A DNA stretch of 64,000 bases from Vampirovibrio sp. (lineage in GTDB: Bacteria; Cyanobacteriota; Vampirovibrionia; Vampirovibrionales; JAJTHC01), in NCBI GenBank assembly GCA_050916035.1, contig CP050876.1, forward strand, positions 410,372 through 474,371, given 5' to 3'. Within the stretch, counting starts at the first letter, position 1. Every line of letters begins with the position of its first letter. This document shows positions 1 to 64,000 of the stretch, piece by piece. The notes beneath the pieces were generated by a model. That model worked only from the letters and a program-made list of their open reading frames with translations. It was not told where the DNA came from and searched no databases. The translations under genes were made by a program, and so were the position numbers.

Positions 1-151
1 CAAATACTAAAAGAGAAAAGTCATTTAGAAAACACTGGGATTCTAAATATTCGTTTGTATAAGCTCTATTTATATCCACTTTTTCTAATCCCACGCATTA
101 ACAAGTTGTTAAGGGGACTCATCAAACATTTATTACTTATCATGGAATAAT

Positions 152-1084
152 TCACCTGTCACTGAATTCATAACCAAATTCTTCTTTAAGACAGAGCCTT
201 ATTTTTTCTTTTTGATACACGTTTTTAATCCCTGCCTGTTCTTCCCAAACCGAATGGCCTGAATGACCTTGCCAACAATGTTGATAATAATGGTCCCTCA
301 GATCTTGAGAAGGAAGAGGATCTGTAAAGGCATAACCCAATTTCATGATTTTATCAAACCAATACGCAGCGGTATCTCCCCCATCTTCATGATTACCAAA
401 ATAGCAAGCATGCTGTTTCGCTATTTTTTTTGCAGTCTTTACATTGATCAAACAACACCATTCATTGATACGGCAAGCACGCTCATAATATTTTGGAAAC
501 GCCCCTTTATCACTGGTGGTCAAAGGCCAATACGCATGTGGACGTGTGCCTTCTACTATTTTAGTTGGATGACAGATCATTGAATCTTTACAAATCCAAC
601 ATTGACCCAAATCACCGACTATTGCATAATTTGAGTCACTTTCAATGGTGTCATAATAGAGCTTTAAAATATTTTTTGTAAATTTAATATCGTCATGAAT
701 CACAAAAAGATACTTTTTATCCGTTTCCATTATAGCCCATTGATATCTAATATCGGCCTCCTCAAATAAAGCGTTCTTAAGATAAGCATACACAAAACGG
801 CGCCAAGATTTAAAGGACTTAGGCTTAAAACGCTTGGTCATCAATTGTGTGCCCCAGCCACCTGGTTTTTTATTCACACGCAATTTTAATTGAATAGGCG
901 CCAAACACTCATGTAAGTGAGGATCTATATAATACGCCATCGTCCCATCGTTAGAGCAGTCGTCATTTATATATATCGTATCTATTAAATGTCCACAGGC
1001 TTGCTTTAACGAAAATAAAGTATAAATTAGGGACTCTGGTTTTTTATAGGATTGTATGGCCACATCTACTTTACTTGTCATCAT
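152..1084 (-). CDS. glycosyltransferase family 2 (GT-A fold)
   Basis: The N-terminus 'VDVAIQSYKKPESL...YINDDCSNDGT' matches the GT2 signature, and there is a DxD-like 'VIHDDI'. It lies in the low-GC glycan cluster with other sugar-modifying genes. Confidence 0.6.
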   Translation of the reverse strand: MMTSKVDVAIQSYKKPESLIYTLFSLKQACGHLIDTIYINDDCSNDGTMAYYIDPHLHECLAPIQLKLRVNKKPGGWGTQLMTKRFKPKSFKSWRRFVYAYLKNALFEEADIRYQWAIMETDKKYLFVIHDDIKFTKNILKLYYDTIESDSNYAIVGDLGQCWICKDSMICHPTKIVEGTRPHAYWPLTTSDKGAFPKYYERACRINEWCCLINVKTAKKIAKQHACYFGNHEDGGDTAAYWFDKIMKLGYAFTDPLPSQDLRDHYYQHCWQGHSGHSVWEEQAGIKNVYQKEKIRLCLKEEFGYEFSDR

Positions 1085-1096
1085 TTGGTCCTTCTT

Positions 1097-2602
1097 TTAC
1101 GGGATCTTAAAAAACGCTTTGCACCGTTGGCGGAATGTTTTACTGGGCAATATAGAGATTATGCAGCGTAGTAAAGCGCTTTGACGCGATGATCGAATTT
1201 GATCTTGAGGCGTTTGCATCTTGCACACAAAAATTTCTAAGGCGGTGGGTTTTCGCTTTCTTTGTATCTTAATACGCTGTAAACGATGATTCGAGGGAAA
1301 CTGTTGATGACAGGACACTAAGTGCTTTGAAAAACCCTCAGGCAAGTGGTCACGCTCTAAAATATCGTATAAAGTCTGTGACACCGTAGGCGTATTAAGC
1401 GCTAAAACTGCTTTTTCAATCAGGGCTTCTGGCGTCTCACAAAAAATACCCGCTTCCTGAAAGGTATCCAATTCATTCAACGGCGTTTTCAACGTCAGAC
1501 AAGGAATATTGTATTTAGCAATGTCTAGTAAAGCGGTAAAAGAACTCATCGGAAAGCTATCCATGGCTAAATCCGCCAAACCCAAATACAGCTCTAGTTC
1601 ATTATGGGGAATTTCTCCAAGGCAAAATATTCTCCCCGAGGAAAGCGCCACTGTATTTTGCCAATGTTCATCCGTTTCACTAGGGCCAATCGCCAGTAAC
1701 ACCGCTTCAGGCACCCTATTTAAAATAGACTGCAGGGTAGTCATAAAATCGTAAGGAGCAAACGGTTTATATTTATAGGATGACGCCATGGTGAGCACCA
1801 CTTTAGCCTTCATAGAAATACCTAATCGCTTTTTCAAGGCAGTATTATGGTCCGTATGCTTCATCAAGGGATCAGGCTGTTCAAGGGGTAAGGGCAAAAG
1901 ACATTGCTTACGAATCCCTCGATGCCATTGATTAAATTCGGTAGAAAACGTTCTTAAATTCACCACTAAGTCTGAAATACTCGCCCCAAGCCAAAAAAGA
2001 TGATCCGCATGATTAAAAAACACCACGGGTCTTAAAAAATCTGCCGTCCCAAAAGCCAGCAAAGGCACCATATCATTCATGTGAACCTGTAAAATAACGG
2101 CTTCATAAGCACTTGCCTGTTTTCTTAAGGCCAACGCTTTTTCTATAAAAGGAGAAGCAGGCGGTAAAATAGTCAGGCTCCCGCCACAGTTCGTGACCAG
2201 TTTTTCTAACAAAGGGGGTAAATTCAGAGGGTCCTTCAAATCAGTGATTAACACCGAATGCTTAGAATGAGGCGGTGCATTTTTGATCCAACGCTCCAGC
2301 ACACGCGTATGCCCCCCTGTTAGATAAGGCGTCGTTAAAACATGTAAAAAAGTATTGGGTTTATACGAATTTTCCTGCTCAATCGTATGCCTTTGAGCCA
2401 CTTGTAACAAGGCTTCTTCCAGTTCAGGAAAAACCATGCGATTACACATATTCATCGTACAAAAAGTGGCAAGTTCGGCCAAGGCTTGTAATTTTTCCAC
2501 TTCTACTTTCTTCTTTAAGGCCCGTTTCAATTGGCGCAAAATATGTTTTTCATTATTTAGAATATAAGTTTCTATGGCTTGATCAGACATCACATTAGAC
2601 AT
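1097..2602 (-). CDS. glycosyltransferase, GT4-like (GT-B fold) with N- and C-terminal extensions
   Basis: '[20 protein letters not shown]' resembles the GT4 N-terminal motif. A C-terminal '[23 protein letters not shown]...ALLD' resembles the GT4 nucleotide-sugar binding region. Context is the glycan cluster. Confidence 0.4.
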
Positions 2603-3689
2603 ACGTATTCACCGCCTCCACCACACGAGACACTTGAGCCTTGCTTAAAACGGGTGATATCGGGAGGCTCAACACCTCTCGGTGGATTTGCTCCGTCACA
2701 GGGAAAGACGCCCTATTCCATTCAGGATACGCCTGTTGCTGATGAGGAGGAATCGGATAATGCACCAAGGTTTGAATCCCCTGCGCCTTTAAATAGTCTT
2801 GTAAGGCGTATCGATGGGCCGTTCGCACCACAAACAGGTGAAACACATGGGCCTGCCAATCTTGAACGGTGGGCAACACAATAGCGGGATTCTGAATCTC
2901 ACACAAGTAACGTTTCGCCACGTAACGACGCGCGTCATTACTGGCATCTAAATCAGGGAGCTTGACCTGAAGCACCGCCGCTTGCAGTTCATCCAATCGA
3001 GAGTTCACCCCCTGATAACGATTTTCATATTTTACGGCAGAGCCATAATTTCGCAGTATCGCTATTTTTTCGGCCAAGGCGTCGTCATGGGTCGTCACCG
3101 CGCCACCATCTCCTAATGCTCCCAAATTCTTACCTGGGTAGAAACTAAAACCTGTCGCATCCCCCAGAGACCCCACCCGTTCCTTACGATAAGGATAAAA
3201 CGCACCATGGGCTTGCGCTGCATCTTCAATCACTTTTAAGTTGTATTGTTTCGCCACCTGCAGGATAGGGCCCATATCAACCGCTTGACCATATAAATGC
3301 ACCACCATAATTGCCTTGGTTTTTGGCGTAATCGCCGATTCTATTTGAGCGCTGTTGATATTATACGTGTGCAAACAGGGTTCCACCAAAACGGGGGTCA
3401 ACTGATTTTGTGAAATCGCTAAAATACTGGCAATATAGGTATTGGCGGGGACAATCACTTCACTGCCTGCTTCAAACGCATAGGCCTTAAGAATCAGACT
3501 TAACGCATCCAAACCATTGGCCACCCCAATGCAATGTTTAACGCCGCAATAATCAGAAAAAGCCTGAGCGAATCGTTCATTTTCCTGCCCAAGGAGATAC
3601 CAGCCTGAGTCTAGCACACGCTGAAAAGCCTCGTCCAACGCAGGACGATACACCGCATTCATCGCCTTTAAATCAAGAAAAGGAATCAT
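2595..3689 (-). CDS. DegT/DnrJ/EryC1/StrS-family PLP-dependent sugar aminotransferase (FdtB/WecE-like)
   Basis: Typical family N-terminus '[40 protein letters not shown]...'. It sits near FdtA-like and FdtC-like genes. Confidence 0.8.
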
Positions 3690-4597
3690 AACACCAACCT
3701 CTTCAAATCCGAAGTCAATTTAGACGCGCCTGCTTCAGTAAGATGATCAAAATCACCAAAATCTTCCCACTCGAACTGTGAATCTGAAAAATAGTTGCAT
3801 AGGGTAATATCTTGCCCCTCAATCATTGAGTACAAAGAAGCAAATAATTCAGATTCATGAGGTAAACAATCCAAATAATCTCTTCTTGCAGGAGGAATTA
3901 AAATAAACACGTCCATCCCTTCCTGCTGGGCCATGTCAATAAAACGAATCAAGTAAGAAAGAACATCATTTTTTCTCTCATTTTCCCTTAAATGTGTTTT
4001 TACTCTCTCTTTGACAGGAGCATTTTGATCAAAATAACGATTTAACCGAACATAGCCTTGTGTATTAACCCTGTCTTTTACCAAAGGAAATCGCTTTTTA
4101 CTTAAGGATTTATACACTTTATAAAGCCCCCCTAGGTTCTGGTCATCAGGCAGTTTATAGTCAATATCATATAAGCATTTAAAATAATTACACACCTCAT
4201 AATCAATTGTTTTTTGGACTTCTAAGCCTGAGGAAAAAACAGAATACACTAAAATAATTCGTTTAAGTTTAAGCGACTTTTTCAATTTATTCATTAAATG
4301 AAAAGAATAATACAGGTCTTGGCTGGTTGAACACAAATTAAAACTATTGGGTGAAAATTGAGGCGTATCAATACCATAAGCCCCATGAGAAGAACCTAAA
4401 ATCAAAGTATCGATCGACGACATATTTTGTTTCAGCATCCAAAATTTTTGGCTTATTTCATGTTCATAAAAACCATGAGACAGAGATTTACCACGAAAAA
4501 AATCAATCCATTTTTGTATCAAAGGGAGTTTCATTCTAATTCCTTTTACGAAAAGAGCAGGACGGTCAATATCAACTGCACTGAATAAAGATCTCAA
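3686..4597 (-). CDS. hypothetical protein, possible SGNH/DltD-like hydrolase (glycan O-acyl modification?)
   Basis: 303-aa ORF at about 33% GC. '[11 protein letters not shown]' resembles the GDS(L) block I and the C-terminal 'DFDHLTEAG' resembles the Asp/His block V. The real start may be the M at 4534. Similarity is only motif-level. Confidence 0.3.
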
Positions 4598-5273
4598 AAA
4601 GAGATATTAAATATGTTTGGTACGATATTAAAATCTTCTTTTTGTTTCGTCAGCCCTAATATTTCGAACACTTTTTCGTCAATAACTGCGTCTGCATAAA
4701 TATATTCCGTTCCTTCTTTTATGGTATTGGTCGCATTTCTAAACTTTTTAAGTAAATTTCTTCGTACCCAACTCATGTGATGGCAAACCACAACATCGTA
4801 CATAAATATATAAGGATGTTTAATGTGATTTAAACACCGTGTAGGATCAACTACAATAGGAGCATTGCTTTGGGTACACAATCTACGTTGAGAGGTTAAT
4901 TGTGAGATAAAAGGAATGGCGTAGTTGGCAATTTCTTTTTGTTGATATTGGGGAGTATTAACGTAATTTCTATGAAAACAAAAGGTGGTATCATAATTGT
5001 GTTTTAAGATTTTTTCTTTGGCCCACTGTATTTCTTCCGCGTGATAGAACTCATCTACATCCATCACAAGTAAATAATTACATTTTGCCTTTCGTACGGC
5101 TTGAACGCCTATATTTCTTTTGAAAAGTTCATTATCTATTGATGTTTTTAAAGCATCAGGTTCAAAGAAAATAATTTCATCAATAAGCTTTTTTTCTTTT
5201 AATGAAAGTAGCAAGTCATAAAGACAAGCCTCTGCAGGTTCTCCATGCCAAGAAGTGCTTTGGTAGACGACAT
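4594..5273 (-). pseudogene. C-terminal fragment of a glycosyltransferase-like gene split by the IS element
   Basis: The track ORF 4594..5289 has its apparent 'MSTLP' start codon inside the IS terminal repeat (ATGTCGACA). There is no native start before Met76. The fragment contains the DxD-like 'YLLVMDVDEF'. It is in frame with the 6118..6350 fragment once the IS and one TA are removed. Confidence 0.5.
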
Positions 5274-5289
5274 TAGGTAGTGTCGACAT

Positions 5290-5736
5290 TTACTTAAGCC
5301 ATAAACAAATAGAAGCAAGATGAACAAAAGACAAATAAGCCACATCTAATTTATCGTAACGGGTTGCCATTCGCCTGAAGTTTTTAAGGTCTTTAAACAA
5401 GTTTTCTACCAAGTGGCGAGCCTTGTAAAGGAAGTAATCGACTTGACGAGGAGCCACCGCATTGCTTTTATTAGGGATGACCACTTCAGCCCCCATGAGG
5501 TGAATCGCCTCAAATATTTGTTCTGAAACATAGCCCTTGTCCGCCAAAACCGCCGTGGCTTCAAGCCCTTTTAACAAAGGGATGGCTTGGGTTGAGTCGG
5601 AAACCTGCCCTGCGGTGACGATAAAGCGAACGGGGTTGCCGTGGCTGTCACAAACGGCGTGAAGCTTGCTCGTATAGCCCCCTGACGATCGTCCTAACGC
5701 TTGTTTTCCGGCACTTTTTTTGCCCCTGCTGAACAC
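5290..5736 (-). CDS. IS transposase OrfB (DDE catalytic part, presumably fused to OrfA by -1 frameshift)
   Basis: 148-aa product identical to ORF 48028..48474. It overlaps orfA by 43 nt in the -1 frame, which is the typical IS427-group organisation. Confidence 0.8.
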   Translation of the reverse strand: MFSRGKKSAGKQALGRSSGGYTSKLHAVCDSHGNPVRFIVTAGQVSDSTQAIPLLKGLEATAVLADKGYVSEQIFEAIHLMGAEVVIPNKSNAVAPRQVDYFLYKARHLVENLFKDLKNFRRMATRYDKLDVAYLSFVHLASICLWLK

Positions 5737-6050
5737 TGGTGGGCGCGAATAATCGTCGAATCAATCATAAGCCATTCGGTATCTGCCGATGTGGCAAGGG
5801 TGTTGAAAATCATTTGCCAAATGCCTTGTTTCGCCCAACGAATGAAGCGCTTGTGAACACTGCTCCACTTGCCGTAATAATAGGGAAGCGACCTCCATCT
5901 TCCCCCGTTTCGCCCCATCCATAATACCGCTTCTACAAAAAGACGGTTGTTTTCGGCAGTGCGTCCTCTATGATGCGACTGACCAGGTAGAGCCTCTTTT
6001 ATCTGATTCCATTGGGCTTTAGACAACTCGTATTGAATATAATCGTTCAT
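5694..6050 (-). CDS. IS transposase OrfA (HTH part)
   Basis: 118-aa product 'MNDYIQYELSKAQWNQIKEALPGQSHHRGRTAENNRLFVEAV...' is identical to ORF 47714..48070. It ends at an A7G slippery run (T-run 5715..5721 on the plus strand). Confidence 0.8.
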   Translation of the reverse strand: MNDYIQYELSKAQWNQIKEALPGQSHHRGRTAENNRLFVEAVLWMGRNGGRWRSLPYYYGKWSSVHKRFIRWAKQGIWQMIFNTLATSADTEWLMIDSTIIRAHQCSAGAKKVPENKR

Positions 6051-6117
6051 AATAAATCCCTCAAAACAACTAGATCTTGGATTTATTATATCATTATTTA
6101 TATGTCGACACTACCTA

Positions 6118-6350
6118 ATATAATGGGCAGAAGATCTCACCGATTGCAAAGAGGCTTCTAACAGTTCCTCTCCGTCAAATAAGCTATAGGTAATCCCTAG
6201 TTTAAAGGTCTCTATCTTTTTAGACAAGGAGAAGAGCTTGATTGACTCTCTTGCATTTCTACGTTTTTTTCTACTGAATGAAACGCAATCAAGATATTGT
6301 GATAGGGTTTTCACCCTTTTTCCCGCTTGAATCATAATCTGTTTTAACAT
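6118..6350 (-). pseudogene. N-terminal fragment of the same IS-split glycosyltransferase-like gene
   Basis: The stop codon of track ORF 6111..6350 (CTA 6111..6113 on the plus strand) lies inside the IS terminal repeat. '...ITYSLFDGEELLEASLQSV' resembles a GT2-type N-terminal motif. The reading frame continues into 5275 after 5276..6117 is removed. Confidence 0.45.
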
Positions 6351-6353
6351 GAG

Positions 6354-6806
6354 CTAATGAATACTCCTTGCGGGATTACCGATAACCGTTGTATGCGCGG
6401 GGACGTCCTTCGTAACCACGGCACCCGCTCCCACCATGGCATGTTGACCAATGGTCACCCCAGGTAAAATCGTGGCATTCGCCCCGATTGAGGCCCCTGC
6501 TTCAATGGTAATGCCTTGCAGCAGAAAGTCTCGATTCCCCGATTGAGGGTACTTGTCATTACAAAAGGTGACATTCGGACCAATAAAGACATCATCCGCA
6601 ATACGAAGCCCATCCCACAACTGCACCCCATTTTTAACCGTGACCCGATTACCCAGTACCACCTTGTTTTCAATCAAGACATGGGCGCAAATGTTACAGT
6701 CTTCCCCAATTTGAGCCTCTGGCAAAATAACACAAAACTGCCAAATACGTGTTCCTTTCCCAATATGGGGGCTTTGTACATCTGACAGAGGATGAATAAA
6801 CGTCAT
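6354..6806 (-). CDS. hexapeptide-repeat sugar N-acetyltransferase (FdtC/WxcM C-domain-like)
   Basis: Left-handed beta-helix hexapeptide repeats are visible ('[49 protein letters not shown]'). It overlaps the FdtA-like gene by 4 bp. Confidence 0.7.
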
Positions 6807-7207
6807 GAGCCAGACACCTCTTTCAAAAAGTCGTCGTAGTCGCGGATGTATTCTTCAGGGTGGTAATGAGCGCTGGCCAAGACCAACAGCACGCAGCCTT
6901 GCGAAAAATCAAACATCTCTCTCCATAACATTTTACCCACATACAAGCCTTTTTCAGGGGTATTGAGTTCAAAAACCCCGACGATTTGGCCGTCATCCAC
7001 CTTGACCTTACAAGACCCATTAACACACACCAAAACTTGTTCTAAATCTCTATGCGCGTGGGAGCCGCGGGGGACGTCTCGCTTGGTGTCGTAAATATAG
7101 TAAATGCGTTGAATGTCAAACGGAATGTTTTTTTGAGATTCTAAAGAAACCAAGCTCCCGCGAAGATCACCAAAAGCCTTAAAGTCCAATAAATGGTAGT
7201 TAGGCAT
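6803..7207 (-). CDS. FdtA/WxcM-like cupin, NDP-4-keto-6-deoxyhexose 3,4-ketoisomerase
   Basis: 134-aa product with '[35 protein letters not shown]...', matching the FdtA family size and His motif. Confidence 0.6.
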
Positions 7208-7300
7208 AGTGAAAAATCCTTTACATCCAACATGACTTTAATTATACAGGTAAGACTTCTTTTGAACAGGCTGACCTAGTTCGTGATATAAAATACTCGA

Positions 7301-8389
7301 TTACTCTATTTCTCGATGCACAGGGTAGCCTTCTGTCAGCAAGAGCTTTTCCTTCTGAGCGTCTTTCAAATCCTCGTGAATCATTTCCTTTACCAAGTCC
7401 GCCAATTGGTACTGAGGCGTCCACCCCAGTGCGTGACGCGCTTTAGACGCGTCCCCCAATAATAAATCCACCTCCGTAGGACGAAAATACGTAGGGTCCA
7501 CTTCAATCACAACCTTACCTGTGGCGGTATCCACCCCTTTTTCATCCACGCCTTGTCCTTGCCAAACCAAGTGAATACCCAGTTCGGCAAAGGCCATTTG
7601 GCAAAAATCACGAATTGTGGTGGTCACCCCTGTGGCTAAAACATAATCTTCTGGGCGCTCCTGCTGCAAAACGCGCCACATGCCTTCCACATAATCTTTG
7701 GCATGGCCCCAATCTCGTTGAGCGTCTAAATTGCCCAAGTATAGTTTTTCTTCCAAGCCTAATTTAATGCGTACCGCCGCACGGGTAACTTTACGCGTGA
7801 CGAAGGTTTCACCTCGGCGTGGGCTTTCATGATTAAATAGAATGCCATTACACGCAAACATATTATAACTTTCACGGTAGTTAATGGTAATCCAATACGC
7901 ATAGATTTTGGCACAGGCGTAAGGCGAACGCGGATAAAAAGGCGTGCTTTCTCGCTGAGGGGTTTCCTGCACCAAGCCAAACAATTCCGACGTTGAGGCT
8001 TGATAAAACTTGGTCTTGGCTTCTAAGCCTAAAATACGAAGGGCTTCCAGCAACCTTAAGGTGCCTAAGCCGTCCACATTGGCGGTGTATTCAGGGCAAT
8101 CAAAGGAGACTTTTACATGAGATTGTGCCGCCAAGTTGTAGATTTCATCAGGCTGAATGCGCTGTACCAATCGAATCAAATTGGTGCTGTCGGTTAAATC
8201 ACCATAATGTAATTTAAAGCGAAGGTCTTCGTCGTGTGGATCCTGAAAGAGGTGATCAATCCGACTGGTATTTAAAGAAGACGCTCGACGCTTAATGCCG
8301 TGGACTTCATAGCCCTTGGCGAGTAAAAGTTCTGCCAAATAACTACCATCTTGCCCGGTTATCCCTGTAATTAAAGCTACTTTTTTCAT
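7301..8389 (-). CDS. gmd: GDP-mannose 4,6-dehydratase
   Basis: '[32 protein letters not shown]...' is the canonical Gmd N-terminus. It has the full-length SDR-fold dehydratase signature '[10 protein letters not shown]'. Confidence 0.9.
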
Positions 8390-8462
8390 CGATTCAAATC
8401 CTTCATATACTTTGATACGGCTTTATAAAACGCAAGAATTCCCTTGGCTCAGCAATAAAAGA

Positions 8463-9638
8463 CTAAGCATTTAAAACCTGAACCAAGTAATCAATCTTGT
8501 CTTTAATATCAAATTGATGGTTGCCCACAAAAAATCCTTGTTGATCAATGTAGTCTGCTTGACGCAAGTCTCCTGAAATTTCATAATCAAAGTAAGACAA
8601 CACCTTGTTTTTCACAAAATTCCCCGCCACAATAGGACGACAATCAATCTGATGCGCCTCTAGTTTTTGAACCAATTCAGATCGCTTTAAAGTGGATTCA
8701 GGGCGAATCATCAACGCAAAGCCAAACCAAGAACTTTGGCCTATTTCTTGTTGAATCATCAAATCAGGGTGATCTTGAAAACGTTCTTGAAAATATCGCG
8801 CGTTTTCTCGACGAATCTTCAAAAACTCAGGGAGCTTCTGTAATTGTGTTAATCCTGTAGCGCCTGACATTTCTAAAGGGCGTACATTATAGCCCGGTAA
8901 AATAAAACGAAAGGCCTCTTCAAAGGTCTGCGCTGATTTTTGACAAAGGGTATTGTCGTCGCCAAGGTGTCGCGTCCACCCATGAGAGCGTAAGCAGACC
9001 AAGATGTCTCTCAAATGTTCATCATCCGTCACAATGACCCCACCTTCCATCGTGGAAATATGGTGGGAGAAAAATCCAGAAAACGTCCCCATTAATCCAA
9101 AGGTGCCTGCTTGCTTGCCTTTAAATGTGGCCCCCAGCGATTCACAGTTATCTTCCAGTAAAATGATATTTTTATCTTGAATCAAGGCCTGAAGACGATC
9201 AAAATCGTTGGGATTTCCTAATAAATTAACGGCCAAAATTGCTTTGGTCTTAGGCGTAATGGCGGCTTCTAAGGCGTCTAAATCAAAATTGAGCGTCTCT
9301 GTCGACACATCCACAAATTTAAGCTTTAATCCATATTGATATAAGGGATAATACGTGGTAGGCCACGACACCGCAGGGACAATGACTTCATCTCCGCGTT
9401 GAAGCTTTGGACTGTTGGTATAAAACAAGCTGGCAATCATTAATAAATTAGCGCTTGACCCTGAATTCACCATCACCGCATAACGAGACCCCACATACGC
9501 GGCAAACGCACGTTCAAATTCAAAAACCTTGGCGCCCATAGTCGTTTGATGCAAGTCTGCCAATTTTTTAATGGCGTCTACCTCTTGCGCGTCCCACGAA
9601 CTTTCAGCAAGCGGATACCGTGTTTTTGTAATAGTCAT
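8463..9638 (-). CDS. colD: GDP-4-keto-6-deoxy-D-mannose 3-dehydratase-like (ColD-type member of DegT family)
   Basis: DegT-fold protein of 391 aa. The active-site region reads 'FFSHHISTMEGG', with histidines where aminotransferases carry the PLP-binding lysine. That substitution is the known hallmark of ColD. It sits between gmd and an Fcl-like gene. Confidence 0.6.
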   Translation of the reverse strand: MTITKTRYPLAESSWDAQEVDAIKKLADLHQTTMGAKVFEFERAFAAYVGSRYAVMVNSGSSANLLMIASLFYTNSPKLQRGDEVIVPAVSWPTTYYPLYQYGLKLKFVDVSTETLNFDLDALEAAITPKTKAILAVNLLGNPNDFDRLQALIQDKNIILLEDNCESLGATFKGKQAGTFGLMGTFSGFFSHHISTMEGGVIVTDDEHLRDILVCLRSHGWTRHLGDDNTLCQKSAQTFEEAFRFILPGYNVRPLEMSGATGLTQLQKLPEFLKIRRENARYFQERFQDHPDLMIQQEIGQSSWFGFALMIRPESTLKRSELVQKLEAHQIDCRPIVAGNFVKNKVLSYFDYEISGDLRQADYIDQQGFFVGNHQFDIKDKIDYLVQVLNA

Positions 9639-10539
9639 AGGTCTGTCGAACTCCTTCTTCTAATGAAATTTCAGGGATAAAACCAAAGGCGCTTTGCTTT
9701 TGTACGTCTACCAATTTTTGAGCCATCCCCGAAGGTTTGCTTAAATCATGAACAAAAGTACCCTGAAAACCCAGTACCTTGGCAATCGTTTCATAGTAGT
9801 CATTAATCGTATAGTCGTAGCCTAAGCCCACATTCATTAAATCAGGCAAGTCTTCAAAACGAGGGATTGCCATTTCAATAAAACGCGCCAAATCTTCAGT
9901 GTACATAAATTCTCGACGTGCCAAGCCGTCCCCCCAAATCTGAACCTCAGGGAGCTCTTGGGTAATCGCCTGATCTATTTTTTTAATCACGGCAGGAATC
10001 ATATGCGAATGCGCGTCTGAAAATTTATCATAGGGACCATACAAATTACAAGGAATCAATGTCTTATAGTGAAAGTGTGGATTTTCACGGCCAATATAGG
10101 TACATAAGCGAGCCACCGCACATTTGGCCAAGGCATATCCTTCATTGGTGGGTTCTAGTTCCCCTGTCAACACTTGAGACTCCACCAAAGGATTCGTCGC
10201 GTTTTTAGGGTACATACAACTAGAGCCCAAGTTCAGCAGATGCGGAACCCCCAGTGCTTGGGCAGATTTCACCAAATGAAAACCCATCATCATATTTTCA
10301 TATAAAAAAGCGGTGGGTTGAGCGATATTGGCTTGAATCCCTCCCACCTTTCCCGCACAGTGAATAATCAAGTCAGGCGCGTGAGTTGCCAAATAAAGGT
10401 GAACGCTAGAGGCGTTCAATAAGTCTAGCGCTGCTCTTGTGGGCGTTAGCAATTCAAAATGCATGGCCAAGCGCTTGACTAGCGTTCTGCCTACCATACC
10501 CGCCGCACCTGTAATTAAAATCTTTCGAATTTTAGGCAT
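9604..10539 (-). CDS. GDP-L-fucose synthase family epimerase/reductase (Fcl / ColC-like)
   Basis: 'MPKIRKILITGAAGMVGRTLVKRL...' carries the NAD(P)-binding GxxGxxG. The start is set at the ATG at 10539; the track ORF extends to 10635 through an alternative start. It is the last gene of the gmd-colD-like trio. Confidence 0.75.
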   Translation of the reverse strand: MPKIRKILITGAAGMVGRTLVKRLAMHFELLTPTRAALDLLNASSVHLYLATHAPDLIIHCAGKVGGIQANIAQPTAFLYENMMMGFHLVKSAQALGVPHLLNLGSSCMYPKNATNPLVESQVLTGELEPTNEGYALAKCAVARLCTYIGRENPHFHYKTLIPCNLYGPYDKFSDAHSHMIPAVIKKIDQAITQELPEVQIWGDGLARREFMYTEDLARFIEMAIPRFEDLPDLMNVGLGYDYTINDYYETIAKVLGFQGTFVHDLSKPSGMAQKLVDVQKQSAFGFIPEISLEEGVRQTYDYYKNTVSAC

Positions 10540-10694
10540 ATTTTCTGCTTCCCAAGCAACTGTACTCATCCCCTTAGAATAAAATAACACACTACTCTTC
10601 ACTAAATCAAGAAACCCCCTTCCCAAAGCCGCCAAAATAAAGACTTAAAACAGCACAATTGTGCGAATCCCTAATGAATTTATACAAAACACAC

Positions 10695-10723
10695 TTGCAT
10701 TATACGCACCTTTGTCATATGGT
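10695..10723 (+). promoter_or_regulatory. sigma70-like promoter upstream of rpsR (TTGCAT-N17-TATGGT)
   Basis: Sequence match TTGCAT(10695-10700), a 17-nt spacer, then TATGGT(10718-10723). An AAGGA ribosome-binding site lies 10 nt before the ATG at 10830. Confidence 0.4.
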
Positions 10724-10829
10724 TTAACTTGTGTCGTTTGCCAATCTTTTATTTAGAGGGGTATCCGAGTCGCCTGTGACGACAATGGCACCGCGTATTC
10801 ACAGTACAAGACACAAAGGAATCTGCCTT

Positions 10830-11048
10830 ATGATGGCTGAACGTCCTAAGAAGCGTTGCTATTTTCAAGCAAACAAAATCTATTACATTGACTATAAGGA
10901 CGCTAATTTATTACGTCGCTTTTTGACGGATCGTGGGAAAATCTTGCCTCGTCGTATTACGGGAGTCAGCGCGTTTTTTCAACGTCGACTCACCAAAGCG
11001 ATTAAGCGCGCAAGAGCCGCTGCGATTTTGCCTTACGTCTACGACTAA
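10830..11048 (+). CDS. rpsR: 30S ribosomal protein S18
   Basis: '[70 protein letters not shown]' is canonical S18. The start is set at the ATG at 10830, which has a ribosome-binding site; the track ORF starts further upstream at an alternative codon. Confidence 0.85.
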
Positions 11049-11248
11049 GATGAAAACGTAAGACTGTCTTGACTGTCATGGGCTTGAATAAATGTCTTGA
11101 ATTTTTCTTTGCTTTGAATCGTTATTGTTTTGAAAATGACTGCTGGACTCTGGCGTTTGTCCGTCATTCAAAATCCAAGTCTCCTTTATACAAGCCTTCG
11201 TCGCTCAAGTGATGACCCTCTAAAATTAACAAAAATGGAGTTTATCCT

Positions 11249-12037
11249 ATGCCAGTGATTACCTTGGAAGAATTGATGGAAGCAGGCGTTCACTTTGGTC
11301 ACCAAACCAAACGTTGGAACCCTAAAATGAAGCCCTATATTTGGGGCAAGCGTAACGGTATTTATATTATTGACTTAACCAAAACCGTCCCTTTGTTTGA
11401 ACAAGCGTACGAAGCGGTCAAAGCCGTTGCGGCATCAGGCAAAAAAGTAGTTTTTGTCGGCACAAAAAAACAAGCAGCGGATATTGTGGCTGAAGAAGCG
11501 ACACGTGTTGGTGCTTTATACATCAACAAACGTTGGTTGGGGGGGACTTTAACCAATGCAACCGTCATTCGTGGTCGTATTCAACGCCTACGTGAACTTG
11601 AAGAACTCGAAGCCAGCGGTCACTTTGAACGCATGAACAAAAAAGAATTAGCCGTGATGAATCGTACCTTGGCGAAGCTACGTCGTAGCTTAGGGGGATT
11701 GAAAAACATGCGTGGCGAACCTGGTTTGGTCGTCGTCGTGGATGTAAAACATGAACTCAATGCGGTATTGGAAGCGCGTAAAGCTGGTGTGCCCATTGTC
11801 TCTCTACTTGATACCAATGCGGATCCGAGCCTCTGTGATTACAATATTCCTGGTAACGATGATGCACTAAAGTCCATTCGCTTGATTGTCGGTCGCTTGG
11901 CAGACGCCATTGCAGAAGGCAATACAGAACGTGAAAATGCTTTGGCCGTCGCCAAAGAAGCCCAAAAAGCCCCTGCCAAAGAAAAAGCGGCAGAGCCTGA
12001 ATTGGTGGCCAGCGTCACGGAAGAAGTCATTTCTTAA
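11249..12037 (+). CDS. rpsB: 30S ribosomal protein S2
   Basis: 'MPVITLEELMEAGVHFGHQTKRWNPKMKPYIWGKRNGIYIIDL...' is canonical S2. The rpsB-tsf gene order is conserved. Confidence 0.95.
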   Translation: MPVITLEELMEAGVHFGHQTKRWNPKMKPYIWGKRNGIYIIDLTKTVPLFEQAYEAVKAVAASGKKVVFVGTKKQAADIVAEEATRVGALYINKRWLGGTLTNATVIRGRIQRLRELEELEASGHFERMNKKELAVMNRTLAKLRRSLGGLKNMRGEPGLVVVVDVKHELNAVLEARKAGVPIVSLLDTNADPSLCDYNIPGNDDALKSIRLIVGRLADAIAEGNTERENALAVAKEAQKAPAKEKAAEPELVASVTEEVIS

Positions 12038-12074
12038 TCACCGTTTATATAGAAGAGGTTCTCCTGATTTTTCA

Positions 12075-12097
12075 CAAAAAAAGAGGCCTCTTCTTTT
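12075..12097 (+). terminator. hairpin plus T-run between rpsB and tsf (partial terminator/attenuator)
   Basis: AAAAAAGAGGCCTCTTCTTTT is a GC palindrome followed by a T-tract. An equivalent attenuator is known between rpsB and tsf in E. coli. Confidence 0.4.
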
Positions 12098-12139
12098 GAA
12101 TTAAAGATTCAAAGACATAAATTAAAGGAATTTAAATCA

Positions 12140-13033
12140 ATGATGATGTCAGTATCAATGCAAGCCATTAAAGAGCTCCGTGAACAAACGGGAGCAGGTA
12201 TGATGGACGTACGCCAAGCCTTGGTGGATGCCGAGGGTGATAAACAAAAGGCGGTTGAATTATTGCGTCAAAAAGGTGCTGCAAGTGCTGAGAAAAAAGC
12301 GTCTCGTACCGCTGCAGAAGGTAAAGTGGCTGCTGTTCTAGAAAACGGAATCGGTGCCTTAGTGGAAGTGAACTGTGAAACCGATTTCACAGGCAATAAC
12401 GAAAAATTCTTGAGCTTGGTTGAAGGAGCTCAAGCCGTTGTCATTGCTCAGGATTATGCCGACGTCGATGCCTTTATGCAAGTGGATTATAACGGCCGTC
12501 CTTTAAAAGAACTCTTTACGGATGTCATTACCGCGGTTCGTGAAAACATGAAAGTGGCTCGATTTGTTCGCTATACACCTAGTGAAAATGGATTTGTGCA
12601 TGCTTATATTCACGCGGGTGGTAAAATTGGTGTTTTGATTGAAACCGCCTGCGAGAATGCTTCGGCCCTGTCTAATGAAGCCTTTACCACCTTTACCAAA
12701 GACATGGCCATGCAAATTGCGGCCTTTGCCCCTGAATTTGTCTCACGTTCTGAAGTTCCTATTGCTGAAGTTGAAAACGAAACACGCATTGAACTGGGAA
12801 AAGAAGATATTCAGAAAAAACCAGAAGCCATGCGTGCTAAAATTGTCGAAGGTCGGGTTGAAAAGAATTTAGCCACACGCGTTTTGACGTCACAAACGTA
12901 TGTGAAAGACGGTAGCAAAACCATTACTCAACTCATTGAAGACTTGGGTAAAAGCTTAGGGGGAACCGTATCGATTCGTCGCTTTACACGTTATTCCCTG
13001 GGGGAACTCTCTCCTGCTGCTGAAGAAGATTAA
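12140..13033 (+). CDS. tsf: elongation factor Ts
   Basis: 'AIKELREQTGAGMMDVRQALVDAEGDKQKAVELLRQKG' is the EF-Ts N-terminal UBA-like motif. Length is 297 aa. Confidence 0.95.
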   Translation: MMMSVSMQAIKELREQTGAGMMDVRQALVDAEGDKQKAVELLRQKGAASAEKKASRTAAEGKVAAVLENGIGALVEVNCETDFTGNNEKFLSLVEGAQAVVIAQDYADVDAFMQVDYNGRPLKELFTDVITAVRENMKVARFVRYTPSENGFVHAYIHAGGKIGVLIETACENASALSNEAFTTFTKDMAMQIAAFAPEFVSRSEVPIAEVENETRIELGKEDIQKKPEAMRAKIVEGRVEKNLATRVLTSQTYVKDGSKTITQLIEDLGKSLGGTVSIRRFTRYSLGELSPAAEED

Positions 13034-13049
13034 TTTTTTACAATTGCTA

Positions 13050-13079
13050 AGACGGGGTGATGTTTAGATCACCCCGTCT
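13050..13079. terminator. bidirectional intrinsic terminator between tsf (+) and the sigma-factor gene (-)
   Basis: Perfect inverted repeat AGACGGGGTGATGTTTAGATCACCCCGTCT flanked by T/A tracts. Confidence 0.6.
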
Positions 13080-13111
13080 TTGTATTGAGATCTAGTCTGC
13101 CAAATCGCTGC

Positions 13112-13936
13112 TTATTCTTGAATATACATTTTATCTTTTAAATATTGACGCACATCTTCTAAACAAGATTGTACAATACGGGTAATCCGTGAACTCGACA
13201 ATCCCATTTCATCGGCAATGTCCTTGACTTGCATATTTTTATAGAAGCGACATTCCATAATATATTTTTCTCGAGCAGGCAAAGACTTAATGGCACGCTT
13301 AACGGCCTTCCCTAATTCAGAAATTTCAAGTTCTTCTTCAGGCGTGGCGGCATCATCCGCAATACAGTCGAAACTTGTTGTACCATCTTCACTGGTTTGT
13401 AAGCTATCAATCGATAAAATGGTCTCATACACCGCTTCACGAACGGATTCAATCCCATTATGAGTCTCCTCCGTTGAGTCATTCTCTTTTTTATGTTTCA
13501 ACGTATACCATTTTAAGCGGACTCTAATTTCATTACGAATCCCCCAACGAATGGCGGTGGCCATGTAAGACACATTCAGACGCGCCATATCTTCAGGGCT
13601 TTTATTATTGATGAGATTCTGAACCGCCAAAGCCCCAATACTAATCAGTTCTTCAATTTCTACCATATGAGGGGGAATACGTCTAAATTCGGCACGAGCC
13701 ACCCGTTCCACTAAATTGAGGTAGTCGGCCACTTGATTACTTTTGGTATTTTGCCGAGGCATCACCGCATACGTATGCTGGCCTTGTACCACAAAATTTT
13801 GCTGTAATTGTGGTATCGCGGTTTCAGCAGAAAGAATGGTTTGCGGTATATTCGTGGCCACATTAGGCGGGTTTGAGTTTTTTTTAGGCTGAGAAGGCTT
13901 TTGAGGCAACGTCATAAAAAAAGGTTCTCCGTCCAT
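13112..13936 (-). CDS. RNA polymerase sigma factor, sigma-70 family, FliA/sigma-28-like, with N-terminal extension
   Basis: Region 2 ('NLINNKSPEDMARLNVSYMATAIRWGIRNEI') and the region 4 helix-turn-helix ('KDIADEMGLSSSRITRIVQ') are recognisable. There is an unusual roughly 70-aa Pro/Gln-rich N-terminal extension. Confidence 0.6.
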   Translation of the reverse strand: MDGEPFFMTLPQKPSQPKKNSNPPNVATNIPQTILSAETAIPQLQQNFVVQGQHTYAVMPRQNTKSNQVADYLNLVERVARAEFRRIPPHMVEIEELISIGALAVQNLINNKSPEDMARLNVSYMATAIRWGIRNEIRVRLKWYTLKHKKENDSTEETHNGIESVREAVYETILSIDSLQTSEDGTTSFDCIADDAATPEEELEISELGKAVKRAIKSLPAREKYIMECRFYKNMQVKDIADEMGLSSSRITRIVQSCLEDVRQYLKDKMYIQE

Positions 13937-14007
13937 TCACAAGACCACAGAAGCTTCTGTGTAAAGAGGGGCTGTCTAGAATGTCGACGATTAAAACCCA
14001 AAGCATA

Positions 14008-14037
14008 GAGGCCTCCATCAAATAACGGAGGCCTCTA
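14008..14037 (-). terminator. intrinsic terminator downstream of fusA
   Basis: Perfect inverted repeat AGAGGCCTCC-N10-GGAGGCCTCT lies 36 nt past the fusA stop, followed on the minus strand by a weak T-tract. Confidence 0.5.
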
Positions 14038-14072
14038 CTCTTATAAAAGCTAAAAAGAAAGACGAAACGCGT

Positions 14073-16169
14073 CTAAGCTTCGACGGAATGCCCTTTAAAT
14101 TTAGACATCATCGCTTCTGCAATGCTATTAGGCATGGGTTCATAGTTCGCAAATTCCATGCTGAAGGTACCACGACCCTGCGTTTTAGAACGTAGATCCG
14201 TGGCGTAACCAAACATTTCACCCAAAGGAATGGTGGCTCTGACAATCGTACCACCCGTTCCCGTGACAGGCTCCATGCCTTCAATACGACCACGACGACT
14301 GGACAAATCACCAATCACATCACCCATAAAGTCATCTGGCACTTCGACTTCAACCTTCATGGTGGGTTCAAGTAACTGAGGCCCCGCTTTAGGAACACCC
14401 GCCTTTAGGGCCATAGATCCTGCAATTTTAAAGGCCATTTCACTAGAGTCTACATCATGGTAGCTACCGTCATACAAGGTTGCTTGAACATCGATCATTT
14501 CAAACCCTGCAATAATACCGCCTTTTAAAGCTTCTTCAACCCCTTTAGACACAGGCTGAATGTATTCTTTCGGCACCACACCGCCCACAATTTTGTTGAC
14601 GAATTTGTAACCTTCGCCGCGGCCAAGGGGTTCCAAACGCAACCAAACATGACCAAATTGACCACGTCCACCTGATTGACGAACAAACTTTCCTTCTACT
14701 TCAACCATTTTGGTAATGGTTTCTCGATACGCGACCTGAGGTTTGCCCACACTCGCGTTGACTTTAAATTCACGAAGCAGACGATCCACAATAATTTCGA
14801 GGTGAAGCTCACCCATCCCTGCAATAACCGTTTGAGCGGATTCTTCATCCACACGCACACGGAAGGTAGGATCTTCTTCAGCCAATTTAATCAAACTCAT
14901 GGACAGTTTATCTTGATCCGCTTTGGAATTCGGTTCAATGGCCACCTCAATAACAGGTTCAGGAATAAAGATGGATTCCAAAATCACTTCATTGCCTTCC
15001 GTGGTCAAGGTATCTCCCGTTGTGGTGTTTTTAAAGCCCACACAAGCAAAAATATCACCCGCGCGCACTTCATCAATTTCCACACGAGCATCCGCGTGCA
15101 TTTGCACAATACGGCTCACTCGCTCTTTTTTACCTTTGGTGGCGTTCACAATGTAGCTGCCCCCACTCATCACACCACTGTAAGCGCGACAAAACGTCAA
15201 ACGACCCACGAAAGGATCTGTCATGATTTTAAAGGCCAAGGCGGCGAAAGGTTCATCATCACTGGACTGACGAATAATTTTGGTTTCACGGTCCATGGCT
15301 AGCCCTTCAATAGGAGGCACATCATTCGGCGCGGGCAAGTAGTCGACAACCGCATCCAACAACGGTTGAACCCCCTTGTTTTTAAAGGCCGTTCCACACA
15401 AGACAGGCACAATCTTTACCGCACAAACAGCCTTGCGCAACGCTTGCTTAAGCTCAGCCGTGGCAATGACTTCCCCGCCCAAATAGCGTTCCATTAAGGC
15501 ATCATCATTTTCAACAATCGCTTCGACCAACGTTTCCCGTGCCAAAGTCGCTTCATCCAGCATATCCGCAGGAATCGCTTCAATGCGAATATCTTTACCA
15601 ATATCATCATAAAAACGAATCGCATTAAATTCAACCAAATCGATGACGCCCAAGAAGTTTTCTTCTGCACCAATGGGCAATTGAATAGGCACTGCATTGG
15701 CTTTAAGACGGTCTCTCATTTGACCGACCACACGGGTAAAGTTAGCACCTGTACGGTCCATTTTGTTGACAAACGCCATACGAGGCACTTTATAACGATC
15801 CGCTTGACGCCAAACGGTTTCAGACTGAGACTGAACCCCACCCACTGAACAGAAAACGGCACAAACGCCATCAAGCACGCGCAAGGAACGTTCCACTTCA
15901 ATGGTGAAATCCACGTGACCAGGGGTGTCAATAATATTAATTTGGTAATCTTTCCAAGACGTGGTAATCGCGGCGGACGTAATGGTAATACCCCGTTCAC
16001 GTTCTTGCTCCATCCAGTCGGTCACGGCGTTACCGTCATGCACTTCACCAATTTTATGCACTTTGCCTGAATAAAACAAAATACGTTCCGTCGTGGTGGT
16101 TTTACCCGCATCAATGTGGGCGGCAATACCGATATTACGAACTTTAGAAAGGGGGATTTTACGAGCCAC
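14073..16169 (-). CDS. fusA: translation elongation factor G
   Basis: '[45 protein letters not shown]...' is canonical EF-G. The likely start is the GTG at 16169 with an AAAGGA ribosome-binding site; the track ORF begins 18 codons upstream. Confidence 0.9.
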
Positions 16170-16564
16170 GAGATTAGATTCCTTTTGGAGTTGAAATAAA
16201 ACGAATAAGGGACATAAATTCATTTTACCCTAAAAGATATGGAAATTCAAACACGCCTGAAGATATTCAATCCTTGGAGCGCACGTTTTTTGATTTACAC
16301 CGCCAAATTCGAGGCGTCAAGCCGTAAACGACCCCTCAACACCGCGCACAAAAAGGTATTTACATGTTTTTATGTCCATGTTAGCCTTATTAAGCTATTT
16401 CAAACGCTTTAATATAATTTAAACAAATGAAAGTGTGTCCTTGCTTTAATGAATTCTCTTTTCCTAGCTTTTTTCATAACACGAATGTGATGCGATAATC
16501 CCTCCTTAATAATACCCTGCTTCCTTCTCTTCTTTATATTTTTTACGCTAGGAAAAATAGTGTT

Positions 16565-18019
16565 ATGGTCTTTGTTTCGCAGTCTAAATTGCGGATTACC
16601 CCCATTGCGTATCCGCTAGATCAAAATGAAAATGTCTCTTTGCCGTCTGTCCTGAGGGAAGATGCCCCTATTGCAACGGCGCCTCCCAAAGCCAAAAGTC
16701 GCCCTCCCCTCATTCAAAAGAAAAAAGAAGACCCGAAAAAAAAGTCACACTGGATGACCAATGCAGGCTTTCAACTCTATGCGGTCGTCGGAGCGATTAA
16801 AACCGTCTCCAGCCTAAAGCGCGGCTTTGAATTTGGAAACCCCACCTTACTTCTAGGCAATACCGCTTTATTGGCGTCCTTTCCCGCCGTTTTTTGGTCG
16901 CATGGATTTTATGCCAAAGCCTTTATGTTGGTGGCCAATCATTTGTCTGAAATGGCAGAAGCCACCATTGGCTATAATGACCGTGTCACCGCGGAAGCCC
17001 ACAAGGCACGCGAAAAGGGTTATAGCGTCCCTCCCTTAGACATTAAGGGCATGAAAGGATTTCAACATTGGTTTAATCGAGACTTATTAAAACGTACGCT
17101 TCGCTTCCGCAACACCACAAACGACAAACACCAATTTAAAGAAGCCACCGCTTTTATTGTGAATGATTTAAAATATGCGGAAAAACAATTACAAGGTACC
17201 CTTCATGCCGGGGGGCAATGGATCAAAGAAGCCTCTAAAAAAGTGGTGAATCCTCAGTATAAAATGAAATGGCCAGAACGATTCAAAGTGGATTCCTTAG
17301 CCAGTGGATCCCTTGAAAATATCAAGATCCAAAAAAACATCTACCATGCGGAAACTACAGGAGCCTTCGGCGGGATTGTCGGCGTGATGATTGAAACCGT
17401 GGCAGACAGTATCGGCGTTAATCATGTGGCCAAGATTTTTACCCGCCCCGCCTTACTCGTGGCCAACCTGTTACAAACCACCGCCGCCTTATGTGGCGCC
17501 AAGCAATTGTATTTTAGACCCGATGCACAACAGAAAAAATCCCCCAAGTTTAAAAATATGGCCTATCAGGAAGCAGGCGGGGTCGTTTTAGAAGCCGTCG
17601 GTGCCGCGAGCTGGTCCAATGACTGGCTTTTGGGGATTTATCGAATTGGTTCCGCCTTAAGAATGCCCTACCGTAAGCATAAAACCAAATTGACCACCAA
17701 TGAAGCAGGCCAAGTCGTTGAACTCAAAATACTGACCCCTGCGGTGAAAAAAGCCTTATTTACGGAAAATTTGTCTTTTGTGGCGGATGTCGTGGCCGCT
17801 GGGCTCATTTTAGGGGCGCCCTTAATCGCGTGGTGGGAAGCCAAACATCGTAAAAGTCTCAATCCCGTCGAACGTTTAAAGTCCACACCCAAGCAACAGG
17901 CAAAACCCAACGTATCATCCAAGGTTCAGTCCGTTTCTTATCCTCGTTTGTCGCAGAACAAATCCCCTGTCGACACGCAAAATCTAAAGGCCCCATTGGC
18001 TTCTCAGGCATTTGCATAA
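16565..18019 (+). CDS. hypothetical alpha-helical membrane protein (Lys/Pro-rich linker, several hydrophobic segments, C-terminal anchor)
   Basis: Long ORF with no recognisable domain. 'PPKAKSRPPLIQKKKEDPKKKSH' precedes the first hydrophobic segment. A C-terminal transmembrane segment reads 'FVADVVAAGLILGAPLIAWW'. Confidence 0.4.
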   Translation: MVFVSQSKLRITPIAYPLDQNENVSLPSVLREDAPIATAPPKAKSRPPLIQKKKEDPKKKSHWMTNAGFQLYAVVGAIKTVSSLKRGFEFGNPTLLLGNTALLASFPAVFWSHGFYAKAFMLVANHLSEMAEATIGYNDRVTAEAHKAREKGYSVPPLDIKGMKGFQHWFNRDLLKRTLRFRNTTNDKHQFKEATAFIVNDLKYAEKQLQGTLHAGGQWIKEASKKVVNPQYKMKWPERFKVDSLASGSLENIKIQKNIYHAETTGAFGGIVGVMIETVADSIGVNHVAKIFTRPALLVANLLQTTAALCGAKQLYFRPDAQQKKSPKFKNMAYQEAGGVVLEAVGAASWSNDWLLGIYRIGSALRMPYRKHKTKLTTNEAGQVVELKILTPAVKKALFTENLSFVADVVAAGLILGAPLIAWWEAKHRKSLNPVERLKSTPKQQAKPNVSSKVQSVSYPRLSQNKSPVDTQNLKAPLASQAFA

Positions 18020-18138
18020 AGCCTTTTGCAATCATGATGTTTGCTATACAATAGAATTAATCATCGTCGTCTTAGTCAAGAAACACGTTTATTATGCGCC
18101 CTCTCGCTGTGCATAAACCGTGAAGGAGCATTCGCCCA

Positions 18139-19218
18139 ATGGATTTTTTATATCAACCCATGATTGAAGCCTTAACGTTTTTAAAAGGCATTTTAGGGAA
18201 TTATGGTTTCGCTATTATTGTGTTTACCGTACTAATGCGCGTGCTCTTATGGCCTTTAAACACCAAGCAAACCGAGTCCATGAAGGCCATGCAGTCCATG
18301 CAACCCAAGTTAAAGGCCTTGCAAGACCAATATAAAGATGACCCCGCCACCATGCAAAAAGAAGTCATGGCCTTTTACGCGACCAACAAGTTTAATCCCT
18401 TGGCAGGTTGCTTGCCCATGCTTTTGCAAATCCCTATTTTTATTGCCTTATACGGTGCTTTGTCTTCCCCCGCCTTCATGCAGTTGGCTGGGCAAGAACA
18501 CTTTGGATTTATTCAACACTTACACCACACGTGGCGCTCTAATGGGGGAGACCCTTTAGACCATATCATGGCGGTGGACAGTAGTAGTCGTCAGTTTGAA
18601 GCAGGTAAAACCTTAGACGTCTATTTAAAAGGCTTGGATGCCCCTGAACAAATTGCGGTGAAAAGCCTGCGTATGAATGATGTCAAAAAACTCTATGCCG
18701 TGGAGCCTCAGCCCCCGATTGCGGGCAAACCCCTGCACTTCACCATTCACCAAAGTGACTTAGGCTTTGATGATGCCTACAGCAAAAACATTGTTAAGCT
18801 TCAGGGAAGCGTGATGAATGTAGCCTCTAAAGAATTAGAAACGCTTAGCTTCACCCCAGCACAGGGTGCCACGGCCTTTCAAAGTGAAATTCCTACGCGA
18901 AAAACAGAAACCACCTACCATTACGGGGTACTGGCTTTAATTGTGATTTACGGCTTACTGAGTTGGGCGTATCAGTGGTCTATGACTTTGATGTCTGGAA
19001 CACCCACGCCTGCAGAAGGGCCACAAGCCTTGATGAACAAGTTTATGCCGCTGCTCTTTGCCGTTTTAATGTTGATTATTCAGATTCCTGCAGGCGTCAT
19101 GCTTTATTTGGTGACCACCATGGTCATGATGCTTGTTCAGAACTTGTATCTGTATAAGAAAAACCCACCCACGTTGAGCTCGCCTGACGCCAAGCTTCAA
19201 GTGGTGGATGTAAATTAA
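18139..19218 (+). CDS. yidC: membrane protein insertase YidC/Oxa1 family (short form)
   Basis: 'GNYGFAIIVFTVLMRVLLWPLNTKQTESMKAMQSMQPKLKALQDQYKDDP' is the conserved YidC core. An AAGGAG ribosome-binding site is present. Confidence 0.85.
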   Translation: MDFLYQPMIEALTFLKGILGNYGFAIIVFTVLMRVLLWPLNTKQTESMKAMQSMQPKLKALQDQYKDDPATMQKEVMAFYATNKFNPLAGCLPMLLQIPIFIALYGALSSPAFMQLAGQEHFGFIQHLHHTWRSNGGDPLDHIMAVDSSSRQFEAGKTLDVYLKGLDAPEQIAVKSLRMNDVKKLYAVEPQPPIAGKPLHFTIHQSDLGFDDAYSKNIVKLQGSVMNVASKELETLSFTPAQGATAFQSEIPTRKTETTYHYGVLALIVIYGLLSWAYQWSMTLMSGTPTPAEGPQALMNKFMPLLFAVLMLIIQIPAGVMLYLVTTMVMMLVQNLYLYKKNPPTLSSPDAKLQVVDVN

Positions 19219-19287
19219 TGTAACAAAGGGGCCCCTTGCCCGCACCTTTAAAAGATGCGTCGTCTTGTTTACTTGAGCTAATACATT

Positions 19288-19320
19288 ATGCTCCCTCACC
19301 AAATTGAGGGAGCATTTTTT
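19288..19320 (+). terminator. Rho-independent terminator of yidC
   Basis: ATGCTCCCTCA-CCAAAT-TGAGGGAGCAT followed by TTTTTT. Confidence 0.65.
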
Positions 19321-19327
19321 AGAGTAG

Positions 19328-19550
19328 ACGTCAACGCAAAAATGCGAGGCTTCCGAGACATTTTGCGGACGTCGTGGCCGTAAATGATGCGAGGAGGTGG
19401 GGATTGAGGGGGGATTTTCAAGGGGGGACGAAGGGGAGGAGAAACGCAATGCGTCCTTCCCCGTCCCCCCTTGAACGGATTTAGAGGTGTCGGAGAACCT
19501 TTTTCCGTAAAAAGGTCTCTGACGGCACAAGCTAAAAATGCAGAGAAAAA
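19328..19550. repeat. structured intergenic repeat, copy A (related copy at 51785..52040)
   Basis: Shared blocks are GACGTCAACGCA, TTTTGCGGACG, a G-run/C-run hairpin (19417..19475) and a second hairpin GGTGTCGGAGAACCTTTTTCCGTAAAAAGGTCTCTGACGGCAC. The distal roughly 75 bp are near-identical between copies. Confidence 0.6.
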
Positions 19551-19560
19551 GGCCCTTGGA

Positions 19561-20790
19561 CTAAAGCCAAGCGTCACAAAGGTGCATTAAAAGCCCGCGC
19601 GCGATTTCATCCTTAGGCGCTTTAGCCAAAAAATGGGGGGCCTGTGTTTCATCGGTCCATAGTAGCGTCATTTCATTGTCAGGCTGATGAAAGGCAATAT
19701 CTTCGCGCCCAATGGCATTCACCGCCAAGGCATCCGCCCCCTTACGGCGTAGTTTTTCATACAGGGGGGTGTAATCTCCCGTTTCACTTTCCGCGGCAAA
19801 GCCCAAGACTTTTTGATGCGGTTGCTTCATGGCGCACGCTTCTTTTAAAATATCAGGGGTGATTTCTAAATCCAGCGTGTAATGAGCACAGGCTTCGCTT
19901 TTCTTAATTTTACCCGCTTGGGGAGATCGAGGTCTAAAATCACTGACGGCAGCCGCTTTTAAAAGCCAATCCTGCTGAGCAAACGCCTTTAAAACGGCGG
20001 TTCTCATTAAATCAACGCTGGGGCAATACTGCACCTGATACGGCCTACTTTCAAAAGCATCCAGAGGGGTGGCGCTGATCAGCGTGACGTCGGCTCCCAT
20101 GGCGTAGGCTTCATCTGCCAAGGCCCGTCCCATTTTTCCACTGGAGCGATTCGTCAGCACGCGTGCAGGGTCTAAGGCTTCTTGCGTGCCCCCTGCGGTG
20201 ACCAGTATTTTTTTCCCCACCAAGCGATGAGCCTGAGGATGCAAGGCTTTATACAAGGTCAGTAAAGTCCATGCATCAGGCGCCAAATGCCCTGACCCTG
20301 TTTCCCCACAAGCCAATAAGCCTTCAACAGGCGGCACCATAAACACATGAGGCAAGGCGCTTAACAGATCTAAATTGCGTTGTGTTAAGGGATGTTCCCA
20401 CATACGGCGATTCATGGCAGGGGCAATCACAATGGGCTTCGCATCAAAACACAGGGCCGTTGCGGTGAGTAAATCCCCCGTTAATCCTTGTGCCAGTTGA
20501 GCCAAACTATTCGCCGTAGCGGGGTAAATCAGGAGTGCATCCCCCCATTGCGCCAAACTAATATGTAGCGGTACGCCTGCTTCATCCACCGCGTGATGTT
20601 CCGCCGTCGCCTTTTTTTTACTGAGGCTCGACAAGGTTAAGGCGGTGATAAACTGAGGCGCTTCTTGGGAAAGAATGGGATGAACCGCTTCCGCTCCCAA
20701 TCGCTGAAGGGTGCGAATCAAATCCGCACTTTTATAGGCCGCAACACTTGCACAAACGCCTAAAACAATACGGTTACCGTGAAAAAACAT
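19561..20790 (-). CDS. coaBC: bifunctional phosphopantothenoylcysteine decarboxylase / phosphopantothenate-cysteine ligase
   Basis: An N-terminal flavoprotein domain ('RIVLGVCASVAAYKSADLIRTLQ') is followed by a CoaB domain. Length is 409 aa. Confidence 0.9.
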   Translation of the reverse strand: MFFHGNRIVLGVCASVAAYKSADLIRTLQRLGAEAVHPILSQEAPQFITALTLSSLSKKKATAEHHAVDEAGVPLHISLAQWGDALLIYPATANSLAQLAQGLTGDLLTATALCFDAKPIVIAPAMNRRMWEHPLTQRNLDLLSALPHVFMVPPVEGLLACGETGSGHLAPDAWTLLTLYKALHPQAHRLVGKKILVTAGGTQEALDPARVLTNRSSGKMGRALADEAYAMGADVTLISATPLDAFESRPYQVQYCPSVDLMRTAVLKAFAQQDWLLKAAAVSDFRPRSPQAGKIKKSEACAHYTLDLEITPDILKEACAMKQPHQKVLGFAAESETGDYTPLYEKLRRKGADALAVNAIGREDIAFHQPDNEMTLLWTDETQAPHFLAKAPKDEIARGLLMHLCDAWL

Positions 20791-20983
20791 GAAGAGTCCT
20801 CATCTTTTCTTTAGGCCACCCTTGAAAAGGGTACCGTGTATGATGTAATGCCATACAGACTAGCACAAAAAAGGGCGCCCATTGGTTTTATGCTCAATAT
20901 GATGTACCCGTGTTAAGAAAATCATAATTATTTCGTGTCAACAAAAAACAATCCCTGTTCGACCGTGATGAGGAGTCAAAACC

Positions 20984-21571
20984 ATGGCAGGCTATCCCTA
21001 TAGCAACCCCTATAGCATGAATCCCTATGCGTATAATCCCTACGCCCAGTATGGAATGTCCACGACTTACCCCTATGGGACCTACCCCCAAGTCAATATC
21101 CCTTCGCCTTATTCCCCTTATGGAACAGGCTATTATACTCCAGAGGCCAATCCTGGCTATTATGTGCCCCCCCAACATAACGTCCCCGTACAGCATGATC
21201 CGTGGCCCCCACAAGCCCCTGTGACGCCTCATTATACGTATCCCACGCCAAACACCCCCCCTCCTATGGCCACACCTCCCATGAGGCCTGCTCCTCAGGC
21301 GCACCGCGTCTATTATGCCCCTGCCCCACCAAAAAATGATAACAGTGGCTGGATTTTAGGCGGCCTCAGTGCCTTAGCCCTAACGGCAGGCGCGATTTAT
21401 CTCGGCAAAACAAAGAACATTAAATATCTCACCCCCTTCGCCGACAAAAGCGTCGACGTTTTACAAAAAGGGTGGAAGGGACTACGCAACGGCGCAGAAA
21501 CGGCTTGGCAATGGACGAGTGACCATGCAAAAAATGCGTGGACTTGGATACAAGACCGCTTTAAACCCTAG
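20984..21571 (+). CDS. Tyr/Pro-rich low-complexity membrane protein (hypothetical)
   Basis: GGAG ribosome-binding site 9 nt upstream. The N-terminal 110 aa consist of PY/NPY/YP repeats. One transmembrane helix follows ('WILGGLSALALTAGAIYLG'), then a Trp-rich amphipathic tail. Confidence 0.5.
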   Translation: MAGYPYSNPYSMNPYAYNPYAQYGMSTTYPYGTYPQVNIPSPYSPYGTGYYTPEANPGYYVPPQHNVPVQHDPWPPQAPVTPHYTYPTPNTPPPMATPPMRPAPQAHRVYYAPAPPKNDNSGWILGGLSALALTAGAIYLGKTKNIKYLTPFADKSVDVLQKGWKGLRNGAETAWQWTSDHAKNAWTWIQDRFKP

Positions 21572-21695
21572 CGCGGCCTACCGATGAGTCATACTATTTT
21601 TATCATGGGTAGATAAGTCAATCAGGCATTTATCCGTCGTCCCCTTTATGTTAGATTAAAGTAAATCAAACTTGTAACTCACAAAGGATCAACGG

Positions 21696-22127
21696 ATGAA
21701 TCACACCCCCTTTCATACGGATGAACCCACGCTCTTGGTCGCGATGGTCGGACCGCGCGCGGGCTATCTCCAAATCGCGCCTCGTGTGGTGACCAGCGAA
21801 CACGCGGAAGTCCCCCCCTTATTATTTCAAGCCTGCCAAACGTGGGCCAGTTTTCTGCAAACGCAAGCAAGCGTCGCCAAAGTCTACTGGCTACAATGGA
21901 GTGAAGTCGTCACGCATTTGCATTGGCATCTTTACCCTCGCTGGGTAGAAGACCCTCTCAAAGGGGTAGAGGCCTTCAACGCACGTCATGACCTCACCGC
22001 TCAAAGGCCGTGGGACTTACATTGGCAAATGGCTTTATACCAGTGGGCCGAACGCTATAGTGTCACCATTCTTGATCCTGAAGGGGTCCTTAGCGCTCCA
22101 GAGACCTTCGTGCAAGAAGCCCCCTGA
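21696..22127 (+). CDS. HIT-family (histidine triad) hydrolase-like protein
   Basis: 'VVTHLHWHLYPR' matches the HxHxHxx histidine-triad motif. Length is 143 aa. Confidence 0.5.
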   Translation: MNHTPFHTDEPTLLVAMVGPRAGYLQIAPRVVTSEHAEVPPLLFQACQTWASFLQTQASVAKVYWLQWSEVVTHLHWHLYPRWVEDPLKGVEAFNARHDLTAQRPWDLHWQMALYQWAERYSVTILDPEGVLSAPETFVQEAP

Positions 22128-22146
22128 AAAACAGAAAGCCCCACAG

Positions 22147-22599
22147 GTGACCCCTCCCTTTAGATTGAGTCAAGCCCTTCTTCATCAGTGGATGCTACAC
22201 GCCATGCAAGTAGCAGAGCGTTCCCTTCCTTTGGATGTGCCTGTGGGGGCCGTGCTTTTAGATGAAACAGGTCATTTGGTCGGTGAAGGCTGGAATACGC
22301 GTGAAGCCTTACAAAATCCTTTAGGGCATGCTGAATTAAATGTCCTTCAAAACGTTTGTCAACAAAAAGGCCAATGGCGTTTGGCGTCCCACACCTTAAT
22401 TGTCACCCTAGAACCCTGTCCCATGTGTCGCGAAGCCCTTAAACAAGCGCGGGTGGGACAAATTATTTTTGGAGCCTTTGCTAAAAAGAGAGAAGACCCA
22501 AGCCCTCAAATCGCTCGTCCGTCCAAGCCTCCACTCGGAGGGATTTTAGAATCGGAAAATCAGGCACGTTTAGAAGCCTACTTCCAAAGCAAGCGATAA
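22147..22599 (+). CDS. tadA: tRNA-specific adenosine deaminase
   Basis: Deaminase zinc motifs 'HAE' and 'PCPMC' are present ('GHAELNVLQN...LEPCPMCREAL'). The start is uncertain: GTG at 22147 or ATG at 22192. Confidence 0.75.
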   Translation: MTPPFRLSQALLHQWMLHAMQVAERSLPLDVPVGAVLLDETGHLVGEGWNTREALQNPLGHAELNVLQNVCQQKGQWRLASHTLIVTLEPCPMCREALKQARVGQIIFGAFAKKREDPSPQIARPSKPPLGGILESENQARLEAYFQSKR

Positions 22600-22631
22600 A
22601 CAGCGATAAAATTAGGGCGTGCCGACATGAT

Positions 22632-23588
22632 CTAAATGGCCGTCATGGCTTGGCAGGCTTGAGAAAGCTCCTGAAATAAAGGGGAAGACAGATAACGCTC
22701 CCCATTAGAACATTGAATGGTGACAATTAATTTACCGCGATTCTCAGGACGCTTCGCCACTTGTAAGGCCACCGCAACATTCGCCCCTGATGAAATTCCC
22801 GACAACATCCCTTCTTTTAAGGCAAGGGCTTTGGCGGTTTCAATCGCGGTTTGAGAATCCACCGTTATAATTTCATCAATCAAGGAAACGTCTAAGGCGG
22901 GGGGAATAAATCCTGTGCCAATGCCTTGAATCAAATGAGCCCCCGAAGGCTGGCCACTCAATACCGCACTTTCCGCAGGTTCTACGGCAATGATTTGAAC
23001 GGCAGGGTTTTGCGCTTTGAGATAACGCGCTACCCCTGTCAAGGTCCCCCCTGTCCCCACACTGGCAATAAAAATATCGACGTTTCCTTCCGTATCCGCC
23101 CAAATTTCTGGGCCTGTCGTCCGTTCATGAATACCTGCATTGGCGGGGTTTGAAAATTGATCCAACAAATACGCATGGGCCAACGTCTGACTTAAGCGTT
23201 TGGCTTCATCACAGGCCCCTTGCATACCAAGGTGAGCAGGGGTCAAATGAAGTTCGGCCCCATAGGCTTTTAAAATCACCCGACGCTCCAGCGAACAGGT
23301 TTCGGGCATGATAATCCGTAGACGATACCCTTTAACCGCGGACACCATAGCGAGGGCAATCCCGCTATTACCGCTACTCGGTTCGATCAACAGCGTGTGT
23401 TCGGGATGAATCAAGCCCTTCGCTTCAGCGTCTTCAATCAACGCCAAGCCCACACGGTCTTTAATACTGCCCCCTGGCAAGCGCGATTCTTGCTTCACCG
23501 CAATACGTGCGGTATCCCCTTGATTCAGGGCGTTCAGTCGCACCAAGGGGGTATGGTGAATCGTATCGGTAATACAGTCAACCAGCAT
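22632..23588 (-). CDS. cysK: cysteine synthase A (O-acetylserine sulfhydrylase)
   Basis: PLP-binding 'GGSIKDRVGLALIEDAE' and 'ASVGTGGTLTG' are canonical CysK/CysM features. Length is 318 aa. Confidence 0.9.
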   Translation of the reverse strand: MLVDCITDTIHHTPLVRLNALNQGDTARIAVKQESRLPGGSIKDRVGLALIEDAEAKGLIHPEHTLLIEPSSGNSGIALAMVSAVKGYRLRIIMPETCSLERRVILKAYGAELHLTPAHLGMQGACDEAKRLSQTLAHAYLLDQFSNPANAGIHERTTGPEIWADTEGNVDIFIASVGTGGTLTGVARYLKAQNPAVQIIAVEPAESAVLSGQPSGAHLIQGIGTGFIPPALDVSLIDEIITVDSQTAIETAKALALKEGMLSGISSGANVAVALQVAKRPENRGKLIVTIQCSNGERYLSSPLFQELSQACQAMTAI

Positions 23589-23738
23589 ATAAAAAATCCT
23601 TTAATGGCCCTTTTAATAGGGGGGAAATAATAAGGGGACGAAACCTATAAAACCATTGTAGCAAAGAAGTATCCTTGTGTTGAGAGGACCTTTTCTTTTC
23701 AATCATCAACGCTGCCGTGTCGCTTGTTCGACTCGGGT

Positions 23739-24551
23739 TCACCGTTGAATCACCGACACACCATCCCAATTCAGACGAGTCAAAATACTTCGCAAGTGGT
23801 CTTGATACTGTTGATGCCAATCCGCATCCGACTCAAAATAGGGAAGCCTGCCTAAAAATCGCCAACTGGGATTTTCAAACAACGCATTTTGCCACGACGA
23901 TTCTAAGGTATCTCGAGGAGACGCTTGGGTCATCAACACATTGAGTGAATGCCACGGGCCTAAATCCTCTAAGGCTTCCAAGAGTGAAAAATCAGCCTCT
24001 TGGTCAGGACGGCACAAATAAAGTAAACTCACCTGAAGCTTGGGCAGTAAGGGTTTGACTAAGCTGGCTTCATGGGCATTCATAACCACATAACGATAAT
24101 GCTTCGCCAAGAGTCGAGGCCATCCATAGGCTAGGGCCTTTTCAACACAAGGGTCTTCTAAAAAATCAGACGCCCGATGGGTACCCTCCCCTTGACGCCT
24201 ATCTGCTTCAGACGCTTGTTCAGAATGAGCCTGTAAACTAAGGCCATCATGCACCCCGATAATCGGGTAGGGGGTTTCCGCCAAGTGCCAGTCCAGTTCA
24301 GGACAATGGGTCCATTTATGAGTCTGTATTTCACGCAAAGCCTCCACCAAGGCCACCCCCTGAAAGGATTTTAAGGAAGCCTCCCCTTTTAGCTTACGTA
24401 AAATACCACAATCCGCCGTGGCATCCATCCACAAGGTGGGGGCTGCACATGACTGCATCATGCTAAACAACGCTTCAATAAACGTTGATTTCCCGCTGTC
24501 TGCTTCACCAGCCACCACCAAGATGCTGGTGTTTAGGGAGCTAATGAGCAT
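23739..24551 (-). CDS. P-loop NTPase-like hypothetical protein
   Basis: An N-terminal Walker-A-like 'VVAGEADSGKSTF' is present. There is no further confident family assignment. Confidence 0.35.
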   Translation of the reverse strand: MLISSLNTSILVVAGEADSGKSTFIEALFSMMQSCAAPTLWMDATADCGILRKLKGEASLKSFQGVALVEALREIQTHKWTHCPELDWHLAETPYPIIGVHDGLSLQAHSEQASEADRRQGEGTHRASDFLEDPCVEKALAYGWPRLLAKHYRYVVMNAHEASLVKPLLPKLQVSLLYLCRPDQEADFSLLEALEDLGPWHSLNVLMTQASPRDTLESSWQNALFENPSWRFLGRLPYFESDADWHQQYQDHLRSILTRLNWDGVSVIQR

Positions 24552-24676
24552 TCATCCCTATAAATTTACCGTCAACTCTCGCGTCACTCATGTGCGTGCC
24601 TTTTGCTCCATCACGATCAATACCCATCCCTGCGGATAGACCCATTCTAAAGCATAATGTTATACTAGGCAAATCC

Positions 24677-25588
24677 ATGTCAATGCCTCGCTCGAATGAA
24701 AACCCCGAAGAAAGCCGTCACCCGTCCATGTTCAATGCCTTCAGTTTTGCCTTAAGAAAATTGGCCTGCGCTTGGAAACGTCCCGTTTCTCCTGATTTAT
24801 GGGTCATGAATTTGGATGTCGCCACCCATACCCGACCCTTAAGTGCTGATTTAATCACACGGCGTCAAGACTTACTCACCCGTTATCCCTTAGATCAAAT
24901 CACCGCGCCCTCCTGGTCATGGGTACGGCTCGAATCCCTATATCAGTTGGATCAATTAGACCGTTGTCGACAAGCCTTGCCTCCCTTAGAAGGTGAACAT
25001 TGTCACTGGGTGGATGTAGGAAGCAAAAACGGCGCGCTTCTCCCCGCCTGTTGGGCGGTGGCAAAGACTTTCAGCCAATCGGTTCGGGTGACAGGCGTTG
25101 AAGTGGACCCTTATCGACATTATCTGGATGGCTACACCCGTGGCGATTATGCACAGGGGCTGGTGAAACAGATTCAAGCACAATTTCAACAGGATCTTCA
25201 CTTTGTAGAAACCGATATTTGCAACTTTGCCAAGCATGCGCCCGCCACCGCCCATGTGGTGTCTTGTTTTTTACCCTTTGTCTTAGCCCATGAACACCAC
25301 GCATGGGGGCTACCCCAAACCCTCTTTAATCCTTTAAAGGTTTTAGACGCCTTATGGGCCTTATTAAAACCACAAGGCTTCTTAATTTTAACGAATTTAA
25401 GCGAAAGTGAAGTCGCCGTTCAAGCCCATTTAATCGAAACTTTAGCGGATTCGCTGGCTCAAAAAGGACAAGGGCTCCGCATCATTTTAGAGGCGCTTCC
25501 GCACCCCAGTCAATTTATGAAACTCGAAGAAGAAAGGCGTTATCTATGGATGCTCCAAAAAATAGATCTTTTTCCCCCTTGCGTTTAG
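24677..25588 (+). CDS. SAM-dependent methyltransferase-like hypothetical protein
   Basis: 'HWVDVGSKNGALL' resembles the Rossmann motif I and 'PQGFLILTN' resembles a post-motif II region. The start is uncertain; the track ORF begins at 24590. Confidence 0.35.
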   Translation: MSMPRSNENPEESRHPSMFNAFSFALRKLACAWKRPVSPDLWVMNLDVATHTRPLSADLITRRQDLLTRYPLDQITAPSWSWVRLESLYQLDQLDRCRQALPPLEGEHCHWVDVGSKNGALLPACWAVAKTFSQSVRVTGVEVDPYRHYLDGYTRGDYAQGLVKQIQAQFQQDLHFVETDICNFAKHAPATAHVVSCFLPFVLAHEHHAWGLPQTLFNPLKVLDALWALLKPQGFLILTNLSESEVAVQAHLIETLADSLAQKGQGLRIILEALPHPSQFMKLEEERRYLWMLQKIDLFPPCV

Positions 25589-26220
25589 TGCTCGCCACAG
25601 GGAACCTCCATAAAGTGCAAGACATGCAAGAAGTCTTTACCCAAGCAGGTCTTGCCATTGTAGTACTCCTACCCCCACCTTTAGACGGATTAGAAGAAAA
25701 TGAAGCCACCTTTGCAGGCAATGCCCGTCTCAAAGCGGATTTTGTCAAAACGTTTGCTCGAAAAGAAGGGGCCCAATTCACCTTAGGGGACGATTCTGGT
25801 TTTATCGTAGACGCCTTGGCGGGGCATCAAGGCTTAGACGCCTTCCCTGGTGTACACTCCAATCGCTGGTTGGCAGGCGCGAGCAATGATATACAGCGTT
25901 GTGAGGGAATCTATCATTTAATGCGTGAACATTCTAATCGACACGCCCGCTTTGTCTGTGCGCTTGCACTCCTTCATTTAGAAACGGAGGAATGGACAGA
26001 AGTCGAAGGACAGTGCGCCTTGCTCATCCGTCAGGATGAAACCTTACGAGGAAGCCACGGTTTTGGATATGATCCCATGGTTCACCCCGTCGAAGCAGGC
26101 ACAGGGAACGTCCTTCCCATGACCATGGCAGAACTCAGCTTGGCCGAAAAAAATAAACGTAGTCATCGGGCCAAGGCGCTGCATCTCCTGATTAAAACTT
26201 TAGAGAAATATACGCCTTAA
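25546..26220 (+). CDS. rdgB: non-canonical purine NTP pyrophosphatase (RdgB/HAM1 family)
   Basis: 'LVLATGNLHKVQDMQEVF' contains the ATGNxxKxxE motif and 'GFGYDP' is present. Length is about 200 aa. Confidence 0.75.
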   Translation: MDAPKNRSFSPLRLVLATGNLHKVQDMQEVFTQAGLAIVVLLPPPLDGLEENEATFAGNARLKADFVKTFARKEGAQFTLGDDSGFIVDALAGHQGLDAFPGVHSNRWLAGASNDIQRCEGIYHLMREHSNRHARFVCALALLHLETEEWTEVEGQCALLIRQDETLRGSHGFGYDPMVHPVEAGTGNVLPMTMAELSLAEKNKRSHRAKALHLLIKTLEKYTP

Positions 26221-26253
26221 GGTGAATCTATTGACGCGATAAAATAGCTAAAC

Positions 26254-26284
26254 TAAAAGAATCTAAGATGCAACACCGATTTGA
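26254..26284 (+). promoter_or_regulatory. candidate sigma-28 (FliA)-type promoter upstream of fliS
   Basis: TAAAAGAA-N15-CGATTTGA compared with the consensus TAAAGTTT-N11-GCCGATAA; the 15-nt gap is 4 nt longer than the canonical 11-nt spacer. A FliA-like sigma factor is encoded at 13112..13936. Confidence 0.3.
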
Positions 26285-26320
26285 AGTATATACGCCAGTC
26301 ATAGGCCTAAAAGGACCACC

Positions 26321-26761
26321 ATGAATTATAAAGAACCTCCTTCGTCTTCGGCTCGCTTACATCAGCAACACGCTAAGCAATACGAAGCCCAGCAAATCAT
26401 GACCGCCAGTAAAGAACAATTACTCGTCATGCTTTATGACGGCTCCATTCGCTTTTGTAAAATTGCCAAAAAAGGTATTCATGAAAAAGACTATGAAAAA
26501 TCAAATACACACTTATTAAAAGCGCAGAATATCATTGCGGAATTTATGGCCAGCTTAGATTTAAAAATCGGAGGGGCTGTGGCAGAAAATTTAATGACCT
26601 TATACGAATATTTGCATCATGAATTGATACAAGCCAATATACAAAAAGACACGGCACGCGTTGACAATGTCCTAGGGCATTTAGTCGACCTTCGGCAAAC
26701 ATGGGTCAAAGCCATCGAATTAGCCCAAAAAGACGCCAAAGCCCAAGCAAACATACCCTAA
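26321..26761 (+). CDS. fliS: flagellar export chaperone FliS
   Basis: 'LLVMLYDGSIRFCKIAKKGI...LLKAQNIIAEFMASLDLKIGGAVAENLMTLYEYLHHELIQANIQKD' is typical of the FliS four-helix family. An AAGGA ribosome-binding site is present. Confidence 0.75.
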   Translation: MNYKEPPSSSARLHQQHAKQYEAQQIMTASKEQLLVMLYDGSIRFCKIAKKGIHEKDYEKSNTHLLKAQNIIAEFMASLDLKIGGAVAENLMTLYEYLHHELIQANIQKDTARVDNVLGHLVDLRQTWVKAIELAQKDAKAQANIP

Positions 26762-26784
26762 AAACGTAAAGGAATACGGCGGCT

Positions 26785-27183
26785 GTGACACGTTCGGTTT
26801 ATGAGATTTTTCAAGAATTAGAGTCGCTTTTAGTTGAAGTGGAACGGCTCACCATGACTTTAATCGCGGGTTTGGCGCAAGCCCCTGAGCATATAGAAGA
26901 AGGCTTGACGCCTGAATTAATACAAGCCTCCCTATTACGAGGGAGCTTATTACATCAAGCCCACGCCTTGTCGAGCAACGTCACCTTAGACCCTGAAGAT
27001 CATCAGTGTCTATTGAAAAAGCTACAACAACTCAATCACTTTGACACCCGCTTAGGGGTAGCGTTAGACGCGCATCACCGCTTATTGCGTGGTGAACTTC
27101 AAAAAACCATGACGGCCCAAGCACAGCTAAAAGTGTACCACGTCCAAGACACGCCCCCTGAGCACTACTTAGAAGAAGCCTAA
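26785..27183 (+). CDS. hypothetical alpha-helical protein downstream of fliS (possible FliT/FlgN-type chaperone)
   Basis: Has a GTG start with an AAGGA ribosome-binding site. The 132-aa product is helical and acidic. Its position after fliS matches fliT in many operons. There is no sequence-level proof. Confidence 0.25.
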   Translation: MTRSVYEIFQELESLLVEVERLTMTLIAGLAQAPEHIEEGLTPELIQASLLRGSLLHQAHALSSNVTLDPEDHQCLLKKLQQLNHFDTRLGVALDAHHRLLRGELQKTMTAQAQLKVYHVQDTPPEHYLEEA

Positions 27184-27238
27184 CCCCTTTTAAGCGATGA
27201 GAACAGGTTACTTGAAGAATGGCACGGGGCTGTCCGGC

Positions 27239-28564
27239 TTAACCACCATGGGACGACGCTCCCTCTGCGGGAGCGGGAGCTCCACCACCGCCACCAAAAT
27301 TAATCGTTGGCAAGCTAATATTGGCATGGCTGGCTTCTACCCATGTCCCAAAAACAGCCGCACATAATCCACCGATCACACCCCAACCCACGAGATGATC
27401 CAAAGGGGGTACATATTTTAAGAACTTACTTAAGGTATCCTTCTTTTTAAGGCTTAAAACGGCATGCGGATCAAAAGGAATCGGTAGATCCTCCATAGAC
27501 AAGCTCCCTTGCTTCGCACGGTTTAAAGGCTTTGTTTGACGAATCGCACGCAGGTTGGAAGATTTATCTTTAGCCCATGGCCATCTGACCCCTTGTTGCG
27601 TGTGCTGCTTAATACGAGGACGTCCCTCTGAACCTTTTCCATAGCGTCCGAGCTGACGTACCACAGGAAGCTTCCATAAATCTTCCGCAATACGAGACCC
27701 TAAATCATGTTCTAATTCTTCGGTAAAGGCTTTACGGTAATAACGCATTTCTTTGCTTGGCTTATGTTCAATGACGTCAAAGGCATAACCAGAAGGATGC
27801 CCCCGACGATCGACAATATTGTCCGCCGTAATGGTGGCTTGAGCTTGAGTCCCTAAGACACTGGCCCGATAACGCGTGGAGGGTTCATCCAAGAATTGAA
27901 CATCTAAAAAGGGACTGTTATAACGCGTATTGTTTGGATCTAGCAAACGCGCTACGGGTTCATAGGCGGTTAAAAAACCAAAAAATCCATTGCGTTTAGA
28001 CCTTAAAATACTGACACTTTCCCCCGTGGGATTTTGACCCGCTTGTTTCCAAAAATCATTTTTAGACCCCACCCCATTTTTTTGATACCGCACGCGATAA
28101 AAGTGACCGTCTTCTCCACGACCCGCTAAAATCTGGCCAGGAACCAGCTTGCCGTCTTCTTCGGCTTGTCGAATTTTGGTATAGTGAAGGAGCCCCTTAA
28201 TCATCACCGCCAAGGTAAAGCCTTCGCTAAAATGTCCGACAACATTCAAGGTACTGCCTTGTAAAAATTCGATTTTAGAATCGTCCTTTTCTTTGGTCAA
28301 CACAGAAGACAAAAGGCGATTGAGTAAGGGATCTCTTTCTATACTACCGTTTTTATTTTCTTCTTTTTTCTCTTCACCTTCTTCTTTCACGTGCTTGGCA
28401 TGGGTCGCTTGCTGAGCCAAAGTCGCCTTAGACACATTACCCAAGGTGGCAAGATCTGCTCCGCCTGCCCCATGAGCGACATGAGCCTCTTGACCTTGGC
28501 GTGCCAAGGAAGCAGAAGTCGTCAGAGTGGGCATCATTGAAAAAGGAGTCATCATAAAATGCAT
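27239..28564 (-). CDS. hypothetical protein with C-terminal transmembrane anchor and Gly-rich tail
   Basis: 441 aa with no recognisable domain. A C-terminal 'VGWGVIGGLCAAVFGTWV' is followed by 'GGGGGAPAPAEGASSHGG'. Confidence 0.4.
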   Translation of the reverse strand: MHFMMTPFSMMPTLTTSASLARQGQEAHVAHGAGGADLATLGNVSKATLAQQATHAKHVKEEGEEKKEENKNGSIERDPLLNRLLSSVLTKEKDDSKIEFLQGSTLNVVGHFSEGFTLAVMIKGLLHYTKIRQAEEDGKLVPGQILAGRGEDGHFYRVRYQKNGVGSKNDFWKQAGQNPTGESVSILRSKRNGFFGFLTAYEPVARLLDPNNTRYNSPFLDVQFLDEPSTRYRASVLGTQAQATITADNIVDRRGHPSGYAFDVIEHKPSKEMRYYRKAFTEELEHDLGSRIAEDLWKLPVVRQLGRYGKGSEGRPRIKQHTQQGVRWPWAKDKSSNLRAIRQTKPLNRAKQGSLSMEDLPIPFDPHAVLSLKKKDTLSKFLKYVPPLDHLVGWGVIGGLCAAVFGTWVEASHANISLPTINFGGGGGAPAPAEGASSHGG

Positions 28565-28751
28565 GAAGAGAAAGACCTCAGTTAAAAAGGAGAAAGAACC
28601 TTACCATTTAGGCTTCTTTCAGCCATCAACAGTAAAAAGGCGACGTGAAATCCGTACGGAGCAAAGATCCAAACGTCAGGAAACACTTTCCCTACTATAC
28701 TGGATTTCTTATTTCGATACAAGGTTTACAAACGCTTAAAACCCACTGCCA

Positions 28752-29960
28752 TTATTTTTGTGCGTTTTGGGGTTTAGATTTTTTCACTTTTTCAGCATTC
28801 ACAATCTGCCCGTTTTCATCAAAAATCGGCAAATGTTGTTCTTCAATAGGTTTCATGGTTTCTACTAGGGGCGCTTGACTAGTTTTAATCGTATTTTTGA
28901 TGGGTTTTGACGCTTTTTGTGTAATTGGGGTGGACGTGCTTGCCTCTGTTGGAGGCTCTACTGGAGCAATATCCGCCTTAAGCACAGGCGTAATATCCAC
29001 AGGGGTTTCTTTGGCCCGCTTATTTTCAATACTAAAACGATGATTTTGATCAATCAATATTTTTTCTTTACGGTGTTGTCGAATGGGGTCCGAATGGTTT
29101 TCCCCCGCACGGCTGTGAAGAATAATATCAATGCGTCTGTTTTTAGCCCGATTACTCGGCGTACTGTTGGACGTTACAGGGCGACTGTCTGCATAGCCCA
29201 CCGCCACTAAATCAGACGGTGTAAACTTATGGTGGTCTATAAAATAGCGTACCACCGTACAGGCACGAGCAGAAGATAATTCCCAATTCGATGGGTAACG
29301 TCCAAAAATAGCGGTATTGTCGGTATGTCCTTCAATATGAATCAGATGCGTTGGGACGCTTTTAAGTAAACGACTGGCGATTTCATCCACAAAGCGAAGG
29401 CTTTTGGGATTTAAATTGGCTTCTCCTGAAGGAAAAAGTAAACGACTGTCAAAACTAATTTTTAAGCCTCGTTCCTGTAATGTCACTTCTAAACCCCGTA
29501 ACGGGACTCCCTCTTTCCCGTCGACTTGTTCTTTCAAACCGAGAGCTGGACTTAAATTTTCGGCCCCCATTGCATCTTTCAATTTTTCAGCAAGACCATT
29601 CGCCACTTCGTCTAATTCTTCCATCAAGTCTTCTAGAGCCTTTTTTTCCCCTTGGGTTAAGGTTAAGCTATCGAATTGACCAATCACCCCTTCGCCTTTT
29701 CCTGTTTCTTCAAACATCGGGTTAGGTTTGTCCGTCGGCGTACTTTGCCCTGTGAGAACTGAAGAGATCCCTTTTAAAAGCGTTTCTTGTTGAAAGGATT
29801 TTTTAATTTCTTGCGCCACCCCCGTGCTGTCTGTTAATTTGGAGGTGGCAATAGCGTACAAGGCGGTAAACGTGGCAAATAACAAGGTAATAAAATCAGC
29901 ATAAGACACCAGCCAACGTTCTAGATTTTCATGTTCAGGGTGTTTTTTATGCCGTGCCAT
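28752..29960 (-). CDS. MotB-like protein (OmpA-family C-terminal domain) with long C-terminal extension
   Basis: 'WLVSYADFITLLFATFTALYA' is a MotB-type transmembrane/plug region and 'IEGHTDNTAIFGRYPSNWELSSARACTVVRYF' is an OmpA-like peptidoglycan-binding motif. There is no motA adjacent. The start is ATG at 29960 or GTG at 29996. Confidence 0.65.
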   Translation of the reverse strand: MARHKKHPEHENLERWLVSYADFITLLFATFTALYAIATSKLTDSTGVAQEIKKSFQQETLLKGISSVLTGQSTPTDKPNPMFEETGKGEGVIGQFDSLTLTQGEKKALEDLMEELDEVANGLAEKLKDAMGAENLSPALGLKEQVDGKEGVPLRGLEVTLQERGLKISFDSRLLFPSGEANLNPKSLRFVDEIASRLLKSVPTHLIHIEGHTDNTAIFGRYPSNWELSSARACTVVRYFIDHHKFTPSDLVAVGYADSRPVTSNSTPSNRAKNRRIDIILHSRAGENHSDPIRQHRKEKILIDQNHRFSIENKRAKETPVDITPVLKADIAPVEPPTEASTSTPITQKASKPIKNTIKTSQAPLVETMKPIEEQHLPIFDENGQIVNAEKVKKSKPQNAQK

Positions 29961-30063
29961 TCGGTGACTTTCTCTTCTCTTACACGCTTTACTCACGATT
30001 CATTGCTTTTTTAGTATAAGGGATGAACACAGAAGATACGGGCGAAAGTATTCAAAATTCATA

Positions 30064-30097
30064 CAAAAAGCTCCCTTTCAATCAAGAAAGAGAGCTT
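30064..30097 (-). terminator. intrinsic terminator downstream of tpx
   Basis: Near-perfect inverted repeat AAGCTCCCTTTC...GAAAGAGAGCTT, followed on the minus strand by CTTTTTG. Confidence 0.4.
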
Positions 30098-30126
30098 TAC
30101 CTTTTAAGTTAATTTAAATCAATAAA

Positions 30127-30651
30127 TTAAGCAGAAGCGCCAGCGGAAAGCGTTTGTTCTAAAGCGTTTAAGGCCGCATCATAATTAGGCTCATTGGTCA
30201 CTTCAGCAACGATTTCACTGTAGGCAATTTTACCTTGTGCGTCAATAATAATCACTGCACGCGTTAATAAACGTAAATCAGACAATAACAATCCGTAAGC
30301 TTGAGCAAACTGAGTGTTACGGTGGTCACTCAATGTGGTGGTTTCCATATTTTCTGCACCACAAAAACGAGCTTGTGCAAAAGGTAAATCGACGGAAACC
30401 GTTACAAATTCAACATTCTTTTTACCATTTAATTTTTGGTAAAATTGACGACTTTGAATTTGGCAAACAGGCGTATCCAAAGAAGGGACAACGTTTAAGA
30501 AAACGGTTTTGCCTTTGTAGTTGGCCAAGGTAACGGTTTCAAGCTTGTTATTCAACAATTCAAAGTTTGGCGCCTGTTGCCCTACTTGAATTTCTTTACC
30601 CTGTAACTGCATCACATTACCTTTGAAGGTCACTTGAGTGGTCATAGACAT
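30127..30651 (-). CDS. tpx: thiol peroxidase (Tpx, atypical 2-Cys peroxiredoxin)
   Basis: 'KTVFLNVVPSLDTPVCQIQSRQF' contains the peroxidatic Cys in the Tpx context. Length is 174 aa. Confidence 0.85.
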   Translation of the reverse strand: MSMTTQVTFKGNVMQLQGKEIQVGQQAPNFELLNNKLETVTLANYKGKTVFLNVVPSLDTPVCQIQSRQFYQKLNGKKNVEFVTVSVDLPFAQARFCGAENMETTTLSDHRNTQFAQAYGLLLSDLRLLTRAVIIIDAQGKIAYSEIVAEVTNEPNYDAALNALEQTLSAGASA

Positions 30652-30762
30652 TTCCTTTTAGATTCATTAAAAACTGTTTAAAACATAAGATGCTTCAAAC
30701 TTCTTTTACTCTAACAGACTTTAATGGAGAGGGGAACCTTAGTTAAGCTTCTCTTAAAGATT

Positions 30763-32607
30763 CTATGACAAAACTCGTCTACATAATTGACAGGACTGTT
30801 CTAACCATGCCAACGCGAGGGCATCTTTTTCAAGTAGCCGTGGGGTCAAGCGCTTAAGAATGGCTTGATGATAGTCCAGCAACCATTGTTTTTCCTGAGG
30901 ACTTAACCATTGCGGATCGATTAAATGCGACGCAAAAGGAATCCAATTCAACAGTTCAAAGGCATACCACGTGGGTTGTGGCGTACCCGCTTGAAGAGAA
31001 AGCGAGGGGGCTTCAATCACCAAAGCCAAATTTTCCAAGCGAATGCCCCCCCAGTCCGGGACATAATAGCCTGGTTCAATACTGTTAATACTGTGAAGCG
31101 GCAGAGGCTCCGTATACGCTTTTGAAATCCCGTTGGGGCCTTCATGCACATTTAAAAAGCAACCCACCCCATGGCCTGTCCCATGGCCGTAGTCATAACC
31201 TGCCTGCCAGAGCGGGTGACGACAAATCCCGTCAATCTGTGCGCCACTACTCCCTTTCGGAAATACTGAAGAGGCGCCCGCAATATGAGACTTTAAAACG
31301 TGCGTATAGGCCTTTTGATGTTCAGCACTAGGCACCACGCCTGCAAACGTGGTACAGCGGGTAATGTCCGTGGTTCCAAAGGGATACTGCGCCCCCGAAT
31401 CCAGTAAAATCCAATCCCCCGCTTGAGCAAAAACCGTTTCCGAAGGGGTACCGTAGTGAATAATCGCCGTATTGGACGCAATACCTGCAATGGTATTAAA
31501 GCTTAAATCTACACTGCCTTCCGCACGGTAAAAGGCCTCTATACACTGAGCGATATCACGTTCAGAAACGGAAAGACCCGCGTGGGCTTGAGCATCGAGC
31601 CACGCCAACGTACGAACCACCGCCACGGAAGAGCGAAGATTGGCTTCTCGCATACCCTGTCTTTCTTCAGGAGTCTTGATGGCTTTTGCAGCTTGAATTA
31701 AATTCAGTCCTACTTTAAAGCTTATGCTAGGGTCAGTCAAGTGATTTAAAATGGCTTGAGAATGCGCAGAAGGGGTCCAATAAAGGGTGTGACCCTTTGC
31801 CAAAGGTGGGAGTATGTCCCAAAAGCCTTCATACGGGTGAAGCGCTATCCCTTGGAGCGTCAATTGTTTTAATGCGTTTTGCGTCAGATCATCGGTCGCC
31901 GTAGGAGTCGCGAATAAGCACGCCTGTGTCATATCCACCCACATAAAGGCTTTAAAGACAGGGTTATACGGAATATCTTGGCCTCTGGTATTCGTGAGCC
32001 ATGCGATATCATCCAGCTTACTAATCAGTAAGCCTGTCGTATTAGCCTCTCGCAAAGAGTGACGTAAGGACGACAGCTTTTCAAGACTAGAGCGTCCATG
32101 GACCTCTGCCTCCACCGCACGCCATGCTTTAGAAAGCGACACGGCAGGCAAGCTCGCTTGAAAAGCAGGCAACGCACCAATGGGATGCGCTTCTACCGTA
32201 ATCCACTGAAACGATTTATAGTAGATCCCTTGCTGAAGACGCTCCAAATAAGCCACCGAAATGCCTTTGGGATCATACGCAATACAAGCCTCTGTCGGTA
32301 GAGCGGCCAAGTGGTCTTTTAGCGTAGGTTGACCTTCTTGTCCCAGCTTAGACACACGCACATGGCTCCGTGGCACTTCTTGCTCCGCCTGAACGTGATA
32401 ACGCCCATCGGCATAGAGCCAGACATGATCCTGAAGGATTAAGACATCCCCCGCAGAACCGGTAAAACCAATCAAAAAGTCACGATACTTTGCTTCTTCC
32501 AACAAGTATTCATTGAGATGAACATCCTGATGCAACAATAAGAAAGCATCCCACCCCTTTCGTTTCAATAGAGCTTGTACGGTTTCAATACGTTCAACAT
32601 AAGACAT
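30763..32607 (-). CDS. Xaa-Pro aminopeptidase (M24 family, creatinase/prolidase N-terminal domain)
   Basis: An N-terminal creatinase-like domain is followed by an M24 metal-binding region ('YDYGHGTGHGVGCFLNVHEGP'). Length is 614 aa. Confidence 0.8.
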   Translation of the reverse strand: MSYVERIETVQALLKRKGWDAFLLLHQDVHLNEYLLEEAKYRDFLIGFTGSAGDVLILQDHVWLYADGRYHVQAEQEVPRSHVRVSKLGQEGQPTLKDHLAALPTEACIAYDPKGISVAYLERLQQGIYYKSFQWITVEAHPIGALPAFQASLPAVSLSKAWRAVEAEVHGRSSLEKLSSLRHSLREANTTGLLISKLDDIAWLTNTRGQDIPYNPVFKAFMWVDMTQACLFATPTATDDLTQNALKQLTLQGIALHPYEGFWDILPPLAKGHTLYWTPSAHSQAILNHLTDPSISFKVGLNLIQAAKAIKTPEERQGMREANLRSSVAVVRTLAWLDAQAHAGLSVSERDIAQCIEAFYRAEGSVDLSFNTIAGIASNTAIIHYGTPSETVFAQAGDWILLDSGAQYPFGTTDITRCTTFAGVVPSAEHQKAYTHVLKSHIAGASSVFPKGSSGAQIDGICRHPLWQAGYDYGHGTGHGVGCFLNVHEGPNGISKAYTEPLPLHSINSIEPGYYVPDWGGIRLENLALVIEAPSLSLQAGTPQPTWYAFELLNWIPFASHLIDPQWLSPQEKQWLLDYHQAILKRLTPRLLEKDALALAWLEQSCQLCRRVLS

Positions 32608-32631
32608 GGGCCTAAAAATCCTTGAATATGC

Positions 32632-35127
32632 TTAGCGTAAGGTGAGCGCTAAATCGTTCACCAAATGCGTTCGAATTTGAGTCATTTGCGTGTCCACTTC
32701 TTGATCCGTCAAGGTACGGTCAGGCGCCTGCCACACGAAGCGATACGCCAAACTTCGGTAGCCTACTTCAATCCCTTTTCCTTCGTATTGATCAAAAACA
32801 TCCACACGTTGAAGACTAGGACACTCTAAATTTTCAATACTGTCCACAATACGTTGATGCGTCAACGTTTTAGGGACCAAAACTGCCAAATCACGCTCCA
32901 TTTCAGGGTAAGGAGATAAACGAATAAGGTCAGGCACCCCTTCCTGTTGTTGGGCAGAAGCCTGCTGTTCTACCGTTTTAATGAATAAATCGGCGTCCAA
33001 TTCAAACATAAAAATAGGGGCTTTTAATTTCAAACGTTTTTGAATTTTAGGGTGTAACTGTCCCAAAATGGCCAAGGGTTTTTTCACCCCTTGAAGGGAC
33101 ACAACCGTACAGCGACCCGTATGAAAAAAGTCATTTTTCGTTTCGCTTGTAAAATAGGCCCGCTGCTCCAGACTAAAGCGTTTTAAGAGCGCTTCTAAAA
33201 TCCCTTTTAGCGTATAAAAATCAAGCGAAGGTGAGGGAATCCATTGCGCCGAAGGTTCTTGTTCACAAAGGAGCACCGCCAAACTGAGCGATTCTTGCAC
33301 GCCTGTGTTTTTAAAACTGGCTTTGCCACGCTTAAAATAGCGACGACCAATTTCAAAAGTATTAAAGGTAGGGCTCCCTTGTTGAACGTTCGTCAGACAC
33401 GATTCTAAAAGGGTGGGCAGTAAACTTTGACGCATCAAGGTATGTTCTGAAGAATGAGAATTTAAAAGCTTCACCAGAGACGCTTCTTCAAAATCCACCC
33501 CAAGGCGTTCCATCAGCGTCGTTCCTAGCAAACTCGTGGTCAACGATTCATTCAATCCCAAACCCGTTAAGGTGTGACGCAAATCGGCCAAAATACGCCG
33601 ACGCACACTCTGCTGCACGGGTTTTTGACTTACAGGAAAGGTCTCCCTAATCCCGTCATAACCCGCGATACGAACCACTTCTTCAATTAAATCAATAGGT
33701 TTTTGAACATCCCGCTGTCTAAAACTAGGCACCTGCACCTGAAGAGCATCCTCCTGAGCCTCATCCACCGCAAAACCCAAACGCGTTAGTCCGTTGACCA
33801 CCACATCCCTTGAATAGTTTTGCCCAATGACTTTTGTCACCTGTGACAAAGGCAAGGTAATCAAAACAGGCGTTTGGACCATCGCTCCCGCTTGAACGTG
33901 GCCTTCAATTTGGGCCCCTGCCAGTTCTTGAAGCAAATACAGGGCACGCCACAAGGCCCGCTCTACCCCACCGGCATCCACCCCGCGTTCAAAACGAGCG
34001 GAACTTTCACTACGAATCCCCGTGGCTCTAGCAGAACGACGCGTACTGGCACTGGGGAAGTAGGCCGCTTCTAAAAAAACGCTGTGAGTGGCGTCATCAA
34101 TCCCTGTAGAGGCACCGCCCATCAGACCTGCCAAAGCCACAGCTTGGTCTTGACACGTCACCACGACTTGCGTTTCATCTAAGTCGTAGGTGGCTTCATC
34201 CAAAGCGAGTAAGCGCTCCCCAGATTTAGCACGACGCACATTAATTTCACCCGACAAACCAAGCTTAAGCGCATCAAAGGCATGAAGCGGTTGCCCCATT
34301 TCAAGCATGACCAAGTTGGTCACATCCACCACATTATTGATACTCCGAATCCCAGAGGCTTCTAAACGACGCTGAATCCAATCAGGAGAAGGCTGAACCT
34401 TCACTTGAGTCAGGAGCACACCGTTATACTGTTCACACACACTTGAATCACTCAAGACCACACGGAAAGCATCCGCAGAAAGTGTCGGCAGAGATGAATT
34501 AGATAAGCTCTGTATAGGTTTTAAAGGCCGTTCAAATAAAGCTGATATTTCTCGAGCCACCCCTAAATAGCTCATCCAATCGCCACGATTTGCCGTAGGG
34601 GCCGTTTCTAAAATCGCCTCGGCTTCCAACGCCAACGCCTCTTCAAGCCGTTGACCCACTTGGGCAGGCGTCACCACATCATTCAAGACCCAAATACCGT
34701 CAGCAGAAGGATAACGACCACTTAAGGCCAATTCTTCTAAAGAGCAAATCATCCCTTCACTCGCTACCCCGCGAATCACGGCGGGACTTAAGGTAAACCA
34801 CTGGTTTTGTTTTGTACTAAAAACGTGGGCCCCATTAAGCGCAAAGGCAATGAGTTGGCCTGCCGCCACATTAGGCGCCCCACACACGACTTGCGTTTGA
34901 CCAAGCGCGGCGCCACAATCGACCGTGACCAAACGCAATTTATCGGCATTGGGGTGAGGATCCAGACGCAAGACTTGGGCGACAATGACTTGCTTAAACT
35001 GCGCCCCTCGATATTCAATGCCCCCTTCCACTTCTAAGCCCGCATTCGTTAATGCATCAGACAACCGTTGTGGACTTAGATCACACACGTCAACATAATC
35101 ATTCAGCCACGTTGTGGAAAGTTTCAT
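32632..35127 (-). CDS. pheT: phenylalanine--tRNA ligase beta subunit
   Basis: An N-terminal tRNA-binding domain ('DPHPNADKLRLVTVDCGA') is followed by B3/4, B5 and FDX-ACB domains. Length is 831 aa. pheS is not adjacent. Confidence 0.9.
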   Translation of the reverse strand: MKLSTTWLNDYVDVCDLSPQRLSDALTNAGLEVEGGIEYRGAQFKQVIVAQVLRLDPHPNADKLRLVTVDCGAALGQTQVVCGAPNVAAGQLIAFALNGAHVFSTKQNQWFTLSPAVIRGVASEGMICSLEELALSGRYPSADGIWVLNDVVTPAQVGQRLEEALALEAEAILETAPTANRGDWMSYLGVAREISALFERPLKPIQSLSNSSLPTLSADAFRVVLSDSSVCEQYNGVLLTQVKVQPSPDWIQRRLEASGIRSINNVVDVTNLVMLEMGQPLHAFDALKLGLSGEINVRRAKSGERLLALDEATYDLDETQVVVTCQDQAVALAGLMGGASTGIDDATHSVFLEAAYFPSASTRRSARATGIRSESSARFERGVDAGGVERALWRALYLLQELAGAQIEGHVQAGAMVQTPVLITLPLSQVTKVIGQNYSRDVVVNGLTRLGFAVDEAQEDALQVQVPSFRQRDVQKPIDLIEEVVRIAGYDGIRETFPVSQKPVQQSVRRRILADLRHTLTGLGLNESLTTSLLGTTLMERLGVDFEEASLVKLLNSHSSEHTLMRQSLLPTLLESCLTNVQQGSPTFNTFEIGRRYFKRGKASFKNTGVQESLSLAVLLCEQEPSAQWIPSPSLDFYTLKGILEALLKRFSLEQRAYFTSETKNDFFHTGRCTVVSLQGVKKPLAILGQLHPKIQKRLKLKAPIFMFELDADLFIKTVEQQASAQQQEGVPDLIRLSPYPEMERDLAVLVPKTLTHQRIVDSIENLECPSLQRVDVFDQYEGKGIEVGYRSLAYRFVWQAPDRTLTDQEVDTQMTQIRTHLVNDLALTLR

Positions 35128-35249
35128 AGACGCCTCCTTGTATATAAAGAATCGAGAGAAGGGGGTTTTCCAGTTTAAAAGACAACACCACTTACACGAC
35201 CCATACGATATGCTTCTATTTAAACATATCCAGCCAAAAAAGGGAGGAC

Positions 35250-35966
35250 TTAAGGCGTCGCAGGTTTACCTTCGGGCCATAAACGATAGCCACCGCCATA
35301 AATGGTTTCAATATATTTAAAGGCAGGCGCGGTTTTTTCAAGTTTTACACGCAAATGGCGAATATGTACCCGTAAGGTTTCTACATCGTCATCCGGATTA
35401 TAGCCCCAAACATCCTGCAATAATTTACCCAAGGCAATCGTTTGCCCATGATTTTGCACCAAGGCATTTAAAATCTCATATTCCGTGGGCGTTAATTTTA
35501 CAATGGTGTCTTGCACTTTCACTTCGAGGCTATCGGCAATCAAGGTAAAATGCCCTACGGACAAAATTTCATTCGTCGCCGTAGACGGTAAGCTCGCCTT
35601 GGTACGACGCAATAAAGCCCTTACCCGCACCAAGAGTTCAGGAATTTCAAAAGGCTTGACCAGGTAATCATCCGCCCCCGAATCAAACCCCTTGATTTTA
35701 TCGTCCATATCCCCTAATGCGGTAAGCATTAACACAGGGGTTTCGGCCAAATCAGGGTGCTTACGAAGTCGTTGACAAACCGTGTAACCGTCCACATTAG
35801 GCATCATTAAATCCAAGACAATTAAATGGGGCAATTCCTGCTGAGCAATCGCAAAGCCTTGTAAGCCATCAGGGGCAGTGAGCACATCGTGCGTTTGCAT
35901 TTCTAGATTAATTTTCACCAATTCCACAATGGCAGGATTATCATCCACTACTAAAATCTTGGCCAT
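35250..35966 (-). CDS. OmpR-family two-component response regulator (RpaB-like), orphan
   Basis: Receiver domain with D11/D12/D54-equivalents ('KILVVDDNPAIV...LIVLDLMMPNVDGYTVCQRL'). A winged-helix C-terminus is present ('GYRLW'). There is no adjacent histidine kinase. Confidence 0.85.
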   Translation of the reverse strand: MAKILVVDDNPAIVELVKINLEMQTHDVLTAPDGLQGFAIAQQELPHLIVLDLMMPNVDGYTVCQRLRKHPDLAETPVLMLTALGDMDDKIKGFDSGADDYLVKPFEIPELLVRVRALLRRTKASLPSTATNEILSVGHFTLIADSLEVKVQDTIVKLTPTEYEILNALVQNHGQTIALGKLLQDVWGYNPDDDVETLRVHIRHLRVKLEKTAPAFKYIETIYGGGYRLWPEGKPATP

Positions 35967-36014
35967 GAGCGTCGGCTTCCTTTATTGATTAACACAAAAA
36001 ATCACAACGAGTGC

Positions 36015-37316
36015 TTAGTCTTTTCCTTCGACTGATTTTTCAGTTTCTGCAGGCGTTGGCGCGAGATGTCCTTCGGATGCAGGAGCTTGTACAGACGGAG
36101 AAGAAGAGGCACTTTTCGCAAAATTCACATGAAAGTCGTCATGAACCACCTCTAAGGCCTTAAGCAATTGAACATCTCGCTTGGCCAGGATATCTTCTTT
36201 TTTGACAGGCACCTTGTAGTCAGGCGTAATGCCTTTTTTATGAATGTCCGTGTCATTGGGGGTTAAATAACGCTGAGTGGTCACATTAAAGCCTGCACCA
36301 TCACTCAAAGGATTAATTTCTTGTACCAACCCTTTGCCAAAACTTTTTTCACCCACTAAAATCGCTCGTTGATGATCCTTCAAAGCGCCTGCTAAAATTT
36401 CGCTCGCACTGGCTGAACCTTCATCAATTAACACCACAAGTGGCTGAGCACTCATTTGCTTATTGGTGGCGTGGGTAATCACCTTATAACCATGACGATC
36501 CACCGTAGAGACAATCGCGCCCCCTTTCAAGAAGAAATCAGCGATGAAGACCGCATTGGTCAACAAGCCCCCTGGGTTTGAACGTAAATCTAAAATCAGG
36601 GCCTGTTTATCTTTATATTGAATCAAAATCTCTTTCAATTCGGAAGCCGCCGTCTTACTTAAGAAAGTGGATAATTTCACATAGCCCACTTCTGCAGGCA
36701 AATCTGTCGGTAAGGGAGGGACCACACTCACGGACTTCAGCGTAATTTCATCTCGGACAATGTTAAAGGTCAGGTCTTGATTGTCTCGTAACACACCCAC
36801 TTTTACATAGGTACCTTTGTCTCCACGAATGAATTTAGAGGCATCTTTAATCGACAAGCCTTTGGTGGGCTTGCCGTCAATACTGGTAATTTCATCGCCG
36901 GCCTTGAGCCCCGCTTTTTCAGCGGGCGTGCCTTCCATAGGAGCAATCACCATAATTTTATCGTCTTTTACACCGATCTGCACCCCAATGCCAAAAAGTT
37001 TGGCCTGAATACCACGGGTTTCTTCACTAAATTCTTCAGGGTCTAAAAATCGGGTGTAACGATCTCCCAAGCTAGAGACCATCGTCTCAATGGCCACATA
37101 GGCATCTTCTGGTGTTTTCAGGCTGGTATCATAGCGGTGACGCCATATACGCCAATCTTGATGATTTTTATATTCGTCCACATAACGATTATCCACAATT
37201 TTCCAAACTTCGTCGTATAATCCCTGAGGACTAACCGCCAAGGCAGATGACATGACCACGCAGGGCAAGATCATTACAGACACCATGAAAAAAAGCACAC
37301 GTTGGATAGTTTGCAT
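36015..37316 (-). CDS. ctpA: carboxyl-terminal processing protease (S41 family)
   Basis: Contains a PDZ domain and the S41 catalytic region ('GLLTNAVFIADFF...SASASEILAGALKDHQRAILVGEKSFGKG'). An N-terminal signal peptide is present. Confidence 0.85.
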   Translation of the reverse strand: MQTIQRVLFFMVSVMILPCVVMSSALAVSPQGLYDEVWKIVDNRYVDEYKNHQDWRIWRHRYDTSLKTPEDAYVAIETMVSSLGDRYTRFLDPEEFSEETRGIQAKLFGIGVQIGVKDDKIMVIAPMEGTPAEKAGLKAGDEITSIDGKPTKGLSIKDASKFIRGDKGTYVKVGVLRDNQDLTFNIVRDEITLKSVSVVPPLPTDLPAEVGYVKLSTFLSKTAASELKEILIQYKDKQALILDLRSNPGGLLTNAVFIADFFLKGGAIVSTVDRHGYKVITHATNKQMSAQPLVVLIDEGSASASEILAGALKDHQRAILVGEKSFGKGLVQEINPLSDGAGFNVTTQRYLTPNDTDIHKKGITPDYKVPVKKEDILAKRDVQLLKALEVVHDDFHVNFAKSASSSPSVQAPASEGHLAPTPAETEKSVEGKD

Positions 37317-37552
37317 ATCGTAAATTCTCTTCTCTCATTTCATCACACCATTTAAAAGATATCTATAGTATAACAAAGGATGCTCGTTTTTGCCTACTCT
37401 TTTATTTAGGCTTCCTCTATTTAAGCCAAATCCTAGTAAAGACAAAGCGTTTACGACTCAAAAAGAGATCTCTTTTCCCCTATAAATCTCTCTCAAAAAA
37501 TAAAAAGCCCCTAAATCGTTAAGGGCTTTTTAGATTAAAAAACGAAGGCCTA

Positions 37553-38557
37553 CTAAACCACGAATTCTTCCCAAGCGGAAGATAAATCCGTCGTAGGGCG
37601 CATGTCCTCGTCATGAAAGGGAATGTCCATCGGCGCATAGTCTTTCAATAAGGGGATGTTCGTGGCCAAACGGTCACTATAGGTAGGTAAATCAACCTTC
37701 CAATAGGTTCCCAGCACCACGCGATCCGTCAACTTATACGCTTCCGCAATGGCGGCGATCTTCTTTGCTTGCAAGGCCGCAAGGTCACTGGCATCTTCTA
37801 CGACACCGTTATACCCTGTTTCTTCCAAGTATTGAAGGCGAGGCAGTTCACTTTGACCTTCATTGACTTTTTCCGTGTAGTATTCCTTCGGATGCAAGTC
37901 ATTGTAAGTCGGACAAGGTTGATGTACATCCACCAAGCTTACCCCACGGTGATTAATCGCATCCATGATGGTTTGCTTCAAGTGCTTCGCATCAAAGGAA
38001 TAAGAACGTGCCACAAAGGTATAGCCTGACGCAATCGCCAAGGCAAGGGGATTAATGGCTTGCGAAATATGAGGCAACGGTAGACTCTTAGGCTGCATAC
38101 CGACTTCTAAGGTCGGAGACGCCTGCCCTTTGGTCAAACCGTAGACTTCATTGTTAAAGACAATGTAGGTAATATCTACATTACGACGACCCGCATGCAA
38201 GAAGTGACCTGCACCAATGCCGTAGCCATCTCCGTCTCCCCCCGTGGCAATTACCACGTTATTGGGATTCGCAATTTTGGCCCCTAAGGCATAAGGCAAG
38301 ACACGACCATGAAGGGTGTGAATCCCATACGCTTGCAAGTACTGTGCGGACTTTCCTGAACAACCAATCCCTGCAAAGAATTCAACCTTCCACGGTTCTA
38401 GCTGTAATTCAGAAACGGCTTGTTGAATCGCATTCACGATGCCGAAGTCTCCACAACCGGGACACCAGTCTGGATTTTTATCTGAACGCAATTGAAAGGG
38501 TTTCAATTTAACGTCGAGAGTGGGGAGGGTTTGTTCACCCTGTTGTTTAGTGGCCAT
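37553..38557 (-). CDS. korB: 2-oxoglutarate/2-oxoacid:ferredoxin oxidoreductase beta subunit (TPP-binding)
   Basis: 'CPGCGDFGIVNAIQQA...GIGCSG' and the TPP motif 'GGDGDGYGIGAGH' are present. It overlaps korA by 11 bp. Confidence 0.85.
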   Translation of the reverse strand: MATKQQGEQTLPTLDVKLKPFQLRSDKNPDWCPGCGDFGIVNAIQQAVSELQLEPWKVEFFAGIGCSGKSAQYLQAYGIHTLHGRVLPYALGAKIANPNNVVIATGGDGDGYGIGAGHFLHAGRRNVDITYIVFNNEVYGLTKGQASPTLEVGMQPKSLPLPHISQAINPLALAIASGYTFVARSYSFDAKHLKQTIMDAINHRGVSLVDVHQPCPTYNDLHPKEYYTEKVNEGQSELPRLQYLEETGYNGVVEDASDLAALQAKKIAAIAEAYKLTDRVVLGTYWKVDLPTYSDRLATNIPLLKDYAPMDIPFHDEDMRPTTDLSSAWEEFVV

Positions 38558-40391
38558 TGATCAGCACCACCTTTCTTGATTGCTTTGTCTGCACTTCTTC
38601 CACCGCTTGAATAATTTCACACTGTGAAAAAGGTCGCCCTGTATACTTCACCGCTTTATGTTCAATATCAATGCCTGTTTCTTGACGAATCAACTTCGCC
38701 AACTGATTCGTAAAATTACTTTCGATAATTAAACGTTTTTTGGCCTGATTCAAAATGCGTGTAATGGCATCTACAGGAAACGGAGACATTAAACGAATAT
38801 GAAGATAATTAACGGATTTTCCTTGTTCCGCAAAGCGCTCTAAAGCATCGAGTACCGCGCCTTTGGTGGAACCCCAGCCCACAATGGTGAGTTCCGCTTC
38901 TTCAGGCCCATAGAGCTTAAACTGTAAGTGTTCAGGGATTTCCCGTAAAGCCACTTCCAATTTTCTCGCGCGCTTTTCCATCATCTGCATACGAATCGCG
39001 GGTTCTTCGGTAATGAAACCGTATTCCGTGTGCTCATCCCCCGTTAAGAAGTGAATTCCACCAGGCGTACCAGGGATGGGGCGTGGAGAAATGCCGTCTT
39101 CCGTGATTTGGAAGCGAGGAAACTTAGGAAGCCCTGTCGAAGGGTCCGCAGGATCATAAGACTCCACGTGAGTGACACGCTTACCGCGGTCAATACGCAA
39201 ATGAGATTCCGCAAACTTATTCAAGGTTTGTGTGGAATTGGCCAAGGCTTTGTCCACCAAAACAATCACAGGGGTTTGATAGCGCTCGGCGTAGTTGAAG
39301 CAATTGAAACCATCTTCAAAGCATTCTTCCATATCACCAGGAGACATCACAATTTTAGGGAAGTCTCCGTGACCGATATTCACCGCAAAGAGTAAATCTC
39401 CTTGCTCACTACGCGTGGGAAGCCCTGTGGAAGGTCCTCCACGTTGGTAGTTGAAAATAACGGTAGGTACTTCGTTCATCCCTGCCCAGCCGATGCCTTC
39501 TGCCTTTAAGCAGAAACCAGGACCAGACGTCGCCGTGGCTACTCGTGCGCCTGTCACCGCAGCCCCATTGGCCATGTTGATCGACGCAATTTCATCTTCC
39601 GCCTGATACACAACCAAGCCGTATTCGCTGTGCTGTTCCAAATAAATACATTCATCCACCGCAGGAGTAATAGAATAGTAGGTTTGAAAACGCATTCCTG
39701 CCTTTAATTTACCAATTCCACAGGCCGCCGCACCGTTCATCAATAAACGACTGTCCGCTTCAGGCTTATTGGGCTGAGGCGCCATTTGGTACTTAAAACC
39801 CGCCAAAGCAGGATTGGTCTGAATCGCTTCATACGCCTTCACACCCGCTTTAAGGTTAATGTCCACCAACTTGGCTTTTTTACCACGAAACAAGCCTTTT
39901 AAGGCTTCTTCCAAAACATCCACACCCACACCGTATAAGGCCAAGGCGGCCGCAACGGAAATGGTATTTTTCACAATGGCCAACTTGGCCGCGGGCTTGC
40001 CTTCTTCTTCGGCGAGTTCACGAATAATGCCTTCGTAATCCAAAGGAAATAATTGAACGCTCGCGTCCATTTCCAAGGTTTCAGGCTTGGTTAAACCAGG
40101 ATCATAAATCAACGCCCCTTCAGGTAAAATTTCGTGGGCATGAATGACTGCGGTGGTGTCTTCAAAGGTGGCCAAAACGTGGATGGGGTCCAAGTGAGAG
40201 CGCACCACATCGTGACTGGCACGAATTTGAAAGTAACTGTGCTTCCCTTTAATATTGGAATGATATTCACGTTTACCATATACCCAAAATCCGGCGACCG
40301 CCATGGCACGGGCAAACAATGTGGCAGACGAATCTACCCCACTGCCCTGCGGGCCACCGATCATCCAGCTGGTTTCTGTTATTCGGCTCAT
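38547..40391 (-). CDS. korA: 2-oxoglutarate/2-oxoacid:ferredoxin oxidoreductase alpha subunit (fused gamma+alpha type)
   Basis: The N-terminal gamma-like domain ('IGGPQGSGVDSSATLFARAMAVAGFWVY') is fused to the alpha domain. Length is 614 aa, which matches the two-subunit KorAB architecture. Confidence 0.85.
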   Translation of the reverse strand: MSRITETSWMIGGPQGSGVDSSATLFARAMAVAGFWVYGKREYHSNIKGKHSYFQIRASHDVVRSHLDPIHVLATFEDTTAVIHAHEILPEGALIYDPGLTKPETLEMDASVQLFPLDYEGIIRELAEEEGKPAAKLAIVKNTISVAAALALYGVGVDVLEEALKGLFRGKKAKLVDINLKAGVKAYEAIQTNPALAGFKYQMAPQPNKPEADSRLLMNGAAACGIGKLKAGMRFQTYYSITPAVDECIYLEQHSEYGLVVYQAEDEIASINMANGAAVTGARVATATSGPGFCLKAEGIGWAGMNEVPTVIFNYQRGGPSTGLPTRSEQGDLLFAVNIGHGDFPKIVMSPGDMEECFEDGFNCFNYAERYQTPVIVLVDKALANSTQTLNKFAESHLRIDRGKRVTHVESYDPADPSTGLPKFPRFQITEDGISPRPIPGTPGGIHFLTGDEHTEYGFITEEPAIRMQMMEKRARKLEVALREIPEHLQFKLYGPEEAELTIVGWGSTKGAVLDALERFAEQGKSVNYLHIRLMSPFPVDAITRILNQAKKRLIIESNFTNQLAKLIRQETGIDIEHKAVKYTGRPFSQCEIIQAVEEVQTKQSRKVVLINGH

Positions 40392-40609
40392 AAAACAAGC
40401 ATCCTTGGGCTAAAGCCAATAGGTCTTATTTCGACTGTAAAAATAAGACTTCATTGTAACGGTGAGCAAGGAACTTTCTTCCACCCCAAAGGAGGCAGAT
40501 GATGATATACACCCTCGCTTGAACACCCCCCAGTGTAACACAGCCCATTTAGAGAGGAAACCTTTTTCTTCTTTTCTCCCCCCACCAGCCGACTAGGCAG
40601 AAAAAGCAC

Positions 40610-40643
40610 CGACTATTTCATCCGCTTGAAAATAAAATAGTCG
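40610..40643 (-). terminator. intrinsic terminator downstream of hypothetical gene 40693..41253
   Basis: Perfect 9-bp inverted repeat CGACTATTT-N16-AAATAGTCG, followed on the minus strand by GTGCTTTTT. Confidence 0.5.
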
Positions 40644-40692
40644 CTGTCAATCCTGCTTTTTAGGCGGTCACACCAAGATTAATAAGGCTTTA

Positions 40693-41253
40693 CTACTTAA
40701 AATAAGGTACCTGGTCCATAATTGTTGCTAACTTGTGTAAGCTTTTTTCCTGAAGAGGCTTAACCTTCTTCTCAATAGTCCCTAAAGCCCCACCACCCAT
40801 AAAAAGAATCCCTGCCGTTACCAAATTAGAGCAATGCATTTGTATCGATCCTAGCGCTCCCGTAAGCGTAAGTAAACTGAAAAACCCCTGTAAAAATTGT
40901 CGTTGGGTTTTTTGTACGATCCGAGCAGAAGAGTAAAGACCAGTCCTCTTTGTTATACCCATGCGGTTTACTACGTTCGCAAGGTTTGCTCTTGCCATTG
41001 GTCCTTCTGGAATGTCATCTACATTAGACAACAAAAATGCTGCTGCTTTAATTGGAAAAACCTCTTTTTTTGCACCAATTTTTTCAAGATTTTCCTCTAT
41101 TTGACGTAGTTGCCTAGGGAGAGAGTTATGGCGGGAAGCAGAAAAAATATTAGGTAGCATAAGAAAGACCTTTTCAATAAAAAAACACCAGACGAGAGGC
41201 AATACGAGACGGGGACTATGTTGTGAGTTTAAATCAAACGGAGTCGCTGTCAA
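40693..41253 (-). CDS. hypothetical protein (lower-GC, lineage-specific)
   Basis: 186-aa ORF at about 40% GC with its own terminator and no recognisable motifs. The real start may be an internal Met. Confidence 0.3.
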   Translation of the reverse strand: MTATPFDLNSQHSPRLVLPLVWCFFIEKVFLMLPNIFSASRHNSLPRQLRQIEENLEKIGAKKEVFPIKAAAFLLSNVDDIPEGPMARANLANVVNRMGITKRTGLYSSARIVQKTQRQFLQGFFSLLTLTGALGSIQMHCSNLVTAGILFMGGGALGTIEKKVKPLQEKSLHKLATIMDQVPYFK

Positions 41254-41339
41254 GAGTATATTCAGTGATTAATAAGGTACTGGCCAGTACCCTGAAAGAA
41301 TTCACTAGGAAACGTTCAATCAGCGTCCCATCTGACGCC

Positions 41340-42527
41340 TTAAACGGTGATGGTTTGCTTGCTTCCCTCAGCCAAGGCCACGGCTTGAGCCGCGTGAATC
41401 CCCGCCCCCAGCCCCACGGGATGCCCCAAGGCGTGTAGAGCATGTTCCAAACAGGCCAAAACCATGTAGACGTCTCGTTCGCCGACAAAGCCCAAATGCC
41501 CAATGCGAAAAATCTTTCCCTTCAGGCGGGCTTGCCCATCGGCCACGGTAATGCTAAAGCGGTCCTTTAAAATTTTCCGAATTAAAGGAGCCTCCACCCC
41601 TTCAGGGGGCAAGACGGCGGTCACCGCAGGGCTGGCGTCTGCATCGTCTTCCACCAAGGGACGTAAACCCATTGCCCGAACGCCCGCGCGCACCATGTCT
41701 CTCAAGCGTCCATGGCGCTGATTCATCGCCTCTAGCCCTTCTTCCAACATCATTTGAAGACTGACATCCAAGGCCATAATCAAATGGGTGGCAGGCGTGT
41801 AGGCCGTGGTGTATTCCGCTTGGGCGTTTAAATTACGCGTAAAATTAAAGTAAAATCCGGGGTGCTGTACCACTTGTTGGTGCCGTGCTAACGCGCGTTC
41901 CCCTACCGCCAAAAAGGACAGGCCAGGGGGCATCATAAAGCCTTTTTGACTCCCGCTCATGGCCAAATCAATGCCCCATTCATCCATTTTAAAGGCATCG
42001 GCCGAAAGCCCTGTGACGGTATCCACCATGCTTAAGGCGCCATGTTCACGAATCACCCGCACCAGCGCCTTCACATCATTCAAGGCCCCAGTCGACGTTT
42101 CACTATGAACGAAAATCACCGCTTTAATGGTATGTGCGGTATCCGCGAGCAAACGCGTTTGCAAAGCCTCCACCGTATTGATTTGCCCGTCTTCCACATT
42201 CAAAGTTTCCACCACCAAGCCTAAGCTCTTGGCCATATCGCCCCAACGACGAGAAAAGACCCCACAACTCAAGACGAGAATGGTTTCTCCCGCGTTTAAA
42301 GTATTGGTTAAAGCGGCTTCGATGGCGCCTGTGGCACTTGCCGTATACACAATGACAGGATGCTGGGTTTGAAAGACCGCTTGCAGATTCGGCAAAACGC
42401 GCTTCATGATTTCCTTAAATTCAGGCGAGCGATGCCCCACCGCAGGGCGCCCCATGACTTCTCTGACGGCGTCGGGCAAAGGGGTTGGGCCAGGGATCAT
42501 TAAAAAGGGGTAATGGGGAACCGTCAT
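41340..42527 (-). CDS. class V aminotransferase (serine--glyoxylate / alanine--glyoxylate / phosphoserine aminotransferase-like)
   Basis: PLP fold class V. 'LSCGVFSRRWGDMAKSLG', 'FVHSETSTGALNDVKAL' and the lysine region 'SGSQKGFMMPPGLSF' are present. Confidence 0.8.
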   Translation of the reverse strand: MTVPHYPFLMIPGPTPLPDAVREVMGRPAVGHRSPEFKEIMKRVLPNLQAVFQTQHPVIVYTASATGAIEAALTNTLNAGETILVLSCGVFSRRWGDMAKSLGLVVETLNVEDGQINTVEALQTRLLADTAHTIKAVIFVHSETSTGALNDVKALVRVIREHGALSMVDTVTGLSADAFKMDEWGIDLAMSGSQKGFMMPPGLSFLAVGERALARHQQVVQHPGFYFNFTRNLNAQAEYTTAYTPATHLIMALDVSLQMMLEEGLEAMNQRHGRLRDMVRAGVRAMGLRPLVEDDADASPAVTAVLPPEGVEAPLIRKILKDRFSITVADGQARLKGKIFRIGHLGFVGERDVYMVLACLEHALHALGHPVGLGAGIHAAQAVALAEGSKQTITV

Positions 42528-42587
42528 GATATAGAGTCCTTTACACAGCGTTTTTGGGTTTATGCGTCTTGATTTATGCGTCTTGGT

Positions 42588-43172
42588 TTATGCCAAATCT
42601 TTAAGCGTAATGTTCAGGTCCCCCACTAAGGGGCGTAAAACAAAAATATTAATTTCAGGGTGAAAATGTCCGTTATTGCCGAGTTTGTCGGGGACAAAAT
42701 AAAAGCCCAAACGTTCAAACAAACTTTTTGAAAATAAACGAGGGGTCACTTCATAATATAGGAAATCATAGCCAAAAGCTTTGGCATCACACAGGGCTTG
42801 CTGAAGTAATTGCCCCCCTAAGCCCTGATCTCGAAAGGCGGGAGTCACATAAAATTTAATGAGTTCTGCGACTTTTCTATCGCCTTCATAACCTTTTAGA
42901 GGCTCCACCCCTCCGCAACCGACCAGCTGGCCCGTGGCATGATCTTCAATCACGTAATAAGAAGCCTTGTCTTTCGTCGCCATATAGGCAGACATCTGTG
43001 CGACTTCAGGGTCATTGGCAGGGCAATCTTCGGTATAAGAAAATTCCGCCAAGGTATCAATAATAATCCGCCGAATCGCCTCATCATCCGCAGGAAGCGC
43101 CAAACGCAAGGTGGCTTTGTCTAAAATAACACGAGGCAAGGCTTGTGCTTCTAAAACATGAGTCATCAACAT
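42588..43172 (-). CDS. GNAT-family N-acetyltransferase
   Basis: 'ELIKFYVTPAFRDQGLGGQLLQQAL' matches the acetyl-CoA binding motif A (Q/RxxGxG/A). Confidence 0.65.
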   Translation of the reverse strand: MLMTHVLEAQALPRVILDKATLRLALPADDEAIRRIIIDTLAEFSYTEDCPANDPEVAQMSAYMATKDKASYYVIEDHATGQLVGCGGVEPLKGYEGDRKVAELIKFYVTPAFRDQGLGGQLLQQALCDAKAFGYDFLYYEVTPRLFSKSLFERLGFYFVPDKLGNNGHFHPEINIFVLRPLVGDLNITLKDLA

Positions 43173-43295
43173 AAACAGAAAACTCCCTTAAGCATTAGGC
43201 GGGACACGAAATAATATAAGCTACTTTTATTATCCATACTAAAAGGATTTTGAATAGGGGGCAGACCCACCCGTTTATTCTTAAGACTTTTATTC

Positions 43296-43970
43296 TTAAG
43301 ACAAGGGCTTAAACCACAAATTCAAGCGTAACGGGGCTTGCGACGCGTCAATAAGCATACGAAGCAGGTCGTCTTGCTCTTGTCGACTCAAATACGTTTC
43401 CTGAATCCCCACCGACCACAAAAGCTTGCTCGCCAAGCGTTGAAAGCGTTCTGCATCGTATTCTGAAATGCCGTTCAAGCCCAGAATTTTCATTTCTTTG
43501 GGACGGTCATTCAAATACGCCGTCATATCCGCACTTAAACGATACAAGCGATTCGGGTAACTGGTATTACGCTGTACATTATTTACACTCAAGACCAAGC
43601 ACGCGTCATTTAAAATGTCTTGCGCCTGACGCAACGCTTGCGGATTTTGTCGAACTTCAGGGAAGCCTGCTTCTTCCAAATAACGAATACACAAGGGAGA
43701 TTTGAGCAAAGGCGCCAAGCCTTGGTCCAAAAACAAGGCCACTCGACTATTCTTCGCACGCGTGGCAGGCATAAACAAATAGGTATAAAAATAACCTTGG
43801 CGACGGGCTTGAATCGTGTCGTGTAGACTTGGAGCGGGGGAAGCATGACGCGTTTGATTCGCAGGCGCCCATCGAGGGGAAGGATACAACGTCGCCCCCC
43901 ATGAGAGAGAGGACAAAGAAGGTACTTGGCGTTGACTCAAAGAAAAACCCACCAAGAGGCTCCTTTCCAA
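43296..43970 (-). CDS. hypothetical protein
   Basis: 224-aa ORF with no recognisable domain and a Ser/Pro-rich N-terminus. Confidence 0.3.
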   Translation of the reverse strand: MERSLLVGFSLSQRQVPSLSSLSWGATLYPSPRWAPANQTRHASPAPSLHDTIQARRQGYFYTYLFMPATRAKNSRVALFLDQGLAPLLKSPLCIRYLEEAGFPEVRQNPQALRQAQDILNDACLVLSVNNVQRNTSYPNRLYRLSADMTAYLNDRPKEMKILGLNGISEYDAERFQRLASKLLWSVGIQETYLSRQEQDDLLRMLIDASQAPLRLNLWFKPLS

Positions 43971-44090
43971 TCCCTTTGTCTACCCCATGAAGAGATAACA
44001 CGAGGAGGAGCATACATAAAACTAAACGAAGTATAGCACTATACTAAGCAGATTGTCCACTGCCAAAAAACGAGAGGATCCCCTGCGTGT

Positions 44091-44783
44091 TTAGACCGAT
44101 TCTTCCGTAAAATAGGTCTGCCAGATATTCGCTGCACTTTCACTCACCATGGCCTTTTCCTGAATCAAGGCGACCGCTTCTTGCGTTAAGATTTCAATCG
44201 GAAGCAAGGCATCCAGTCGGTGGATGCGCGTGGGTTCTTGTCGTGCTAACGTTAAAAATCCTTGACGCACGCTTTCTTGAAAGGCCATTCCTTCTTGCTC
44301 TAAGCGGTCCTGTCCCCCACGGGTTTGAATCCGCCGTGCTAAAAGGCTAACGTCTGCGTCAAACCACAAGGTTAAATGGGGGTGTAAATCTCCACAGGCA
44401 AAACGGTTTAATTGTAAAATCAGGCTAGGATCAATCCCACGCGCCGCCCCTTGATAGGCAATGGAAGAATCGACAAAACGATCACACAAAACGATAGCCC
44501 CTCTTTCCAAGGCAGGCGCGAGCAATTCCGCCACATGTTGAGCGCGATCCGCCATGTACAAAAGCAACTCCGCCATCGGGGCCATGGAGGCTTCCCCCGC
44601 CTGAAGCGGATTCAATAAAAGCTGACGAATGGCCTGCCCCAAAACAGTCCCGCCAGGGTTACGCGTTTGGACAATTTCTTGATCAGGATAAATATGACGA
44701 AGCGCCTCCGACACGGCGTGCCACTGCGTACTTTTTCCGCAACCATCTACGCCTTCAAAGGTCACTAAAAATCCTGTTTCCAT
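44091..44783 (-). CDS. tmk: thymidylate kinase
   Basis: P-loop 'FEGVDGCGKSTQ' and the 'DRF' motif ('LCDRFVDSSIAYQG') are present. Confidence 0.9.
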   Translation of the reverse strand: METGFLVTFEGVDGCGKSTQWHAVSEALRHIYPDQEIVQTRNPGGTVLGQAIRQLLLNPLQAGEASMAPMAELLLYMADRAQHVAELLAPALERGAIVLCDRFVDSSIAYQGAARGIDPSLILQLNRFACGDLHPHLTLWFDADVSLLARRIQTRGGQDRLEQEGMAFQESVRQGFLTLARQEPTRIHRLDALLPIEILTQEAVALIQEKAMVSESAANIWQTYFTEESV

Positions 44784-45031
44784 GGGCCTACATCCTTACA
44801 GCATTGTACATGAATAGTGTTGCTCACTCTAAGATAAAATTAACATAAAAAAGGAGCAGGCCAAGCTGAATATTTAGACTATTTAATGAAGGTATTGCAA
44901 CAAAACGTACGGCTTTATGACAAGCCCCTAGATAACACGTTCAACGATGAAACCTTGAAGCTCCCGTATGCTTGTGGGACACTATCAAAATAACACTTCA
45001 CCCCCTTTAAGCATTAAGGATCCTAACGACT

Positions 45032-46624
45032 ATGCCCAAAATTTTAGTGACCGATCAAATCCATGAAAATGCTGTCGCCATTTTGAGTCCCCTTTGTGAC
45101 GTAAAATATGTGGCCAATGTTCCTGCGGATGAGTTGGTGGCCACCTTAAAAGACTGTGATGGCGTCATGATTCGTAGTGCGTCCACCATCACGGCGGAGG
45201 TTTTACGCCAAGTCCCCCACTTGCAAATTATTGGCCGTGCAGGGGTCGGGGTAGACAATGTAGACTTAGCAGCGGCCAACCAACAAGGGGTCGTGGTGGT
45301 GAATTCTCCAGAAGGCAACACTGTTGCCGCGGCAGAACATACCATTGGTCTGATGTTTGCCTTGGCGCGTCACATTCCCCAAGGGGATGCCAGCCTCAAA
45401 GCAGGACGTTGGGACCGTAAATCACTCACCGGCATAGAACTGTTCAATAAAACCTTAGGCTTAATCGGCTTGGGGAAAATTGGATCCCGCGTCGCGAAAG
45501 TGGCCAAATCCGTCGGTATGAAAATCGTGGTGTACGATCCTTTCATCAGCAAAGACGTCGTAGAAGCATTGGGCGCTAGACATACCACGCAACTCACTGA
45601 TATTTGGAAGCATTCCGATTTCATCACCGTGCATGTGCCTAAAACAAAGGACACACTCAATTTACTCAACACGGAAACCCTAAAGCAATGTAAGGCGGGG
45701 GTTCGTATCATCAATTGTGCCCGCGGCGGCATCATCAACGAATCCGATCTCGCCGACGCGCTTCGCACGGGTCACGTGGCAGGCGCCGCTTTAGATGTAT
45801 ACCATGAAGAACCTTTAAATGTGGCAAGCCCTTTATTGGCCGAAGACTTAGCGGGAAAAGTGGTCCTTACTCCCCATTTAGGGGCTTCTACGGAAGAAGC
45901 CCAAGTCAATGTCGCTTTAGATGTGGCCGAACAATTACGAGACTTTTTTGCGACAGGGGCCTTACGCTCCGTGGTAAATTCCCCTCTCCTTCGATCAGAA
46001 GTCATGGATCCCATTCGTCCCTATTTACCCTTAGGCGAAGCCATGGGTCGCTTGGGGCGTCAATTGGCAACAGGGGGCATCACCCAAGTAGAACTCATCG
46101 CCAAAGGGAGCTTGGCAGAAGAAAACATTGCCCCTTTAAGTCTGGCGGTACTGAAGGGACTATTAAGTGTCAATCGTGAAGGGGTTAATTACATTAATGC
46201 CACGTCGCTTGCCAAAAGCATTGGCATCACCGTACAGGAAAGTAAATCCACCGCCAAAGGTAGCCTCCCTAATTTACTGACCATTATCCTCACCAATGAT
46301 CAAGGAATTAGGCTGAGTCTTTCTGGTACGGTAATGGCACCCGATGTGATTCGCATCGTGGATATTGAAGGGTTTAAAACCTCCTTAAAACCCACCGACT
46401 ACATGTTAATGGTGCCCCATGAAGACAAGCCTGGCATGATTGCACAAATTGGAACGATTCTAGGAAATGCAAACATTAATATTTCAGCTTTACAAGTGGG
46501 CAAAAGTGGAGACGGGGATAAAAGCATCATGCTATTTAACTTGGACAGCCCTGTTGAGCAGGAGGTGCTGAGCCAACTGGGGCAAGTAAAAGGCTGTTAT
46601 ACGGCCAAAGCGCTCAGCCTCTAA
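45032..46624 (+). CDS. serA: D-3-phosphoglycerate dehydrogenase (with C-terminal ASB/ACT domains)
   Basis: NAD-binding 'GLIGLGKIGSRVA' and the catalytic 'CARGGIINE...HLGASTEEAQ' are present. The 530-aa length indicates the long-form SerA. Confidence 0.9.
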   Translation: MPKILVTDQIHENAVAILSPLCDVKYVANVPADELVATLKDCDGVMIRSASTITAEVLRQVPHLQIIGRAGVGVDNVDLAAANQQGVVVVNSPEGNTVAAAEHTIGLMFALARHIPQGDASLKAGRWDRKSLTGIELFNKTLGLIGLGKIGSRVAKVAKSVGMKIVVYDPFISKDVVEALGARHTTQLTDIWKHSDFITVHVPKTKDTLNLLNTETLKQCKAGVRIINCARGGIINESDLADALRTGHVAGAALDVYHEEPLNVASPLLAEDLAGKVVLTPHLGASTEEAQVNVALDVAEQLRDFFATGALRSVVNSPLLRSEVMDPIRPYLPLGEAMGRLGRQLATGGITQVELIAKGSLAEENIAPLSLAVLKGLLSVNREGVNYINATSLAKSIGITVQESKSTAKGSLPNLLTIILTNDQGIRLSLSGTVMAPDVIRIVDIEGFKTSLKPTDYMLMVPHEDKPGMIAQIGTILGNANINISALQVGKSGDGDKSIMLFNLDSPVEQEVLSQLGQVKGCYTAKALSL

Positions 46625-46757
46625 AATTGTTAAAAAAATATTATATTGCCTTTTTAAGGCTTGACTCTTTGTTCGCAAAATGATTTAGTGGTTCATGTGG
46701 ATTTCATCATGAGCTCCACCAATTTTATATGTAATGTAGATAAGGATCTTAATTTTT

Positions 46758-47300
46758 ATGTTGAAAAAGTTTTTGCCACTTTTGGCCATTGTTGCTCTAG
46801 CTACTGTGTCTTTGCCTGCTTTTGCGAATGACAGCGTACATCATGCTTCCTCTTCTCACTATACTTCATCTGAGTCTGGTATGGTGCATTCTGATATCGT
46901 AGGAACTGCTTTAAACAATCCTAATTTTTCTACCTTAGTGACTGCTTTAAAAGCAGCTGGATTGGTTGAAGCCTTACAGGGCCCTGGTCCTTTCACGGTA
47001 TTTGCTCCCACCAATGCTGCCTTTAACAAATTGCCCGCAGGTACTCTTGAAAGCCTTTTAAAGCCTGAAAACAAAGGTAAGCTTCAAGATATTTTAAAGT
47101 ACCATGTTATTCAAGGTAATGTAATGTCTACGGATATTAAATCAGGTACGGTCGCTGTAGGAAGCTTAGAAGGCAAATCTTTGGCTGTTCAAAGAACCAA
47201 GGGTAATGCCGTTAAAATCAATGAATCCTTGGTCACTATGCCTGATGTAAAAACATCCAACGGTACCATTCACGCGATTGACACGGTTTTACTCCCTTAG
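46758..47300 (+). CDS. secreted fasciclin (FAS1) domain protein
   Basis: A signal peptide is present ('MLKKFLPLLAIVALATVSLPAFA'). FAS1 motifs 'TVFAPTNAAFNKLPAGTLESLL' and 'ILKYHVIQGNV' are present. Confidence 0.8.
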   Translation: MLKKFLPLLAIVALATVSLPAFANDSVHHASSSHYTSSESGMVHSDIVGTALNNPNFSTLVTALKAAGLVEALQGPGPFTVFAPTNAAFNKLPAGTLESLLKPENKGKLQDILKYHVIQGNVMSTDIKSGTVAVGSLEGKSLAVQRTKGNAVKINESLVTMPDVKTSNGTIHAIDTVLLP

Positions 47301-47323
47301 TCAAATCACGTCATACGTTTTAA

Positions 47324-47355
47324 AAGACTCCTTGAACAGTCAGGGAGTCTTTTGC
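47324..47355 (+). terminator. terminator of the fasciclin gene
   Basis: AAGACTCC-N12-GGAGTCTT followed by TTGC. Confidence 0.5.
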
Positions 47356-47523
47356 TAAACAGGTCGGCCTATTTGATCATTTGTAACGATTTGTAAAAAT
47401 ATGCGTCCATGGTAAAAAATAGACTTGTTTTATTGACAACTTGTTGTATTCTTTAGATACTCTGATGCAATGTTTTTTCTATTATTGTAAAGCAAATGCT
47501 TTTATAATATTAAAGAATTACAC

Positions 47524-47551
47524 CCCCTTCTCCTCGAGAAGGGGTTTTTTT
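47524..47551 (+). terminator. strong Rho-independent terminator in the fasciclin-IS intergenic region (ends a roughly 80-nt candidate sRNA)
   Basis: Perfect 9-bp stem CCCCTTCTC-CTC-GAGAAGGGG followed by seven T residues. A TTGACA-N17-GATACT promoter-like site lies about 75 nt upstream (47445..47473). Confidence 0.55.
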
Positions 47552-47713
47552 ATACGTCTGGTGTTTTAAATACGACCCCCCTTTATCCTTCCGTTGTGGG
47601 ATTCCGAATTAATATATCTGCAGGACGCCACATTTTCTCGATATACTAGGTAGTGTCGACATATAAATAATGATATAATAAATCCAAGATCTAGTTGTTT
47701 TGAGGGATTTATT

Positions 47714-48070
47714 ATGAACGATTATATTCAATACGAGTTGTCTAAAGCCCAATGGAATCAGATAAAAGAGGCTCTACCTGGTCAGTCGCATCATAGAGGA
47801 CGCACTGCCGAAAACAACCGTCTTTTTGTAGAAGCAGTATTATGGATGGGGCGAAACGGGGGAAGATGGAGGTCGCTTCCCTATTATTACGGCAAGTGGA
47901 GCAGTGTTCACAAGCGCTTCATTCGTTGGGCGAAACAAGGCATTTGGCAAATGATTTTCAACACCCTTGCCACATCGGCAGATACCGAATGGCTTATGAT
48001 TGATTCGACGATTATTCGCGCCCACCAGTGTTCAGCAGGGGCAAAAAAAGTGCCGGAAAACAAGCGTTAG
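47714..48070 (+). CDS. IS transposase OrfA
   Basis: Identical to the 5694..6050 product. Confidence 0.8.
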   Translation: MNDYIQYELSKAQWNQIKEALPGQSHHRGRTAENNRLFVEAVLWMGRNGGRWRSLPYYYGKWSSVHKRFIRWAKQGIWQMIFNTLATSADTEWLMIDSTIIRAHQCSAGAKKVPENKR

Positions 48071-48474
48071 GACGATCGTCAGGGGGCTATACGAGCAAGC
48101 TTCACGCCGTTTGTGACAGCCACGGCAACCCCGTTCGCTTTATCGTCACCGCAGGGCAGGTTTCCGACTCAACCCAAGCCATCCCTTTGTTAAAAGGGCT
48201 TGAAGCCACGGCGGTTTTGGCGGACAAGGGCTATGTTTCAGAACAAATATTTGAGGCGATTCACCTCATGGGGGCTGAAGTGGTCATCCCTAATAAAAGC
48301 AATGCGGTGGCTCCTCGTCAAGTCGATTACTTCCTTTACAAGGCTCGCCACTTGGTAGAAAACTTGTTTAAAGACCTTAAAAACTTCAGGCGAATGGCAA
48401 CCCGTTACGATAAATTAGATGTGGCTTATTTGTCTTTTGTTCATCTTGCTTCTATTTGTTTATGGCTTAAGTAA
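48028..48474 (+). CDS. IS transposase OrfB (DDE), -1 frame relative to OrfA
   Basis: Identical to the 5290..5736 product. It overlaps the A7G slippery site. Confidence 0.8.
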   Translation: MFSRGKKSAGKQALGRSSGGYTSKLHAVCDSHGNPVRFIVTAGQVSDSTQAIPLLKGLEATAVLADKGYVSEQIFEAIHLMGAEVVIPNKSNAVAPRQVDYFLYKARHLVENLFKDLKNFRRMATRYDKLDVAYLSFVHLASICLWLK

Positions 48475-48598
48475 ATGTCGACACTACCTAAGTTTAACGT
48501 TAAAACATGTAACAATCTATTCAAGCATTTTAAAAAAGTAACCGACCCATTTAAAGACCTTCATTTCCATCACAAACCCTTTCCAGAGGAGCTTCATC

Positions 48599-49027
48599 AT
48601 GTTGAATCGACACAAGCAAGACGCCTTTACCCTCATCGAACTTGGGGTGATTATTGCTATTATTGGCGTAATGTCCGCCGTCGCCGTCACACAAATGATG
48701 GATTTGACAGGCAATGCCGAAGCAGCCGTTTTAGAAGATTATCTACAAAAATTAAATTCGGGATCTGCTCAGTTTTTGGCTTATAGGGGCCGTCGTCCAA
48801 CGGGCTTTGGTGAATTTATGGCCGCCACCAACGCCGATTTAGACCCCGACACGGGCCTTGTGGTGCCCTTACTGTATAGCAAAAGTGGAGATGAAATGTG
48901 CGGAACCACGGCCCCTGGGGATGATGCCGAAACCCTCACCTGTGATGGTGAAGGCTTGGCCAACCGTAAAGCCGTGTATACCCTTGACAACGGCATGGTC
49001 ACCATGGTGTTAACCAACGTCGATTAA
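48599..49027 (+). CDS. prepilin-type N-terminal cleavage/methylation domain protein (type IV pilin / pseudopilin-like), orphan
   Basis: 'MLNRHKQDAFTLIELGVIIAIIGVMSAVAV' is a class III leader plus the FTLIE N-methylation motif and a hydrophobic helix. It has Ala rather than Gly at position -1. Two Cys in the C-terminal half could form a disulfide loop. Confidence 0.65.
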   Translation: MLNRHKQDAFTLIELGVIIAIIGVMSAVAVTQMMDLTGNAEAAVLEDYLQKLNSGSAQFLAYRGRRPTGFGEFMAATNADLDPDTGLVVPLLYSKSGDEMCGTTAPGDDAETLTCDGEGLANRKAVYTLDNGMVTMVLTNVD

Positions 49028-49060
49028 GCCCCTCAAAGCACTTCGCGGCTCAATTTAAAT

Positions 49061-49095
49061 CAAAGAGGCGACAAATCCATTTTGCCGCCTCTTTG
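49061..49095. terminator. hairpin between convergent pilin-like gene (+) and small ORF (-)
   Basis: Perfect 10-bp inverted repeat CAAAGAGGCG-N15-CGCCTCTTTG. Flanking T/A tracts are weak. Confidence 0.4.
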
Positions 49096-49127
49096 ATCGC
49101 TAATGATTGATTTGAAGAGTGACTTCT

Positions 49128-49418
49128 CTAACCGCAAACGTTCAGTCGGCCCCCAGCACTGCAAGCATTTTGGCTGGCTTTCATCTGGAAAGGCGAACCT
49201 AATTGAGGGGTCAAAGAACTGACACCCAATTGAGCAAACTGACTAGGATCAAAACCGCTAAAACTAGAGTTTCTTGGTCCTATATTCCCTGAACCAATAG
49301 CATTGACTGGCGGAAAAGGAGGACCTTGCAAAGGCAAAGTAGGCCCTACAAATTGAGGAATCTGCAAAGAGCTTGGACGATAAGAAGTATTAGAAACAGG
49401 ATTAATAGCACCACCCAT
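49128..49418 (-). CDS. small Gly/Pro/Ser-rich hypothetical protein (96 aa)
   Basis: A good ribosome-binding site is present (GAAAGGA, 8 nt, ATG). The product is low-complexity and ends 'CSAGGRLNVCG'. Coding status is uncertain. Confidence 0.3.
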   Translation of the reverse strand: MGGAINPVSNTSYRPSSLQIPQFVGPTLPLQGPPFPPVNAIGSGNIGPRNSSFSGFDPSQFAQLGVSSLTPQLGSPFQMKASQNACSAGGRLNVCG

Positions 49419-49583
49419 AAATGTGATCCTTTCGAGAATTAAGCTACCTAAGTATATAAAACCCGAAAGAAAAAAGCAATTGCCTTTTGTAACAAATTAT
49501 GTCGCCATCTTCATTTTTTTTTAAGATGACCGAAGCGATAAGGTAGCCATTGACTTACGTTTCGTTTTATTAAAGGAGCTCGC

Positions 49584-49976
49584 ATGGATTCTTATCGTCA
49601 AGATTTAAGAGAATTACTGAGAGATGGCTCCTTAAGCCAACGTCAACAATTGACGATTCGTCTCATGTATCAACATTACGGTAAAAAACATAGTATCTAC
49701 CTCATTCTCGTGACCACCTTAGGCTGGCTGGGCATTCACCGATACTATGTCGACAGTGACGTCATGAACGGCCTGATGAGTCCCCTCTGTTTGAGCTTTC
49801 CTTTGGTGGCGCCTTTACTTTATTTAAGCCAACATAAAGAGGCTTGGTTCTTTGGTCTAGGGTGGCTTGCCCTGCTTTATATCATTGCGTTATGTGAAGT
49901 GCCGTTTCACTGGCTTAAAATCAAGCGTAACAACACGGATTTAAAACAATTTTTGCAAGAACACGTCAAGAATTAG
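49584..49976 (+). CDS. TM2-domain membrane protein
   Basis: 'LILVTTLGWLGIHRYYVDSD' matches the TM2 signature (GxxGxHRFYxG-like). A second hydrophobic helix is present. Confidence 0.55.
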   Translation: MDSYRQDLRELLRDGSLSQRQQLTIRLMYQHYGKKHSIYLILVTTLGWLGIHRYYVDSDVMNGLMSPLCLSFPLVAPLLYLSQHKEAWFFGLGWLALLYIIALCEVPFHWLKIKRNNTDLKQFLQEHVKN

Positions 49977-50020
49977 GTCAACACCACAAGGCCATCACTT
50001 GCTTTTCACTTGACAACTTT

Positions 50021-50050
50021 TGAAATCCTATGCTAGCCTTAACTTATCAT
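50021..50050 (+). promoter_or_regulatory. candidate sigma70 promoter for the metY leader (TTGAAA-N18-TATCAT)
   Basis: Sequence match only. It is positioned about 30 nt upstream of the leader-peptide ribosome-binding site. Confidence 0.3.
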
Positions 50051-50078
50051 TTAACTTTAGATTGCATAGGATGTTTAC

Positions 50079-50204
50079 ATGCGTTTTACTTCCCCCTCTA
50101 GATATTGTATGTGTGTGGACTTATTCCTCATGCCATGCATGCCCATGATGCCCTGCATGGGTCGAGGTGAGCTTTCTTTGAAACACTTCTCTTCTTTCAC
50201 GTAA
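50079..50204 (+). CDS. candidate attenuator leader peptide, Met/Cys-rich (MRFTSPSRYCMCVDLFLMPCMPMMPCMGRGELSLKHFSSFT)
   Basis: AGGA lies 7 nt upstream of the ATG at 50079. The 41 codons include 7 Met and 4 Cys, concentrated in 'MPCMPMMPCM'. It lies in the 5' leader of metY and overlaps the antiterminator arm. Confidence 0.45.
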   Translation: MRFTSPSRYCMCVDLFLMPCMPMMPCMGRGELSLKHFSSFT

Positions 50205-50274
50205 CGTAAAGAAATAAAGTGTCTTTTCCAAGTTTCAAGCATCCCCTCGACCCACCAGTCTCGGGGATTTTTTG
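50159..50274 (+). promoter_or_regulatory. alternative antiterminator/terminator structures in the metY leader
   Basis: The terminator is ATCCCC-TC-GAC-CCACCA-GTC-TC-GGGGAT (50241..50268) followed by TTTTTT (50268..50273). GGGTCGAGG (50159..50167) is exactly complementary to CCTCGACCC (50245..50253), which is the 5' arm of the terminator. Confidence 0.5.
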
Positions 50275-50338
50275 AATATCGGATTCTGCCTCAAGGGTGA
50301 ATCCCCCGACCATTGATTAAACCAATAAGGAAGAACTT

Positions 50339-51646
50339 ATGTCTCAGTCCCCTGAAAATACTCATTTTGAAACCACCGCCTTACACGCGGGCTACACGCC
50401 AGATGAAACACATTCACGCGCCGTTCCCCTACACCAAACCACAAGCTACGTCTTTGACAATGCCGAACATGCCGCCAATTTATTTGGTCTAAAAGCCTTT
50501 GGCAACATTTATACTCGGCTCATGAACCCCACCAATGATGTCTTTGAAAAACGCATTGCTGAATTAGAAGGCGGTGTGGCGGCTCTGGCGTTGTCATCTG
50601 GGCATTCTGCGGTCGTTGCCACTATTTTAACCCTTGCCCAAGCAGGAGACCACTTGGTGGCCGCAACAGATTTATACGGCGGGACTTTGAGTTTATTCAC
50701 CCATTCATTAAAGCGTTTAGGCATTAGCGTGACTTTTGTGTCTGCCAATAATATCAGTGAATGGGAAGAAGCCATTCAACCCAATACCAAGCTCTTTTTC
50801 GCGGAAAGCTTGCCGAATCCACGGCTTGAAATTGTGGATCTCGAACCTATTGCAGCCCTTGGTAAAACATACGGGATTCCCTTGGTCGTGGACAATACCA
50901 TTCCCACCCCGTATTTGTTAAAACCCATTGAATTTGGCGCCGCGATTGTTATTCATTCCGCGACGAAATTTATTGGGGGGCAAGGGCTTTCTGTCGGAGG
51001 GGTCATCGTCGACAGTGGGCAATTTGATTGGGCCGGTAGCGGACGCTTCCCCCTATTAACAGAGCCTGAAGCGGCGTACCACGGCCTAAAATTCACCGAA
51101 GCCTTTGGGGCATTGGCCTTTATTTTACGAGCCAGAACCGTCACCTTGCGTGATTTTGGTTTTGCCTTAAGCCCCTTTAATGGCTGGACCTTTATTCAAG
51201 GGCTAGAAACCTTGTCGCTTCGGATTGAACGCCACAGTCAAAATGCACTAAAAGTCGCGCAATGGTTGGAAGTTCACCCTGAAGTCGAATGGGTCAACTA
51301 CCCTGGTTTGGCGTCGAGTCGAACCGCTCACTTAAACGCCAAATATCTACCCAAAGGGCAAGGGGCCGTCTTGGGCTTTGGCGTCAAAAAAGGGGCAAAC
51401 GTGGCAAAAGCATTGGTGGAAAACACGACGCTTGCCAGTCATTTGGCCAATATTGGAGACACCAAAACCCTGATTATTCACCCTGCCAGCACCACCCATA
51501 GTCAACAAACCGAAGCCGAACAACACGCGGCGGGTCTCGCGCCCAATTATGTGCGACTCAGTGTGGGGATTGAACACGTCGACGACATCATCGCCGACTT
51601 GGACCGTGCCTTTCAAAAAGCCACTCAGTCCACCGCAACGGTTTAA
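50339..51646 (+). CDS. metY: O-acetylhomoserine (thiol)-lyase / O-acetylhomoserine sulfhydrylase (Cys/Met-metabolism PLP family)
   Basis: 'TTALHAGYTPDETHSRAVPLHQTTSYVFDNAEHAANLFGLKAFGNIYTRLMNPT' and the PLP-lysine region 'HSATKFIGGQG' are present. Length is 435 aa. Confidence 0.9.
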   Translation: MSQSPENTHFETTALHAGYTPDETHSRAVPLHQTTSYVFDNAEHAANLFGLKAFGNIYTRLMNPTNDVFEKRIAELEGGVAALALSSGHSAVVATILTLAQAGDHLVAATDLYGGTLSLFTHSLKRLGISVTFVSANNISEWEEAIQPNTKLFFAESLPNPRLEIVDLEPIAALGKTYGIPLVVDNTIPTPYLLKPIEFGAAIVIHSATKFIGGQGLSVGGVIVDSGQFDWAGSGRFPLLTEPEAAYHGLKFTEAFGALAFILRARTVTLRDFGFALSPFNGWTFIQGLETLSLRIERHSQNALKVAQWLEVHPEVEWVNYPGLASSRTAHLNAKYLPKGQGAVLGFGVKKGANVAKALVENTTLASHLANIGDTKTLIIHPASTTHSQQTEAEQHAAGLAPNYVRLSVGIEHVDDIIADLDRAFQKATQSTATV

Positions 51647-51668
51647 AAAAGCCGCGCCTTAATTCAAT

Positions 51669-51698
51669 AAAGGGAGGGCGTTTATACACCCTCCTTTT
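51669..51698 (+). terminator. terminator of metY
   Basis: GGAGGG-N10-CCCTCC followed by TTTTT. Confidence 0.5.
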
Positions 51699-51784
51699 TG
51701 CTTTAAAATCCTTTTCAACAAGAACACCAAAATATCGATGAGGTTTTTTCTGTATTATTTTTTAGATACAAGCTACACCAACCG

Positions 51785-52040
51785 ACGTCAACGCACTAAA
51801 TCCGAGCGGGTGAGCGAATGGCGAATCCCCTGCGGATTTTGCGGACGGCCGACGTGAGGGGGTGGAGCAAGCGAAAAGGATGAGAAGGGGGGGAGGATTT
51901 TCAAGGAGGGGGGCAAGAGAAGGAGAGCCGCAACAATTTCCTTTTCTTTCCCCCCCCTCCTTGAACGGATTTAGAGGTGTCAGAGACCTTTTTCCGTGAA
52001 AAGGTCTCTGACGTCACCAGCTCAAAATGAAGCGAGGAAT
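51785..52040. repeat. structured intergenic repeat, copy B (related to 19328..19550)
   Basis: Same block order as copy A. Hairpin 1 is TTCAAGGAGGGGGG...CCCCCCCTCCTTGAA (51900..51965). Hairpin 2 is GGTGTCAGAGACCTTTTTCCGTGAAAAGGTCTCTGACGTCACC (51976..52018). Confidence 0.6.
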
Positions 52041-52258
52041 CCAAAAATAACACCAAGTGACGATTTTAGCTAAAAGACAAAACACTACACGTTTGCTTCT
52101 ACAAGTAACCTAAATTGTTACAATTCATCACCCCTCAACGGCCTCAACGCGTAGGGTCTTCTTGAACTCTTGAGATTTGACCCAATACGCCTTCTTTTTA
52201 TGCTAAGCTAGCAAGCGTCACACCCCTAATCCCTACTAATCTGAGTCTTATTTTTCTT

Positions 52259-53437
52259 ATGCGACCGCTTCAACCCACCCTCCTTCACGCCCCGTTGTTT
52301 CAAAACATGCCGTTAAAAGCGGATGGGTTCGTTCTGACCTATTTTTCTGATTTTTATACGGTGAAGCATCGTGATGGCAGACGCTTAACCTGTAAGCGAA
52401 AAGCCTTACTGAAAAAGCAGGGAATGAGCGTCCGCGTGGGGGACTGGGTGACCCTTGACGTGCATGACAACGACTTGGCTTGGATTACAGGAGTCCTTCC
52501 CCCGCAACAGATTCTAAATAAGCCGTCTATTCACAACATTAGTCATGTGCTGGTGGTTTGTCCGTGGCAGGAACCGTCTTTAGATTTACGTCAAGTGGAC
52601 CGACTCTTAAGCAAGGTACAGCTGGCACAGTTAAACCCTGTTTTGGTCATCACCAAAGCCGACATTCACCCTGAAAAAACAGAAGGGCCCTATCGTCTGG
52701 ATCAATGGCAGGCTTACTATCAACAGGTGGTCGGCGTCCCAACACTCACGACCAGTATTTACAACCCCAGCAGTATTGAAGCGCTCCAACAGACCCTATT
52801 GGCCAAAGGGGCCACATGGGTCGTGGCAGGTGTGAGTGGCGCGGGTAAATCCTCCCTACTGAATATATTAGACCCTCAATTAAAGCTTAAAGTCGACGCC
52901 GTTTCCGCCAAAGGGGGACGAGGCACCCATACCACACGACACACCGAATTACTGGAAACCGCGCAAGGCCTCTTCATCGCCGACACCCCCGGCTTTAGTC
53001 AACTTGATTTTTCGCAAGAGTCTCCGCTCCATTTGGCCGCGACCTTTCCCGAATTCGACGCCTTCACCACGGATTCCCCCTGTGCGTATGAAGACTGTCT
53101 GCATCTACAGGAAGCCGACTGTCGACTGCTTCACGCGCTTGAAACAGGGCATCTACAAAGTAGTCGCTACCAACATTACCGAGAAATGGTCAGTGAAGCC
53201 AAAGCGGGGGAAGAAAATCGATTCCTACAGTCTCAGAAACAAGAAAGCACCACCAAGCTAGGCAAATCCAAAAAAGGAGGGAAACCTATCCACGTGGTCA
53301 AATTAGACGCGGAACAACGCCAAGAAAATCGTAAAGCTTCCCGACAACACTTAAAGCAAATCGAACAACAGATTCAACAACAACAGCGCCACCATACCTT
53401 AGACGAATTAGACGAACGAGAAGGAGACGATTTCTAA
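52259..53437 (+). CDS. rsgA: ribosome small-subunit-dependent GTPase A with charged/Gln-rich C-terminal extension
   Basis: Circularly permuted GTPase motifs: 'VITKADI' (G4) precedes 'AGVSGAGKSSLLN' (G1) and 'DTPGF' (G3). The C-terminal Cys cluster 'CAYEDCLHLQEADC' is a zinc finger. The roughly 80-aa tail is unusual. Confidence 0.8.
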   Translation: MRPLQPTLLHAPLFQNMPLKADGFVLTYFSDFYTVKHRDGRRLTCKRKALLKKQGMSVRVGDWVTLDVHDNDLAWITGVLPPQQILNKPSIHNISHVLVVCPWQEPSLDLRQVDRLLSKVQLAQLNPVLVITKADIHPEKTEGPYRLDQWQAYYQQVVGVPTLTTSIYNPSSIEALQQTLLAKGATWVVAGVSGAGKSSLLNILDPQLKLKVDAVSAKGGRGTHTTRHTELLETAQGLFIADTPGFSQLDFSQESPLHLAATFPEFDAFTTDSPCAYEDCLHLQEADCRLLHALETGHLQSSRYQHYREMVSEAKAGEENRFLQSQKQESTTKLGKSKKGGKPIHVVKLDAEQRQENRKASRQHLKQIEQQIQQQQRHHTLDELDEREGDDF

Positions 53438-53438
53438 A

Positions 53439-54455
53439 ATGGCCTCGTCACTCAGCCACCTATTAACACCTTTGGACTCCAGTCCGACTCCCCCTCACCA
53501 GCACCCTGAATGGTTGGCATGGCGATACGGCACAGCTCAGGCCCAGATCAACACGTGGCTAGAACAAGCGATTGAATCTTCTTGGCAGGCTCAACGTCCT
53601 TTATTAACACAAAACACGGGCCTTGCCCTTCATTTGCCTCGGCTCTGGCAAGCCACCCGCCACGCCACAGTATTAGGAGGCAAACGCATTCGCCCGTTAT
53701 TGTCTCTACTGATTTGGCAAGCGCTCGGGCAAAGCGATGAATCCCCTTTAAAAGGCATTTGTCTCAGTAGTGAATTCATGCACGCCCAAAGTCTGGTTTT
53801 TGATGACTTGCCCTGTATGGACAATGACGATTTCCGCCGAGGGAACCCCACCACCCACAAGGCCTTTGACGAAGCGACCGCTGTTTTAGTTGGGGATGCT
53901 TTGGCGTGCTTTGCCTTTGAATGCCTGATTCAATACAGCCCACAACAGACGAGTGCCCAGCTAGAAGCCTTGGTGGCCCTTACCCAATTTTTGGGAGGCG
54001 TGGGCAGTTTTAAGGGCTTGGTCAACGGTCAATATGCGGATATGTGGAGCGCTCAGTCCCCGAACACCATGGAAGCCCTTCGCTACATTCACGCCCATAA
54101 GACAGGGGCCTTGCTTCGTTATGCGGTAGTCGCGCCTGCTCTACTGGCAGGGGTAACCCCACCCGTGAAAGAAGGCCTTTCCGCTTGGGCGGAATTACTG
54201 GGGCAACTCTTTCAAGCCACGGATGATTTGCTGGATGCCACCGCCTGTTCTGAAACTTTGGGAAAAACCGCGGGCAAAGACGCGGAGCAGAACAAGCTCA
54301 CCTATGTCAGCCTCTTAGGTCTTGAAGGCACGCAGGCAGAGCTACTTCGCTTACATGAAGCAGGCTTACAAGTTTTGGCGGATTTAAAGCCGCGCGGGCT
54401 TCACGTTGAAGCCTTGAGGGAAATACAGGCCTTTATTCTGCAGCGTGGGCATTAG
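53439..54455 (+). CDS. polyprenyl diphosphate synthase (FPP/GGPP synthase family)
   Basis: First aspartate-rich motif 'LVFDDLPCMDNDDFRRG' and second 'FQATDDLLD' are present. There is an N-terminal roughly 40-aa extension. Confidence 0.85.
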   Translation: MASSLSHLLTPLDSSPTPPHQHPEWLAWRYGTAQAQINTWLEQAIESSWQAQRPLLTQNTGLALHLPRLWQATRHATVLGGKRIRPLLSLLIWQALGQSDESPLKGICLSSEFMHAQSLVFDDLPCMDNDDFRRGNPTTHKAFDEATAVLVGDALACFAFECLIQYSPQQTSAQLEALVALTQFLGGVGSFKGLVNGQYADMWSAQSPNTMEALRYIHAHKTGALLRYAVVAPALLAGVTPPVKEGLSAWAELLGQLFQATDDLLDATACSETLGKTAGKDAEQNKLTYVSLLGLEGTQAELLRLHEAGLQVLADLKPRGLHVEALREIQAFILQRGH

Positions 54456-54515
54456 CACATTTGGTGTAAAATATCTAGAGGATAAACCTCAATTTCAACG
54501 GCAAGGACGTTTTTT

Positions 54516-55217
54516 GTGAATAATGCTCAAAAAAATATAGCAGTGAATGAACATTATAAGCCTCTACAAGCAAATATTGAGTTTCATAAACACAGATTAC
54601 AAATGGCATTAGATTGTCAATCCGTTTCAATTGGGTGGTTTTTTAAAATCATCACAGGTTACTTTGCTTTTTTATATGGGATTTTATCTATATCTGATAA
54701 ACTGAACGCCGTTTTTGGACCGTATGGTCAATTGATTGTATTAAGCCTTTGCTTCTTTTCTTCTTTGATTATTTTTTTTCTAGGTATTATGGCCGTTCCT
54801 AATTTGAAAAGTTTAGATGCCCTTATTTGTAACGCTCAAGACGAATTAGATAAAACACTATTTGAACAAATAGAAAAGCAGTCAGATGTTAAAGAATATA
54901 CAGAAGCCTTAAAAGCTAAATATGATAAAGATTTCTTATATAATTCTCATTTTCACATTATTGCTTTAATAGTTGGTATAGTAATACTCGCTTTATCAGT
55001 TTGTATCCTAACATTCTCTAAATTAGGAGATCTCAATATCCCAGATTTAAAAGGGTTCATTTTTTGGGGATGTCTAATTGTTTTTATTGTCGGTTTCGGA
55101 TTGACAGCTTGGTTTATTCGCTCACATACAGATGCTTGTAAATGGTGGGAAAAGAACTTCAACGAAAAAAATAAAACATGGCATGAGTATTTGGAAAAAA
55201 CTAATGGAAAAACATGA
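54516..55217 (+). CDS. hypothetical 4-TM membrane protein encoded in a low-GC island
   Basis: This gene runs at about 33% GC against about 50% in its neighbours. There are four predicted hydrophobic helices. The 3' end overlaps the prfB start by 14 bp. There are no recognisable motifs. Confidence 0.4.
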
Positions 55218-56310
55218 ACTCGACACGATATTAAAAGGACTCGCGGAACGGGTGGGCAAAGCCAGCCTCGTGCTGAAAAGCACGGACACGCTCGAAAGAC
55301 TCCACACGCTGGACGCCCAAAGCCAAGCCCCTGACTTGTGGAATGACCCTGCCCACGCCCAAAGCGTCATGCAAGCCCTAACCCACGTCAAAAACACCTT
55401 GGCACAAGCCGACCTATGGCAAGCTCAAATTGAAGACGCCACGGTGATGCTTGAACTGCTGGAAGAAGACCCCAGCCTTGAAGCGGAATTCTTGGCCTTG
55501 GCCAGCGCCTTGACTCACGCCCTGGAAACGTGGGAATTGGAACAAATGCTCGGCGGGGAATATGATGATCACAACGCGCTACTCACCATTAATGCAGGGG
55601 CCGGCGGAACGGACGCGCAAGACTGGGCAGAAATGCTGTTACGGCTCTTTACACGCTGGGGGCAACGCAAAGGCTACAGCGTGGACATCGTCGATCGTCA
55701 TGATGGGGAAGAAGCAGGCATTAAATCCGCCACCTTAAAACTCAAAGGGCGTTATGCCTATGGTTATAGCCGTGCGGAGCATGGGGTGCATCGTTTGGTG
55801 CGGATTTCGCCATTTAACGCCAATGGGAAACGTCAAACCAGTTTTGCCAGTATTGAAGTGGCTCCCTTGGTGGAAGGCGTCGAAGCAGATAGCATCGAAT
55901 TTCGCCCTGAAGAGTTGGAATTTAGTACGGCTCGATCAAGTGGGGCAGGGGGGCAAAACGTCAATAAGGTGGAAACAGCCGTCCGCTTAGTTCATGTGCC
56001 GACAGGCCTTGTGGTTCGTTGTCAACAGGAACGAAGCCAGTTACAAAATAAAGCCATCGCCTTAGACATGCTCCGTTCTAAATTACTGGCCTTAAAAATT
56101 GCAGAACATGACGCCAAAATGGCTGCCGTGAAAGGGGAAGCCTTGTCCGCCAATTTTGGAAGTCAAATTCGAAGCTATGTCTTTGACCCCTATTCTTTGG
56201 TGAAAGACCACCGCACGGGGCATGAAAACAGCAACCTGAACGTGGTCATGGATGGCGATTTGGATCCTTTTATTGAAGCCTATTTAAGGGGCCAACGCTT
56301 AATCAAGTAA
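55204..56310 (+). CDS. prfB: peptide chain release factor 2 (single continuous frame, no programmed +1 frameshift)
   Basis: The 'SPF' stop-codon-recognition tripeptide ('[17 protein letters not shown]') and the 'GGQ' peptidyl-hydrolase motif ('[16 protein letters not shown]') are present. The N-terminus aligns to RF2 without a CUU-UGA-C shift site. The start is set at the ATG at 55204. Confidence 0.85.
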
Positions 56311-56336
56311 ACAAATAACGGGTATGTAACGGATTT

Positions 56337-56365
56337 TTGACAAATGCTTCAAACTAAGGTATAGT
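56337..56365 (+). promoter_or_regulatory. strong sigma70-like promoter (TTGACA-N17-TATAGT) with a roughly 240-nt leader before 56606
   Basis: Perfect -35, 17-nt spacer, near-consensus -10. Confidence 0.5.
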
Positions 56366-56605
56366 CGTTCTTTAGTGTTTGCAAAATGATTGCGTAGACA
56401 ATGCGTTTTTCTCATTTTTTATTTACCAGTAGGTGGCGTGGTCTTCTTCATTCTAAATGTAATCACCATAAGGCACAATTGAGCGTCGTTGCTGGTTTTA
56501 TTCTAGTGTGGCTTATGTGTTTTATCTAAAAGCAATGTTATAGGAGCTACAAGCATCGTTTGGTTGGATGAAGTCCTTTTACAGTCATAGGGTAAACCGT
56601 TTCGC

Positions 56606-58231
56606 ATGATGTCCATACAACAGCACCCCCTAAGCTATCACACCCTGTCGACGCTCAAAGCCGAACAGGATGAATTGAAACACCCTGTTTTGTCGCCCCC
56701 TGTGACCCACATCCAAACACCAATAGATGACCACTCAGCCCCAGAAGACTCTTTTCAAAAAGCACCCCCCCTCGTTTCAACAGAGACCGCCCCTCAAAAA
56801 TTCAGCCTTTTGCATCCGTTTCAACGACCCAAAAAGAAAAAAGACCCCCCTCAAAAATTCGAAATATCGCCTGAATTAGTGGCGTTGGCCGTAGCTGGTT
56901 ATGCCTCTACACTCAATCCCGCTGCCGCCGCAGGCTTAACAGCTAAAATCGACTCACAATTTTTTTGGAACTTTACCATTCTAGACTTTGTAGGCATGGC
57001 ATTCCCTCGCATCTCTCGCTCTCTACAACGAGGCGCCCTACCTTATGATCCCACTCAAGACCCTGAGTCTCAAAAACGCCACGGTTTAGACCGGTGGCGC
57101 TACATTAAACATCAACAAGTCCAAAATGCCAACTGGCTCAACTTACGAGAAGAAATGCTGAGAGAACTCCAAGCCGCCCCAGGTTCATTGTTGGTCCCCA
57201 CCATTGTCTTTAGTCTCGTCCCCTTGTTGAGCCGTCAAAAAGCTTTGAATTGGATGGGACGACGAAGCTTACAAATGTCTCATCACTTGGCAGAACAAGA
57301 AAGTTTAAGTCAACAACATTTTCTAAAAACAAAATCCCCTCGATTGCCCCAGCATGAAAAAGATATTCACGCCTTAGAAGCCTTAGGGCGTGATTATGTC
57401 CGTACGATTTTTAAATCAGTGCCTGAATCACACCTTCACGAAAAGATCGACCTTCACTTTACCGCCAAGACGATTATGGACCCTTACTTTCACATGAGTA
57501 CAGGGCATTTAAAGGCCTTAAAAGCAGGACTCAAAAAAGGGGAGTTGTTTGGACTTCAAGAACAACTGGCCCAAGCCACGACCCTCAATACTAAAACCCC
57601 TTTAACCCTTCAGAACGTCAGCTTGGCTAAAATCATTGAAGAAATTGCGGATACTCAAGGCAAGCTACTCGCCTTTGATGTCAAACATGGGGCGGGATCT
57701 ATTTTCTTTAACCGCAAACGTCGCGGGGAACATGCCTTACTCACCGCGAAAATGCAAGCTCTGTATACCTTAGCCGAACAAAGTACCTTAACACTCAATG
57801 CCCAACACCTTCCCCAGCAACGCATGCATAAAGGGATGACCCTTCTCACCCTTCTGGCAGGACATCAAGCCGAACAAGTGCCTATTTTAGAGCGTTTACG
57901 CCAGCTCGACAAAGGCCGAGATTTATGGACGGCAAGTCTTCGCGAATACTTAAAGCCGAATCAATCCAAGCCATTTGAACAGATTATGGCACAGGCGCTT
58001 GAAAAAATGAAAGCCACCAAGGCGGTCTTAACCTTGGCCGCCTTGACGTGGATGTTAGGTTGGATGTGGTATTTGTCCCATGCCATTCAACGTGGAGAGG
58101 AATACCCCGCGAACCGTTTAGTGTCATTGAGTCTCAAGAAAAAGTCTGAAGAAAAAAATCCCCCTGAAGAAACAGCTCCCCCCTCGCCTAATCTGTATCA
58201 TCAAATCAAAGAAGGAGACTTGGCTTCATGA
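56606..58231 (+). CDS. hypothetical large alpha-helical membrane-anchored protein (first gene of a two-gene operon)
   Basis: 541 aa with no known domain. 'RPKKKKDPPQKFEISP' precedes a hydrophobic segment. A C-terminal transmembrane segment reads 'AVLTLAALTWMLGWMWYL'. It overlaps the next ORF by 4 bp (ATGA). Confidence 0.45.
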   Translation: MMSIQQHPLSYHTLSTLKAEQDELKHPVLSPPVTHIQTPIDDHSAPEDSFQKAPPLVSTETAPQKFSLLHPFQRPKKKKDPPQKFEISPELVALAVAGYASTLNPAAAAGLTAKIDSQFFWNFTILDFVGMAFPRISRSLQRGALPYDPTQDPESQKRHGLDRWRYIKHQQVQNANWLNLREEMLRELQAAPGSLLVPTIVFSLVPLLSRQKALNWMGRRSLQMSHHLAEQESLSQQHFLKTKSPRLPQHEKDIHALEALGRDYVRTIFKSVPESHLHEKIDLHFTAKTIMDPYFHMSTGHLKALKAGLKKGELFGLQEQLAQATTLNTKTPLTLQNVSLAKIIEEIADTQGKLLAFDVKHGAGSIFFNRKRRGEHALLTAKMQALYTLAEQSTLTLNAQHLPQQRMHKGMTLLTLLAGHQAEQVPILERLRQLDKGRDLWTASLREYLKPNQSKPFEQIMAQALEKMKATKAVLTLAALTWMLGWMWYLSHAIQRGEEYPANRLVSLSLKKKSEEKNPPEETAPPSPNLYHQIKEGDLAS

Positions 58232-60078
58232 AAATGCCTGCTCCTCCTCCCTATCAGAAACACCCCCTATTAGAAGGCATTAATCACTTCTACTATAACC
58301 GGATTAATCATCTTCCCACACAAGGGCGACATTTTAGCGATACTTGGCACGCTTCCGCTCGACAGACAGAGAACCCCTTGAGCAAAGCCAGTCAACATTT
58401 TGTCGCACAGTTTATGTCCTTGCTCAGCAAGAGTGTTGAATTTTCAAATTTTGAAAAAACCCCTGAACTCTTTGGCGTTACCATCCCAAAGCTCCCCTTA
58501 ACCTTCTGTATTCTGATGTTTTTTGGATCGATGGTGCCTGCTCGTATACATTCCGAATACTTAAGAGCCTCCGATAAAGATGCTAATAATGACGGTATTC
58601 CCGAAGGTAAAGACTACCGTGCGATTCGAGACGTCATTATTCGAGATGTGGCCTCTATTTCGCTCTTTTTATTCGCCTTAGACCCCGTTAATCATGCCTT
58701 ACTTCAAAAGCGTCAACGAGATGGAGCTTTATTTAGTTTGGGTAAAAATAAGCAACCTAGCTTAATGATGATGATGAATCCCACCCTTAATCCTCGACAT
58801 GGACATCACAGTATTGATTACCCCAGCTTGGATCAACTCTACGCCTTAAGTGCCAAAGCCCCTGAAACATTGGCGAAACTTTCCGCCATGGATGAAGCCA
58901 ATGATCAAATGCACCAAGCCCTAGAGCGCTACATAAAAAGTTACCCCTTTCTTAAAAAAGGGTCTCAAACGTATTCACAGATTTTAAAAAATCCTCACGC
59001 CAGTCCGCGTCAAAAGAAAGAAGCTGCCTTCAAGCTGAAGTTTCACGACACCTTGTCGCAGCACAGTGAAGGCCTGCTCGCCCATGTACAAGCCTTAGAT
59101 GCGCGTAAAGCGTTACTCAAAATAAAATTACAGGAAGCCCTGCCTGCTTCACAACGAGGCACCTTAAATGCCAATCCTCAAGCCCTGATTCGACAACTCT
59201 TTGAGTTAGAAGGTCTAGAACGGCAAGCCGATGTAGACGCCTTAACGCTGTCTAAAGTTCAGGGCATTCTTGAAAAACGCATGGGCACCCCTGCTCAAGC
59301 AGAGAAAACAGCCACAGGCCTATGGCATACCCTTCAAACGCAAGCCTTAGTAGGAGACTTACCCCCTGAAAAAGCTTTTTTAGCCCCTGCGCGAGAAACC
59401 GTGGAGTACCAGTTATTTTCAAAAGACATGGAAAAAGCCATACAGCATGGAGACCTGAAACACTTTAATTTAATGGGGGACAAAGCCCATAACTATCAAG
59501 ATTTTATAGATGTGGCCACCCAAGCCGTTATGGCCAAGCATCCCATCCTCAATGGCAAAGCCCTTCGTTATGCGGAGGTCTTTCATACCCTGAAGGAAGA
59601 ACATTTTGGTCGTTTAGAAGAAACTATTGCGGAGTATCGCGCCAGTCAAAACCTTCTAGATACGCTAAAAGATCCCCAACACGGGACTGCCATTTTAGAG
59701 CACTTAAAAGCCCTCTACCAACATTCAGGTCAAGCCATGGCTGAAGTGGATACGCTAGATGCCCACGTCAAAGCATTACAAGCAGAGGGTAAAGACTTTT
59801 TGAAGGCGTCTGTCCACTTAGGGGGTAAAACGATTGACTTACCATGGGTAGAAGGCATTGCGGAAAAACTACAGCTCAAAACCCTCAAACGCTTAGATGT
59901 CCGTAAGCTTCTTTCTGAATCTGCACGCAATATGCGCTCTCCCGTTGATTTTATGGGCTACGTTTTTGTTGCCAGTGTCATTGGCTACTTCCCTGTTTGG
60001 TTAAATCAAGTGGTCACCGACACCGAATTTCGACTCACCAAAGCCGCCGAAGCGTCAAAGCCCAAGCAAGCCCCCTAG
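58228..60078 (+). CDS. hypothetical large alpha-helical membrane-anchored protein (second gene of operon)
   Basis: 616 aa, rich in Ala/Leu/Gln/Glu helices. Transmembrane segments 'LPLTFCILMFFGSMVPA' and C-terminal 'FMGYVFVASVIGYFPVWL' are present. It is translationally coupled to the upstream gene. Confidence 0.45.
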   Translation: MKMPAPPPYQKHPLLEGINHFYYNRINHLPTQGRHFSDTWHASARQTENPLSKASQHFVAQFMSLLSKSVEFSNFEKTPELFGVTIPKLPLTFCILMFFGSMVPARIHSEYLRASDKDANNDGIPEGKDYRAIRDVIIRDVASISLFLFALDPVNHALLQKRQRDGALFSLGKNKQPSLMMMMNPTLNPRHGHHSIDYPSLDQLYALSAKAPETLAKLSAMDEANDQMHQALERYIKSYPFLKKGSQTYSQILKNPHASPRQKKEAAFKLKFHDTLSQHSEGLLAHVQALDARKALLKIKLQEALPASQRGTLNANPQALIRQLFELEGLERQADVDALTLSKVQGILEKRMGTPAQAEKTATGLWHTLQTQALVGDLPPEKAFLAPARETVEYQLFSKDMEKAIQHGDLKHFNLMGDKAHNYQDFIDVATQAVMAKHPILNGKALRYAEVFHTLKEEHFGRLEETIAEYRASQNLLDTLKDPQHGTAILEHLKALYQHSGQAMAEVDTLDAHVKALQAEGKDFLKASVHLGGKTIDLPWVEGIAEKLQLKTLKRLDVRKLLSESARNMRSPVDFMGYVFVASVIGYFPVWLNQVVTDTEFRLTKAAEASKPKQAP

Positions 60079-60133
60079 CTCGTGTTGAGCTTGGGTTAAG
60101 ACGATACATTTTAATTAAACGTTCATGTGTTCT

Positions 60134-60161
60134 TTTGAATTTTAGTCTTTCTCACGTATAA
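60134..60161 (+). promoter_or_regulatory. sigma70-like promoter of the purS-purQ operon (TTGAAT-N16-TATAAT)
   Basis: The -10 hexamer is consensus. The roughly 35-nt 5' untranslated region is too short for a purine riboswitch. Confidence 0.5.
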
Positions 60162-60203
60162 TGAATCACAGTTAATTAAGGTCCAAGCAAAGGGAAAATT
60201 CGT

Positions 60204-60473
60204 ATGCCCACCTATCACGCCGAACTACTGATTGCCACACGAGCCAATGTACTGCACCCTGAAAGTAGAGCGGTAGAAGAAGCCTTACACCAATTGGGAC
60301 ATACAGAAGTCAGTACCCTTCAGGTGAGTAAGCATATTTCTTTTCGCTTAGAGGCGCCGCACGAAGCCGACGCTCAAAAGAAAATTGAAATCATGACCCA
60401 TGAATTGTTAGCCAACCCCGTGATTGAAGATATGCATCTCTTGAATTTAACTGTAGGGGAGGCCTCTTCATGA
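60204..60473 (+). CDS. purS: phosphoribosylformylglycinamidine synthase subunit PurS
   Basis: Size is about 85 aa and the fold matches the PurS ferredoxin-like family ('HAELLIATRANVLHPESRAVEEALHQLGH'). It overlaps purQ by 4 bp. Confidence 0.8.
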   Translation: MPTYHAELLIATRANVLHPESRAVEEALHQLGHTEVSTLQVSKHISFRLEAPHEADAQKKIEIMTHELLANPVIEDMHLLNLTVGEASS

Positions 60474-61183
60474 AGGAGTCGTCTCTCACCATTGGGGTGG
60501 TTGTTTTTCCAGGAACCAATTGTGACCAAGATATTGTCGAAGCCCTAGAAGTCAACGTCCCGCAGGCTAAAGTGCTTCGTTTGTGGCATGACCACCTTCC
60601 CTTAGAGCCCTTAAGCCTACACCTACAAGGTCTCATTTTACCAGGGGGCTTTAGCTATGGAGACTACCTCCGCTGTGGGGCGATTGCCAAACAGTCTAAA
60701 TTAATGCATGCCATTCAGGACTTTTCACAAGACGGCGGGGTCATCATTGGCATTTGTAATGGATTTCAAATCCTCACAGAAGCAGGTTTATTAGAAGGCG
60801 CCTTGATTCAGAATAAAAACCGCCGTTTTATCTGCCAGCAACGGACTCGTTTAAGTGTGGTGTCCACTCAATCCCCTTTAATGCAAGGATACACGGCAGG
60901 ACAGGTCATTGAAATGCCCATTGCCCACGGAGAAGGTTGCTACCTGGCGGATGCCTCCACTTTAGAGCGTCTAGAAGCAAACGGGCAAGTGGCGTTCCGT
61001 TATGAAGAAGACGTCAATGGCTCCTTGAACGGTATTGCAGGGATTACCAATGAAAAAGGCAATGTCTTAGGTTTAATGCCGCATCCAGAACGAAATTTAC
61101 TGCCACAGCTGCTAGGGGGCTTTACGGGAGAAGGACGTCCCTTTTTTCAAGCCTTGGCAAAAGAATTAAAACCCCTGGCTTGA
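60470..61183 (+). CDS. purQ: phosphoribosylformylglycinamidine synthase glutaminase subunit PurQ
   Basis: Class I glutamine amidotransferase with catalytic 'GICNGFQIL' and 'MPHPER'. Confidence 0.9.
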   Translation: MKESSLTIGVVVFPGTNCDQDIVEALEVNVPQAKVLRLWHDHLPLEPLSLHLQGLILPGGFSYGDYLRCGAIAKQSKLMHAIQDFSQDGGVIIGICNGFQILTEAGLLEGALIQNKNRRFICQQRTRLSVVSTQSPLMQGYTAGQVIEMPIAHGEGCYLADASTLERLEANGQVAFRYEEDVNGSLNGIAGITNEKGNVLGLMPHPERNLLPQLLGGFTGEGRPFFQALAKELKPLA

Positions 61184-61278
61184 TAAGCGAATTTTGTCTT
61201 TGTTTCTCATATAATTAAAGTCACTACTTTTTTAATCCCGCGTCGTAGACATAAAGTCATAACCCCATAGGTACGAAC

Positions 61279-62430
61279 ATGAATGCCGTTTCTTCTGAAC
61301 AAAATGCTGCTTGGCTAGTCCTTGAAAATGGATCCATCTACCCAGGGGCTTCCGTCGGAAAACGAGGCGAAGCCTTTGGTGAGCTCGTCTTTAATACGGC
61401 TTGCACGGGATATCAAGAAATGTTAACCGACCCGAGCTACAAAGGGCAAATGATTTTAATGACTTCTCCTGAAATTGGCAATACAGGGGTCAATACGGAA
61501 GATGTGGAATCTCAAGGCATGCACGCGTCAGGCTTAGTGGTGCGTCGTTTAAGTAAGGTGACTTCCAACTGGCGCGCCGCAGGTAGCCTAGACACCGCAC
61601 TGAAGTACGCGGGAGTCGTCGGTATTGAAGGGGTCGATACACGGGCCATTACGCGGGCCATTCGTAGTGAAGGATCCTTAAAATGTGGGATCACGAGCAA
61701 GGGAGACACGCTCGCTTCCTTTTTAGAGGCCGTCAAAGCCCAACCCAGCTTAGATGAACAAGATTTGGTCTTTCAAGTCTCGACGGCTCGTCCTTATGTG
61801 CTACCCCCTTTATCAAAGGAAGCCCCTGACACCTATGCATTAGAGCGCCTAGTGGTGGTGGATTATGGAGTCAAGCAAAACATTTTACGCCAATTACAGC
61901 GATTGGTTCGAAGCATTACCGTAGTGCCCGCCAATACCTCCTATGACGCGGTGATGAGCTACGCCCCACAAGCGGTTTTTCTGTCCAATGGACCGGGAGA
62001 TCCTCGCCGTCTTCAGGGCGCCGTGGCCCTCGCCAAACGCTGTATGGACAACCGCCTCCCGATTTTTGGCATTTGTTTAGGTCATCAAATCCTGAGTTTA
62101 GCGGTGGGTTTACAGGCTAAGAAAATGGCCTTTGGTCACCATGGTAGCAACCACCCTGTTCAAGATCTCGTCACGAAGATGATTTACATCACGAGTCAAA
62201 ACCATAGCTATGAGGTATGCCCCCCGGAAGATGCCCATGTCGCCGAAGACATCCTCATCACCCATATTAACCTCAATGATGGAAGCGTAGAAGGCATGCG
62301 CCATAAACATTTACCTGTCATGAGTGTTCAGTTTCATCCTGAAGCCTGCCCTGGTCCAGAAGAAGCCAGTATCATCTTTCATCAATTCATTCATGCTTGT
62401 GCCACGTGGGTCTTACAGGTCAACGCCTAA
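61279..62430 (+). CDS. carA: carbamoyl-phosphate synthase small (glutaminase) subunit
   Basis: N-terminal CPSase small-chain domain ('GEAFGELVFNTACTGYQEMLTDPSYKGQ') and a GATase domain with 'GICLGHQIL' are present. Confidence 0.9.
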   Translation: MNAVSSEQNAAWLVLENGSIYPGASVGKRGEAFGELVFNTACTGYQEMLTDPSYKGQMILMTSPEIGNTGVNTEDVESQGMHASGLVVRRLSKVTSNWRAAGSLDTALKYAGVVGIEGVDTRAITRAIRSEGSLKCGITSKGDTLASFLEAVKAQPSLDEQDLVFQVSTARPYVLPPLSKEAPDTYALERLVVVDYGVKQNILRQLQRLVRSITVVPANTSYDAVMSYAPQAVFLSNGPGDPRRLQGAVALAKRCMDNRLPIFGICLGHQILSLAVGLQAKKMAFGHHGSNHPVQDLVTKMIYITSQNHSYEVCPPEDAHVAEDILITHINLNDGSVEGMRHKHLPVMSVQFHPEACPGPEEASIIFHQFIHACATWVLQVNA

Positions 62431-62852
62431 TGACGAACCACCTGCTTCGCATCGGCTATACCCTATTAGTGGTGGATTCCGTTGCAGAGAGTCTTCCGCT
62501 TTGGGAAAAGGGCCTTGGATTTATTCTTGAAGAAGACTCAAAAGAAAATGGATACCAACCCTTGGTGTCTACAACGGGTCAAAAATGGGCACTCGTGGAA
62601 GCCCCCGTACTTGAACGCTATTCGGGCATCCCTCTCACCCTACCCAAGCCCCTAGAACACACCTGGCAGAATCCTCTGTTTGTGAGTCTTGAAGTCACCC
62701 TTTTAGAAGAAACCCTCCAACGCTTAAAGTCTTTTGGGATTCATATACTAAAAGCCCCCACCCGTATGCCATGGGGAGCCAACGTCGCCTTTGTTCAGGA
62801 TCTTCGTAGTGGGTTATGTTTTGAACTCATGGAAATCAAAGCCTCTTCGTAA
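62430..62852 (+). CDS. VOC/glyoxalase-family protein (hypothetical)
   Basis: About 140 aa with a paired beta-alpha-beta-beta-beta fold-like pattern. The start ATG at 62430 overlaps the carA stop (TAATG). Assignment is weak. Confidence 0.4.
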   Translation: MTNHLLRIGYTLLVVDSVAESLPLWEKGLGFILEEDSKENGYQPLVSTTGQKWALVEAPVLERYSGIPLTLPKPLEHTWQNPLFVSLEVTLLEETLQRLKSFGIHILKAPTRMPWGANVAFVQDLRSGLCFELMEIKASS

Positions 62853-62892
62853 GCCTTAGCCTATGGACGATTAACAAAAAGGGGGTAGCCCC

Positions 62893-64000
62893 TTATAACG
62901 CTTGCGATTGGGTATAATACTTCAAAATAGCTTGCACAATGTGTTGAGACGCGTGAGGCGTGGCATGTGCTAAAGCCCGCTGAGCCAAGCGTTCGCGACG
63001 CGAAGGATGCTGCAACCATTGACGAATAATGTCCTGAAGTTGCGCCACAGAAGACACACGATGCCCCATGCCCTTCGCCTCTAGCCAGTCCGCCGTCCCT
63101 GCTTCCTGAGGCATCAACCGTTTTTGAGTGTCAATCAACAAGGGAACCCCATAATGCAACGATTCAAACACCGTAGACGCCCCTGGCTTGGTAATCATCG
63201 CATCAGACAAAGGATATAGCGTGGTCATGTCATCCGCCGTAGACGTCAGTAAAATATGTCGATACTCTTGGGCGTTGATGAAGGCTTGCCAACGTTTTTT
63301 CAGTTTGGTATGACTCCCCGTTTGAAAAATAATATTCACCTGTAAATGTAAGCCAGACGCCAGAAAATCCTTCAATAAGGCCTCAATAGACCCACCCCCT
63401 GCCCAGCCCGCATTAAAAAATAAGGTCAAGCGATCCGCTCTGTCTCCCCAGACGGCTTTCCGCAAGGCTTGGCGTTCTGATGTATTGAAAGGCAGCGTAT
63501 ACGACGCCATCGGCAAACCAATTTCACTCATCGCCTGCGGAGGCACCCCATAATCAGTCAATTGCTGACTCGCCCCAGGGGTTGCGGTAAAATAATGCGA
63601 CACCGTTGAATACGCCCAACCCTTCCAAAACCCATAGCAAGGGTCACTCACCACCGTATATAAAGGTAAAGGAGAAACCGCCAGCGGATGTTGCTTGGCA
63701 TGCGCTCTTTGTAGCATCCCGCCAAAATATTGCAGCATCGGGTGAACTGAAATAACAAGATCAGGTTGATGCACCTTAATCAAGGCTTCTGCATAAGCAC
63801 GCATCGGTTCTAAAATCAAAGCTTGATGCGACAAATTCAAGAGGTTAATCAAATGATAATAAACAAACATCCATGCTTGAGCGTGTCGTAAAATCCAGTT
63901 ATAAATCGCTGACAACGCCTTGTTTAAAAGTGTGGACGATTCCAACACATTTTCAATGTGAACGGTCTTAGGGGATGAATGACGCCCCTGCTCCTCAATG
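62893..64000 (-). CDS. MGDG-synthase-like glycosyltransferase (GT28 family), 5' end beyond window
   Basis: The C-terminal 'GASTVFESLHYGVPLLIDTQKRLMPQEAGTADWLEAKGMGHRV' is the GT28 MurG/MGDG-synthase donor-binding motif. The reading frame stays open to the window edge upstream of 63948. Confidence 0.65.
   Translation of the reverse strand, partial: IEEQGRHSSPKTVHIENVLESSTLLNKALSAIYNWILRHAQAWMFVYYHLINLLNLSHQALILEPMRAYAEALIKVHQPDLVISVHPMLQYFGGMLQRAHAKQHPLAVSPLPLYTVVSDPCYGFWKGWAYSTVSHYFTATPGASQQLTDYGVPPQAMSEIGLPMASYTLPFNTSERQALRKAVWGDRADRLTLFFNAGWAGGGSIEALLKDFLASGLHLQVNIIFQTGSHTKLKKRWQAFINAQEYRHILLTSTADDMTTLYPLSDAMITKPGASTVFESLHYGVPLLIDTQKRLMPQEAGTADWLEAKGMGHRVSSVAQLQDIIRQWLQHPSRRERLAQRALAHATPHASQHIVQAILKYYTQSQAL

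Follow-up and report, generated by a model that had tools for sequence, protein, structure and literature searches.

A methionine-codon leader ORF with mutually exclusive RNA structures upstream of metY in Vampirovibrionales: a candidate ribosome-mediated attenuator

The window analyzed here, meaning the whole 64-kb stretch of DNA, contains a gene for O-acetylhomoserine sulfhydrylase (metY), whose homologues carry the source-record name O-acetylhomoserine (thiol)-lyase. As read from the sequence, metY is the gene that the leader described below would control, and it is monocistronic in the window. A TM2-domain gene (49584-49976) precedes the leader, and a putative promoter, whose TTGACA and TGnTAnnnT positions are invariant in an alignment of seven leaders, sits between the two (Table 1). 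Neither this promoter nor the terminator upstream of metY appeared in the output of a simple promoter/terminator scan; we attribute the first omission to the weak -10 hexamer and the second to an internal loop that breaks the contiguous-stem rule. Given that blank result, both features were established through alignment and folding.

Table 1. Coordinates of the metY leader features in the window
Feature	Positions	Strand	Description
Putative sigma-70-type promoter	50010..50039	+	-35 TTGACA 50010-50015; 18-nt spacer; extended -10 TG 50031-50032 and TAGCCT 50034-50039
Shine-Dalgarno (SD) of leader ORF	50068..50071	+	AGGA, 7 nt 5' of leader ATG; read from sequence
Leader ORF	50079..50204	+	ATG 50079, TAA 50202-50204; 41 codons, MRFTSPSRYCMCVDLFLMPCMPMMPCMGRGELSLKHFSSFT
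Regulatory codon cluster	50106..50159	+	Cys10, Met11, Cys12, Met18, Cys20, Met21, Met23, Met24, Cys26, Met27
Hairpin 1:2	50142..50161	+	CCCATG / CATGGG; local fold -10.6 kcal/mol
Antiterminator domain	50159..50253	+	5' arm GGGTCGAGG 50159-50167; long imperfect inner hairpin; 3' arm CCTCGACCC 50245-50253
Intrinsic terminator	50241..50273	+	Stem-loop 50241-50268, then T-tract 50269-50273; local fold -12.0 kcal/mol
Small hairpin	50281..50304	+	GGATTC...GAATCC, between terminator and metY SD; in minimum free energy (MFE) fold
SD of metY	50327..50333	+	AAGGAAG, from sequence; AAGGAA before metY invariant in seven-leader alignment
metY	50339..51646	+	O-acetylhomoserine sulfhydrylase, 435 aa; Pfam PF01053 Cys_Met_Meta_PP, E = 1e-129

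An attenuator is expected to have a short ORF with its own ribosome-binding site ahead of a biosynthetic gene; here such an ORF is predicted on sequence alone, and its codon cluster is for the pathway's own amino acid. The initial annotation of this DNA had described that ORF with its AGGA and had counted seven Met and four Cys among the 41 codons; direct reading of the sequence agrees, and the leader features it described were all recovered to within one base. Some details need correction: every one of the ten codons of MPCMPMMPCM (not nine) specifies Met, Pro or Cys; the terminator stem folds as described, while the T at 50268 closes it, so that five T rather than six follow; and the CCCATG...CATGGG hairpin does lie over the Met codons, with an end at 50161 instead of 50160. 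Six ATG codons fall within a stop-free span of 17 codons of the leader, which is the maximum for the window in any of the six frames and a density reached by none of 100 first-order Markov randomizations. A second Met-rich spot, on the minus strand at 28514-28582, was rejected as a leader; a 441-aa ORF beside flagellar genes has its N-terminus there.

The intrinsic terminator separates the leader ORF from the structural gene. Its arms, ATCCCCTCGAC (50241-50251) and GTCTCGGGGAT (50258-50268), enclose the loop CCACCA and form a stem of 6 bp, a 2x2 internal loop and 3 bp. Upstream, the two arms of the antiterminator domain are perfect complements, and the chance expectation of such a 9-mer match in the 120 nt or so upstream is roughly 5e-4 (our own arithmetic). 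The domain is found in both the MFE and the centroid structures with a dG of -34.3 kcal/mol, and the region 50040-50340, whose MFE includes the same arm-to-arm helix, folds with z = -3.08 relative to dinucleotide shuffles. Since positions 50245-50251 are common to the 3' arm of the antiterminator and the terminator stem, sequence and folding together uphold the earlier proposal that the two structures are mutually exclusive. Hairpin 1:2 spans Met codons and extends 3 nt into the 5' arm of the antiterminator, and on the folding model it is a candidate pause or anti-antiterminator hairpin. The small hairpin ahead of the metY SD is kept in only one other leader (L001) of the seven-leader alignment.

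Comparison extended to twelve distinct metY leaders (the window, L001-L006, L083, L093, L096, L098 and L101), which amount to about five sequence lineages within one narrow Vampirovibrionales clade, with metY 81-99% identical to that of the window. A metagenome search using a reverse-complement pattern contributed 14 stretches, of which three are real leaders (L083, L093 and L086, the last identical with L003) and the other 11 are chance matches within unrelated sequence. The initial annotation had staked its reading on orthologous leaders keeping the small ORF and the stems, and this is what was found: 12/12 have an ORF behind an SD, with a run of Met codons in it, and both the antiterminator helix and the terminator, despite diverging peptides and upstream genes. 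The ORFs range from 22 to 47 codons, the one in L096 being annotated as a 47-aa gene in the source record, and their Met runs differ by lineage (MPFAPSSIHFMCMCMNLPMMPW..., MMMCCMMMPMP, MMMGMMMPMMM, MMMMTMPMM and ...AMPSSMMMHIRTA, with SSMMMH also among the examples). In the window and L001-L006, AGGA or AAGGAA stands ahead of the start codon of the leader ORF; L096 and L098 have the SD farther from the start (12-13 nt), and L101 may be nearly leaderless.

Scored as at least 4 ATG per 10 codons upstream of metY, the Met run is present at all 11 examined metY loci of this clade, versus 0/77 other metY loci; no Met-run ORF was found at the sister-clade loci L095, L102 and L103, where metY is 62-72% identical. 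A profile search of 5.8 billion proteins with the leader peptide returned three clusters, all from this clade, and no instance of the element before a gene other than metY. The region is rich in short ORFs, which might suggest a chance ORF followed by the terminator (50241-50273) of the upstream TM2-domain gene. That account is extremely unlikely and, on the sequences compared, already contradicted: the conserved promoter separates the upstream gene from the leader, the leader accompanies metY although the upstream neighbors vary among lineages, the Met density is unequalled in randomizations, and the run tracks the clade's metY loci as just described.

Judged across these sequences, Met rather than Cys is the conserved regulatory codon. 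Two lineages, the window's included, have Cys codons interspersed in the run and three have none there, so that of the Met and Cys regulatory codons initially proposed the Met part holds and the Cys part does not generalize; the interleaved Cys codons may add cysteine sensitivity where they occur. Met/Cys-rich motifs can bind soft metals, and the ORF might instead encode a functional micropeptide (for example Cu(I)/metal-binding or membrane) or a sequence-specific arrest peptide that does not sense tRNA charging. M-P-M is nearly invariant, and lineages A and B share a G-(L/R)-G-E-x-S-L-K tail, in places encoded by synonymous codons (GGT/GGC, TCT/TCC, AAA/AAG). Constraint on the RNA explains this tail, however, since its codons coincide with the arm of the antiterminator and the inner stem; L101 uses a different frame and its peptide stops at ...HIRTA, ahead of the tail, while the C-terminal parts are unrelated in L096 and L098. 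The peptide is moreover always coupled to metY and the terminator, and its three clusters among 5.8 billion sequences come from one clade. We regard a peptide-level function of this kind as very unlikely.

Conservation of the RNA structures follows the same distribution. An 8-bp antiterminator core is paired in all twelve leaders, with 85.9% of cells paired compared with 26-58% for slid partners, and three consecutive compensatory pairs distinguish the window/L001 lineage (C-G to U-A, U-A to C-G, U-A to G-C). The antiterminator is exclusive of the terminator and supported by covariation, although on these sequences that covariation is essentially a single evolutionary event, the window/L001 lineage versus the rest. 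A terminator hairpin of -12 to -20 kcal/mol with a T-rich tract is found in 12/12 leaders, and a hairpin of differing sequence occupies the 1:2 position in 11/12 (-6 to -15 kcal/mol; for example GCCGAT/ATCGGC and CCAATGATG/CATCATTGG). Because registers differ between lineages, the terminator and the 1:2 hairpin were scored per sequence and not by alignment column. The 1:2 hairpin shares just 2-4 nt with the antiterminator 5' arm, which makes it a weak anti-antiterminator. L101 departs from the common plan: its arms are 34 nt apart, against 76-79 nt in the rest, and its ORF ends at a TAG within the 5' arm.

Searches against Rfam bear on whether the structured leader is instead a riboswitch. At the gathering score, the whole window gave no match to a leader, T-box or riboswitch family, and 49950-50400 searched at E <= 10 gave no SAM/SAH riboswitch, T-box or amino-acid leader family; two junk miRNA matches on the minus strand were the sole output for the window and leader. 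Related and sister-clade metY loci likewise returned nothing. The SAM classes covered were SAM-I/IV, SAM-II/V, SAM-III, SAM-VI and SAM-SAH, together with the SAH riboswitch, and as a positive control the same search placed SAM-I directly upstream of metY in 8/20 loci from other phyla and SAM-II in 1/20. The T-box model matched neither the window nor the related leaders, and Trp_leader, His_leader, Leu_leader, Thr_leader and other leader models had no match even at E <= 10. The element would work like the Rfam leader families yet is a member of none of them by sequence. The blank search, with its working control, confirms the initial impression that the leader lacks an S-box-like core, and the SAM aptamer that the initial annotation had named as a refutation was not found.

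An undescribed riboswitch class for SAM, SAH or methionine could still be envisioned, with the 50159-50253 hairpin as aptamer, the terminator as expression platform and the ORF as incidental. SAM riboswitches do control metY in many other phyla, the RNA is strongly structured (see the z score above), and a block, GAGCNTTCYTTGAA, with a matching TTTCAA is conserved in lineages A and B. The inner domain, however, is unconserved in sequence between lineages; its contraction in L101 indicates that the long inner hairpin is dispensable, which speaks against an aptamer that binds a ligand. The features common to all lineages are the ORF with its SD, the run of Met codons, both antiterminator arms and the terminator, and a riboswitch would leave the clade-specific run of in-frame AUG codons unexplained, besides matching no Rfam family at the permissive threshold. 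This possibility appears very unlikely to us.

Control might alternatively be exerted on translation or mRNA stability, with UUCYUU (50174-50179) masking the AAGGAA SD that serves either metY or the leader ORF, or through an RNA-binding protein acting between terminator and metY. TTCYTT is an invariant element complementary to either SD, the full-length MFE in lineage B pairs the leader SD region with it, and in the same lineage TTAG repeats follow the terminator, ahead of the metY SD. Set against this, TTCYTT is missing at the corresponding place in L096, L098 and L101, the window is without TTAG repeats, and a canonical hairpin with a U-tract, exclusive of the conserved helix, is present in all twelve leaders; taken together, these two versions seem very unlikely.

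The geometry required for attenuation was explored by partition-function folding with a ribosome mask, in which transcripts were cut ahead of the 3' half of the terminator and the A site was stepped along the ORF. Cut transcripts were used because, at equilibrium, the terminator is preferred in 11/12 complete leaders at every ribosome position, with the model reproduced for the window only; on this modeling the switch would have to be kinetic. Without a ribosome, the antiterminator forms with probability 0.66-0.93 in 11/12 cut leaders, and the probability remains high with the A site at or before the Met run. Past the run it drops in most leaders (0.7 to 0.2-0.4 in the window, 0.9 to 0.0-0.2 in both L002 and L101); L005 and L093 have no clear drop because segment 3 pairs with other upstream partners. 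A stalled ribosome thus permits the antiterminator and an advanced one prevents it in most leaders, within the terms of an in-silico equilibrium test. In the long ORFs, a ribosome at the stop codon leaves the 5' arm uncovered again, so termination would need tight coupling of transcription and translation. The predicted ribosome-free default is antitermination, unlike trp, and this refines the initial annotation's analogy to trp/his/leu/thr-type architecture, whose elements are present as it proposed.

Comparison of leaders and in-silico geometry support its broader reading as a leader-peptide attenuator, and we consider it likely that the metY leader is a ribosome-mediated transcription attenuator coupling metY to the supply of charged elongator Met-tRNA. 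In the proposed sequence of events, for which we infer leader translation, stalling, termination efficiency and the methionine response, RNA polymerase would initiate near 50046, a start placed by the conserved promoter, and translation of the 41-codon leader ORF would begin. With Met-tRNA plentiful, the ribosome would clear the Met codons at 50109-50159 and enter the GGGTCGAGG arm (50159-50167) and inner hairpin, holding both unpaired; the freed 3' arm (50245-50253) would join 50258-50268 as the terminator, and polymerase would halt at the T-tract before metY. With Met-tRNA scarce, the ribosome would stall in the Met run, just 5' of the 5' arm, which could then capture 50245-50253 once synthesized, blocking the terminator and allowing metY to be transcribed.

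Methionine starvation also limits the initiator tRNA, which complicates the logic. Because initiation itself is starved, a trp-like design, terminating whenever translation is absent, would shut the pathway exactly when it is needed. The metY leader may be adapted to this difficulty: if the antiterminator forms by default and termination requires a ribosome past the Met run, the switch would fail safe, in the ON state. The Cys codons interspersed in the run of the window's lineage would let it sense both Met and Cys, ahead of a sulfhydrylase at the junction of both pathways. That this is the first well-supported AUG-run methionine attenuator and the first classical one in Cyanobacteriota/Melainabacteria, fail-safe ON, and dual for Met and Cys in the window's lineage, is a compound claim that we offer tentatively, as possible rather than probable.

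In textbook accounts, methionine genes are the standard example of regulation by SAM riboswitches, T-boxes or repressors such as MetJ; to our knowledge, methionine is absent among the amino acids with classical attenuators. A conserved Met-codon attenuator, if true, would fill this gap, would mean that a cell can regulate on Met-tRNA charging instead of on SAM, and would extend leader-peptide attenuation to non-photosynthetic relatives of cyanobacteria. At about 230 nt, the element is compact and suited to reporter or cell-free systems.

The closest parallels in organization are the trpL, hisL, leuL, thrL, pheL and ilvL leaders of E. coli and Salmonella, which share with the metY leader a short SD-preceded ORF containing a cluster of codons for the end product, an intrinsic terminator ahead of the first structural gene, an antiterminator sharing a terminator strand, and a hairpin over the regulatory codons, which are placed so that stalling there would keep the antiterminator strand available for pairing; the stop codon of L101 lies, as in these systems, inside segment 2. 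The regulatory codon here differs, being AUG; we know of no established attenuator with AUG regulatory codons, and literature searches found no established Met-codon attenuator. Also unlike the classical cases, most metY leaders have a long ORF that reaches about 45 nt into the antiterminator domain, with a 76-79-nt inner hairpin. Owing to the slight overlap of hairpin 1:2 with segment 2, the untranslated state is predicted to be read-through, whereas in trp it is super-attenuation.

For attenuation in the Cyanobacteriota/Melainabacteria group, one paper gives "no reliable data" (PMC4833913). The nearest precedent for the codons is a candidate "metL" upstream of metNIQ in Streptomyces lividans TK24, a leaderless ORF with interleaved Met/Cys (…ARCMCRRMCAF) and only three internal Met codons, proposed by its authors as a methionine-dependent attenuator; a typical Rho-independent terminator was not reported, and the authors call termination "unclear" (PMC8079986). 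Both are short Met/Cys ORFs before methionine-related genes, but "metL" precedes a transporter operon and the window leader a biosynthetic gene, the two have no sequence relation, and "metL" is without comparative or structural support in that report. Cys-codon leader ORFs precede cys/cbs operons in Actinobacteria (PMC1262725), and mycobacteria have polycysteine leaderless sORFs (bioRxiv 10.1101/834739). These systems likewise place sulfur-amino-acid genes under short uORFs enriched in the cognate codon; they are Cys runs without conserved terminator/antiterminator hairpins, whereas here Met is conserved, Cys is lineage-specific and the terminator/antiterminator pair is complete.

In its position directly upstream of metY, the leader resembles the SAM-I riboswitch (S-box, RF00162). 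SAM-I typically acts through a choice between terminator and antiterminator, sensing SAM directly by a conserved aptamer and without translation. The metY leader differs in having no such aptamer, and its signal would be Met-tRNA charging instead of SAM; if so, the same site before the same gene would be held by a SAM riboswitch in some phyla and by a leader peptide in another.

We consider it likely that the metY leader is a ribosome-mediated attenuator reading Met-tRNA availability, as the initial annotation had proposed; conservation of the elements, their mutual exclusivity, and their in-silico geometry support this as the best explanation. A ribosome stalled in the AUG run would allow the 5' arm (segment 2) to capture the 3' arm (segment 3), blocking the terminator; unhindered translation would take the ribosome across the 5' arm and the inner hairpin, letting the terminator form and ending transcription before metY. 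Within this model we infer where transcription starts, that the ORF is translated, that ribosomes stall, how efficient termination is, and how the cell responds physiologically.

The ORF, SD, terminator, and arms lie where they were initially annotated, to within one base, and the perfect complementarity claimed between the terminator's 5' arm and a site inside the ORF is exact, CCTCGACCC making up most of the 5' half of the terminator hairpin. Smaller details needed adjustment: MPCMPMMPCM is Met/Pro/Cys-rich, with all ten codons rather than nine in these classes; a T tract does follow the terminator stem, with the first of the six T belonging to the stem; and the hairpin over the Met codons ends at 50161, not 50160. 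Homologues of metY are named O-acetylhomoserine (thiol)-lyase in source records.

Features of the metY leader and other sites in the window, with leader peptides of related metY loci
Feature	Position	Strand	Details
Leader ORF	ATG 50079 to TAA 50202-50204	+	MRFTSPSRYCMCVDLFLMPCMPMMPCMGRGELSLKHFSSFT; 7 Met, 4 Cys (direct reading of 49600-50700)
SD AGGA	50068-50071	+	7 nt 5' of leader ATG
Local (1:2) hairpin	50142-50161	+	CCCATG/CATGGG
Antiterminator 5' arm	50159-50167	+	GGGTCGAGG; exact complement of 3' arm
Antiterminator 3' arm	50245-50253	+	CCTCGACCC
Terminator hairpin	50241-50268	+	ATCCCCTCGAC / GTCTCGGGGAT; five more T at 50269-50273
metY	50339-51646	+	Cys/Met-metabolism PLP enzyme, PF01053, E = 1e-129
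TTCYTT-containing block	50169-50182		GAGCTTTCTTTGAA
Further hairpin	50281-50304		GGATTCTGCCTCAAGGGTGAATCC; between terminator T-tract and metY SD; kept in L001 only
Segment directly 3' of further hairpin	50303-50311		CCCCCGACC; similar to antiterminator 3' arm CCCCTCGACC
TM2-domain protein gene	49584..49976		immediately 5' of metY promoter
Small-ORF cluster	47714-49027		5' of metY region
ORF	48599..49027		N-terminal methylation (type IV pilin-like) motif, weak Pfam match
Second Met cluster	28514-28582	-	N-terminus MHFMMTPFSMMPTL
441-aa ORF	27239..28564		no Pfam match
motB/OmpA-like gene	28752..29996		
fliS	26321..26761		
Peptide, L001			MPFAPSSIHFMCMCMNLPMMPWTRRGELSLKHFPSFT
Peptide, L002			MNLTSCTMMMCCMMMPMPIGLGEHSLKKTRHSFES
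Peptide, L003			MNLTSCNMMMCMMMSMPVGLGEHSLKNCVILLNLK
Peptide, L004			MNLTSCTIMCCMMMPMPIGLGEHSLKKTRHSFKF
Peptide, L005			MNLTSCTMMMCMTMPMRIGLGEPSLKKASHSFEF
Peptide, L006			MNFPTYTLMMCMMMPMPIGLGEPSLKKASHSFES
Peptide, L083			MNSTPLNMMMCMMMPMPIGLGEHSLKQVRHSFES
Peptide, L093			MNLPTYTCIMCMMMPMRIGLGEPSLKMASSFFEC
Peptide, L096			MARDAFPQLNRFTRMMMGMMMPMMMRIIGLGKHPGTHECRLFIPITL
Peptide, L098			MRSAISSHLTMPAPSTGSMMMMTMPMMRNIIGLEQCSGRPDTLTR
Peptide, L101			MKDTSMIFTAMPSSMMMHIRTA

Chance is one of several rival explanations that are, even jointly, unlikely. Among stop-free 17-codon windows in six frames of the whole 64 kb, the leader is the single maximum with 6 ATG, a count attained in 0/100 first-order Markov randomisations. 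Folding of 50040-50340 gives z = -3.08, and MFE and centroid alike contain the antiterminator helix, at the base of a long imperfect hairpin. The sole other site with 5 ATG, the second-densest cluster, lies in a flagellar gene neighbourhood between the motB/OmpA-like gene and fliS; it was rejected as a leader ORF, being the N-terminus of the 441-aa protein.

A metY protein scan of one genome per species gave six close loci (L001, 98% identical; L002-L006, 85-86%), five of them labelled Vampirovibrionales MAG (within the Cyanobacteriota/Melainabacteria group in NCBI taxonomy); the next matches, about 56% identical, belong to other phyla. All six carry a conserved TTGACA / TGnTAnnnT promoter 5' of metY, followed by an SD-preceded Met-rich small ORF, the conserved helix, and a terminator. 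Scanning metagenome contigs for a DNA pattern brought in L083 and L093; protein search followed by lookup of the encoding contigs added the divergent L096 and L101 (metY 81%) and L098 (84%). Because the gene 5' of the leader varies by lineage (TM2-domain, AhpC/redoxin, dCMP deaminase, dnaA, SduA_C), the leader travels with metY. The L002 record (JBEISK010000007.1), titled "Gammaproteobacteria bacterium" MAG, is probably mis-binned or mislabelled: its metY (86%), leader, and flanking genes are as in Vampirovibrionales L004-L006. In L101 the source calls metY as a 493-aa protein (gene 2001-3482) whose start engulfs the leader ORF and attenuator; the conserved N-terminus begins at ATG 2184, so the leader is masked by an over-extended gene call. 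There the next gene after metY encodes Abhydrolase_1 and MetW domains (metX/metW-like), and the attenuator may control an operon.

Conservation of the small ORF and stems in orthologous leaders, on which the initial reading depended, extends to all five sequence lineages, each of which keeps the ORF and its Met run, the terminator, and the 5' arm (GGCTTAGG, replaced by GGTCGAGG in the lineage of the window) together with its complement. Since the run contains no Cys in three of the five (L096, L098, L101), the regulatory codon that is conserved is Met, and Cys is a lineage-specific extra; the earlier reading of both as regulatory is refined accordingly. The peptide might instead function as a micropeptide or arrest peptide, another of the unlikely rivals. 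Its N-terminal part and length (22-47 codons) vary, and its C-terminal part is unrelated in L096 and L098 and missing in L101; M-P-M is nearly invariant, its Pro codon contributing the C's of the 1:2 hairpin, and peptide-bond formation may in addition be slowed by this Pro. Also variable is the hairpin enclosed by the arms, which spans 76-79 nt in 11 leaders and 34 nt in L101. In L101 the ORF is read in another frame with respect to the arm, and its stop codon TAG falls inside GGCTTAGG, the same placement in segment 2 as in a textbook attenuator.

For covariation, the arm regions, anchored in each of 12 leaders, were spliced into one alignment. The 13-pair antiterminator helix is paired in 85.9% of cells, versus 26-58% after a shift of the 3' partner by 1-3 columns, and neither its pairing nor its covariation score was attained in any of 500 shuffles. 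Eight core pairs form in at least 10/12 sequences, mostly in 12/12; in the window and L001 three consecutive core pairs are altered on both sides, a single evolutionary event, so the covariation is supportive, not overwhelming. Per-sequence folds give a terminator with T-rich tract (-12.0 to -20.4 kcal/mol) and an antiterminator domain (-17.7 to -35.4) in 12/12, and, covering the last Met codons, a 1:2 hairpin (-6 to -15) in 11/12. The latter, whose sequence varies by lineage (CCCATG/CATGGG, GCCGAT/ATCGGC, CCAATGATG/CATCATTGG), occupies with its 3' strand the initial 2-4 nt of the 5' arm.

Whether the geometry suits ribosome sensing was examined by masking 28 nt centred on one A-site codon after another and computing pair probabilities. 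With the complete terminator, the window alone behaves in the full classical way, its terminator probability being 0 as far as Met24 and 0.6-0.99 between Pro25 and His36; for the remaining 11 leaders, equilibrium favours the terminator at most ribosome positions. When the transcript ends just before the terminator's 3' half, the moment of decision, segment 3 is paired upstream without a ribosome (probability 0.66-0.93 in 11/12) and remains so with a ribosome at or before the Met run. Pairing falls once the A site is beyond the run in the window, L001-L004, L083, L096, and L101; the fall is less clear in L006 and L098, and L005 and L093 carry no information on it, as segment 3 has other partners there. 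In most leaders, the Met run thus marks the last positions at which stalling would keep the antiterminator arm accessible. In long ORFs the 5' arm is exposed again with the ribosome at the stop codon, so termination would rely on close coupling with RNA polymerase.

Mainly translational control through a UUCYUU anti-SD-like element is a further member of the unlikely set. The block at 50169-50182 recurs in L001-L006, L083, and L093 with an invariant TTCYTT, the complement of the AAGGAA-type SD that precedes the leader ORF and metY alike. In full-length MFE structures of the lineage comprising L002-L006, L083, and L093, the leader SD region (UUAAGGAAUGC) pairs with GCAUUCCUUGAA; there the block may be an added layer hiding the leader SD, or may allow termination without translation. 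The same lineage carries 3-5 TTAG/GTTAG repeats at ~6-8 nt spacing (e.g., AATGTTAGTATGTTAGTATGTTCGTTTAGTGATGAG) in the AU-rich stretch from the attenuator terminator to the metY SD (about 2940-2985 in L002), absent in the window and L001, which may be a protein-binding or translational element.

A novel riboswitch completes the rivals. Rfam gave no match in the window, leader, or related loci, in line with the earlier statement that no S-box-like conserved core was found in the leader; this negative is meaningful because the same search of 20 metY loci of other phyla detected SAM-I directly 5' of metY in 8 and SAM-II in 1. Elsewhere, a SAM riboswitch occupies the place before metY that is taken here by the Met leader. 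A Met run (stop-free 10-codon window, at least 4 ATG, at most 500 nt 5' of metY) occurs in 11/88 metY loci, exactly the clade with metY at least 81% identical, and in 0/77 others, including three sister-clade Vampirovibrionia-like loci (62-72%). A leader-peptide profile searched against 5.8 billion proteins found just three clusters, all within the clade; as far as these searches reach, the element is restricted to metY in a single narrow clade of Vampirovibrionales. Two sister-clade loci (metY 71-72%), L095 (named Vampirovibrio sp.) and L102, have neither a Met-run ORF nor an Rfam match in the metY 5' UTR. These UTRs have diverged apart from one identical block of 20 nt, TACCCGAATGCGATAGCATC (L095 2788-2807; L102 1743-1762), which may represent an undescribed regulatory element of another kind acting on metY.

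Among known systems, the literature searched, with incomplete coverage and an earlier description possible, contained no established Met-codon attenuator, and the element matches no Rfam leader family. Nearest is the candidate "metL" (…CMCRRMCAF) 5' of metNIQ in Streptomyces lividans, for which its authors point out the lack of a typical terminator (PMC8079986). Cys-codon leaders in Actinobacteria are without conserved terminators (PMC1262725), and mycobacterial ones are reported to be cysteine-responsive (bioRxiv 10.1101/834739). A broad attenuator survey lists leader peptides from no groups beyond Proteobacteria, Actinobacteria, and, as a new addition, Firmicutes, none for methionine (PMC2965389), and for cyanobacteria there were "no reliable data" for attenuation (PMC4833913). 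The metY element would work like the trp/his/leu/thr/phe/ilv attenuators and, in silico, shows their leader ORF, cognate-codon run, terminator, mutually exclusive antiterminator, and, in most leaders, stalling geometry; it differs from trp in that read-through is predicted when no ribosome is present, and its logic is possibly default-ON. We read it as a long-known mechanism turned to a new amino acid and placed in a new phylogenetic setting: a clean case open to direct testing, which would surprise RNA-regulation specialists without shifting the paradigm.

Follow-up and report, generated by a model that had tools for sequence, protein, structure and literature searches.

The segment from 56337 to 60078 of the Vampirovibrio sp. 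genomic stretch analysed here (64,000 nt, termed the window; GCA_050916035.1, CP050876.1, positions 410,372–474,371, forward strand) is best explained as a bicistronic operon that forms a unit of its own and is conserved across Vampirovibrionia. Its two overlapping genes, C and D, would on balance encode a translationally coupled heteromeric complex of the inner membrane. Among non-photosynthetic bacteria, Vampirovibrionia stand closest to the oxygenic cyanobacteria, and the only predator known in the phylum belongs to them; we know of very little characterization of their lineage-specific biology. The promoter, the constant pairing of the two genes and the 124 unannotated clusters related to C make C–D a good target for learning what is cell-biologically special in Vampirovibrionia. 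Membrane proteins that lack domains and are restricted to one lineage are frequent in MAGs, and the finding is descriptive. In addition, the motifs and profiles of C–D could seed a Pfam or NCBIfam entry, the conserved leader is testable as a regulatory element, and an earlier proposal that grouped C and D with two further ORFs, A and B, is corrected. The features discussed are collected in Table 1.

Table 1. Coordinates of the operon features and of the compared ORFs (nucleotide positions refer to the window).
Feature	Position	Strand	Remarks
Sigma-70-type promoter	56337..56365	+	-35 TTGACA 56337-56342, 17-nt spacer, -10 TATAGT 56360-56365
Gene C 5' leader	56366..56605	+	~240 nt, U-rich, conserved
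Leader block of highest conservation	56542..56563	+	AGGAGCTACAAGCATCGTTTGG; 43-64 nt 5' of C start
Gene C	56606..58231	+	ORF, 541 aa
C conserved N-proximal module	56870..57250	+	residues 89-215
C C-terminal TM helix and tail	58019..58120	+	residues 472-505; LTLAALTWMLGWMWYLSHAI, then Q-x-G-x-E-YPANRL
Shine-Dalgarno of gene D	58212..58217	+	AAGGAG, within C 3' end, 10 nt before ATG 58228; read from sequence
Gene D	58228..60078	+	ORF, 616 aa
D conserved module	58435..58743	+	residues 70-172
D C-terminal segment	59911..60033	+	residues 562-602; MRSPVD, TM VIGFFPVWLNQVVT, then ETEYRL; invariant in A2
ORF A	16565..18019		484 aa
A additional hydrophobic helices			residues 94-112 (KD 1.54) and 267-285 (KD 1.5); conserved
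A C-terminal helix			residues 403-421 of 484; KD 2.11
ORF B	27239..28564		441 aa
B C-terminal helix			residues 391-409 of 441; KD 1.75

The C–D gene pair in Vampirovibrionia

Gene C is directly followed by gene D in all of the approximately 25 loci taken from Vampirovibrionales/Melainabacteria MAGs (L001–L022, L025 and L026, remote members included), down to 28–34% identity, and the partners of remote C proteins still match the D profile (E values of 6e-17 to 1.5e-5). In the loci with gene calls the two reading frames overlap by 1–41 nt, most commonly by 4. The ATGA overlap in the window, reported earlier, was confirmed (GCT TCA TGA / ATG, 58228–58231); together with the Shine-Dalgarno sequence of D and the promoter it supports the previous suggestion that C and D form one transcription unit with coupled translation, behind a promoter that is strong and conserved. 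The flanking genes vary from locus to locus (prfB/purS, murG-like/flgG, an integrase, pfkB, an M16 peptidase), so the pair itself is the conserved unit.

Close homologues number 15 for C and nine for D, and an exhaustive profile search yielded 124 C-like clusters, none of which carries an annotation; a metagenome scan with the C-family alignment (A1) added one new locus only. The homologues of C and D span 28–95% identity, each with a matching conservation pattern, and both are real genes under selection. The pair is defined by a C protein with a D..PR..RG..YDP..DP..LNW.N..EE..RE..GPG module and a C-terminal TM-YPANRL, and by an overlapping D gene with an ..R.IRD..RD..S.SLF.F...P module and a C-terminal PVW(L/F)N TM. 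Judged at the level of sequence, the window pair belongs to this proposed new C–D pair family of Vampirovibrionia: against the C profile its C protein reaches 860 bits, and its D protein reaches 1070 bits against the D profile and E = 8e-31 against a profile built from the remote D partners alone.

Lineage specificity was borne out, every named homologue deriving from Vampirovibrionales or Candidatus Melainabacteria MAGs. Two MAG records of the C–D set are labelled 'Coleofasciculaceae' and 'Gammaproteobacteria'; since their context contains flagellar export genes and their synteny and leader match those of the other loci, the labels are probably wrong or the sequences misbinned, and neither record widens the range of the family. 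Searches of A–D against Pfam, NCBIfam, PADLOC and PHROGs returned sub-threshold noise only, in agreement with the earlier description of the four proteins as lacking recognisable domains, and the same was true of Pfam searches with ten and then 47 remote C-like proteins. Profiles A1, A2 and A6 gave no meaningful match in the PDB, the weak ones (apolipoproteins and designed bundles) being compositional. C–D was matched by no known protein family.

A second, divergently transcribed pair, u1–u2, occurs in deeper Vampirovibrionia lineages. It is weakly related to D (hhalign probability 72–76%; 76% and P = 2e-5 for u2 against the D module) and faintly to C (17%). No u1 or u2 homologue was found in the window, and comparison ruled out A or B as either protein. 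Through u1–u2, paralogy would survive in a weaker form, for C and D only. Tentatively, C–D and u1–u2 may together represent an undescribed membrane machine whose 2+1-helix subunits would be distant relatives of one another and share a polar site within the membrane, present throughout Vampirovibrionia and absent from oxygenic cyanobacteria, which in the clade of the window would be under an equally undescribed, dedicated control by the 240-nt leader.

Promoter and 5' leader

The promoter proposed earlier agrees with the consensus at 11 of 12 positions and was the top promoter-like site in a scan of the region; TTGACAAA-N17-TAnAAT is kept at the equivalent position in eight other loci. This conservation of a near-consensus promoter across species indicates that C–D is apparently highly expressed. 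The long untranslated leader was also upheld, an upstream in-frame start being impossible, and no canonical Shine-Dalgarno sequence lies at working distance from the start codon of C. The leader has a mean column identity of 71% (alignments A4 and A7) and was found by nhmmer upstream of C only, in 13 loci; its identity reaches 0.79–0.88, compared with 0.52–0.65 at the third codon positions of C. The most conserved block is exact in seven loci and has at most one mismatch in ten of 15; it occurs once in the window and in none of 100 shuffles.

The covariance models of Rfam 15 gave no match at E ≤ 1 to positions 56250–56700. The folding energy of the leader is no better than that of shuffled sequences (MFE z-score +0.34), with neither excess folding energy nor covariation (the RNAalifold covariation term is unfavourable). 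A riboswitch or stable structured RNA was rejected on the lack of an Rfam match, the weak RNAalifold structure and a helix that is broken in L011 and L013. A leader peptide was also discarded (the 13-codon uORF of the window ends on the ATGA of C and is missing from L001 and other loci), as was a sigma-54 promoter, for which TGGCAC-N5 is present and the -12 TTGC element is missing. The leader may instead exert sequence-specific control of C translation or of mRNA stability, with a protein or a small RNA as its reader rather than a riboswitch-like fold. Part of its conservation could instead reflect operator sites at the DNA level.

Predicted membrane organization of C and D

Protein C comprises a variable, disordered N-terminus that closes with a Lys patch, the conserved membrane module, a variable alpha/beta centre and a C-terminal TM with a conserved tail. 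Protein D comprises a conserved N-region, two hydrophobic helices, an all-helical central domain and a C-terminal TM. The central domains are predicted by AF2 with pLDDT values of 80–94 (C) and 70–91 (D), and values below 50 fall exactly at the putative membrane helices of both proteins. The strongest constraint in both lies in the hydrophobic helices, short loops and C-terminal tail: per-block conservation is 0.85–0.89 in the C module and C-terminal TM versus 0.45–0.70 in the centre, and D behaves likewise.

In the C module, hydrophobic helices at approximately 117–133 and 189–208 (KD 1.84) flank a polar, conserved loop of 55 residues. The motif residues (D127, P134-R135, R142-G143, Y147-D148-P149, D152-P153, N176-W177-x-N179, E182-E183, R186-E187 and P192-G193) occupy invariant columns in A1. 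The core common to the C-like clusters (alignment of 117 modules) spans about 100 residues and consists of a TM-like helix with an invariant Asp, PR, RG..YDP..DP, LNW.N..EE..RE..GPG and the second hydrophobic helix; ten of its residues are invariant across 47 remote members at a mean identity of 17%. A C-terminal TM with YPANRL behind it is likewise common to the clusters. Helix 1 is short (~15–17 hydrophobic residues) and includes Asp, and as many as three Pro occur in helix 2; both could therefore be re-entrant or interfacial rather than membrane-spanning. The C-terminal helix (473–494 of 541) has a KD of 1.16 for 473–491, low because it is Trp/Tyr-rich, and the Hessa scale ranks it first among the TM-like segments of C; W482...R504 is invariant in A1, and Q/Y/R is kept in the remote C set.

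The D module places hydrophobic helices 81–104 and 136–159 (KD 1.85 for 81–99 and 1.68 for 136–154) around an acidic, conserved loop of ~36 residues. Its motif, MFF.SM.PAR.HSE.LRA ... D.R.IRDV.IRD..SISLFLFAL.PV., corresponds to invariant columns in the D-family alignment (A2), and the module is kept in remote D-like partners. The C-terminal helix of D (574–597 of 616) has a KD of 1.48 for 579–597 (family mean 1.78); P-V-W-(L/F)-N is kept in remote D proteins, and a similar (L/F)-N-x-x-(L/I)-T-(R/K) is present in u1 and u2.

Topology was assigned from simple hydropathy and charge counts. Net charge in D is +3.4 after helix 2 and +2.2 before the last TM; the corresponding value ahead of the last TM of C is +2.1, with a poly-Lys patch preceding helix 1. 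By the positive-inside rule this distribution places the central domains in the cytoplasm; the segment ahead of D helix 1 has a net charge of −1.2, atypical of a cytoplasmic flank. D would be produced in step with C, and the two would assemble into a single heteromeric complex of the cytoplasmic membrane. Both subunits would have a 2+1 arrangement in which two N-proximal helices bracket a conserved, periplasm-facing loop, the large helical domain, which evolves fast, is cytoplasmic with both its ends tethered to the membrane, and the C-terminal TM brings a short, conserved tail to the outer side. The membrane-embedded part would be the functional core, its invariant Asp, Arg and Pro residues pointing to a polar site within the membrane, and the cytoplasmic domains would form a lineage-variable scaffold.

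Were the central domains instead periplasmic and TM-bracketed, as in Wzz/PCP proteins and McpS-like four-helix-bundle sensors, a role in envelope polysaccharide/LPS assembly or sensing might follow. We consider this unlikely: the charge bias predicts the opposite orientation, and with three hydrophobic helices, one more than in those systems, and no signal peptide, helices 1 and 2 would have to be non-spanning. Neither Wzz nor GNVR was matched in C, D and 57 relatives, no Pfam match to Wzz, GNVR or 4HB_MCP appeared even at E ≤ 1, and NCBIfam gave none. Kinase, MCP signalling and Wzc-type output domains are lacking, and the neighbourhood association is loose and missing from several loci.

It is still less probable that C–D is a secreted translocator or pore-forming pair, comparable to SipB/SipC or alpha-pore-forming toxins, that enters a prey or host membrane in epibiotic predation. 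Unlike the type III translocator pairs (SipB/IpaB with SipC/IpaC), C and D show no sequence or Pfam similarity to them, place two helices N-terminally and one C-terminally, keep their membrane segments across the lineage and lie in a housekeeping context, with no class II chaperone or injectisome gene near C–D. The designations 'effector' and 'surface protein' in the earlier note likewise found no support, the window being housekeeping DNA with no secretion-system genes in it. Chlamydial Inc proteins resemble C and D in being lineage-specific and domain-less, with a hydrophobic helix pair and helical cytosolic domains. However, the loop of their bilobed hairpin is very short, whereas that of C and D is conserved and 35–55 residues long; C and D also differ in their third, C-terminal TM, in the absence of sequence similarity and in that no T3SS genes were seen.

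A flagellar accessory function of C–D (and u1–u2) specific to the lineage is very unlikely. The lineages of the fetched loci appear flagellated, flgG-flgA lies downstream in L001/L002, and fliN-fliO-fliP-fliQ-fliR lies 5–7 kb downstream in L016, L018 and L025; however, the window, L004, L014/L015, L020 and L021 have none within 10 kb of C–D. Because flagellar genes are dispersed over these genomes, their proximity is likely to be due to chance, and C–D has its own sigma-70-type promoter, with no sigma-28-like site noticed. In organization, the two-subunit complex favoured here recalls MotA/MotB, ExbB/ExbD and GldL/GldM, in which two overlapping genes also encode membrane subunits with invariant Asp/Arg in or beside hydrophobic helices and a large cytoplasmic helical domain. 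The number and order of helices differ, and C–D lacks a peptidoglycan-binding or plug domain and matches these systems neither in sequence nor in fold; the likeness would be an analogy of organization only.

Relation to ORFs A and B

The coordinates and lengths of ORFs A–D given in the earlier note are correct. It had viewed them as one paralogous, tail-anchored family of effector, scaffold or surface proteins sharing a Lys/Pro linker, a reading to which we now attach hardly any probability. All four are lineage-restricted and devoid of recognisable domains, membrane-type hydrophobic helices are indeed present, and hydropathy scans alone place a TM helix ~50 residues or less from each C-terminus. 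However, the best BLASTP E value among A–D is 0.34, and hhalign probabilities are 0.5% for C/D and 0.2% for each of A/C, A/D and C/B; with larger alignments, A against C and D remained at ≤0.3%. No sequence or profile link thus connects any two of the four, the very outcome that the note had named as refuting its proposal, and the four-member family was discarded on BLASTP and family-alignment hhalign.

A C-terminal hydrophobic helix is present in all four proteins, but it is the single helix in B only; A, C and D carry further conserved hydrophobic helices and are therefore not tail-anchored. C and D do resemble tail-anchored proteins in the TM-like helix near the C-terminus (followed by 19 residues in D and 47 in C) and in having no signal peptide; they differ in carrying, like A, another two conserved hydrophobic helices, which in C and D lie towards the N-terminus, and the conserved tail of C exceeds the usual length for the class. 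The Ala/Leu/Gln/Glu-rich helical body ascribed to all four describes C and D but neither A, which is Lys/Ala-rich, nor B, which contains 10% Gly.

Lys-rich stretches do precede the first hydrophobic helix in A and C and persist compositionally in both family alignments, but the patches of A and C do not align. The Lys/Pro 'linker' is a compositional feature, for which a positive-inside topogenic patch, rather than a homologous motif, is the simplest reading. The genomic settings also differ from that of C–D: A is monocistronic, with neighbours that vary between loci, and B is placed between fliS and a motB-like gene.

The four ORFs and their genomic setting

The window is ordinary chromosomal DNA with a GC content of about 45%. 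It encodes EF-G, EF-Ts, YidC, PheT, pyruvate:ferredoxin oxidoreductase, SerA, RsgA, polyprenyl synthetase, RF2, PurS/PurQ, CarA and a few flagellar proteins (FliS and a MotB-like protein). Each protein examined has its nearest relatives among hypothetical proteins of MAGs that carry the label Vampirovibrionales or Candidatus Melainabacteria; a Vampirovibrionales bin from Lake Mendota matches best, with 94–95% amino-acid identity.

The earlier note had grouped four ORFs, here A, B, C and D, as a paralogous family of tail-anchored proteins sharing a Lys/Pro-rich linker. All four ORFs lie where the note placed them (see table), and hydropathy scans place a C-terminal hydrophobic helix in 4/4 proteins, but A, C and D carry additional conserved hydrophobic helices, B alone having a single C-terminal one. 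The Ala/Leu/Gln/Glu-rich composition ascribed to all is found in C and D but not in the other two. Paralogy received no support, the best E value in an all-against-all BLASTP of the four being 0.34; profile–profile comparison with hhalign, using family alignments of 14 sequences for C, ten for D and 13 for A, gave probabilities of 0.5% for C/D and 0.2% each for A/C, A/D and C/B, and larger alignments left this outcome unchanged. Ahead of the first hydrophobic helix the A and C families do both keep a Lys-rich patch, but the two patches do not align, and we read each as a probable positive-inside topogenic feature. The underlying observation is real; a four-member family of tail-anchored proteins is not.

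Coordinates of the features described, in the window or in the comparison locus named
Feature	Sequence	Position	Strand	Remark
A	window	16565–18019		484 aa
B	window	27239–28564	minus	441 aa; region 26321–29996
ORF preceding prfB	window	54516–55217		233 aa, no Pfam match
prfB (RF2)	window	55132–56310		upstream of C-D
Promoter	window	56337–56365		TTGACA-17-TATAGT
Leader of C	window	56366–56605		
Leader core block	window	56542–56563		AGGAGCTACAAGCATCGTTTGG
C	window	56606–58231		541 aa
D	window	58228–60078		616 aa
D loop	window	58579–58614		residues 118–129, DANNDGIPEGKD
u1-u2	L016	5098–7229	minus	
u1-u2	L018	4763–7392	minus	
u1-u2	L020	7353–9496	minus	
u1-u2	L021	7233–9604	minus	
u1-u2	L025	7264–9614	minus	
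Multi-helix membrane protein	L013	17325–18398	minus	357 aa

The C-D pair and its lineage

The conserved unit is the C-D pair. In every comparison locus recovered (L001–L022, L025 and L026), D comes immediately after C, as judged by tblastn for L001–L015 and by gene calls with profile matches for L016–L021, L025 and L026, with L022 also counted. The range extends to Vampirovibrio sp. DET50b (34% and 28% identity to window C and D, respectively) and to a Lac Pavin Melainabacteria MAG (31% and 27%). Where gene calls exist the two genes overlap by 1–41 nt, most commonly by 4, and the genes flanking the pair vary between loci. When the C profile was run exhaustively with HMMER against 1.84 billion representatives, 124 clusters reached E <= 1e-3, including 89 with E <= 1e-10. 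The remote C-like proteins (380–660 aa) match at two stretches only, namely a module of some 100 residues near the N-terminus, with the motif D...PR......RG...YDP..DP ... LNW.N..EE..RE....GPG, and the C-terminal TM region, where Q....YP..RL is also retained; ten residues of the module are invariant across 47 remote members averaging 17% identity. The D profile matches the downstream partners of three remote C members (L016–L018; E values of 6e-17, 4e-12 and 1.5e-5), and a profile built from remote partners only recovers window D with an E value of 8e-31.

The C family is broad yet limited to one lineage: all but one of the source names attached to its clusters are Vampirovibrionales, Melainabacteria or a 'Cyanobacteria bacterium' not further specified. 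The exception is P0175 (HEY9686334.1), a remote C-like protein deposited under 'Coleofasciculaceae cyanobacterium'; since its contig bears fliN-fliO-fliP-fliQ-fliR and shares the synteny of other Vampirovibrionia, that label is probably wrong. A further locus with the C-D operon and its leader, L009 (JBEISK010000008.1), was deposited as a 'Gammaproteobacteria bacterium' MAG. For both records the gene content (the same leader and synteny; flagellar export genes) suggests misbinning or mislabelling. C-D is a paired family, undescribed so far, that is restricted to Vampirovibrionia and has no known homologues. The family is clean and well defined, although MAGs abound in orphan membrane proteins.

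Operon signals and the leader of C

The expression signals proposed for C-D in the earlier note were borne out. The TTGACA-17-TATAGT promoter is the best sigma-70-like site of the region, matching at 11/12 positions, and would start transcription near 56372; a stop just upstream of 56591 closes the C frame, so that C cannot start before 56606 and has a leader of about 240 nt; and C ends in GCT TCA TGA, the embedded ATG of which starts D. An AAGGAG lies within C, 10 nt upstream of the ATG of D, and no Shine–Dalgarno sequence stands at a workable distance from the start of C. The operon seems to be highly expressed, and the coupled genes would yield C and D by 1:1 synthesis.

The promoter and the entire leader are conserved in 13 Vampirovibrionales loci, the C proteins of which are only 50–56% identical to that of the window, and nucleotide conservation of the leader across these loci is about equal to that of the coding sequence. 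Within the group formed by L001, L006, L007, L009, L011 and L013, leader identity is 0.79–0.88 compared with 0.70–0.81 for C coding nucleotides and 0.52–0.65 for third positions; between the window and the others it is 0.43–0.56 compared with 0.38–0.45 at third codon positions. A core block is exact in seven loci and unique within the window. The leader has no Rfam match, no excess folding energy (z = +0.34) or predicted stable fold and no convincing covariation, and it is missing from the more distant loci L004, L014, L015 and L022. On the strength of this pattern it is treated as a putative clade-specific control region operating at the sequence level, as RNA or DNA, and it may represent a new sequence-specific regulatory element.

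In many bacteria prfB contains a programmed +1 frameshift site; the window prfB is a single unbroken ORF across this region. Its annotated ATG overlaps the preceding 233-aa ORF, so that the real start is probably an internal Met.

Structure, possible function and a second gene pair

Given the family alignments as input, AF2 modelled the central domain of C (220–480) as alpha/beta with four short strands (pLDDT 80–94) and that of D (210–520) as all-helical with 40-residue helices (pLDDT 70–91); it performed poorly for the N-terminal regions and hydrophobic helices of both. A Foldseek search of C against the PDB gave no match under E = 0.29. The central domains are the least conserved parts; the most conserved are the hydrophobic helices, the loop joining helix 1 to helix 2, and the C-terminal TM and tail. 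Family charge counts (for D, +3.4 after helix 2 and +2.2 before the last TM; for C, +2.1 before the last TM), combined with the Lys patch that precedes helix 1 in C, lead us by the positive-inside rule to favour a topology with the N-terminus in, the loop out, the central domain in the cytoplasm and the C-terminal tail out. In C, helix 1 is short and bears the invariant Asp; a re-entrant arrangement is possible.

With a conserved promoter and leader, overlapping coupled genes, a membrane-type core and obligate pairing across the loci examined, C and D, which have six hydrophobic helices between them, may be pictured as a heteromeric inner-membrane complex, the helical domains of which would be cytoplasmic and tethered at both ends, with invariant Asp, Arg, Glu and Pro forming a functional polar site. 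Among the invariant positions are D127, R135, E182/E183 and R186/E187 in C and R139/D140 in D. A rival arrangement, Wzz- or sensor-like and linked to envelope glycans, would be periplasmic; the topology favoured here puts the central domains in the cytoplasm. C and D might otherwise form a secreted translocator pair or a flagellar accessory. No secretion-system genes occur within the window. Apart from these readings, D has between its first and second hydrophobic helices a DxNxDG...D sequence that resembles a calcium-binding loop of the EF-hand or dockerin type. Members of the close group retain it, the remote D-like partners lack it, and in L014/L015 a long insertion takes its place.

L016, L018/L019, L020, L021 and L025/L026, from deeper Vampirovibrionia, contain a divergent gene pair, u1-u2, opposite C-D at a distance of 390–770 bp. 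The genes encode proteins of 446–563 aa (u1) and 259–313 aa (u2), overlap or abut, and lie in the order DAC, u2-u1, C-D, TPR, GT9-GT9, S20, fliN-fliR. Neither u1 nor u2 has a Pfam domain, and no homologue of either is found in the window. Both share a design of N-proximal hydrophobic module, helical body and C-terminal TM. Local hhalign related D to u2 (probability 76%, P 2e-5, 146 columns spanning the N-module), u1 to D (72%, P 3.5e-5, over the C-terminal halves), as well as the C module to u1 (17%, P 1.4e-3, the D..GM..PR stretch), and still gave only 0.3% for C and D. These matches are suggestive only; on them C, D, u1 and u2 may form one very old family. The last TM helix of D, u1 and u2 ends similarly, in (L/F)-N-x-x-(L/I)-T-(R/K). 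In L013, a multi-helix membrane protein encoded beside flgC-like and ExbB/ExbD-like genes matches the u2 profile (E 7e-9), solely through its C-terminal TM and an LNIYLTRQR motif.

B, which may be flagellum-related, comes immediately downstream of a MotB-like gene of 414 aa (MotB_plug and OmpA); its neighbours also include fliS and a 132-aa ORF without annotation. A, also found in L023 and L024, defines a separate family of 14 homologues in Vampirovibrionales only, with the conserved features SHWMTNAGY..YAGVGAIK, NPTL..GN..LLAS.P.VF.SH..YAK and GAASWSNDWLLG.YR.GS.L. It is monocistronic, with EF-G upstream in both loci in which the upstream gene is seen (the window and L024), and its downstream neighbours differ, being yidC in the window and flgG-flgA in L024.
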